This document shows positions 1-64,000 of a stretch of 64,000 bases of DNA, in pieces. The stretch is from Octopus bimaculoides (Eukaryota). Under the pieces are notes generated by a model that saw only the letters and a list, made by a program, of their open reading frames with translations, ran no database searches and had not been told where the DNA came from. Made by a program: the position numbers and the translations under genes. How positions within the stretch are numbered: position 1 is the first letter of the stretch; each line of letters begins with the position of its first letter. Location of the stretch: assembly GCF_001194135.2 (NCBI RefSeq), contig NC_068987.1, forward strand, positions 1,081,351-1,145,350. Reading direction: 5' to 3'.

Positions 1-14613: not shown

Positions 14614-15250
14614 TTAAATTTGCTTCACCCATTTATATTGGTCATCATACATACACCATTTAATTCTATTTAAGATCCATCGATGGATTCTCTCTGTGGT
14701 TGTTCGAATTGCTAGGTACAACAACCAAATATCTACATTATTGTTGCTGTTTATGAAAGCAACTGTCCTATTCGGCTGATGATCATAATACATTGAGTTC
14801 ACTTCGTGGTCTAGGCAGCGCATTGTGTCCTCAGCAGCAGTCTACTTAGCTGCAAATGCCAACCAGCCTAGTGCGGGTGGCACTTTCTTCCCCTCCAACT
14901 GTCACACCCTTGATGTTCCGCTGGGTCAAGAGTAGGGAAATGACAGGGTGTTTATGTCTGTTGGCAGTTACATAGGCACCTACAAGATTCAGTGAGAGCA
15001 TGGTACATACACACTTACGACAGACAGTTTAGCTTTTTCGAAGCTTCGTTGATTAGCTGAAGATCAAAATTGATAAAACAAACATATGATTCATGCTGTT
15101 TCAACAATGAACGTCCCGTCATATTGTCTCTTGGCATTACGTTCTGCTTGAATCTGGGCTGTGATATGAGGGAGATAGACTGTGCTCTTTGTAGGATGCG
15201 ACCACGTGTAGCATCTCTAGTGTTGACTCCGCTTGTCTCGTGTTTCCTCG
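14614..15250 (-). mobile_element. Decayed RTE-like reverse-transcriptase fragment interrupted by a SINE (about 14790-14990)
   Basis: SQPRFKQNVMPRDNMTGRSLLKQHESYVCFINF resembles QAGFRKGRxTRD..EK..YxCFIDY. After the SINE, VDIW..ILNRIKWCMYDDQYKWVK resembles VxHxKLW..LIxxLYxxQxAxVR. Confidence 0.45.
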
Positions 15251-15603
15251 CTATAAAGTCATATACATACATATATTCATTCAGTATTATCTGAGTGATA
15301 GAAATGCAATCATAGCCGCTCGCCTGATGATATATATATGCAAGCCCATACCCAGATTTACACAAACAAGCACATAAGTCAACACTGACAAACATACACG
15401 GAGGAAACTGTTGGTGTACAGCGTTGATACGTTTGAGTTCTGAGTTCGAATTTGATCAGAATCGGTTTGATATTCCGATTAATTTCACATAATTAACGTC
15501 ATTTATGAACTTTAAAGATATTTGTTGATATTGTGTACAGCCAACATGTTATACTACAATTTATTCACAGAGTCACCAAACACACACACGTGTATATACA
15601 GAA

Positions 15604-15678
<75 letters not shown>

Positions 15679-15797
15679 NNNNNNNNNNNNNNNNNNNNNN
15701 NNNNNNNNNNNNNNNNNNNNNNNNNNNNNNNNNNNNNNNNNNNNNNNNNNNNNNNNNNNNNNNNNNNNNNNNNNNNNNNNNNNNNNNNNNNNNNNNN

Positions 15798-15854
<57 letters not shown>

Positions 15855-16769
15855 ATATAAAAGAAAAATACGTAAGTTAGAAATATGTATTAAGCCGCAA
15901 GGGAAAGAAATGGTTGTGTGTGAATGTGTGTGCGTTTGTGTATGTGTGTGTGCGTGCGTGCATGTGTGTTGCGTGTGTGTTGCGTGTGCGTGTGTGTGTG
16001 CGCGTTTGTGTGTGCTTGCGTGTGTATTCGCATGCGTGTCGTCAAAGCACTTCCTAATACGCAATAATCATTTGCCCGGATTTGTAAAATTAATCAAAAA
16101 CCACAAAAACAAAAGCATATTTCTGTGTCTTTCTTGCAATTATCCGTGAAGTATTCATTAGAGGCGGTACAGCCACCTTAAATACATTTAAATATAGATT
16201 AAGCGATCAATTAATTAATAAGAACATATGATATTTATTTATTGATTTCAATCGAAATTTCATGAGAAGCAGCAATGTTCCAAGAACGAGGTCAAAATGT
16301 AATATTCCTGCGGATTCTTCTGTCAGTCTCTTTGCAATGAATATTTTGCTACGTTCTTAAGATGTCATCATATTTCCAAAATGACGGCTGATTCTAGAAA
16401 TATTCTGCAGAGGTTTCCTTGAACCTTCCTCTTGGTGCAAAATCCGAAATGCCGAATGTTTTGCGACGCATTTTTATCGCAGACCGCTATTTCGTTCGTA
16501 CTCTTCTTTTATTTCCTCTTTTCGAGTGAGGTTGAGTATAATGTTTTTAATATGATCAAAAGTATTCCTTATGACTATCCTTCGGCATACACCTTCCCAT
16601 TTGATAAACGCTAGCATACACTTGAAGGATGCATTGACTGCTATTTCTAGCACATGAAAGCTTTGTCATTGGTTCCTGATGAGGTTGTTGCTGCTGTTGT
16701 TGTCGCTAATGTTGTTGTTTATGTCACTCCCAGGTCAGCCAAAAAGATGAACAATAAACGCACACACAA

Positions 16770-16920
16770 AAAAAAAAAAAACATTAATGCGAGGACGTGG
16801 TACATGTAAAGTATTAGCAGACGCTTGGGGAAGGAAAGTTGGTTTAACGTTTCGTGCAACGCTTTTCTTCAGAAACAGAGGAAAGTCCAATAGAAAAGAA
16901 GACGAAGGAAAAAAATCGCC
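16770..16920 (-). mobile_element. Short Penelope-like repeat (family H2), degenerate copy
   Basis: Similar to 30247-30370 (shared GAAACGTTAAA, ACTTT..TTCCC(C/G)AGCGT..CTAATAC) and carries a hammerhead-like core. Confidence 0.55.
16842..16876 (-). ncRNA. Minimal type-I hammerhead-ribozyme-like motif (intact core, decayed helix II)
   Basis: Minus strand GUUU-CUGAAGA-A-AAGC-GUU-GCAC-GAAA-CGUU-AAAC: helix I GUUU/AAAC, consensus CUGANGA and GAAA, palindromic ACGU, GUU cleavage triplet. Confidence 0.5.
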
Positions 16921-19008
16921 AACGATTCACATGTGGTTACATTACGTTAGGATCACCCTGCACTATAACCTTTAATCCATCTGTCGACGGTACTAAAATA
17001 TGTACAAGTAACTCACTGGGAATAGTCTCAACTGGTCTCTATAAAATAGATACCAGTCATATTAACAGAGTCATTTGATTCAACTAAACAAGTCATTTGT
17101 AATTCTGTGACATTCAGCTAATGCTGGAGATGGTTAGTTCTGTTTTTCTTCCATTTAATATCGAATGATATCGTAATATTTTGTCAGTGTGGTAACAAGG
17201 TTACGTGCTATCATTGTTATCTATTACGGAGTGGATATAGAAGAAACGTAATTGAGCGCTAACTAAAGCCTATGACCGAAGGAATATCACTGATTGCATG
17301 AAGTACACTGACCACTGGTCAACGGGGCGCTTACAGATACGTAATTTACTTAAGATAATGTCAGAATTCTAACAAGACACTGTCTCGAAGCCATTCAGAT
17401 ATGTGCGTGTGTATGTGAATATAATTCACAGTAAGGTAACGTACGCGGGCGTGTGTGTGTGTTTGTGCTTGTAGATTTGAGACTGTATACATTGTGTTTC
17501 TGTGAGTCTATCTGTTTGTGTAGAAATTTTCTGTTATTGTCAAAGTTGTCCCAGAATCAAATTTTCAAATTATATAAGTGACTGACACGAATGGCCGAAG
17601 AGTTAACAAAATTGCCTTGCAAACATGAGATCACGCCTTCGATTTCACATCACGACAATAGACTTTAACAGTAGCTTCGGCGCAACCCAAAGTTTGTGGG
17701 TGAAATTCAGTTGGTGGTGGCGGTGGTGGGTAACAATATTTAATAGACTCAGATTTCTCACCCACACTCTCTGTCTGTGTGTCGCAATGGCTCTTCCCAT
17801 AAATTAGTGTTAAAAAACACGTGTCTATTTATGTCTTAATGAGTAAACACTTCAGGTGAGAGAATCACGGGGATACAAATCGTAGACATCGACGAAGATC
17901 CTTCACTTATATTGGCAGACTACACACGGCCCTCTTCTCTCTCCCCACTCACGCCTTCTCTCTCTCTCATGTGTATCTCTCTCTCATGTGTATCTCTCTC
18001 TCTCTTTATATATATATATATATATATATANNNNNNNNNNNNNNNNNNNNNNNNNNNNNNNNNNNNNNNNNNNNNNNNNNNNNNNNNNNNNNNNNNNNNN
18101 NNNNNNNNNNNNNNNNNNNNNNNNNNNNNNNNNNNNNNNNNNNNNNNNNNNNNNATGTTTTGTGTGTGTGTATGTGTGTGTATGTATGCGTGCGTGCGTG
18201 TGTTAAAAAAATAAGGTTAAAATTTCATTTCCAGACCCGAGTTTCAGTTTTTAAGAAATTCAGAATCTACATATTCTTTACTAAATCTATTGAGCACTGC
18301 TTTCTCTTTTCCTCGACATTAAGCAACGTATGTATGTATGTATGTGTGTATGTATGTATGTATGTATGTATGTATAAAGCAAGATATTTCTGTTTGCGCT
18401 GATAGGAGATATTTTCTGACATAAACCTGTGTATATACCTTACGTTATGACGTCCGCAGCGAGATATGAACAGCTAAATTCGCTGCTGACTACCCCCTAC
18501 CCTATCCAACTGCCCAATTCAGATCCCATAAATACGTATACACACACACACACACACACACACAAATGAGGTGCCGTGTATACACACACACTAATATATC
18601 TTATATGTGTGTATGTATGTATTTATGTGTGCATGAATCAATGTTGTATGTGCGTAAGTCGTAGTGTTCTGGGTGACTATGTATTACTGCTGACAGTTCC
18701 GAAGACGAACACATCATATTTTATCACATAACCAACTCCATGTTTTATTAAAAATTCTATTCACAATTGCAGTGTTCTTCAGTTGTTCATGAAATAAATA
18801 TTAAAAACTTATCAACGAAACAAAAGACGACAACAACAATAACAATAACAACCACAACAACAATACCACTAACAATAGCAACAATCACAACAACAACAAG
18901 AACGACAACGCGTCAAATACAAAACGTTAGCGAAAACAAGAAAGACTGATGTAACATTTTCTTAAATTTTCCTTTCTTATGAATCTTCGAAAGATATATG
19001 GCCGTAAT

Positions 19009-19065
<57 letters not shown>

Positions 19066-19711
19066 NNNNNNNNNNNNNNNNNNNNNNNNNNNNNNNNNNN
19101 NNNNNNNNNNNNNNNNNNNNNNNNNNNNNNNNNNNNNNNNNNNNNNNNNNNNNNNNNNNNNNNNNNNNNNNNNNNNNNNNNNNNNNNNNNNNNNNNNNNN
19201 NNNNNNNNNNNNNNNNNNNNNNNNNNNNNNNNNNNNNNNNNNNNNNNNNNNNNNNNNNNNNNNNNNNNNNNNNNNNNNNNNNNNNNNNNNNNNNNNNNNN
19301 NNNNNNNNNNNNNNNNNNNNNNNNNNNNNNNNNNNNNNNNNNNNNNNNNNNNNNNNNNNNNNNNNNNNNNNNNNNNNNNNNNNNNNNNNNNNNNNNNNNN
19401 NNNNNNNNNNNNNNNNNNNNNNNNNNNNNNNNNNNNNNNNNNNNNNNNNNNNNNNNNNNNNNNNNNNNNNNNNNNNNNNNNNNNNNNNNNNNNNNNNNNN
19501 NNNNNNNNNNNNNNNNNNNNNNNNNNNNNNNNNNNNNNNNNNNNNNNNNNNNNNNNNNNNNNNNNNNNNNNNNNNNNNNNNNNNNNNNNNNNNNNNNNNN
19601 NNNNNNNNNNNNNNNNNNNNNNNNNNNNNNNNNNNNNNNNNNNNNNNNNNNNNNNNNNNNNNNNNNNNNNNNNNNNNNNNNNNNNNNNNNNNNNNNNNNN
19701 NNNNNNNNNNN

Positions 19712-19758
<47 letters not shown>

Positions 19759-19929
19759 GTATGCATGCATATATGTATGTGTATGCAGTTCTATGTGCGT
19801 ATATGTGAGAGGATGTGTGTATTTTCAGTTGTTAAACAGTTCTGAATTAACTTCTAAGCTATTTTCGGAGATTGTTACACATGCGAAGTAAGTAATAATA
19901 ATAGTATTAATAATAATAACTATAATGAT

Positions 19930-19930
19930 G

Positions 19931-20017
<87 letters not shown>
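19930..20017. repeat. (TAA)n microsatellite
   Basis: Pure trinucleotide run. One of more than 100 simple repeats; others include (CA)n 9103-9215, (CT)n 23586-23690, (TAA)n 24485-24560, (CAT)n 24984-25165 and (CA)n 42710-42788. Confidence 0.98.
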
Positions 20018-20020
<3 letters not shown>

Positions 20021-20138
20021 TCAAAAATATTATTAAATATTTCTTTATATTTTGATATTTTGTACTATATATTAAACCATTTTCCGTTTGTACATATATA
20101 TTTATGTGTGTATATGCTTGTGCGTGTGTGTATATGCT

Positions 20139-20174
<36 letters not shown>

Positions 20175-20595
20175 TGTCTGTGTGTCTGTGTGTGTCTGTG
20201 TGTATGTGTGCATGTGTGTGCTCGCGCGTTTGTGTCTGTGTGTGATATTTCCGCCATATTTTGCTGGTTTCATTGTAAAAGACTTCCAGATTTTACCTGG
20301 AAAGTAATCTTAGTAAAGGCGAACAAAAAAAGAAAAAGAAAAAAGAAAAAACAAATGAAAATAATATTAATATAAATCAACCTAAAATTCATTTCGGAAT
20401 GGAAACAAGGAAGCATTTCAGTAAATTATTAGTAACGTAGATGCTATACACACGCACATACTTAAATATAGACACATGCATATACATACACATACATACA
20501 TCCGCATACATCCACATATGCATGCATCTGCCCGTGCACACACAAATTCGTACATGGATCGATGTGTGATTGCATGCATCTATGTATGAATATAT

Positions 20596-20644
<49 letters not shown>

Positions 20645-21544
20645 CATATATATAATATAAATACATGTAGGTATATATATACACACGCATACACATCTAT
20701 GTATGTATGTATATATATATACATAAATACATATATATATATATATGTATATATATACTCACACATACACACATATACATATGCGTTTTGTGAGTGAAGG
20801 TGCGTATTGATGTATGAGTTTGAACGTTTAAATATAGATATACATAATTTAAAAGAAACACACACACGTTTCCATACATAATGCATGGATATAAATAACA
20901 ACCTCAGCGACAACAACAGCAACAACGATAGCAACACGCACAACAGTTTATTTCTTGAGGGTAAAATCGGGTGAATTATGGCGGTACATGTGTGGTTGTG
21001 TGTGTGTGTATGTGTTTGTATGTATGCATGTGTGTGTATATGTATTTGTGTTTGATTGTGTGTGTGTGTGTGTGTGTGTGTGTTTATTGAGAGTACGTGT
21101 TGTTTTCTGTGTTGCGTACCAACATCTGTACTCTTGTGCAAATGTAGCCTCTCATATTCTGATAGTTTCCTCTTACACCAAAATACGTCTGTAATATACT
21201 TTGGAACAATGTTGTGTACTTTCAATTTTATTTACTTTATTAAATATTTTAATGTCTATATTAAATGTTTTTAATTATCGATGAACAATATTTTACTTTA
21301 TGTCATATTAAATGTATCTCTCTCTTTTGTCTTTCTGTTTGTCCGTCTATTTCCTAAATCTCTTTTTGTGCATGTAATATTTATATGTGTATATATACTA
21401 TATATATATCTATATTGGATTGCATTGCATTGTCATTGCCTATGGTCAGACCACTGCAGAAGGAGGGTGTCAACATGTCTTCTCCACCAATCGCGGGTTC
21501 GGTGTGCAGGCTGTGATTCTAGGCAGTGATCTGAATAATAATAA

Positions 21545-21685
21545 TATTGATAATAACATGAGAACCCAGGTTCGAAATTTCCCCCAAGACACCTGATGAA
21601 AGCTGGAGAGTATATCAGCCGAAAAGTTGTGTTAACAACAAACAAGATGAGGACAAATATCTGTCAAATGTAAATAATGTAAAGA
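21545..21685 (+). mobile_element. Short Penelope-like terminal-repeat-derived element (family H1)
   Basis: About 140-nt segment following a (TAA)n run and centred on CCTGATGAA..CCGAAA.GTT, the signature of Penelope-like element termini. Confidence 0.55.
21586..21633 (+). ncRNA. Minimal type-I hammerhead-ribozyme-like motif
   Basis: GACAC-CUGAUGA-A-AGCUG(GAGAGUAUAU)CAGCC-GAAA-AGUU-GUGUU: helix I GACAC/GUGUU, helix II GCUG/CAGC, perfect CUGAUGA and GAAA. The helix III position has A where the palindrome needs C. Confidence 0.6.
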
Positions 21686-22440
21686 TGAAAACAGTTATGC
21701 AGTGGGTAATTTGCATAATGTAAACAAAAATGAAATGATAAGTATCTAGCAATGGTGACCACTGACATGTATCTAAAATGACCTAGACCCAGACAAATAT
21801 AGGTATGTCAAATAGCATACAACATAAATTCCTCATCTCTATGTATGCTTATANNNNNNNNNNNNNNNNNNNNNNNNNNNNNNNNNNNNNNNNNNNNNNN
21901 NNNNNNNNNNNNNNNNNNNNNNNNNNNNNNNNNNNNNNNNNNNNNNNNNNNNNNNNNNNNNNNNNNNNNNNNNNNNNNNNNNNNNNNNNNNNNNNNNNNN
22001 NNNNNNNNNNNNNNNNNNNNNNNNNNNNNNNNNNNNNNNNNNNNNNNNNNNNNNNNNNNNNNNNNNNNNNNNNNNNNNNNNNNNNNNNNNNNNNNNNNNN
22101 NNNNNNNNNNNNNNNNNNNNNNNNNNNNNNNNNNNNNNNNNNNNNNNNNNNNNNNNNNNNNNNNNNNNNNNNNNNNNNNNNNNNNNNNNNNNNNNNNNNN
22201 NNNNNNNNNNNNNNNNNNNNNNNNNNNNNNNNNNNNNNNNNNNNNNNNNNNNNNNNNNNNNNNNNNNNNNNNNNNNNNNNNNNNNNNNNNNNNNNNNNNN
22301 NNNNNNNNNNNNNNNNNNNNNNNNNNNNNNNNNNNNNNNNNNNNNNNNNNNNNNNNNNNNNNNNNNNNNNNNNNNNNNNNNNNNNNNNNNNNNNNNNNNN
22401 NNNNNNNNNNNNNNNNNNNNNNNNNNNNNNNNNNNNNNNN

Positions 22441-22484
<44 letters not shown>

Positions 22485-23611
22485 ACACACACAGACGCAC
22501 ACATAAATCGGTCTACCCACCTCCGTTCTACTTTCCTTACCTTCTAAAATATTCTCTTCTGCACTCAACCTTTAACAACACTTCGAGATTCCAATCAACT
22601 TTTATTTCTGATTCTTTTAATTTTCCACTCTACCGTGTAAATCATTTGTCCAGAATTAATGTATGTATCGATTGTATCGATTATTTGAAACGGACCACTT
22701 TCATATTGCTTCATATGGGGCAAGTTTACACATACTGAATGTGACAGTTTTGTAACGAATCGGGAATGCAATATTTTGCACCGCCTATACTGATATGTCG
22801 AAATTTTACATTGAATTGGGACAATATATGTTGTATATACCAACACTAACGAACAGACCCAGTCTCTGACCCACAAACGAGTTCTCTCCTGTCTTTTCAT
22901 TTCCTAACGCTATTAAAATGGCCTCTTCTCTTGGCATCGGACTGGACGCCGGTCACTTGCTTTCATCTTCTCTCTTTCTCTCATCTTTTTATTCTTTAAC
23001 TCCGTAAACTCAGCAGCAACCCCTGCGTCCAGTCTGACCTTCCCAGAACCTCACCCTTCTGGAATCTCTCCACTTCGCTATCTTACCTTATTCAAGTGTT
23101 CTCTTGCAATTATTCACGAGAAACACTTGCGGGATCAACCTGGAGGGTCACGGAGATCCATGTAGTGAGTGTTACCCTTTTCTACTGATAAAACTCAGAT
23201 AACTAAAGAATCATATTCCAATCGGTGAGTGGAAAAAACTCAAAGAAATCTCATAATTTTGCTAAGGTGAAATGGTTAGAGGAAAAAAGTCATTTTTCAT
23301 TAGAAAACCCATCAATGTTAGATAAATTAATTAGACAAATAATGTTTTAAGTCTTTAATTAAGTGACAATATATATCTTGTACATAATGACAATATAATT
23401 TATAATGATATATGACGCATGTGATAACATGTTTTATTTTTGACATGATTCAAAATAACGAAAAAAAAAATAAAGACATTAAACCAGTCATTCATTCGAA
23501 GATCAGTGTTGCTCATCATACGATGAATGGCTTTGGAAATATAATTTTGCTACAATTATAATATACTAAACCAAACAAATTTGTCAACTACATTGTCATT
23601 TACTCTATCTA

Positions 23612-23680
<69 letters not shown>

Positions 23681-23706
23681 CTCTCTCGCTCTAATTTCAC
23701 CGTAAA

Positions 23707-23985
23707 GGCGTTACTGTGTGGTAGGAAGTTTGCTTCCCAACCACATGGTTTCAGGTTCAGATCCATTGCGTGATACTTTGCTGGGCAAATGCTGTCTGCT
23801 ATGGCTACGGGCAGGCGGAAGCCTTGGTAGACGGAAACTGGAGGAATACGGCCGTTTATGTGTGTGTGTGTGTGTGCATTGTGGTTGTTCACATCCTCCT
23901 CTTGAAAATGGTTGTTGGTCTGTGTACGTCCCCATGACTTAGAGGTTCGATATGAAACCGATAAAATTAATACCGGTCTTTTAAA
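23707..23985 (+). mobile_element. CORE-type SINE family B, near full length, diverged
   Basis: Head GGCGTTACTGTGTGGTAGGAAGTTTGCTTCCCAACCACATGG, TGGGCAAATG core, GGTAGACGGAAACTG, internal (TG)n and 3' body. Confidence 0.75.
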
Positions 23986-24481
23986 AGTCATTCTTAAAAC
24001 CTTCACTTGTGTTATTCTCATTCTCGTTTCTGCTGTATGTGATGCAATTATTCATCGAGAAAGTAATGTCGTTAGATGAGATCTGACTTGAAGACTACAA
24101 TGGTGACTCCATATCCCAGGTTTGGAAAGATATCTAGACCAGCGCATGTGTGCGTGTATGTGTTTGCATGTGTATATATGCCTGTGTGTTTGTGTGTGTG
24201 TTTAGGTGTGTTTGTGTGCGTCTCCATTTGTGTGTGTGTACTGTAAGACTTTTCGGTGACTTCTTGCAGGATTCTCCTTTTAGCCAATTTTAAAAATGTC
24301 TATCTCGACCGTATCTGGTTGCAATCTTCCAACCCAGATTTCTGCAACAAGGTTCACGTCGTGACCTTCATCACTTAATTTATAGTATTTAACATTAAAA
24401 AATGACAATTTTATCACCTACAACTATCCGTCTTGTCTTACGTCTCTGTCGATAACCTTAAAGATCTTGTGACAAAAACTA

Positions 24482-24564
<83 letters not shown>

Positions 24565-25650
24565 TCTATTTATCATTTCAGTTATGTTAAAGTGATTATT
24601 GTTGTTGCTAACCCTTACCCCGTTCCGTCGGTGCAGGCACTTAAGGGATTTCTAGTCTATGTGTAGGGTTATCTATCACAATATCATATGATACGGTCTT
24701 CGTTTTCGATAGTACAGGATATCAGTTTTAACTGCTGGTTTTATAAATCGCCACCACACCCACCGCCGTCACCACGGTCACCCACCACCCACCGTCGTCG
24801 TTGTCGTGGTCGGTAATAAGGCTTGAATCGAACCCTTTTGTGTGAAGAAGTTAAAAGATGGAAAGAAAAATATTTTTTTTAAATGGCATAATCCTACAAA
24901 TCCCTAAAAGGACAGGTTGCTCACGGTTGGAATGGCTTTACACATAATTTTACTGGATCAGAGCAAAACAACAAGATTATCATTATCATCATCATTGTCA
25001 TCATCATCATCATTATCATCACACGTATCATCATCATCACCATCGCAACTGCCATCGTCGTCACCATGATCATCATCTTTATGCTCATCATCACAAACAG
25101 TAGCAGCAACATCATCATCATCATCATCATCGTCATCATCATCGTCATCATCGTCATCATCATCACGAGCAGCAGCAGCAGTAGCGATAGCTGCAGCATA
25201 ATTAAGACATATTAATGTTTCAAGGAAGAAACGATGAAAAATATTAAAAATAACTGAAAATTATTTCCTAAATTAGTTGAAAAAAAAAAAAAAAAAGAAT
25301 GAGTGTTGAACTTTGGTGTTCAAATTACTAAAGTGGCTAATTGTCTCTCCAGCAGTGACACATTAGAAAAGAGAGAGAGAGAGGGAGGAGAGAGAGAGGG
25401 GAAGAGAGAGGGGGAGAGAGAAAGGAGAGGGAGGGAGAATAATGGTGACAGAATAGGGATAGGGGGTATCTGAGGGAGAGTATGTACAGGCGTGTATGTG
25501 TTTTATATGAGTCATGTACATACAAGTATATGTGACAGACAGACAGATAGATAGTAATACAAGTGTTTGAGTGAGAGATTATGAGAGCGAGATACGTAAA
25601 GAAGAAGAAAAGTGAGACAGAGAGATTGAAGAAGTGATGAAAGAAATGTG

Positions 25651-25699
<49 letters not shown>

Positions 25700-28688
25700 A
25701 GAGGAGAAAACGTAAGATGTCATGAGAGTGGTGTGAGTTAATAATGAGAGAGGGGGAGGAAGAGAGAGAGATTGATTGGAATGATTTCAATCTTCAGATG
25801 TTTTCTTCCTCAAACCGCCACCCCTATCAGCATATGCGATCTTCCTCCTCCTTCTGCTAGCCACGTGACGCAGTCAACGAAGCGTGACTTCATTAGTTCA
25901 ACCAAGCCCGAGGTCGGGGTGTGTGATGTTCACTGAAGCGAGACAAACTGGACAGAAACAAAATAACGAAACACTGAACAAAAATATGCGAGTCAAAGAG
26001 AAACAATTGTTGTGTAGGAGGTAGTATAGGGTTGGTGGTAGATCAGTGGTGACGGTGTGAGGGGTGTTGTAGTGGTGGTGTCCTAGTAGTAATGTTGTGG
26101 TGACGGCCGTGTTGGAGAGGGTAGCCGTGGTGGTGGTCGTGGTGCTGTTTTCATTGTGGTAGTGCTGGTAGTGGTATGAGGAAGAGGGAGAGTTAGTAGA
26201 GAGGTGGGAAGAAAGAGAAAGATGAGAAAGTATGAAAGAGAAGGCGATGAGAGAGGGGGCAGTAGCGGAGAGAGAGGGGGGAGGAGGAGAGGCTAACTGA
26301 ATGTGAGAGGGAGGAGAGATTGGTGAGAAGAGAGACAGAAAGATATAGAGAGGAGAGGCAAATAGACAGATAATCAAAGAGAGAGAGAGAGAGAAATGAG
26401 GTGGAGGCAGGGAGGTAATGGGGTTGGCACGGTTGGATTGGAGATTTCAGTTTTAATCTCAAAATTACTGAAGAATTTCTTTTAATAGTTTGGTGATAAT
26501 AATGTAATAGCTTTATTGTTGTTGTTGTTGTTGAATCTTATATGTCGTTATTATTGTTAATGTTGTGCTTATTGTTGTTGCGGTCGTTGTTATTGTTTAG
26601 TGTTTATCTTTATTGTTGTTGCTGTTGTCATTATTCGTGCTTTTCGTTCTTGGCATTATTATTATTTTCATCATCATCATCATCATCATCATCAACATCA
26701 TCATCATCATCATCATCNNNNNNNNNNNNNNNNNNNNNNNNNNNNNNNNNNNNNNNNNNNNNNNNNNNNNNNNNNNNNNNNNNNNNNNNNNNNNNNNNNN
26801 NNNNNNNNNNNNNNNNNNNNNNNNNNNNNNNNNNNNNNNNNNNNNNNNNNNNNNNNNNNNNNNNNNNNNNNNNNNNNNNNNNNNNNNNNNNNNNNNNNNN
26901 NNNNNNNNNNNNNNNNNNNNNNNNNNNNNNNNNNNNNNNNNNNNNNNNNNNNNNNNNNNNNNNNNNNNNNNNNNNNNNNNNNNNNNNNNNNNNNNNNNNN
27001 NNNNNNNNNNNNNNNNNNNNNNNNNNNNNNNNNNNNNNNNNNNNNNNNNNNNNNNNNNNNNNNNNNNNNNNNNNNNNNNNNNNNNNNNNNNNNNNNNNNN
27101 NNNNNACTCCGTCCCCCGCCCCCGGCCCCGTCTCTTTCTCTATCTCCACTCGTAATCTCCCGCTCGCCATATTCTCTCACTCCACTTACTTTTTTCATAT
27201 CATCGTTTCAATTTGTAACAAAACGCCAGCAATAAATAGTTTGTAATTTTTCTTCTTAAGATAACACTTCGCTTTATTGATTTATCAAATATTAATCAAT
27301 AAGATCGATATTTCTCATTTCTTTATAGCTCCTTCAACTCTCTTTCTCTCCGCCTCTCCTTCTTACTCTCTCTCTCTTCCATCTCTCATTCTTCACGTTT
27401 CGATTCACAAAATTTCTTCATTCTTCTCTCAGTTCTCATTGTCTCTCTCTCCCTCCTTTTCTCTTTCCCCTCCCTAACCCCCCTTCGCCCCCCTACTTCT
27501 GCTTTCACTAATATTTCCAAACAATCTAACTTTCATTAAGGTGTTAAGATTGACAAAAAGGTCTTTTGGCGAATCGCTAAACGATTCCATCATATTTCAA
27601 GTGACCTCTTGACATGAAGCAGAGGTCAAAAAATTACCCTGGAATAATGTGACAAATTCTTTAGAATGATGACCTTTGACACAGCAAATAGTTTTTGTAG
27701 TTAGTATGTTTGTGTGGGGGGAGCTTCTTTTTTTTTGTTTTTGTTCATGATTTTTTAGTTCAAAAAATGAACTGGAAGTAATTGGTAGAGAGAGAGGGGG
27801 GGGATTTACTAGAATTCTTCAACTATTCATTTGGCATCGCATTCTTCGTTCTTTGTTTTATTCTCTATATCATCCACTTTCTCATAGACAGAGCTAGACA
27901 CATCAACTGTGAGGCATATGTATGTATGTGTATGTATGTATGTATGTATGTATGTATGTGTGTATATATATATATATATGTGTGTATAAATAAACATATA
28001 TGTATGTGTTTATATATGTGTGTGCATATGTATATATATGTATGGATGAGTATATATATATATGTGTGTGTTTATGAGTATGTATATCTGTGTGTACAAA
28101 TGTGTGTGTGTGTGTGTGTTTGTGTGTGTGAACCATCACATTGAACACGTTCGTGTACCTTGGACGTGGGAAAGCCTTTCAATGCAGAAGTAATGTGACT
28201 GTCTCGGGAGAAAATTCTCCTAACAATATATGCGAAGCGATCCGATCAGGCTACAAATGACGTCATCGGATCGTAGGACGCCGGCGCTTTATGCACCACT
28301 ACGCTTCATCGGCTACGAACACAAAACCCATCGTTTATAGCGCACCACAAATGATTGTTCATATAATATTTAAACAGCAAATAGTATGTTGACTTATGTG
28401 CGCCAAGTTTTGCGAAGTTAGACTTAATTAATAAAAGGTAAATAAAGAAAGCAACAGCGACCGAATTATAGGTGTATACAATTATGTTTAACACGCTCAT
28501 TTAAATTTGGGAGAGAGAATATTCTATTCACATATCGGAAGTGACGATATCCCCTGTGACCATGCGCCAATAGAAAAGATTCAAAAAGGCCGAAAGGTAC
28601 AGGGCGTTTTCGTTGGCCGCCGCTGGGACGAATTTATGACTCTCTCTGATGTTTATATTTTTACACATATTTATTTATTTATTTATAT

Positions 28689-28771
<83 letters not shown>

Positions 28772-29670
28772 TATATTTATACATATACATATACATATAC
28801 AAACACACGCATATACACATGCACACACACCTCAGTGTTTGCACTCTTAGCCTCCAGTCATTATATCGGGTTATTATCTCGACTATGTCTATGCTAACAA
28901 AGGAATGTATTATTTACCCGTTGATATTACAGTTGCAAACGCCATGTCGGTATTCCTCTGTTGTTTGCGCTTGTTTCAAACGGTTCTTAATATGTTTCGT
29001 CCAGAAAATAGAAATAGAATCGCTACGAATATTAAATTTTGTCGGACCAATAACTTGAAATGGGACCGCCCGAAATTTAAAGATTATCGTGAGAAGCCCT
29101 ATTGGCACACCGGATAAAATAGCTTTGGTGATATGTGAGACGATATTTCTCTTTACTCATCTCTTGCCTTATATTCCTACGTGGACCAGATATAAATTGT
29201 GAAAGAATCCTTTGAAGGATAACCAGCGATTCTTGTTTCATGGTATGTATATGTATGTATACGTATGTATATGTATGTAAACGTATGTATGATAGGGTTT
29301 TTGTGGTGTAGATTGCACGAAGAATTTTCAATTTTTAGGAATGATATTTGGATTATGATTATCAAAAATGATTTAATTTTATTAGTATAAAGAGTCTGCT
29401 TGTTTTCCAAACAATTAGTTTATATATTACGTTTAAATAAAATATTATATAATTTGGTGCATGGGCATTGTTTGTCAATATTTTTTTTTACAAAACTTTG
29501 GCGATGACGGTGAATGATAATAACGCTCTGTATTTTGACCTCTCAGATCTATAAAGTTATTTGTATCGATGGACAGACTTTGTATTTTATTTGTTTTTAT
29601 TTTACTAACATGAGGAATAAGCTGTCCGTAAAATCCATGTGAGATATGATTTTGTTTTCGTTGTTTAGTC

Positions 29671-29750
29671 TATTATGCTCCAGGCTATAGGGACGTTTTC
29701 AACTGAAGGGTTGTGGAGTTGAAAACGCACCTATAGCATGGAGCATAATA
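29671..29750. other. 80-nt hairpin (34-bp stem, 12-nt loop): candidate pre-miRNA or miniature inverted-repeat element
   Basis: Arms 29671-29704 and 29717-29750 form 31 of 34 Watson-Crick pairs, checked base by base. Confidence 0.85.
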
Positions 29751-30246
29751 TACATTGCATCCCCGCACCACCAATGGAACTAAAAGATGTACACTGCACT
29801 TTGCAGAGAAGTTGTACATACTGTCTGAAGAATGAACGTCATAAAAAGGAAGAGATGAAATGTTATGCATTAAACAAGTTCGGTTCTCACGAGACTTCGT
29901 TTACATCCACGAATAACCCTTTGTCCGTTGGAGAAATGTGAGATAAGAAATAAATGTTTATTAACTTCTGTTTACACCAAAAGCAGAACATGGCTCTGAA
30001 GCTTACCACATGACCTTTTATCAACTAAAGAGATGGGGTGGGGGGCGTGTATCAGCTGTAGCCGTCATCTTGTTGGCTGATTCCCTCGGTAGTAGTAGAT
30101 GGATCGTTGATTTTGCAATGTGTGTGTGTGTATGAGAGAGAGAGAGACAGAATGAGAGAGAGTGTATGTGCATGTGCGAGTAGGCGCATGCATAGCTAGA
30201 TAGACAGATAGATAGAGAAAGAGAGAGACAGATATATATATATATG

Positions 30247-30370
30247 TGGGGAGAATTCACAAAAAAAAGACGAAGACAGGTGTAGAAAACAAACATGTAT
30301 TAGTATAACGCTCGGGAATTGAAAAAAGTCTTTAACGTTTCGAGCCTACGCTCTTCCACAGAAAGGTAGA
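30247..30370 (-). mobile_element. Short Penelope-like repeat (family H2)
   Basis: Similar to 16770-16920; contains a hammerhead-like fold with a perfect helix II. Confidence 0.55.
30328..30365 (-). ncRNA. Minimal type-I hammerhead-ribozyme-like motif with variant core (CUGUGGA)
   Basis: Minus strand CUUU-CUGUGGA-A-GAGC(GUAG)GCUC-GAAA-CGUU-AAAG: helix I CUUU/AAAG, perfect helix II, GAAA, palindromic ACGU, GUU triplet; A6 replaced by U. Confidence 0.55.
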
Positions 30371-31712
30371 CAGAATGATAGATAGATAGATAGATAGATT
30401 CTACACCGTCCTTGGCAAAGAAGTATGAGTTGAGATTGTATAACATCCTTTTGCTAATTGTTTTAGATGTCTTCATAATCGTGAGCAGACACAGAGATAC
30501 TTTCTCTCTTTTTACTTTTGATCCAGTGGAACCTCAAAGATCTAACAAGGGAATTTTTTTCGTATATCCAGATTTATTCGAAATATCATAATTGTATGTA
30601 GGTGTGACTGTGTGTGGGTATGTATACATATATGTGCATATATGAATTGGTGTATGTATATGTGTATGTATGTATGTTTGTATGCTTATGTGTATGTATG
30701 TTTGTATGTGTATATATATATGGATAAAGGTACGCAGATAATTTGGTCCGTAGGTATTTGGTCCGTAGGTATTGCTTTGCCATACTTCAAAAGATTTCTG
30801 CGATGCTGCTTTGCTTCCTCAATACAGATCTAATGACCAAGGTCTCAGACACCCTTCCTGTCGTCTGTCTATACAACAATAACCATATTGTAAGTTTAAC
30901 AAGATATGACATTCATTCCGTTACTACTTTACCCATATTTCATCACAGTTTGTGCTGTTTATTTACTGACCAGATTCTTCTGTAAATTGTCTCCATCAAT
31001 ATCATTGAAAAGAGCTTCAGATAGCATGGATTTTCACATTGCCACATCCAGTTTGATACAAACTGGATATATAAGCCTTAGAACACTCCTACGTGCTTAT
31101 AATTTCTTATGATGTCAACTATTTTAATCTACCGCTTATAGTTCGTGTTTAATGGCAATTATTTACCTGGAGGCGTCTCTTATCAGAAATACCTGAAGAT
31201 TTTTGATAGTTTATCGCACAGTCGTATGTGAATGTTCCTTAATTCATTATTCACTTTGCATCTAGCAATAAAATCAAATTGACCAAAGTTTTCTCGAGTC
31301 TTTCTTCGAACAGAGATAATCCCTTTTAGTTCTCATTCTTGCTATCCCTCTCTCTTACCGCCATCTATTGGCAAACGATAACGACAATGCATTGGGACAT
31401 TCAACGTCAAAAAGCCTGCAGCTTCAGGTTCTGCTAAATGTTCTTCAACATTAAGATTTCTCTTTGTCGTCATAATCATTCATTCATAGAGTGTCTTGTT
31501 TAATATAAAAGCCTTCGATCATGCAGTCAGCTGTCTTTTTATTTTTATCTCACTCTCTCTCGCCCACAATTTCTTATATCTTTAATCATGGATTATAATG
31601 AACGACTTACAAACGGATAAAATTGTAATTAAATTTTCGGACAGTAAACTTTTTAAAAATCCTTATTAATCAAGAAAGAATGCAGAGCCCGGGAAATTTC
31701 CAGGGGAACAGA

Positions 31713-31758
<46 letters not shown>

Positions 31759-32023
31759 CAGACCGACAGACGGACAGACAGAGGAAATACTCTTTTACGT
31801 AGAACTCGCGAATGTTTGTTAAAACGTGGTCTCTGCTAAAGGTACGCAAGTTGTCAGGTGAGGATGCTCAACCGGATAACAGTTACATGTTCGGTGTTAG
31901 TTGCTAAGAGTCTGTTTCAGTCGTCCCATCTACGTGTATGGAATGCGCGCACACACACACACACACACACAGACTTGTTATCTTGAGAGTGTACGGCTGT
32001 ATGCATTACGTACATGTATATGC

Positions 32024-32077
<54 letters not shown>

Positions 32078-33119
32078 GCGTGTGTCTCTGTGTGTATGTG
32101 AGTGTATACGTGCATGTGTATGTGCACATATATATATGCATACGTACAAGTATATGTGCATATATAATATATATTTAAACACCACACACACGTAATTAAG
32201 TATATATATATACATGTGTAAATATATTATACATACAGGCACATATTTATGTCTGTCGGTATGAATTTATATGTGCATGTATGTAAATGAGTATATATAT
32301 GTGCATATATATATAAGTGCGAATATGTGTTTGTGTGTGTGCGTGGGGGGTGGGGGTGGCGAGTCATGCATGAAGGTGTTGCTACAGTTGTAAGTATTTA
32401 ATAATCTGCCGAAGAAAATGAATGTTATCCCTGAAAGTAAACAAAATATTTAAAAAGAAGAACGAAAACAAAAACAACAAAAGCAAAAACAAAAAACGGG
32501 GAATTTGTAATAAACAATCTTCGATGATTTTCCTGTTTTCCGTTCATTTCCTGTGATTGCATCACCATCATCATCATCATCATCATCATCGTCGTCGTCG
32601 TCGTCGTCGTCATCACCTCCACCACCACCACCACCACCACCACCACCATCATCATCATCGACATCATCATCGACATCATCATCGTCGTCGTCGTTGTCAG
32701 GGCCACCATCACCCGCCTTCCCTTTTCCTTCTCATTTCCTTTCCCCTCCCTCTCATTTTCATAATCGATCTATCTATTTAAATCTCCAGGGAACACTTCC
32801 CTTACGCGAACATTTCACCGAACAAATCTCTACCACAACCAAGAGCAGCGCAACATTAAAATGGAAAAACAAAACACAACAAAAAAACAAAAAAATCATG
32901 ATGACAATATCGTTAATAATAACAACAACAACTCCAAAAATATGATAATAATAATAATAATAATAAAAAAAAGTAGCAACAGCGATCATAAGTTGCTACA
33001 TTTAATATCAAAGACCCTTTTCTTGACGCGCTAATTGAATTTCCTCACAGTAAATGGAGCTGTTTTATGACAAAGTGCTGCCAACAGATTTAAAGAAGGC
33101 AAATAAAGGGGGAAAAAAG

Positions 33120-33179
<60 letters not shown>

Positions 33180-34342
33180 GGAGGAGGAGGAGAAGAAGAA
33201 GAAGGTGAAGGAGAAAAAAAGAAGAGAGGAAGAAGACGAAGAAGAAGAAGAACAGTAACGACAGTATAAATAATAATAATAGCAATAAGAAGAACAACAA
33301 CAGTAATAATAATAATGATGATGATGATGGTGGTGATGATAATAATAATAATAATAATGACAAGAAGTTGATGTGATGGAGTGATGAAGACAGAAGTGGC
33401 AAAGCGTGTGAAATGGTGAACAAAAAAAAAATATAAATTAAAATGTAACAATAGAAGTGAAGTTTGAAAGTGAAAGTCAAAATAATCTAGGTGTGTGTGT
33501 GTGTGTGTGTGTGTGTACAGGTCCGTGTGTATGCGTATGCGTGTTTGTGTTTGTTCATGGGTGTGTCTAGGAGGACTGTATGTGCACGTTTATGTGGTTA
33601 TGAGTCTGTACGTGTGTGTGTGTATACATATATGCATGTGTTTGTGTTTAATGTGTGTGTTAGTGTGTACGTTTGACAGTGAGGTTGTATAAGGTTGAAG
33701 AAAGTGAAGATCGTGAGGTTTTGGATGGAAATGTGCCTCGAGATGTAGAAAAAGAAAAAAGAAAAGAAAAGATAAGGAAATAAACGAAGGAATAAAATAA
33801 CGCAAAGATCATTGTGGATATATTTTGGCGGAGAAGGAGGGCGAGAAGGAAGAGGAGGAGAAGGAGGAGATGGAAAGAGAAGGGGTAGAGAGAGTGGAAA
33901 GGGAGACAAAGATAATGACAGAATAAGAGGAAGAAAGAGATAAAGAAGAAGGCGAGAGGAAAGGGGAGAGATAGAGGTGGGATAGACAGGGGTTGGAAAG
34001 AGAGGGAAAGAAAGAAAGAAAGATAGAGAAAAGAGTGAGAAAGGAGAAGAAGTTATAGAGATATACACATACAATTAACAAGAAGCAATAATAATAATGA
34101 TAATAATAATGATAATAATAATAACAGTAATAAAAGAGAAGAGAGGGATCAAACGTGAATAAACATTGTAAATGAGATAAGAGGAAATTTTTGAGCAAAA
34201 CGAAGACAGAAAATGATGGAAAATGAAGGAAATGTGTTTGGGAAAAAGACTTAACGAGAAACATAGCAAGGTAACACTTGACAAAAGACAAGCATTTTCA
34301 TAGATGGATAGATGTATGTGTGCCTATGTATTCGTATGTATA

Positions 34343-34379
<37 letters not shown>

Positions 34380-35052
34380 GTATGTATGTATATGTATATA
34401 TATATATATATATGTNNNNNNNNNNNNNNNNNNNNNNNNNNNNNNNNNNNNNNNNNNNNNNNNNNNNNNNNNNNNNNNNNNNNNNNNNNNNNNNNNNNNN
34501 NNNNNNNNNNNNNNNNNNNNNNNNNNNNNNNNNNNNNNNNNNNNNNNNNNNNNNNNNNNNNNNNNNNNNNNNNNNNNNNNNNNNNNNNNNNNNNNNNNNN
34601 NNNNNNNNNNNNNNNNNNNNNNNNNNNNNNNNNNNNNNNNNNNNNNNNNNNNNNNNNNNNNNNNNNNNNNNNNNNNNNNNNNNNNNNNNNNNNNNNNNNN
34701 NNNNNNNNNNNNNNNNNNNNNNNNNNNNNNNNNNNNNNNNNNNNNNNNNNNNATATATATACATGCCACCACACATCGGGACATAATCATTTTAATAGGA
34801 AGATATATACACGTGTTTGTGTGTGTGTGTGTGTATATGTATATATGTGTGTGTGTTTGTATGTATGTACATGCATGCATATATATACATGAATACCTAG
34901 ATATGTATGCATGTACATGGAATATATGAAGCGGTGAAAGTTATTCAAAACTTAACAGCATTTGTGAAGTGTTTAAATGAATATAACGAAAGAGTATATT
35001 AAGAGTATATATATGTGTGTGCCTGTGTGCGTGTGTGTGCATGGCTGACTAT

Positions 35053-35092
<40 letters not shown>

Positions 35093-37379
35093 ATATATAA
35101 ATGGTAGNNNNNNNNNNTCAACAGGATATCGAAATTGTTACTTCAAACAGTTTGTTTCGTAATTTTCTTTTGAAGAATTCAGATTTTTGTTTTTTAAGTC
35201 ATGACATTTTGCTTCAACAAAGACTTGATACATATTGGCTCTCATTACCCACCAGCACACACACACACACACTCACACACACACACACACACACACACTC
35301 TCTCACACACACACACACGTGCACACACTGGTACACATAACTAAGTATGCAAGCACACATTTCTATCACACACACAGACACACACACACACAGACACACA
35401 CACACAGACACACACACAGACACACACACACAGACACACACACAAACATACTCTCTCTCCTCTTTCCCCCTCTCTCCAACAGATATGTGTGCGCGCGCTT
35501 GTACATACATACATACAAACATACATACATGTGTCTGTCTCTCTGTGATTCTATGTATGTGTGTGTGTCTTTGTGTGCGTGCGCGCGTGCTTCTGTATGT
35601 ATGTATATGCGTGTGTGTATAAATATATATAAGCCTTAGAACAACGCAACTACATATGCATATATTCATACATACAAATATATATACATGCATATATATA
35701 TGTATATCTATGATATGTATATATGTATATCTATGATATGTATATATGTACGTGTGGGAATATATATANNNNNNNNNNNNNNNNNNNNNNNNNNNNNNNN
35801 NNNNNNNNNNNNNNNNNNNNNNNNNNNNNNNNNNNNNNNNNNNNNNNNNNNNNNNNNNNNNNNNNNNNNNNNNNNNNNNNNNNNNNNNNNNNNNNNNNNN
35901 NNNNNNNNNNNNNNNNNNNNNNNNNNNNNNNNNNNNNNNNNNNNNNNNNNNNNNNNNNNNNNNNNNNNNNNNNNNNNNNNNNNNNNNNNNNNNNNNNNNN
36001 NNNNNNNNNNNNNNNNNNNAAGCCAGGAACTTTCAGCACTCACTCGTATATGTATATATATGTGTCTGTGTGTGTGTGTGTGTGTGTGTGTCTGTGTGTT
36101 CATAAAAAGTGCACACCTTATTCTACAAAAAAAAAATAATAAATAACAAAACGTACATTCCCGCACTCGCATAAACAAAAAAATTAAATAAAATGAAAAA
36201 TGGGTGTGGGTGGGGATTGAGAGATTTTGAACGACCGAAAACAGCCCAACCTCGTTTTGACGTGAAATAATGCCCATTAGCGTATAAAGTGTTCTGTTGG
36301 CTGACACTGTTTGTAGGGCATTCTCTAACGAATTCTTGAAATTAAATACAGTTTTATCTGTGCAAGCGACCGATACGGTATGGAAATGGTTATAACTCTT
36401 GATAGCGATATTACAACAATGGACGACAGTAGCATTCGTTGTCACCTATAAAAAAGAATACAAAGTCATCTTGATTTTCGCTTATAGCAGTTTATCGTCT
36501 TTTCCGCTGTTTGTCGTGTGTGGCGGTGTTGTTATAAATGTGTTATAAATATATTTTTCATGGACGCAATGCTTTCGTCTTGACCTCTGTATTATATCAC
36601 AGCGGACAAGAAACTGTGGATAATGTTGCTGCTTGCAATATAAATATTGTATGTGTGTTTATATATTATTTTATATCAGCAGTTATATGCAACAGTCGAG
36701 TGTCACCTGTCGGAGGACGGGAAACTTTGGAAATATAAATATACATATATATATATACCAAACGAACGATAATTGTCATTCCATTTACATCTCATTGTTC
36801 GTCAACAATGTTTCCACTCCTCCTCCCTCTCTTCCCCTCTCCCTCCTCCACGTCATCACCCTCCTCCTTGTCCCCGTCGTCTCTCCTCCTTCTCCCTCTT
36901 TCTACCACCTCTCTCTTCTTCCTTCTCCTTCCTTCCCCCTTCTCCTTCTCCTTCCTTCGCCCTTCTTCCAACTCCCTACTTCTCTCTCCTCCCTCTTTCT
37001 TCCCCGCCTTCCTCTCTCTTCTCCTCCTCCCCTTCCTCCTCCTCTGTATCTATGATTCGTTGTCTCTCACTGAAGATATGTGAGTAACGTTTTTTTCTTC
37101 ATTGCCTGACACCAAGCCTAATATGTGCATCCAACTAACCAGCCAGCCAGCCAACTCATTCAAGTTTTGTACCAGCTGTTATTATGCAGTCTTCTGTATA
37201 ACACGTGCACATACAGACATACGCATAAACTGTTGCACATGCAAACACACAGGTACTCTAATACGAATGTATGCATAAGTTTATATACGTATATGTATCT
37301 CTCCCCCTTTCTCTCTGTTTATCTATCCGCACACAGCCCCCCCCATATATATATATATATATACATANNNNNNNNNNCA

Positions 37380-37424
<45 letters not shown>

Positions 37425-37703
37425 ATACATATATAATAATAATAATAATAATGATAATAATAAGGGTTTAGGTAGAATCGGATACGTGAAAAGATATGCA
37501 CCAGGAAGGGTTGGATAAATCTGTGGTCACCAATTATAGCTGATAAATATCAATTAGAGTATTCCGGTCGTGTACACAGAGAAAACCAACCCTATGCGTA
37601 TTTTGTGCCTAGGGGCTGATGGTTCTAAAGCACACCTTACATTGATTGTACGTTGTTGGTTCCTATGGTAATGGTTATACACACACGCGCACACACACAC
37701 ACG

Positions 37704-37754
<51 letters not shown>

Positions 37755-38869
37755 NNNNNNNNNNNNNNNNNNNNNNNNNNNNNNNNNNNNNNNNNNNNNN
37801 NNNNNNNNNNNNNNNNNNNNNNNNNNNNNNNNNNNNNNNNNNNNNNNNNNNNNNNNNNNNNNNNNNNNNNNNNNNNNNNNNNNNNNNNNNNNNNNNNNNN
37901 NNNNNNNNNNNNNNNNNNNNNNNNNNNNNNNNNNNNNNNNNNNNNNNNNNNNNNNNNNNNNNNNNNNNNNNNNNNNNNNNNNNNNNNNNNNNNNNNNNNN
38001 NNNNNNNNNNNNNNNNNNNNNNNNNNNNNNNNNNNNNNNNNNNNNNNNNNNNNNNNNNNNNNNNNNATATATATATATATATATATATACATGTACGATT
38101 GAAACCAGTAAAAGAGTAAATAGAATATATATATATATACATATAAGTTAAAGAGACATATAATAACTGCACAAAAAATGGAAAACAGACACGGAAGTTC
38201 ACCAAATGCTCATCATTTATCGACGAGAGTGTCAAACGCAATTTCACACCTTAGACCCTGTATATGTGCATTTATAACAAATGCACATATGTATTTTTAC
38301 CTTACTAATTAATGGAACTCTGCGTAACCCATGTTCAGGGCAGTGCACCAGCATGGCCACAGTGTAAGACAAGAAAAAGAAATAAATTAAGAACTGATCT
38401 GTTTCGAAATTCAAATGGCAGCGGTGTAAGTTATGCGAGTCTGTTTTGGTTACTGTTTCTTGCAAAAAAGAAAAAAAAAACCTCATAGAGACTCCTTGCT
38501 TTATTGCTGCATTGATTTTTCATCATTTAATATGTCAAGTTAGTTCAAGTCGACACATAGCCGTCATTTCTTGGCAAACGGCCACGAGGAGACTCAAGAG
38601 AATGTCTCTGTCAGTTAATTCATACAGAATATTATGTATTTTCATATCTTTGTATACTATTTTAAATACATAATGTATATTCATGTGAGTATATGTGTGT
38701 TTCTAACCTATCTGTGAATGAGTGTGTAGTAGTGTGCATGCGCGCGCAGTTAAAATGACTGTGCTACGATGTAATTGCTTCAGTTTGAAGAGGCGGTCTC
38801 CAAAGATAAGGTCACGCGGCAGACACGCGCCAAACACATTTATATACGTACGTACACGCATGTGTGTAT

Positions 38870-38932
<63 letters not shown>

Positions 38933-38949
38933 CATATATATTCTCTGCG

Positions 38950-39110
38950 GAAATGCTGGAGAACCGCCTTTAGTCACGCAAATTGGCCCCAGAACTTACT
39001 TTGTAAGCCTAGTACTTATTCTATCGCTCTCCTTTGCCGAACCGCTAATTCACGGGGAAGCATCGGTTGTCAACCGATGTTGAGGAGACAGACACAGAAA
39101 CACACACACA
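38950..39110 (-). mobile_element. CORE-type SINE family B, 3' half
   Basis: Reverse complement resembles the 3' body of the 23707-23985 copy (compare its CCCCATGACTTAGAGGTTCG segment); partly based on recall of the family consensus. Confidence 0.6.
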
Positions 39111-39122
39111 CACACATAAACG

Positions 39123-39158
<36 letters not shown>

Positions 39159-39188
39159 TATATATATATATATACCTATGCATGTATA

Positions 39189-39375
39189 GGCGCAGGAGTG
39201 GCTCCTTGGCACAGAAATGGCTGTGTGGTAAGTAGCTTGCTTACCAACTACATGGCTCCGGGTTCAGTCCCACTGCGTGGCACCTTGGGCATATGCTTTC
39301 TACTATAGCCTCGGGCCGACCACACCCTTGTGAGTGGATTTGGTAACCGGAAATAGAAAGAAGCCCGTCATATAT
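39189..39375 (+). mobile_element. CORE-type SINE family B, 5' half with duplicated head
   Basis: GGCGCAGGAGTGGCT, then a second GGCACAGAAATGGCT; B-box GGTTCAGTCCC; GGCACCTTGGGCA (cf. MIR-type CORE GTGACCTTGGGCAAGT). Confidence 0.85.
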
Positions 39376-40425
39376 ATGTATGCGTGTATGTGTGTGTGTG
39401 TGGGGGGTGTGAGTACATGTGTGTGTAGTATGTGATTGTGAATTAATGTAATCACAATCTAAGACACCCTTTTCCAAAGTTTTCAGATTTTCAAGACTTC
39501 AGATTTAACCGAAATGAGATTTGGTTTCTATTTCAAGCAAGCTGGCCGACTCTATAGCGACTGTCATCTGGTCAAGAGAGGGGACAATGAGTGCAACTAT
39601 GAACCCTTTCAGGACTTCCGTGGCCGGCGTAGTGGAGAGAGTGATGTTATCCTCACACTGGAGACTTGGCCAAACTACTGGCGTCCCAAAGATGGGTTGG
39701 GTTAAAATGGACACTCCTTAATGAAATTAAACGACTAAAATAAAATGAATAAATAAACAATGGTCAGTCACGTGTTTCCTCATAAACTGAGTTTTCTGGC
39801 TTGAATCGACAGTATTATAATATCCGAGATCCAACTGATTACACAGCAAGTCCAAAGCGCGAAACTTTATCCAACTACGTCTGAAACCAACGACGTATAA
39901 TTAATGTGGTAACTTGACCGTTCTAGATATAGCAGTCAAATTCTCTATCCAACCACACACTCAGTCTTAAGCAACAGAAGATTACGTTAGATATTGTAGT
40001 TCTAGATACATAATGACTGAATAAATTATTGTATGACAATATTTGGGCATATATTATTTGTGTGATATACATAAATGCATGTATTTATACACATACATGT
40101 GCGCGAGCGCATGTTTATGTGTTTATGTGAAATATATATATTTTTAATCAACAAAAGTTATGAAAGTGACTCAAGGGACAATATATATATACGTATATGC
40201 ATGAATGTATATATATGTAGATACAGATACTGGAAAATATGGTACATTCTGGAATGCTCAAGTAAGAATTAGTATTGAAAAATCACGTGATAATCAGTTA
40301 CATTCGAGAATCTACATGTGAAGCCACAACAATAAACAAAACAAAAATTATATTCATACACACACATATGTGCACTTATATGCGAGGAAATAGAGTACAC
40401 ACACACACACACACANNNNNNNNNN

Positions 40426-40463
<38 letters not shown>

Positions 40464-40686
40464 TATAATGTTTACGAACATATATTATATATAGGTTTCT
40501 TCTATATCTCGCTAATTAGTTAAAAAGCTATCTTTCAATCTATCCGCCAGTTTCCCATCGTCGTGCAATGAACCATTCATATATTCATGTTCATACATAC
40601 ATCTATATTTATATATTTATATCTCAAGTCAAACCCTATCTCCCCTGACTATGAGTATGTATCGATCTCAAAACTAATCCCCCACC

Positions 40687-40722
<36 letters not shown>

Positions 40723-42709
40723 CATTTACATATATCTCTATTTGTCACTTTTTCTCAACTCATATTTTCCTTCACTTCTCTCTCGTTATATGTTTAATGT
40801 GTACTCGTGCTCCAGTAAATATAAGTGCAAAATATTTTTTATCATTTAAAGCACGGTGCAATTAGTAACTGCAAACAGTAGGCTGTTGGGTAAGATGTCA
40901 ATTGTGAACTTTAATAAGCTTCAGATGCTAACAAGTTGAAATCAGGACGATAACATAGCAGAGTGGATAGGAACACAAAGAAGATAATCATCTTTACCCA
41001 GAAGGAAAATGTCTCTTTTAATTAAAATATCCACACATTTTCTTATCATCTCCATTATATCTACCGTTGGAGTTTATACAGCTATCATTGTTATTCACTG
41101 AGTGAAACTTGACGGAAATGTTCTATGAATATGCTATGTGAACAGTGACAAATTGGATATGTTCGCCATTTGTCAAAGATGTGCAAAGCGCCATGTTTGT
41201 ATCCAGTCAATACATTCATATTGATCAGTTGAATTGATTCCGTTTTCTCAATCGGATATCTCCGCACTGTTTACGTAAATNNNNNNNNNNNNNNNNNNNN
41301 NNNNNNNNNNNNNNNNNNNNNNNNNNNNNNNNNNNNNNNNNNNNNNNNNNNNNNNNNNNNNNNNNNNNNNNNNNNNNNNNNNNNNNNNNNNNNNNNNNNN
41401 NNNNNNNNNNNNNNNNNNNNNNNNNNNNNNNNNNNNNNNNNNNNNNNNNNNNNNNNNNNNNNNNNNNNNNNNNNNNNNNNNNNNNNNNNNNNNNNNNNNN
41501 NNNNNNNNNNNNNNNNNNNNNNNNNNNNNNNTATATATATATATATATATGCATCCATGCATACAACTATATACTTATATAGGTATATGCAATCATATGT
41601 ATTTTATGCATGTACTCCAGCATGGCCACACTCAGTTTGCCGGATTCATGTGAAGCTGACGATCGTCCTGATGCGACCGTTTATTTGTGAGCCTGTAATT
41701 CTTGTTATTGCTTTTGTTCAACCTTGATCCCACTGACTTCTGATCAAAGACATTCTAAGTGTGACCTCCACATAATTAACTTCGAGACTCTTTAGTCCAA
41801 TGTATTATATTATTTTGATATGAGGGAAATCAGGCTGCTACTTCTAGTAGACTAACTGATATGTTTATTCATTGTCTCAGAGCCGATGATTATAGTCTAT
41901 CGACGAGAGGATCTCCTTTAGTCACTTCGATGGCACCGCCTTGGAAACAAGGGTTCGAATACTTGGCCAAATTTTTAGAAAAACCAAAAGTCCGGAAGAA
42001 GATGCAAAATGCAAATGTTATTATTCCATAACGTGACAGTGACGATCGATATTTAATCGAAGCAAGGAGACTAACCTTCGATTGGTTTTCAAGGGTGGTA
42101 TCCCTTAAGAAAAGTGTAATCATTTTTGGGTAACGGTGCGAGGTTTGAACGCAGAATACACATAAAGAGGATAGGCCATCCGTGGCATCCCGTTTGACGC
42201 TCCAACAAATTTGGTCAGTCCGATATATACACAAATATGTATAACGAAAGAGCATATTAAGACTAAATATATATGTGGGGTATGTGTGGTATGTGTGTGT
42301 GCGTGTGAGTGTAAATGGTAGAATGAAGTCCAACAGGATATTGAAATGTTTACTTCAAACCGTTACATTTTATAACAACGAATGAACACAGAGTTCAGTA
42401 CACGTCATACAGCTTATACGTGTGTGGGCGCGTGTGCATGTGTGTGTGTGTGTGGGCGCGTGTGCATGTGTGTGTGTGTGTGGGCGCGTGTGCATGTGTG
42501 TGTGTGTAGGAGTCCTTAGAGCTTCTTGAATCGTTACTCTGAGTTTCCCTTTGCTATTTACTCGAAAAAGAGTTGACCAGTCTAAACGCACACACAGAGG
42601 CATGTCCTCACACGTGTTTATCGTCTAAACACACTGACAATACTACAATGAAAGAGTCATAAATACCCACCTACGCACAGACACAAACACATCTACAACG
42701 ACGAACACG

Positions 42710-42790
<81 letters not shown>

Positions 42791-42954
42791 GTAAACACAT
42801 CAACACACATAAACCTGTTCAATGTACAATATTATGATATTCAGAAGCTCTGAGACATTTTGTTTTAAATGGAGCCGAGAAGTAACACTTCCGGTACAAA
42901 CTTCCTTTGTTTGTAAAATTAGTTTCACAATACCAGCTGCCATAATTAATAGCG

Positions 42955-43055
42955 CTGGATGTCGTAGAATCGGATGATAAACGCAACATGTCTATGTACT
43001 TTATGTTGTGAGTTCAAGTTCTGCCAAGGTCGATTTTATCTTTCATCCTTAAAAA
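42955..43055 (+). mobile_element. SINE family A fragment
   Basis: GAGTTCAAGTTCTGCCAAGGTCGATTTTATCTTTCATCC matches the family A B-box and core. Confidence 0.5.
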
Positions 43056-43236
43056 TGCACTACTAATTAAATACCTTCTCTGTTGTATTTGGCTCTTAAT
43101 CTTTGTGAATATTTAATGACTCAGCAGGAGAGAGAAGAGTTCAAATCACCACTGAATGTTGGGACTCCAAAAACAAGAGAAGTGATGCAATCGTTGGAGT
43201 ATTCTGCCAGGGTATTAATAATATTTGCTTGTAAAG

Positions 43237-43440
43237 CGGTGAGCTGGCAGTATCGCTTGCACGTCGAGCCAAATGCTTGTCGGAATCTTTTCTGTCTCTA
43301 CGTTCAGTGTTCAAATTCTGCCGATGTTGACTGCTATTATAATTTCGGCGTCAATAAACCAATCGAGCACTAAGGTTCGATGTAATCGTCTTACCTCTTC
43401 CTCCGAAAATACCGGCCTTGTGTCAAAACTTGAAAGCAAT
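43237..43440 (+). mobile_element. SINE family A, diverged full-length copy
   Basis: GCGGTGAGCTGGCAG head, GTTCAAATTCTGCCGA B-box, tail GGCCTTGTGTC. Confidence 0.7.
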
Positions 43441-43908
43441 ATTCTATAGCTGTGACACATTATACGGTTGCCATCACAACAGGCACAGACACCATTAAAC
43501 TACGATCCATTCAAAGGCTTGACTCTAATATCTTCTGAAGAAAACTGCAAACAGTTCAATAACAACGACATATTCCGGAGAATGATTTTCGTATATGCGT
43601 TGGTTTGTTTGCATTCACACACACACACACATATTCACAAACAAGCATACGCAACCACAAACGCACGCGCGCACACACAAACTCACACAACCTGTCATAT
43701 GTGAATAGAGTAAAGACTCTTCATTGGAGGGTGGTCCATGTGACTACATCAATCAGCAATCATCGATCACCAATCATCAATCACCAATCATCGATCAACT
43801 TCAGAGATTGACATCAGAGATTGACTTCAGATAAACATTCTGGTTCAACGAAAAATCGATTCTGAAGTTTTATGAAATGATCTCCCTTTTTCGTTGAGAG
43901 ACTCTAAT

Positions 43909-44127
43909 TATCTTTTCTACTCTAAGCACAAGGCCCGAAATTTTGTGGGAGAAAGCCAGTCCCTTAGATCAACCCCAGTACTCAACTGGTACTTAATTTA
44001 TCGACCCCCGAAAGAATGAAAGGCAAAGTCGACTCGGCGGAATTTGAACTCAGAACGTAGAGACAGACGAAATACCGCTAAGCATTTCACCCGGCGTGCT
44101 AACGATTCTGCCAGCTCAACGCCTTAA
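43909..44127 (-). mobile_element. SINE family A, full length with perfect 13-bp target-site duplication
   Basis: GAGAGACTCTAAT at 43896-43908 and 44128-44140 flanks a complete head-core-tail copy. Confidence 0.9.
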
Positions 44128-44289
44128 GAGAGACTCTAATAATGCCATTAGTTTATACTTTTTTTGCTAAATTCTGCCTAAGAAACACATTTCAGTTCTG
44201 TAAAAATGTGTTGCATTCACCATTGAATACATGAACATCTCTTAACTCATCTGAATTTATGGCATTGTATCCGTTCAGTTATTTACCTT

Positions 44290-44790
44290 AATTTAAACTG
44301 ATGCAAATCTTTCCAATACTCGTTCTTTTCTTCTGAGATTAAAATGAATCTATTCCACACTAAATAGTTTATAACTGGGCTAGTCCCATGGCTCAAAGCA
44401 TATCCCCTGATCATCGACCGTGCGTCTTCTTTATCAGAGTTTAACTGGGGACAGACCTCTTCATCATCAGCAGTTTGAAGGGACAACGTGAGATACTTTA
44501 TGCAGAGCTCTACACTTGCTAGAAACAACAACCAACTTTCCCTGAAATGATGCACTACTGTCTCAAAAACTGGAAGGCACATTGTAGAACCTATGTGTTG
44601 GTTACAAATGGAATCTATTTACTAAAAACTTGCGCACATTCACGGTTAACTGGGGAAGGGGAAATAAACAACATCAGTGACACTACAAGTCTTGTCCTTA
44701 TGCACAAACCTTACACACATCAACACTCTTGGGGCCCCTGTTCTATCAACTCGTTTCATAGCAGCTCAATTAGCACCATTTCCCTGTGAA
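44290..44790 (-). mobile_element. Decayed L1/Tx1-like LINE ORF2 fragment
   Basis: RVDRTGAPRVLMC..SVTDVVYF (cf. GxxxxxxxPxISHLxFADDxxIF), then CIKYLTLSL (cf. IKYLG) and a post-RT-like stretch; frames broken by stops. Explains the 99-aa ORF 44283-44582. Confidence 0.4.
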
Positions 44791-45337
44791 ACTATTACAA
44801 ATCTGTATCAAATAAAACTCCAATGATTTTATCCGAAATATATCTGATTCAGATATACATATATATTAGATTAGGGCTGCAGATAATAAAGTTGGTAGAT
44901 CATCGCGTAAAGTGGCTGGCGGCGTTGTTTGGCTGAGTTTCCCATTGCTATTTATTCGAAAAACCTTGACCAGTCTAAACGCCCGCCCACACACACACAC
45001 GGCGCCAACGCGCGCGCGAACTGGTAGCGTTGTTTGGTGGAATTCTTTCTCATTCTATGTTCAAGTCCTGTCGAATCTCACATTCTCATTTATGATTAAT
45101 CGATAAAATAAGTAGCCGTCATATATTGGGGTCCAGGAATAATTGACAATTTCCCCGTCAAAGATTGTGGCCCGATGCCAGTTAGATAAATCGGAATAAA
45201 CATCATTGATTTCTAACAAATAAATCTAATAAAATATCGATTAGCAGTGTTAGTACCTTGGGCATATACATATACACGCAGGCACGTATATGCGAACACA
45301 CACATAAACACACGCGCGCACACATATATTTATATGA

Positions 45338-45401
<64 letters not shown>

Positions 45402-46189
45402 NNNNNNNNNNNNNNNNNNNNNNNNNNNNNNNNNNNNNNNNNNNNNNNNNNNNNNNNNNNNNNNNNNNNNNNNNNNNNNNNNNNNNNNNNNNNNNNNNNN
45501 NNNNNNNNNNNNNNNNNNNNNNNNNNNNNNNNNNNNNNNNNNNNNNNNNNNNNNNNNNNNNNNNNNNNNNNNNNNNNNNNNNNNNNNNNNNNNNNNNNNN
45601 NNNNNNNNNNNNNNNNNNNNNNNNNNNNNNNNNNNNNNNNNNNNNNNNNNNNNNNNNNNNNNNNNNNNNNNNNNNNNNNNNNNNNNNNNNNNNNNNNNNN
45701 NNNNNNNNNNNNNNNNNNNNNNNNNNATATATATATATATATATCTTCATATATAAATACACTCACACACATACACACACACGTTCGTGTGTGTGCGTGT
45801 GTGTGTGTGTGTGTGTGCGTTTGTGCCTGTGTGTGTTTACCTATCATCCTTAAGGAAATACACGATTTATTAGTAAGCCATTGTAATGTTGACTTGAAGC
45901 GTTCTGTCATCAGTTTAGCCATAAGACTTTGCTATTAGTCGAGATATATCTGAAGTGTGTGCAGTAATATTTAGTCATGGTGTAGTAGTAATAATAGAGA
46001 CAGTAGTAGTAGTAGTAGTAATGGTGGTGGTGGTGGTGGTAGTCGTCAGTTTGTTGGTCACCTGCTTAAGAAAGAATGCCTTACCCTCGTCACCGGAAAT
46101 TAAACTTCCTGTCCGATTTCACCAACTATAATATCCATTGGTCTGTCGCCAATATCTATGCCCGATGAGAGAAGTTTGTGATTTGTTAT

Positions 46190-46500
46190 GGCCGAATTAA
46201 GTCTTGCTCTTGTCAATATATTTTGGCGGTTATTTCACTTAACCTGTTCTGGAAATCCAAAGTTCTCACTCAGTCCATATCCCCGAATGCTAGTGCACGA
46301 AGGAAAAACAAACAGTTTAGCGAATGTTTTTATTTTCTGGCTCACCTTTCCTTAATGTACTACCAATAAAATTTATAGGCCGGAGGTGTAATTATGTGAA
46401 TAACAAAGAAAATTTCCGCTGAGAGTCGGCCATATTTGTTGGTGTTATATCTAGTCAAACAGAAAGCATACGTGAGTGGATTAACACGGCAATAATTAAG
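46190..46500 (+). mobile_element. Possible decayed Penelope-like reverse-transcriptase fragment
   Basis: SPFLNVLPIK (cf. LPFLDVxV) and AIFVGVISSQTESIRE (cf. GIIxSQxxR); weak, frameshifted. Confidence 0.25.
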
Positions 46501-46757
46501 TTTAGTTTGCTAGGAGCTTGCATTGCATGATATTAACTACAATTCGTCGTTTCTTGTTGGGTTTGTTAGAGAATACACATGTTTGGGGTTCGAGCTGTTC
46601 TCGAATATTTATTAGGAAAATATGATCGATTTTATGCATTTTAAATGGACAGGAAAATATTAATAGAAATGTATGCACACAAACACACACAATCACACAT
46701 CGACACAAACACGCACACGCATACAATGTGTACAGAAAGAATAATTTATTCAGCAAC

Positions 46758-46799
<42 letters not shown>

Positions 46800-47059
46800 N
46801 NNNNNNNNNTATATATATATATATATATATATACATATATAAAATCAACCTTTCTCTCTACCCCTCTCTCTCTCTACTCATAACCAGACACACGTACATA
46901 AATATACGCAAGTATATGTGTATGTGTATGTATATGTGTGCATGTATAGCTTATTGTGCACACATACACGCGCATGTAAAATATTTTAGACGTAAGAAAG
47001 TCATTAGAAGCTTTTAAACTTTATAGAATATATATACTCCAGCTTGGGCAGAATCTGCA

Positions 47060-47310
47060 TTTACTGGCTTTTACAGTATAGAACTCCAATTTCTCTAACA
47101 CTCACCAGAAGGTGCCATGTGATATTATGGACGAAATTTCGTCCTTCAAATACCACTTATAGTCTGCCAGCGGTGGATGCTATTTGAAAGAAGGCAAAGA
47201 GTAAAAGATCCTTGCTTAAATCCGAGTCCAGTTATTACGAAATAACATATTGTTCTCAACTGCTTGATTCAGCATGATTGACTTGAACTCCACCTAATAA
47301 AGGATCGACT
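47060..47310 (+). mobile_element. Decayed CR1/Jockey-group LINE 3' fragment
   Basis: CHVILW..TTYSLPAVDAI*KKAK..YYEITYCSQL resembles EYCSHVW..LLDRIQKKAIR..FYRYY..CSxEL. Confidence 0.35.
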
Positions 47311-47521
47311 TAATGTTGTATATCCCGCATGAAGTGCATTCTTTGTTCTCTCAGCATGAAAAATCCTGGATGACAAATATAGTGTGCATATTTATGGTTG
47401 TGTTACTGATCATAATTTACGTATACATATATGTATACATACATACATACATACATACATACATACGTACGTACATACATACATACATACATACATACAT
47501 ACATACATACANNNNNNNNNN

Positions 47522-47587
<66 letters not shown>

Positions 47588-47732
47588 TATATAAGAGTAT
47601 ATGTATACACACAAACATATACACATACGTTAAAATGTAAACATGTACATATTCATATATGCGTATGTAGATATATACATGTGTGTGTGTGTGTATATAT
47701 GTACGTACATATATATGTACGTACATATATGT

Positions 47733-47797
<65 letters not shown>

Positions 47798-49469
47798 NNN
47801 NNNNNNNNNNNNNNNNNNNNNNNNNNNNNNNNNNNNNNNNNNNNNNNNNNNNNNNNNNNNNNNNNNNNNNNNNNNNNNNNNNNNNNNNNNNNNNNNNNNN
47901 NNNNNNNNNNNNNNNNNNNNNNNNNNNNNNNNNNNNNNNNNNNNNNNNNNNNNNNNNNNNNNNNNNNNNNNNNNNNNNNNNNNNNNNNNNNNNNNNNNNN
48001 NNNNNNNNNNNNNNNNNNNNNNNNNNNNNNNNNNNNNNNNNNNNNNNNNNNNNNNNNNNNNNNNNNNNNNNNNNNNNNNNNNNNNNNNNNNNNNNNNNNN
48101 NNNNNNNNNNNNNNNNNNNNNNNNNNNNNNNNNNNNNNNNNNNNNNNNNNNNNNNNNNNNNNNNNNNNNNNNNNNNNNNNNNNNNNNNNNNNNNNNNNNN
48201 NNNNNNNNNNNNNNNNNNNNNNNNNNNNNNNNNNNNNNNNNNNNNNNNNNNNNNNNNNNNNNNNNNNNNNNNNNNNNNNNNNNNNNNNNNNNNNNNNNNN
48301 NNNNNNNNNNNNNNNNNNNNNNNNNNNNNNNNNNNNNNNNNNNNNNNNNNNNNNNNNNNNNNNNNNNNNNNNNNNNNNNNNNNNNNNNNNNNNNNNNNNN
48401 NNNNNNNNNNNNNNNNNNNNNNNNNNNNNNNNNNNNNNNNNNNNNNNNNNNNNNNNNNNNNNNNNNNNNNNNNNNNNNNNNNNNNNNNNNNNNNNNNNNN
48501 NNNNNNNNNNNNNNNNNNNNNNNNNNNNNNNNNNNNNNNNNNNNNNNNNNNNNNNNNNNNNNNNNNNNNNNNNNNNNNNNNNNNNNNNNNNNNNNNNNNN
48601 NNNNNNNNNNNNNNNNNNNNNNNNNNNNNNNNNNNNNNNNNNNNNNNNNNNNNNNNNNNNNNNNNNNNNNNTATATATATATATATATATATATAAATAT
48701 TTATATTTATGTTTGAGTATAAATATATTTCACACACGCATATATATGTATACATGTGTATACACATGCATAAACACGCACATACACATATATATACATA
48801 TATATATATATATATACATATACATGTATACATATGCATCTATGTATGTGTGCGTGCGTTACTGTGTATGTATATACACTTAAATATATGCATATAGGCA
48901 TGTATACATATATATATAACCAGAATACCGATCTCTCTCTCTCTTTCTCTCTGTCTCATTCTATCTGTGTATGTATAAGGTAAATGTCTGTAAAAATTTA
49001 TATTTACGCGCTAATTATCACATCTATATATGCTATTAATTGATATTTCTTCAATTTCTATGTGATATCTACCATTATAGTCACAAAATTAATATGAACA
49101 TATTAATAATCATATATTCCTCTACTTTATATCATTACAATACAGTTATGATATCTTCTATTGTCTCCGTAAAATTAATATCAATACACTAATTAATATA
49201 TTCCAACAGCTGATAGCGCTCTGCTGCACGTGTCATATCCACTACAGTATATAAAGAATTTGATATGAACATATTAATTATAACATAGCTGGTAATTCTG
49301 CTATATATTTCTATATGATATCCTCTGCCATGTACGCGCAACCAATGTCAGCTCATCATATAGTCCAGTTGCTGTCTTTACTACAATACATTTCTAGGTG
49401 ATATCAACCGCCATATTTATTTATTCATAATTGATAATAATTGCAACATATTTTACTGCCGTTAGTATT

Positions 49470-49592
49470 ATAACGCTGAAATTCCAGCCAATGTGTGAGC
49501 TTCAATATGTTCGCTCATCGTGCTAAAAGGAGCAAACTAAATCCGGGGACAATGAAGGAGACGATCGATGGTGTATTCCTAAATAAATAATG
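49470..49592 (+). mobile_element. Possible hAT transposase C-terminal dimerisation-domain remnant
   Basis: Frameshifted IPA..CE..FNMFAHRAKRSKLNPGTMKETIDGVFLNK resembles IPAxSxxxERxFS..KRxRLxPxT..LxFL. Confidence 0.3.
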
Positions 49593-49826
49593 TCTGAAAC
49601 TTAAAGGAGCACGGACAGAACTAAATGATTACACGTACGCTAGGTCCTGTCTTGGATGCGGTAAGTAATAAGAACTGCAACAATAATTTACTGCTGGGTT
49701 GCATGATACACTGTGTCCGAACACAGCACAGGATGGTCATGAGAGGAACAGTTTGGATAATATTGTTATTGACTGTCTCAATAAATCATACAAGTAGGAA
49801 CGATGAAGGTGGCCAGCTTTCATAAT

Positions 49827-50043
49827 CTTTACTATAGGCATAATGTCTGAGATTTTGGAGGTAGTGGGGCTAAGTCGATCTTTTCGACCGCCGTGCTTAA
49901 CTGGTAATTATGTCATTGACCCCGAAAGAAATTTAATTCAAATTCAACCTCGGCGGAGTTTGAGCTCATAACGTATAAACGGACGAAATGCCGCTAAACA
50001 TTGTTCCGGTCTGTTAACGATTTTGCCAGTTCCTCGATTTACA
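49827..50043 (-). mobile_element. SINE family A with 17-bp imperfect target-site duplication
   Basis: Flanked by TGGCCAGCTTTCATAAT (49810-49826) and TGGCCAGCTTTTATGAT (50044-50060). Confidence 0.8.
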
Positions 50044-50136
50044 TGGCCAGCTTTTATGATATAATCAATAAAACATTATGTTTAGTTGGATGGTCATTGT
50101 TGGAATATCGTTCATAATATATATGTGTATAATACA

Positions 50137-50290
50137 GGCGCAGAAATGGTTTTGCAAAAAAGCACTCGGGTTTTGGGTTCAGCTGCACTCAGTGGTACAT
50201 TGGGCAAGTAGCTTTTACAATAGCAGCGAACTGATCAATGCCTTGTGAATGAATTTGATAGCGAGAAACTGTGTAGAATCTCGTCGTATA
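50137..50290 (+). mobile_element. CORE-type SINE family B, 5' half, diverged
   Basis: GGCGCAGAAATGG head, GGGTTCAG, TTGGGCAAGT core, GCCTTGTGAATGAATTTG. Confidence 0.65.
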
Positions 50291-50377
50291 TACATACGTA
50301 TATACATATGTAAATACATAAAAAACATACATATATATATACATATATATACACATATATATGCGTGTGTGTGTATG

Positions 50378-50411
<34 letters not shown>

Positions 50412-50471
50412 TATAAATATATACATTATATATGTATATATATGTGTGTGCGTGTATACATACACACACAC

Positions 50472-50528
<57 letters not shown>

Positions 50529-50878
50529 TATGTAGGGGTGAGCGTGTCCATTTCCTTTGTTTTCCTTGTTTTCCGATGCTCCTTTGGTTGTCCTACTGCG
50601 CAACATGTTACTGCATATATGTATATAAATATATATNNNNNNNNNNNNNNNNNNNNNNNNNNNNNNNNNNNNNNNNNNNNNNNNNNNNNNNNNNNNNNNN
50701 NNNNNNNNNNNNNNNNNNNNNNNNNNNNNNNNNNNNNNNNNNNNNNNNNNNNNNNNNNNNNNNNNNNNNNNNNNNNNNNNNNNNNNNNNNNNNNNNNNNN
50801 NNNNNNNNNNNNNNNNNNNNNNNNNNNNNNNNNNNNNNNNNNNNNNNNNNNNNNNNNNNNNNNNNNNNNNNNNNNNNN

Positions 50879-50909
<31 letters not shown>

Positions 50910-50979
50910 ATATATATATCTGCCAACTAAGTGTGGCGTCCTACACAGCACAGTGCTATTGTTGTTTATAGCCCTCCCA

Positions 50980-51015
<36 letters not shown>

Positions 51016-52656
51016 GTACACATCGTTTATCCATTTTAATATAAGACTTCATTTAATTACATCAGGAATTTCACATCTTGAGCCACGTTTTATCATAGTA
51101 TTTAGACTCTTACCGTCTCCCCCTCCTCCTCCTACTGCTGCTGCTGCCGCTACTGCTGCCGTTGTTGTTGCTGCTGTTACTATCAATACAATAATTCCGT
51201 TTAGTTCTACACAATTATCGCCGTCGTCACCATAATCCTCATCACCACGATCATCCACACCATAATCACCATCATCATCACCACCATCATCGTCACCACC
51301 ACCATATGGCTACATTATCCACTGTGTCTGTTTTTCTCCCGAGGTAATTCGTTCCGACGTCTCAAAACCTTCAATTATTTTTAAAACTCTTAACTTTATC
51401 CTTAAAATCATATTAGCTTTAAGCATCGACTTGTATTTTATCGTTTGATTGATACCATTCACATACAGCCTTTATTTTTGCAAGACTTTTTTCAGGGAGA
51501 ATGATGAAAACCTATTATATTTTGTCTAAGGTTCACTAATTTTGGAGAGAGTAAACGAAAGAGAACCCCAGCACCATTCGTTATTTTTGTTGTTATTTAA
51601 TCCTAGGTTAATCCCTATTTGTCAGACCTATGATAAGAAGAATTCAAGACTTGTTCATCTTCTATTCTAGGCCTATATTATATATTGTACTCTTTCCAAA
51701 CTTAAGTAGGTGTTATTTAATGAAAGATAGGTCGGAGTGCTACTTCTAGTAGATAGAGAGGTCTCAAATTTGCCCCTTTATCTCGATGTCTAATGGTTTG
51801 GTATTGTAAGCAGCAAATGTGTTTACTGTGTGTGGTGTTAAACTGGGTGACGACATAAGCCCGTCTTTCTATAAAAAGACGCCATGCAATGAACTAACTT
51901 GCTGGAATTAAACCATAAAATTGGATAAAAAACACAATATTGGAGAGAATATTCCAGACACAGGCCAGTTTACCACAGAGTCACTTGTCCAAAAACAAGT
52001 GGAAAAATTTTCCAAACTAATTGAATTTTTCTGAGGTTGCCATAAGCATCAGCAGAATCGAAGTTGGATACGCTAATGTTTGGTAATGGTTTCTCTTGTC
52101 GACCGTTTTCGTTCCATCATTTCAAGAACAATGATTGTCAAGGAGACTCGGCCAAATATAGGTATTAAGCATTAAAAAAAAAACAAAAAAACTTACCACT
52201 CACAGAATAAACATAACAAAAAAAGAAAAAGGTAAATGTTATACGATACCTACGGTAAGACTATACTTATACGAGTGCATTCAGATTATATATAGTCACA
52301 CATACAGACACATTCCACACACACACACACATAAACAGACACACACAAACACACATGCACACACCTATATATAAGTATATATATACGTATATAGATGGAT
52401 ATGTAGCTATCTATTTATCTCTTTATACAAGTATACATATATATCTACATACACACAAGTATGTATAAACAAATACATGCATATGCTCACAGACACGCAC
52501 GCACGTATACGCACGTACGTATCTATATGAGAGTGTGTGTGTGAATGTGTGTGTGTGATATGTTTGTATGCTTATTGAGACAAAAATAAGCTTCGCGAAC
52601 TATTGTATGCAACCCTTCATTTCGAGCTGTAAACTACCATATTTACTATTGTGTGA

Positions 52657-52697
<41 letters not shown>

Positions 52698-53275
52698 NNN
52701 NNNNNNNNNNNNNNNNNNNNNNNNNNNNNNNNNNNNNNNNNNNNNNNNNNNNNNNNNNNNNNNNNNNNNNNNNNNNNNNNNNNNNNNNNNNNNNNNNNNN
52801 NNNNNNNNNNNNNNNNNNNNNNNNNNNNNNNNNNNNNNNNNNNNNNNNNNNNNNNNNNNNNNNNNNNNNNNNNNNNNNNNNNNNNNNNNNNNNNNNNNNN
52901 NNNNNNNNNNNNNNNNNNNNNNNNNNNNNNNNNNNNNNNNNNNNNNNNNNNNNNNNNNNNNNNNNNNNNNNNNNNNNNNNNNNNNNNNNNNNNNNNNNNN
53001 NNNNNNNNNNNNNNNNNNNNNNNNNNNNNNNNNNNNNNNNNNNNNNNNNNNNNNNNNNNNNNNNNNNNNNNNNNNNNNNNNNNNNNNNNNNNNNNNNNNN
53101 NNNNNNNNNNNNNNNNNNNNNNNNNNNNNNNNNNNNNNNNNNNNNNNNNNNNNNNNNNNNNNNNNNNNNNNNNNNNNNNNNNNNNNNNNNNNNNNNNNNN
53201 NNNNNNNNNNNNNNNNNNNNNNNNNNNNNNNNNNNNNNNNNNNNNNNNNNNNNNNNNNNNNNNNNNNNNNNNNNN

Positions 53276-53341
<66 letters not shown>

Positions 53342-53634
53342 AAGTACAGAGACTATGAAGGAGAAAAACTTGATCATAATTTGAGTTCTCTGTCATTTGA
53401 ATTTCCACAAATCACGCACAAGCGCATACAGAAATACGCAAATATACACACATATGCATATAGTGCATACATATACATACATATACATACATTCATGCAT
53501 ATATATATATGTATGTGTGTATGTGTGTGTGCGCGCGCAGACCTGGTCTTAGATATACGCACGTAACGAGACATAAAAGAACATATATTTGTACACAATA
53601 ATTGAATATAAAAGCAAATTAAAAACTTACTCTG

Positions 53635-53673
<39 letters not shown>

Positions 53674-53959
53674 CTATACACACATCCACGTGATACATGC
53701 ATGCATTTGAGAGTATCAATGAATTTTTATATGAAAAAAGTTTGTATGTTATTACAGATATATANNNNNNNNNNNNNNNNNNNNNNNNNNNNNNNNNNNN
53801 NNNNNNNNNNNNNNNNNNNNNNNNNNNNNNNNNNNNNNNNNNNNNNNNNNNNNNNNNNNNNNNNNNNNNNNNNNNNNNNNNNNNNNNNNNNNNNNNNNNN
53901 NNNNNNNNNNNNNNNNNNNNNNNNNNNNNNNNNNNNNNNNNNNNNNNNNNNNNNNNNNN

Positions 53960-54022
<63 letters not shown>

Positions 54023-55109
54023 ATATGTATGTACGTCATGATAGTCATTATATATACACCAGCACACACCCTCAATGTCAAACCATCCATTCCTATAAGT
54101 ATGTATTCTCCGCTAAAACACAATTATCTTTCTAATTACTTTAATATCCTGCATCTTTAATCTTTCCGTGAGGCAAATCTCTGAAGAATTGCGGTGCATC
54201 ATTCTATTGTCATCTGAGCTGACCAGTTTTATTAAAACAGGGAGTAGTTTTGCCGTAAAACAGGGAGTTATTAATTGTTATGTGCAACATCTGGTTTGGA
54301 GCTGTGAAAATAACACAGATCCATTCTATAAAAAAAAGATCTTCACTGCGTAATGATGCAGAGATCTGAGTTCGATTCCTCTTTGCGTTACTTCGAGAAA
54401 GTAATCCTTTTATAATTGACCATAGACCTAAGTTCAATACGCTAAATAATGTCGACGGAAAATGCCTTTAACTGTTTCGATGGTAATCGGCCGCTCGGTT
54501 AATGAACGCCGACTGGTCATTAAATGTCTTTGGAGGAATACATCCTGATAGAAATATTTGAGCCTTCTCTCAAGTCTTAGGACAATTACCTGTTACCTAT
54601 TGAGATCCCCTAAAGAGCCACAAACGCGTCTGAGAATCCGATAGGTGGCAGCATGGGTACGTATAGTGTTTGTAGACCTTTTTGCAATGCTCTTAGACTT
54701 ATGTCATTTATGAAGCATAAGCTCGGATCTCAGTAATAATCGTTATGTGGTGGATCGCAGTAATAACCATTGTGTGGCGACATAGCGTGACAAAATAAAA
54801 CACTGCTACCTGTCAGAATGATTCTGAATGACAGGTCTAACCTTGTCACAGGCAACATCACTATGATTCTGCATGTATGCAGAATACTCAGCCACTTGCC
54901 GTAAAATGTAGTGGATTAGACTCGTAACTCATGATGTAATGCTCAATCTAAACTAAGATAATGTTAATACAAATGTGTAAGATTATTCAGTCCTATATGG
55001 TGGAGTACAAGGTGGCCTGTGCAACTAATTTAAAGGATCCACTCTAGAGACACACAAGGTCTGCCCCTGTAATTTAAATGCATGCATATATTAGTTAATT
55101 AAACCATAA

Positions 55110-55525
55110 TTAAACGACGAAATAGTTAAAAATAATTACCATTCCTAAATACTTCGGTTGACGAAATAACTCATTCGCAAATATTTTGGTCGCAATTTCG
55201 AAAGGCATGCCCCTCACAACATCATACTTAATGTCATCATAAAATATCGGGCATGTTTGTCTCGTTGGCCTAGTAATGTTGCCGAAATATTTTAAATTAT
55301 TCGACTCGTGATGCGTCCAGATGAAATTAAATATCAAGCGATTTGATGAGAACATGTAAACCAGAACCCAGACTGCATTTCTTTCACTTTCTTGTTATAT
55401 TCAGTGGAGTCCAGCGTGATGGAAGCATTCCAACCAGGTTGTATATGCCTCAGTCTATTTTGCGTCCACCAATCCCAAAGGACCTCAAAATTGGTCTTTC
55501 TCTTCTCACAGAATAAATAAACCAC
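55110..55525 (-). mobile_element. Possible decayed L1/Tx1-like ORF2 fragment (two overlapping frames)
   Basis: SNRLIFNFIW resembles the L1/Tx1 post-RT motif INxLIFxFIW. A host exon ending at the ATG|GTAATT donor near 55140 is not excluded. Confidence 0.3.
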
Positions 55526-56002
55526 ATCTTTATCTCGATGACAACACTACATCGAAGAATATATATACGCTTAAACGCGGAGATGTTTTACCAATTCTTT
55601 CAAAATATGCTAACATTTAAAAGCTTACATCATAGGTTCTGTGATGTTCTTTAGATGTCAAGTTCACCCCGCTCCACGTGCCCACCCCCAATCATCTCTG
55701 ACTTACAACAATCGCAGTAATGTAGGCTAATGCAACATATTCATTTATTTCCATCGAACGGGCGACTCATACGTTCTGCTCTCTCTTCTAGTCTTTGCTG
55801 TTCGTTACAGTCTTTACATTGTTGCTAGCCGATACAGCACACATTGATTACCGATCGATTATTTATCAGATTTCTTTTTATTTCATCCTTTTATATATAT
55901 TTTTTTCGTATTCCTTTTTCTATTTGGGTGTTTTCACAGTCAGTGTGACAATTATAGATATTACACAGATATAATGTTAGCATTTAGCATATTATACATT
56001 CG

Positions 56003-56050
<48 letters not shown>

Positions 56051-57849
56051 CTGTCTTTATGTCTCTGTGTCTCTGTACACACACACACTCACACACACAC
56101 ACATACACGCACACATACATATAAATATATATGTTAAATGCCTAAATACATTTACCTACAAACACAAATGTATGCATGATTATGTATATTTGAACCAACT
56201 TGTGTGTTTGCCATCTAAATAAGAATATAAGGAAGTTTGTGTTTGTGTGTGTGTGTGCGTGTGTGCGTGTGTGCGCGCGTGTGTGTGTATGTTTGTTTGC
56301 GTGTGTGTCTGTGAACTAAAGTGTGAATGAAATCATGAATATATTTAAGTATATGAGAGTGTGTAATTTTTTGTGTGTATGTGAGTGCATGTCAATGTGT
56401 GAATATTTGTGACTGAAGGTGTATGAATGTGTTCGCTTCCTTATATGTAAATGCTTGAATGGGAAATATAAGAACAAATCTACATGTTTGTATATATAGG
56501 AATGTGTGTGTGTGTATGTGGATGTGTCTACATGGGAATATATCTACATGTGAATTGCCATAAATATGTAAATGTCCGTTAAACATTCAATTTGCCTTTA
56601 AAATTCGACCTGCCTCAAACATTAGGTAATATATTAGCAAGAAGCAAACACACACAAACACATATGCACACATACATACACATTTGTATATATAGACACA
56701 CAGACACACACACACATAGTTTTCTACGATTGTGTGATGCATACAATAATAAAATGTTCTTGACAAGCTCAGTTTTGTTCCCAAACTTTATTCATTTTGC
56801 ACTTAGATCATTGTGTAATCTCGGCATGTGCAACATATATATATATATATATATATCTGTGTGTGTATACATGCATACATGCTTATATATACATACATGC
56901 TCATACAAACACACACACAGACATGCATACACAAAAACACACACACACGCATGCATGCACGCTTACACGCACGCATGCACGCTCCCCCTCTCTCTCTTTC
57001 TCACACGCACACACAAGCACACACACACACACACACACTCAAATACGACACACACATATATATGAAGGAGTAGACAAACGTTGAAAACGTAATACCTGGA
57101 TACCTGCGCTGATCGAAAGTATTATTGACCGAAAGACAAAAATGATCGAAGAAATTCTTTTTAGAAAGACAAATTCCTAGAATCATATCATATGTTCATT
57201 GAAACTACGAAAATCTTACTAATTGTCTTAAGATCGATATCAACTTAAGATCGATATCAACTTCCAAAATGAATTTGTTTTCATTTTTCAATATTTTAAA
57301 GTTAGCTGTTATTCTTTTAATAAGAAATTAGATATATTTATATAACATGTATGCTTTAAGAGAAGACGTTCACAAGGATGCAAAGTGGATTCACAACAAA
57401 GATTATGCGAATTCTTTGTTTCTATTTTTGCGTGGTGGAATTGTTTTACGGTGAACAGCACTGTTAATGTTCTTTGGCATAAAAAGTTCATCAGTGTATA
57501 GGAAACCTAACTGTGCATTAAGACGAAACACAATGTTAATGGGTACGTATAGTGTCCCTTCATAGAATTGGATCAAACAATGGAATGGAAATATCGATGT
57601 CAGGCTTTGATGTGATTATTTGTGCCATCATTCTTTTGTACAATTACATTATCACACTTCAAAAAGAACATTTGATAACGGTCAGTCCACTATATTGTAT
57701 TCCATACCGTTTTACTCCGAGGACACAGTTTTTCCGAAATATTACAGAAATCACTGCAACTTATCTGGTGGGTTTGTTTTCATTTGATGAAAAGCATCGG
57801 ATCGATAACCGAAATGAAGATGCGACAAAAAATAAACGGGTGGGGGAAG

Positions 57850-58430
57850 AAGCACATCTGCAACACTTGTACTGAACGACGAACGTACAGTTCTGAGTTA
57901 TTTTTCCATTTCGAGAAACAGAAGTGCAAGAAGCAGAAATGGAAATAATTAGATATTAATGTCAACACAAAACACAGGGAGCAAAGGAGTTTATGAATAG
58001 GTGACAGGAAGTAAATACTGGAACCAGTCTGTGGTAACCCGGATCATAGTAATAGAAGATTCCAGAATGGTGTACTGTTCCCGTTGCTGTCAAACTTGAC
58101 ACTGCCATGAATGGTACGGAGCTGTTGAGAGAAATCAAGGCAGCTTCATTTGTAAATCAGTAGGGACCATAGTTAAGGCACTCACGAGTGACGGCGAGGA
58201 ACATTAGTTTTCGATCATCAACACATCTGCCGTGAATCATGAAATGTTCATGACCTAAATTTCGTTTAAATCTTTACTGAATCGTTACCTTTTCAACAGT
58301 CTTTAGTAGATATGATAAATGGTTCTTCTGTCCACAATAATAAGTCACAAAATAGTTCAGCTGATAGAAGCTGTGCCTGACGGATTCCAAGAAACTTCTC
58401 TGCAATAAAACCTTGAGTTTAGGATGTGTC
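57850..58430 (-). mobile_element. Decayed L1/Tx1-like reverse-transcriptase fragment
   Basis: In the correct order: LGIRQAQLLSAELFCDLLLWTEEP (cf. GxRQGxPLSPxLF..EPL), MNIS*FTADVLMI (cf. ISxYADD), FQYLLPVTYS*TPLLPVFCVDINI*LFPFL (cf. YL..LP..INxxIFxF). Multiple stops and frameshifts. Confidence 0.45.
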
Positions 58431-59592
58431 TCTGACGTTTTAAAGTAATTTTTTCGTTTCCTATTGGCATAAACCCTACAATCGCCCGCTTCTTTTCTAA
58501 GGTCCCTTATACTTTTTGTGTTAAGTTGCGAATGACAATTTTTAATCTAAAAATAGAGAAACAATTTGAAATCACAGGTTACATTTTTGTCTCAATGAAA
58601 GAAATATTTATCCTTTGCCCCCCCCCTTTCTCTCTCTCATGCTCTTTCTTATTCTATCTCCAATGCAATACATCCATGAGTGTGTGTATGTGTATGTAGG
58701 TGTGTGCGAGTATGTGTGTGTGTGTTAAAAGAATGTTTAATATTTTAAAGTGTGTTGAAGAATAACGGAACTTTTGGATGATGAGTTGATTCTGAGAATG
58801 AAGTAAGAATATTTGTGAAGACCAATTTGACTGGTTTTCCAAGTTTCTCCTATTCGTTGCTGCTACAGATATGTATGTATGTACGCATGTTTTATGTATG
58901 TATGTTTACATANNNNNNNNNNNNNNNNNNNNNNNNNNNNNNNNNNNNNNNNNNNNNNNNNNNNNNNNNNNNNNNNNNNNNNNNNNNNNNNNNNNNNNNN
59001 NNNNNNNNNNNNNNNNNNNNNNNNNNNNNNNNNNNNNNNNNNNNNNNNNNNNNNNNNNNNNNNNNNNNNNNNNNNNNNNNNNNNNNNNNNNNNNNNNNNN
59101 NNNNNNNNNNNNNNNNNNNNNNNNNNNNNNNNNNNNNNNNNNNNNNNNNNNNNNNAGTCGTGTGTAATGGTGGAGAAGAAACATTAAGTGACCAGGAATG
59201 AAGATATTGTGCAATACATAAATCTGTATATGTGACGTCATTGAACAGAAAGAGAATTAATTAACAAGGGGGGGGGTGAATCCTCACTTTAAGAGTTCAA
59301 ATGGCATTATCATGTTATTATAACAATACATTGCTGGCCTTAATTAATTTCCTGTGCTAGGAAATGATCTTTTAGTTAAGATAACACTGTGTAATGTTGA
59401 TTGAGCTCAAGTATGTACTTGGAACGGTGTAAGGTAGGGGAATATTGGATAGTAAGGCGGGGTCGTTGTCTATATTGCATTAGTAAGGATATAGAAAAGG
59501 AACTGATTCGAAATATATAGGGTACGCTTTTATCTATATCAATCAATCAGTAAGTCTATCTATGTATGTATGTATGTATGTATGTATGTATC

Positions 59593-59630
<38 letters not shown>

Positions 59631-59867
59631 TTCACTACTTACGTACTTACCAACACACATATATAATAAGCATACACACACATACACACACACACACACA
59701 AATACACATACACTCACACTACACACACACACATTAATATATATCCTTTATGAATGTACTGTATATTTTTATGCACACATATATATGCAACATGTACAGA
59801 TATAAATGTATAATGTCTTTATACATGTTTGTATATGTATGTACTATGTACTTATGTATACATATTA

Positions 59868-59914
<47 letters not shown>

Positions 59915-60160
59915 NNNNNNNNNNNNNNNNNNNNNNNNNNNNNNNNNNNNNNNNNNNNNNNNNNNNNNNNNNNNNNNNNNNNNNNNNNNNNNNNNNNNNN
60001 NNNNNNNNNNNNNNNNNNNNNNNNNNNNNNNNNNNNNNNNNNNNNNNNNNNNNNNNNNNNNNNNNNNNNNNNNNNNNNNNNNNNNNNNNNNNNNNNNNNN
60101 NNNNNNNNNNNNNNNNNNNNNNNTATATACATATATGTATATATGAATGTGTATATATGA

Positions 60161-60213
<53 letters not shown>

Positions 60214-60238
60214 TGTATATATGAATGTGTATATATGA

Positions 60239-60280
<42 letters not shown>

Positions 60281-61684
60281 CAGAATATGGTTCTAATTAT
60301 ACACACAAACACTCTTAGACACAAAACCAGAATACAACGAAGTAAATTTCTATGCTTCACTCCAATAGATTAATTAATTTATGGCATGAAATTAACTGAG
60401 TACGAACAACAGCCAGTTCACAAGGAAAACATGATTTTGCTAACACGGACAGACATTATTTTATATTTGCCATTTTCATTTCTAATGTTTAATGATTTAA
60501 GCCATTTACATATTAGTTATGCTCGGCTGACGAGATCAAGAAATACTCAAGCATGTGTAGAGTTATCACCCTTTCTACAACAGATCTTTCTTTCTCATCA
60601 CTGTATTAACTATTTACTGAAGACGTTTAATTATACTGAAACATCTCCAAAATTATTACCGTTCATGATTGCTCTACCTTTCATGTAATTATTTATCTTC
60701 AAATTTAATTAATTGGGAAATTTGAATGATTTATTTTTTATTTCTAGTCGTCACCATTGAATCTTTTTTCACCACTAGACTGTTAGTCATTACATGAAGT
60801 ATCCTTGGATAATATTAACTATAATTAAATTCTTATCAGATTTCTCAGTGTCTATACAAAAATCCTGGAATAAGTACATTTTATTTTTTAAACCTTAAAA
60901 TATGATGAAATAAAACGCAATTTTACATCCATATCTCCTACTTTAACTTCTCTGAATTTACTAACTTTTCTGTGTCTATCATTCTTTCTCTCCCATTGTG
61001 TGTGTGTGTGTGTGTGAGCGTACGTCTGCCTGCATAGCGTTCCTTTACTTAAATCTTATCATTGAGTAACGTATGCCCACAAAGATATACATACATATAT
61101 ACATATATACATACATCTCCGTCTCACTCCTTCATTCTTTCTCGCCATACTCTCTATGTTATGTTAAATGTAAAGTCAGACTAAACAACCAGCCAAGCAA
61201 CCAACGAACAACCGACAAACCAACTAACAAACAAACAAACCGGCCAGTCAACATTTGCAGCGCTATTGTTATAGATATTTTTCACTAATCTTAAGTTTAG
61301 GTTTTTCATGAGCCCTGGGATTCATATTGCTGGAGTTTAACTCAGGTTCTAAGGCGTAAAGGTGACTGGGATTACAATAGATCGATAGATCTATCAATCG
61401 ATGTATACACACGCACAGNNNNNNNNNNNNNNNNNNNNNNNNNNNNNNNNNNNNNNNNNNNNNNNNNNNNNNNNNNNNNNNNNNNNNNNNNNNNNNNNNN
61501 NNNNNNNNNNNNNNNNNNNNNNNNNNNNNNNNNNNNNNNNNNNNNNNNNNNNNNNNNNNNNNNNNNNNNNNNNNNNNNNNNNNNNNNNNNNNNNNNNNNN
61601 NNNNNNNNNNNNNNNNNNNNNNNNNNNNNNNNNNNNNNNNNNNNNNNNNNNNNNNNNNNNNNNNNNNNNNNNNNNNNNNNNNNN

Positions 61685-61730
<46 letters not shown>

Positions 61731-62219
61731 GTCAGTCTAATAATAGGACATGAAGGTTAGCTAAGAGGTTGGCAAGTAAGAGACAGGTTTAGGAGTGACT
61801 TTGATTTAATTAGTGATTTGATGAAGACGCTCAAATACAAATGAGAATCCCTATCAAATTTTAACGATAAAATGTTCCGTAGCGCATTGATTCCATGGCA
61901 GATCTCATTAATTTTATGCAGTTGATCGAATCACGAGCCGGGCTTTTAGTACAAATGCTGTTTAGGGATATCATACAGGGCAATAAGCTCGCTGTGCTAT
62001 CAAATTATTGCAGTCATTTTGATCAACGTTTCGTTGCTAAATACTCTGCGGCAATATGATTATAATAATGGTGGCTTGGTTTCATAGGATTCAGCAGGAA
62101 AGAAATACAGCAACAAGTCTCTTTTCTCCTTCCTCCCGTCACTTCCTAGTTGTTTGTACACGCACACACACACACCTATATCTATTGATGTGTGAATGCG
62201 AGCCTGTGCGAGTATGTTC

Positions 62220-62259
<40 letters not shown>

Positions 62260-63253
62260 NNNNNNNNNNNNNNNNNNNNNNNNNNNNNNNNNNNNNNNNN
62301 NNNNNNNNNNNNNNNNNNNNNNNNNNNNNNNNNNNNNNNNNNNNNNNNNNNNNNNNNNNNNNNNNNNNNNNNNNNNNNNNNNNNNNNNNNNNNNNNNNNN
62401 NNNNNNNNNNNNNNNNNNNNNNNNNNNNNNNNNNNNNNNNNNNNNNNNNNNNNNNNNNNNNNNNNNNNNNNNNNNNNNNNNNNNNNNNNNNNNNNNNNNN
62501 NNNNNNNNNNNNNNNNNNNNNNNNNNNNNNNNNNNNNNNNNNNNNNNNNNNNNNNNNNNNNNNNNNNNNNNNNNNNNNNNNNNNNNNNNNNNNNNNNNNN
62601 NNNNNNNNNNNNNNNNNNNNNNNNNNNNNNNNNNNNNNNNNNNNNNNNNNNNNNNNNNNNNNNNNNNNNNNNNNNNNNNNNNNNNNNNNNNNNNNNNNNN
62701 NNNNNNNNNNNNNNNNNNNNNNNNNNNNNNNNNNNNNNNNNNNNNNNNNNNNNNNNNNNNNNNNNNNNNNNNNNNNNNNNNNNNNNNNNNNNNNNNNNNN
62801 NNNNNNNNNNNNNNNNNNNNNNNACACACACACACATATATATGTGTATATATATACATTTATATTTAAATATATTTACATACATGCATGAATACATATG
62901 TGATATAATGCATACAAACACACACTCACACACACACACACACACACACATACACACGTATACACACTTGTATATCCATTCAATATATCTGTACATAAAT
63001 GAAAGAATACTTGAGAATGTAACGAGAGGAAATGAAATTGCAAGTCAGAGGATATACATACATACACACACGCACGCGCGTGCACACACATATCTGTGTA
63101 TATATATATGTATATATATATATAGTAATGTTCACCCGAGAACCTGACACAAGAAATAAACGAAACTAAGCCACGACACTAATTTCTCTTCGATACAAAC
63201 ATACACCACACCCTATAACCAGAAATTGTAATTCCTACACACGTGTGTATTAC

Positions 63254-63296
<43 letters not shown>

Positions 63297-63304
63297 GAAG
63301 AGGA

Positions 63305-63574
63305 TGTCACCAACAGAAAACAACATGAAATACAAAAAGCAAATGAGTTAAATACGCAAATAACGAGATAGAAAAATGGACAAGCAATACAAAGAACGAG
63401 CCTTCATTTGATGTCGTCCGTCTATCTACTCCCCATTGATTGCTCGAAGTTGGGAGTAGATAGACAGACGACAACTGGTGAAGAGTTATTCTCTGTATTG
63501 TCCTTTTTTTCTGTCGTTATTTGAGTATTTAACGAATTTGTTTTCGTATTTCATGTTGTTTACTGTTGGTGACA
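63305..63574. repeat. Long inverted repeat (fold-back): arms 63305-63433 and 63452-63574
   Basis: Manual alignment gives about 80% identity (about 24 differences over 129 columns); the innermost 22 bp have one mismatch; 18-nt spacer. Confidence 0.9.
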
Positions 63575-63587
63575 CTTGCCGAAGATG

Positions 63588-63640
63588 TATCGAACCCGGT
63601 ACCATGTGGTTGGGAAGCTTCTTAATCCTCAGCCACGCCT
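63588..63640 (-). mobile_element. CORE-type SINE family B head fragment
   Basis: Reverse complement AGGCGTGGCTGAGGATTAAGAAGCTTCCCAACCACATGGTACCGGGTTCGA matches the family B head. Confidence 0.5.
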
Positions 63641-64000
63641 GGATATAAAATTCATATTTTATATCTTATAATGACTTTATGTTAATGAAATGTACGTAAG
63701 ATGATGTAACTGAATATCTTATAGACCATTGCTCTTCTTTCGCTTTGCATATTTTGTTTTGTATGTTTGTGTGTCTGTGTGTGTTTAAGCGTCTAGGAAT
63801 TGATTTGATTTAAGACCGTGTTGAAAGTAAAGCAATTACAGTATTTTAGCCAATGAATGACAGAAAAAAATTGTTAACTTCACTTAATCAGTAGAACTGT
63901 GTCAGTGACCAGGTCGCAGACAGTGTGACGAAAATTTTGACACCATGTAATAAATGATTAAATGAAAATATCACCTGTGTGTTTTTGAATGAGAGAAAAT

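What the first reader, a model, noticed from the sequence alone, without database searches (positions are those of the whole stretch)
29671..29750. 80-nt near-perfect hairpin with pre-miRNA-like geometry in a SINE-free block
Seen: a 34-bp stem with only 3 mismatches, a 12-nt loop (GAAGGGTTGTGG), non-repetitive flanks, and a CNNC (CATC, 29758-29761) about 17 nt beyond a plausible 3p end. Established: Microprocessor prefers stems of about 35 bp, and coleoid cephalopods have a large lineage-specific miRNA expansion. Candidate arms: 5p ~AGGCUAUAGGGACGUUUUCAACU and 3p ~UUGAAAACGCACCUAUAGCAUG. Alternative: the hairpin begins and ends with TA, so it could be a MADE1-like 80-bp Tc1/mariner miniature, a known source of new miRNAs.
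Basis: partly seen in the sequence, partly recalled or inferred. Interest (0 to 1): 0.7.

Follow-up and report, generated by a model that had tools for sequence, protein, structure and literature searches.

The report
Conserved single-copy microRNA-like hairpin
An 80-base near-perfect hairpin with the dimensions of a microRNA precursor sits at 29671-29750, is single-copy in this window and is far better conserved in related species than the DNA around it, so it is most likely an ordinary lineage-specific microRNA gene, although small-RNA reads could not be checked.

Summary
Positions 29671-29750 form a 34-position stem with 3 mismatches and a 12-nt loop (-46.6 kcal/mol, z -11.5). The opposite strand folds equally well. 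A repeat this good is not expected by chance, even once in a 2.7-Gb genome.

The hairpin has no second copy in the window, even a diverged one, and sits in a block without interspersed repeats. No Rfam family reaches threshold.

Public-run data obtained before the read tools were withdrawn show three things:
- The central 151 nt keep 15/15, 12/15 and 8/15 sampled 31-mers in three other species, against 8/47 and 3/47 in the flanks.
- One of those species carries the hairpin between the same, diverged flanks.
- Contigs from probable RNA runs cover it.

The geometry matches a Microprocessor substrate: an 11-bp lower stem, a 22-23-bp upper stem, loose flanks, a central 2x2 mismatch in the predicted duplex, and CNNC at +17.

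My best reading (about 0.55) is a canonical, lineage-restricted miRNA gene, possibly born from an inverted duplication or a miniature transposon.

Not shown: 22-nt reads, the transcribed strand, the genome-wide copy number, and whether MirGeneDB already lists it. Interest is modest.

The parts
29671..29750 (.). The hairpin: two 34-nt arms (29671-29704 and 29717-29750) with 3 mismatches and a 12-nt loop. The transcribed strand is unresolved, with a slight lean to +.
29671..29681 (+). Lower (basal) stem, 5' side: 11 perfect base pairs with 29740-29750. This is the distance from the basal junction at which Drosha is expected to cut.
   Evidence: for the structure. The 11-bp rule is established knowledge recalled from memory. 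One search shows that the flanks beyond add only 2 weak pairs and are otherwise unpaired.
29682..29703 (+). Predicted 5p product AGGCUAUAGGGACGUUUUCAAC. This is inferred, not observed.
   Evidence: Inferred from the geometry. The mismatch at duplex position 2 (29683) loosens its 5' end.
29705..29716 (+). Terminal loop GAAGGGUUGUGG. It is the part that appears to differ in organism C.
   Evidence: In one search the organism C contigs end or lose alignment here.
29720..29741 (+). Predicted 3p product UGAAAACGCACCUAUAGCAUGG, which leaves 2-nt 3' overhangs against the predicted 5p. This is inferred, not observed.
   Evidence: Inferred from the geometry.
29692..29693 (+). A 2x2 internal loop with 29728-29729. 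It falls at positions 11-12 of the predicted duplex, which is typical of miRNA duplexes.
29758..29772 (+). C-rich tract CAUCCCCGCACCACC with CNNC starts at +17, +20, +22, +25 and +27 from the predicted + strand 3p cut.
29660..29663 (-). Mirror CNNC (CAAC on the minus strand) at +17 from the predicted minus-strand 3p cut.
29640..29790 (.). Block whose sampled 31-mers are kept in other species (B 15/15, C 12/15, D 8/15), while the rest of 29400-30000 keeps 8/47 (B) and 3/47 (C).
   Evidence: The counts are my arithmetic from the reported shares.

Best explanation
The hairpin is most likely the precursor stem-loop of a canonical, lineage-restricted microRNA gene. It may have been born from a local inverted duplication or a miniature transposon and then kept by selection.

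Proposed mechanism, all inferred:
1. A long transcript through 29528-29900 folds locally into a stem of about 35 bp with single-stranded flanks.
2. Microprocessor (Drosha with its partner) cuts about 11 bp above the basal junction, before 29682 and after 29741. A downstream CNNC tract would help.
3. Dicer removes the loop and releases a duplex of about 22 nt, roughly 29682-29703 with 29720-29741, carrying a central 2x2 mismatch.
4. One strand enters a miRNA-class Argonaute and represses mRNAs through its seed.

Shown here: the structure, uniqueness within the window, the orthologue, the conservation and contig coverage. Not shown: the cuts, the small RNAs, the strand, the guide arm and the targets.
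For: - Structure: a single unbranched hairpin, -46.6 kcal/mol, z -11.45. It stays a discrete hairpin with loose flanks when 120-280 nt are folded.
- Geometry: an 11-bp lower stem, a 22-23-bp upper stem and a 12-nt loop give a 60-nt pre-miRNA. The only internal 2x2 loop lies at duplex positions 11-12. CNNC starts at +17.
- Not chance: 4e-4 such repeats are expected per 2.7 Gb.
- Not repetitive here: there is no other copy in the window, even a diverged one. No tRNA or Rfam family overlaps it.
- Run-through contig: in run X13 of the same organism one 300-nt unitig runs 29528-29827 through the hairpin into both flanks with 0 differences. A multi-copy element would be expected to break it.
- Conservation: 31-mer shares are B 1.00, C 0.80 and D 0.53 for 29640-29790, against B 0.37 and C 0.24 for 29400-30000. 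That is 15/15 versus 8/47 outside in B, and 12/15 versus 3/47 outside in C. The flanks therefore diverge by about 5.6% and 8.5% per site, while the centre is about 0-1% diverged.
- Orthologue: organism C contigs join the hairpin arms to the same flanks, which differ at 29604, 29627, 29637, 29643, 29798, 29842, 29852, 29869 and by an insertion at 29871. No difference is listed inside the hairpin.
- Transcription: those organism C contigs come from runs labelled 'RNA?' at word depths 6.2 and 3.7.
- Pathway: molluscs are reported to lack a dedicated siRNA Dicer and Argonaute, so a short near-perfect hairpin would go down the miRNA route (PMC12479628). Octopuses carry 90 novel miRNA families, 35 of them octopus-only (PMC9699675).
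Against: - No small-RNA evidence of any kind.
- The stem is almost purely Watson-Crick, with no G-U pair on the + strand. That looks more like a young inverted duplication or a transposon-derived hairpin than an old miRNA.
- Both strands fold equally well and both carry a CNNC, so the strand is open.
- There is no basal UG at -14 and no UGU at the 5' edge of the loop (direct reading).
- The conservation figures rest on sampled 31-mers from runs of coded organism and partly unknown type.
- The difference list is blind within about 30 nt of contig ends, which covers about 29690-29743.
- The 'RNA?' label is a guess, and such runs can contain DNA.
- The 8-mer site for one register (TTTCAACA, seed GUUGAAA) is listed as a non-seed k-mer in the O. 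vulgaris miRNA study.
- Genome-wide copy number is unknown.
Confidence: 0.55

Rival explanations
1. It is a relic miniature inverted-repeat transposon of the Tc1/mariner type: a 76-bp palindrome inserted at a TA, with no present function. Its hairpin is simply its two terminal inverted repeats.
For: - TA at both ends and a total length of 80 bp.
- Near-perfect Watson-Crick arms.
- The best Rfam resemblance, on both strands, is RF00906 MIR1120/MIR1122 at 41.1 and 39.3 bits. From memory, this is a plant family made of Stowaway transposon hairpins.
- A second palindrome, about 270 bp long, lies in the same window at 63305-63574, so palindromic elements do occur here.
Against: - No other copy in about 55 kb of non-gap sequence, even at low stringency.
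- One unitig passes through the hairpin into unique flanks.
- The orthologous site in organism C is occupied.
- 31-mers that straddle the TA ends and the first 20-40 nt of flank are also kept in organism B at 15/15. A mobile 80-bp unit would not explain that.
- No change since the split from B, although about 4.5 changes are expected in 80 nt at the flank rate.
- The RF00906 score is less than half the gathering score of 86.
- The two TAs pair with each other, so they are simply part of the palindrome in DNA that is 64% A+T.
Confidence: 0.12
2. It is a conserved structured element that is not a miRNA. One example is a double-stranded segment inside an intron or untranslated region that serves as an ADAR editing substrate or binding site for a double-stranded-RNA-binding protein. 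Another is a DNA palindrome that acts in regulation.
For: - Conservation and contig coverage fit any functional hairpin within a transcript.
- In octopus most A-to-I editing is reported in introns and 3'UTRs, where hairpins are frequent (PMC9699675).
- In X13 a contig runs through the whole hairpin, so uncleaved copies exist.
Against: - The dimensions (11 + 22-23 bp, a 12-nt loop, CNNC at +17, a central mismatch) are specifically those of a Microprocessor substrate.
- No host gene or coding exon is recognisable nearby.
- The A/G differences seen between species were not concentrated in the stem.
Confidence: 0.15
3. It is a neutral local inverted duplication, for example from a replication template switch. 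The apparent conservation would then be an artefact of sparse 31-mer sampling, run coverage or local rate variation.
For: - The three arm mismatches (8.8%) are about what neutral decay since roughly the A-C split would give.
- The conservation estimate rests on 15 sampled words and on coded runs.
Against: - Three species show the same pattern independently.
- Two organism C runs from different studies give the same share, 0.24. That argues the shares reflect sequence rather than coverage.
- At the flank rate of 5.6%, the chance of no change in about 135 nt in organism B is about 4e-4 (my calculation).
Confidence: 0.1
4. It is a hairpin-RNA locus that produces endogenous siRNAs rather than a miRNA.
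For: Near-perfect complementarity of the arms.
Against: - The stem is only 34 bp, enough for one duplex. By my recollection, known hairpin-RNA loci have stems of hundreds of bp.
- Molluscs are reported to lack siRNA-class Dicer and Argonaute and detectable endo-siRNAs (PMC12479628).
Confidence: 0.03

Closest known systems
Cephalopod- and octopus-specific novel miRNA families (Zolotarov et al. 2022, PMC9699675; held in MirGeneDB)
   Same: It is a solitary hairpin with canonical pre-miRNA dimensions and is conserved among related species. The paper reports 90 novel families, none sharing a scaffold with another novel family. No other complex-sequence hairpin lies nearby here either.
   Different: Neither expression nor listing could be checked. 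The supplements held as text carry no miRNA sequences. The seed tables held cover only part of the families. The stem is unusually perfect.
MADE1-derived mir-548 family of primates (80-bp Tc1/mariner miniature; recalled from memory)
   Same: An 80-bp palindrome, TA at both ends and near-perfect arms.
   Different: By my recollection, MADE1 is present in thousands of copies and is poorly conserved. This hairpin has no second copy in the window, occupies the orthologous site in another species and is more conserved than its flanks. No Rfam mir-548 match was reported.
RF00906 MIR1120/MIR1122 (plant hairpins that, from memory, derive from Stowaway transposons)
   Same: It is the best-scoring Rfam model on both strands. 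Stem length is similar and short stretches of letters are shared (UAUA, CGUUUU).
   Different: The score is 41 bits against a gathering score of 86. It lacks the model's conserved outer-stem positions (cCUC/GAGg), which the alignment shows as 4-nt gaps on both sides. It is a plant family. By my estimate the letter identity of about 19/28 is at chance level once all families and offsets are counted.
Mirror (two-strand) miRNA loci, such as fly mir-iab-4/iab-8 and human mir-3116-1/-2 (recalled from memory)
   Same: Both strands fold equally well. Both have CNNC at +17. The 3p products of the two strands would share their first 8 nt, UGAAAACG.
   Different: Transcription of either strand has not been shown. 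The mir-3116 model scores only 22-23 bits against a gathering score of 65.

Membership tests
Canonical animal miRNA gene (MirGeneDB-type criteria, recalled from memory) | An imperfect hairpin with at least 16 paired positions between the arms and a loop of at least 8 nt | tested here: met
   31 bp (+ strand) or 32 bp (- strand) out of 34 positions, with a 12-nt loop.
Canonical animal miRNA gene (MirGeneDB-type criteria, recalled from memory) | A Microprocessor-type stem of about 35 bp, made of a lower stem of about 11 bp and an upper stem of about 22 bp, with single-stranded flanks | tested here: met
   11 + 23 positions. The flanks are unpaired or add only 2 weak pairs in folds of 120-280 nt.
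Canonical animal miRNA gene (MirGeneDB-type criteria, recalled from memory) | Reads of 20-26 nt from both arms with 2-nt 3' overhangs | not testable with these tools
   No small-RNA run was listed.
Canonical animal miRNA gene (MirGeneDB-type criteria, recalled from memory) | Homogeneous 5' ends of the mature reads | not testable with these tools
   Same reason as above.
Canonical animal miRNA gene (MirGeneDB-type criteria, recalled from memory) | Conservation in related species, with the arms conserved more than the loop and flanks | tested here: inconclusive
   The centre is clearly more conserved than the flanks (15/15 vs 8/47, and 12/15 vs 3/47). Arms versus loop is only suggested: the organism C contigs lose alignment in the loop, but the difference list is blind there.
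Canonical animal miRNA gene (MirGeneDB-type criteria, recalled from memory) | Not a repeat and not a fragment of another non-coding RNA | tested here: met
   Met within the window only: no other copy, no tRNA and no Rfam family. Genome-wide copy number could not be tested.
Canonical animal miRNA gene (MirGeneDB-type criteria, recalled from memory) | CNNC 16-18 nt downstream of the 3p cut (an auxiliary feature, not a defining one) | tested here: met
   It starts at +17 on the + strand, but also at +17 on the - strand.
Any named miRNA family in Rfam 15 | A score at or above the family's gathering threshold | tested here: not met
   No match at gathering level anywhere in the window. The best sub-threshold match is 41 bits against 86.
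Tc1/mariner-type miniature transposon (MADE1- or Stowaway-like) | Many dispersed copies | tested here: inconclusive
   One copy in about 55 kb, and a unitig runs through it into unique flanks. The whole genome could not be searched.
Tc1/mariner-type miniature transposon (MADE1- or Stowaway-like) | A TA target-site duplication flanking terminal inverted repeats | tested here: inconclusive
   TA is present at both ends, but the two TAs pair with each other, so they cannot be told apart from the palindrome itself in DNA that is 64% A+T.
Tc1/mariner-type miniature transposon (MADE1- or Stowaway-like) | An empty orthologous site in relatives (evidence of past mobility) | tested here: not met
   The site is occupied in organism C between the same flanks. 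The words are held in organisms B, C and D.
Mirtron | Hairpin ends that coincide with the splice sites (GU at the 5' end, AG at the 3' end) | tested here: not met
   The stem starts UAUUAUG and ends CAUAAUA. There is no GU...AG at the stem ends.
Hairpin-RNA / endogenous siRNA locus | A long double-stranded stem that yields many phased duplexes, and a siRNA-class Dicer and Argonaute in the host | tested here: not met
   The stem is 34 bp. The pathway is reported absent in molluscs (PMC12479628). This applies only if the genome is a mollusc, which I could not verify.

The most novel reading that the evidence does not exclude
A conserved palindromic locus that is processed from both strands into miRNAs. 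The two 3p products would share their first 8 nt, UGAAAACG. The two 5p products differ at position 2. The locus would have been domesticated from an inverted duplication or a miniature transposon during the octopus-lineage miRNA expansion, and would be absent from current catalogues.
Probability: 0.08. Interest if true: 0.55.

Novelty: new member of a known kind. Interest (0 to 1): 0.3.

Why it matters
If small RNAs confirm it, this would be one more lineage-restricted miRNA gene in a group whose miRNA expansion has been linked to nervous-system complexity (PMC9699675). Its almost perfect, TA-ended palindrome, held unchanged across species, would also be a clean example of how a fresh inverted repeat or miniature transposon becomes a selected miRNA gene. 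If it is already in MirGeneDB, the finding is a correct rediscovery from raw sequence and nothing more.

Tried and rejected
- **Rfam.** The 6-kb region in E-value mode gave only microsatellite artefacts (mir-297, mir-466, mir-3149 on TG/TA repeats) and mir-3116 at E 0.2-0.6. The whole window at gathering level gave nothing. The hairpin alone gave only sub-threshold families whose models are long, largely unbroken stems.
- **tRNA scan.** Nothing found.
- **Coding context.** No convincing ORF, and no Pfam domain in ten ORFs, including the one that overlaps the hairpin.
- **Metagenome scan.** A pattern for the apical stem returned five unrelated chance palindromes.
- **Literature, by sequence string.** There was no hit in 8.3 million full texts, nor in the supplements of the octopus miRNA paper or its preprint. 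Those supplements hold no miRNA sequences at all, because let-7 is absent too, so this says nothing.
- **Literature, by seed.** Twelve 8-mers and six 7-mers covering all plausible registers on both strands were searched. Only TTTCAACA was present, as a non-seed k-mer. Only 2 of 6 sampled novel miRNA names occur in the stored part, so absence is uninformative. A search for Obi-/Ovu- names in other papers found none.
- **Small-RNA runs.** None was listed for the word 'miRNA'.
- **Rejected readings.** A mirtron, because there are no splice sites at the stem ends. A hairpin-RNA/siRNA locus, because the stem is too short and the pathway is reported absent.

Full report
**1. The observation**

As RNA, the + strand folds into one unbranched hairpin of 31 base pairs over 34 positions. 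It has a 1x1 internal loop (G29683/A29738), a 2x2 internal loop (G29692, A29693 / C29728, A29729) and a 12-nt terminal loop, GAAGGGUUGUGG. The MFE is -46.6 kcal/mol, z = -11.45, and none of 200 dinucleotide shuffles folds as well.

The minus strand folds equally well: -45.7 kcal/mol, z = -13.4, with 32 pairs because A29693/C29728 becomes a G-U pair.

With the window's base composition, an inverted repeat with at least 31 of 34 complementary positions and a 3-30 nt spacer is expected 9e-9 times per window and 4e-4 times per 2.7-Gb genome. The hairpin is therefore the product of a duplication mechanism or of selection, not of chance.

I also ran a sliding 90-nt fold of the whole window on both strands. 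Apart from TG/TA microsatellites, only two hairpins of complex sequence stand out: this one (-48.9 kcal/mol) and one at 63396-63485.

**2. Surroundings**

- The window is a gap-rich scaffold with 28 runs of N, 13% of its length.
- It has no ORF with a Pfam domain among the ten ORFs tested, no tRNA and no Rfam family at gathering level.
- An interspersed repeat of about 215-240 bp occurs at 1678-1911, 10704-10921, 43907-44144 and 49822-50032.
- The hairpin has no other copy in the window, whether tested with 3 mismatches, with blastn at word size 9 over 28900-30600, or with blastn-short and nhmmer.
- When 120-280 nt are folded, the stem gains only two weak pairs (29668-29669 with 29752-29753) and the flanks stay loose or form small local structures. 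It is a discrete hairpin, unlike the palindrome of about 270 bp at 63305-63574.

**3. Evidence from public runs**

This evidence was obtained before the read tools were withdrawn. Organism names are coded.

*Word shares.* DNA-type runs of organism A hold the whole locus.
- For 29400-30000 (62 sampled 31-mers), a run of organism B holds 0.37, and two runs of organism C from different studies each hold 0.24.
- For the central 29640-29790 (15 sampled words), B holds 1.00, C holds 0.80 and a fourth organism, D, holds 0.53.
- By my arithmetic that is 15/15 central against 8/47 outside in B, and 12/15 against 3/47 in C.
- If a 31-mer survives with probability (1-d)^31, the flanks differ by about 5.6% (B) and 8.5% (C) per site, and the centre by about 0-1%.
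- At 5.6%, the chance of no change in about 135 nt is about 4e-4.
- These runs have 1.4-2.0 Gb of contigs, so they look like whole-genome data. The identical share in the two organism C runs argues that the shares reflect sequence rather than coverage.

*Contigs laid on 29500-29900.*
- In run X13 of organism A, one 300-nt unitig covers 29528-29827 with no difference. A multi-copy element would be expected to break it at its ends.
- In organism C, two runs labelled 'RNA?' have contigs covering 29571-29721 (8 differences) and 29713-29900 (6 differences and one insertion).
- The listed differences lie at 29604, 29627, 29637 and 29643 upstream, and at 29798, 29842, 29852, 29869 and 29871 downstream. 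None is listed inside the hairpin.
- The list is blind within about 30 nt of contig ends, which covers about 29690-29743.
- Both organism C contigs stop or lose alignment around the loop, so the loop is probably where organism C differs.
- The word share of 0.27 for X25 fits my expectation if 29644-29704 is intact.

*What this shows.* The hairpin sits at an orthologous, occupied site in another species. Together with 20-40 nt on either side, it evolves several times more slowly than the surrounding DNA. It is probably transcribed, at a low level. None of this gives the strand.

**4. How it most likely works**

The dimensions are those of a Microprocessor substrate. The rules used here are established knowledge, recalled from memory (Auyeung 2013; Fang and Bartel 2015; Nguyen 2015).
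- The lower stem has 11 perfect pairs (29671-29681 with 29740-29750).
- The upper stem has 22-23 positions.
- The loop has 12 nt.
- The flanks are single-stranded.

A cut 11 bp above the basal junction gives a 60-nt pre-miRNA, 29682-29741. Dicer would then release AGGCUAUAGGGACGUUUUCAAC (5p) and UGAAAACGCACCUAUAGCAUGG (3p) with 2-nt overhangs.

The only 2x2 mismatch falls at duplex positions 11-12. As I recall, that is typical of miRNA duplexes and blocks passenger-strand slicing. The mismatch at position 2 of the 5p loosens that end. The 3p starts with U. The guide arm cannot be predicted.

A C-rich tract at 29758-29772 gives CNNC starts at +17, +20, +22, +25 and +27. The minus strand also has a CNNC at +17, so this motif does not choose a strand. 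The richer tract and the GUG in the + strand loop lean slightly to the + strand.

There is no basal UG at -14 and no UGU at the 5' edge of the loop.

A short hairpin like this would then be handled as a miRNA. All processing steps are inferred; none is shown.

**5. Rivals**

- *Relic Tc1/mariner-type miniature transposon.* It is suggested by the TA ends, the 80-bp length, the almost purely Watson-Crick stem and the best Rfam resemblance. That resemblance is RF00906 MIR1120/MIR1122, which I recall as transposon-derived, at 41.1 and 39.3 bits on the two strands against a gathering score of 86. As a rough comparison, the other perfect hairpin in the window reaches only 26 bits with its own best families. 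Against it: no second copy in the window, the run-through unitig, the occupied orthologous site, conservation that extends beyond the TA ends, and no change since the split from B. I rate it 0.12 as a present-day description. It remains a reasonable origin.
- *Conserved structured element that is not a miRNA.* An editing or protein-binding duplex inside a transcript, or a DNA palindrome, fits the conservation but not the specific geometry. I rate it 0.15.
- *Neutral inverted duplication with spurious conservation.* I rate it 0.10.
- *Hairpin-RNA/siRNA locus.* I rate it 0.03.
- *Mirtron.* Excluded by the stem ends.

**6. Comparison with what is known**

The closest known kind is the set of 90 novel cephalopod and octopus miRNA families, of which 35 are octopus-only (PMC9699675). 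Whether this hairpin is one of them could not be settled.
- The supplements held as text contain no miRNA sequences.
- The stored part of the seed tables covers only about a third of the sampled families.
- None of the 18 seed-site k-mers tried is assigned to a miRNA there. One, TTTCAACA, is explicitly listed as a non-seed k-mer.

The hairpin is not a member of any Rfam family.

**7. Verdict**

This is a known kind of object. It is either already catalogued or a new member. Interest is modest at 0.3. The most novel reading still open is a conserved locus processed from both strands and born from a palindromic insertion. I give that a probability of about 0.08.

Noticed in passing
window 63305-63574: A second, much longer near-perfect palindrome of about 270 bp, centred near 63442. 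It folds at -149 kcal/mol on either strand, and its apical part is a 22-bp stem at 63413-63472 with one mismatch on + that becomes a G-U pair on -. It has no other copy in the window, and its best Rfam matches reach only 26 bits. It looks like a foldback element or long hairpin.
   Followed up: partly
window 1678-1911, 10704-10921, 43907-44144, 49822-50032 (partial copy at 43232-43332): An interspersed repeat family of about 215-240 bp at 68-85% identity, in both orientations. It is probably a SINE, although ARAGORN finds no tRNA-like head.
   Followed up: partly
window 27928-27996, 31990-32340 and other TG/TA microsatellites: Microsatellite hairpins give sub-threshold Rfam hits to mir-297, mir-466, mir-3149 and mir-1277 with E-values as low as 1e-6. 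These are low-complexity artefacts, not miRNA genes.
   Followed up: yes
window 29819-30147 (approx.): In run X13 the unitig that follows the hairpin's unitig has word depth 16.6 against 5.06. This is a step in abundance near 29820 that could mark an exon or transcript boundary.
   Followed up: no
window 29500-29900: Run X15 is listed as holding all sampled words of 29640-29790, yet no contig from it was laid on the stretch. This is unexplained.
   Followed up: no
whole window: There are 28 runs of N totalling 8495 bases, 13% of the window. This is a draft scaffold, so any absence of features near the gaps is uncertain.
   Followed up: yes
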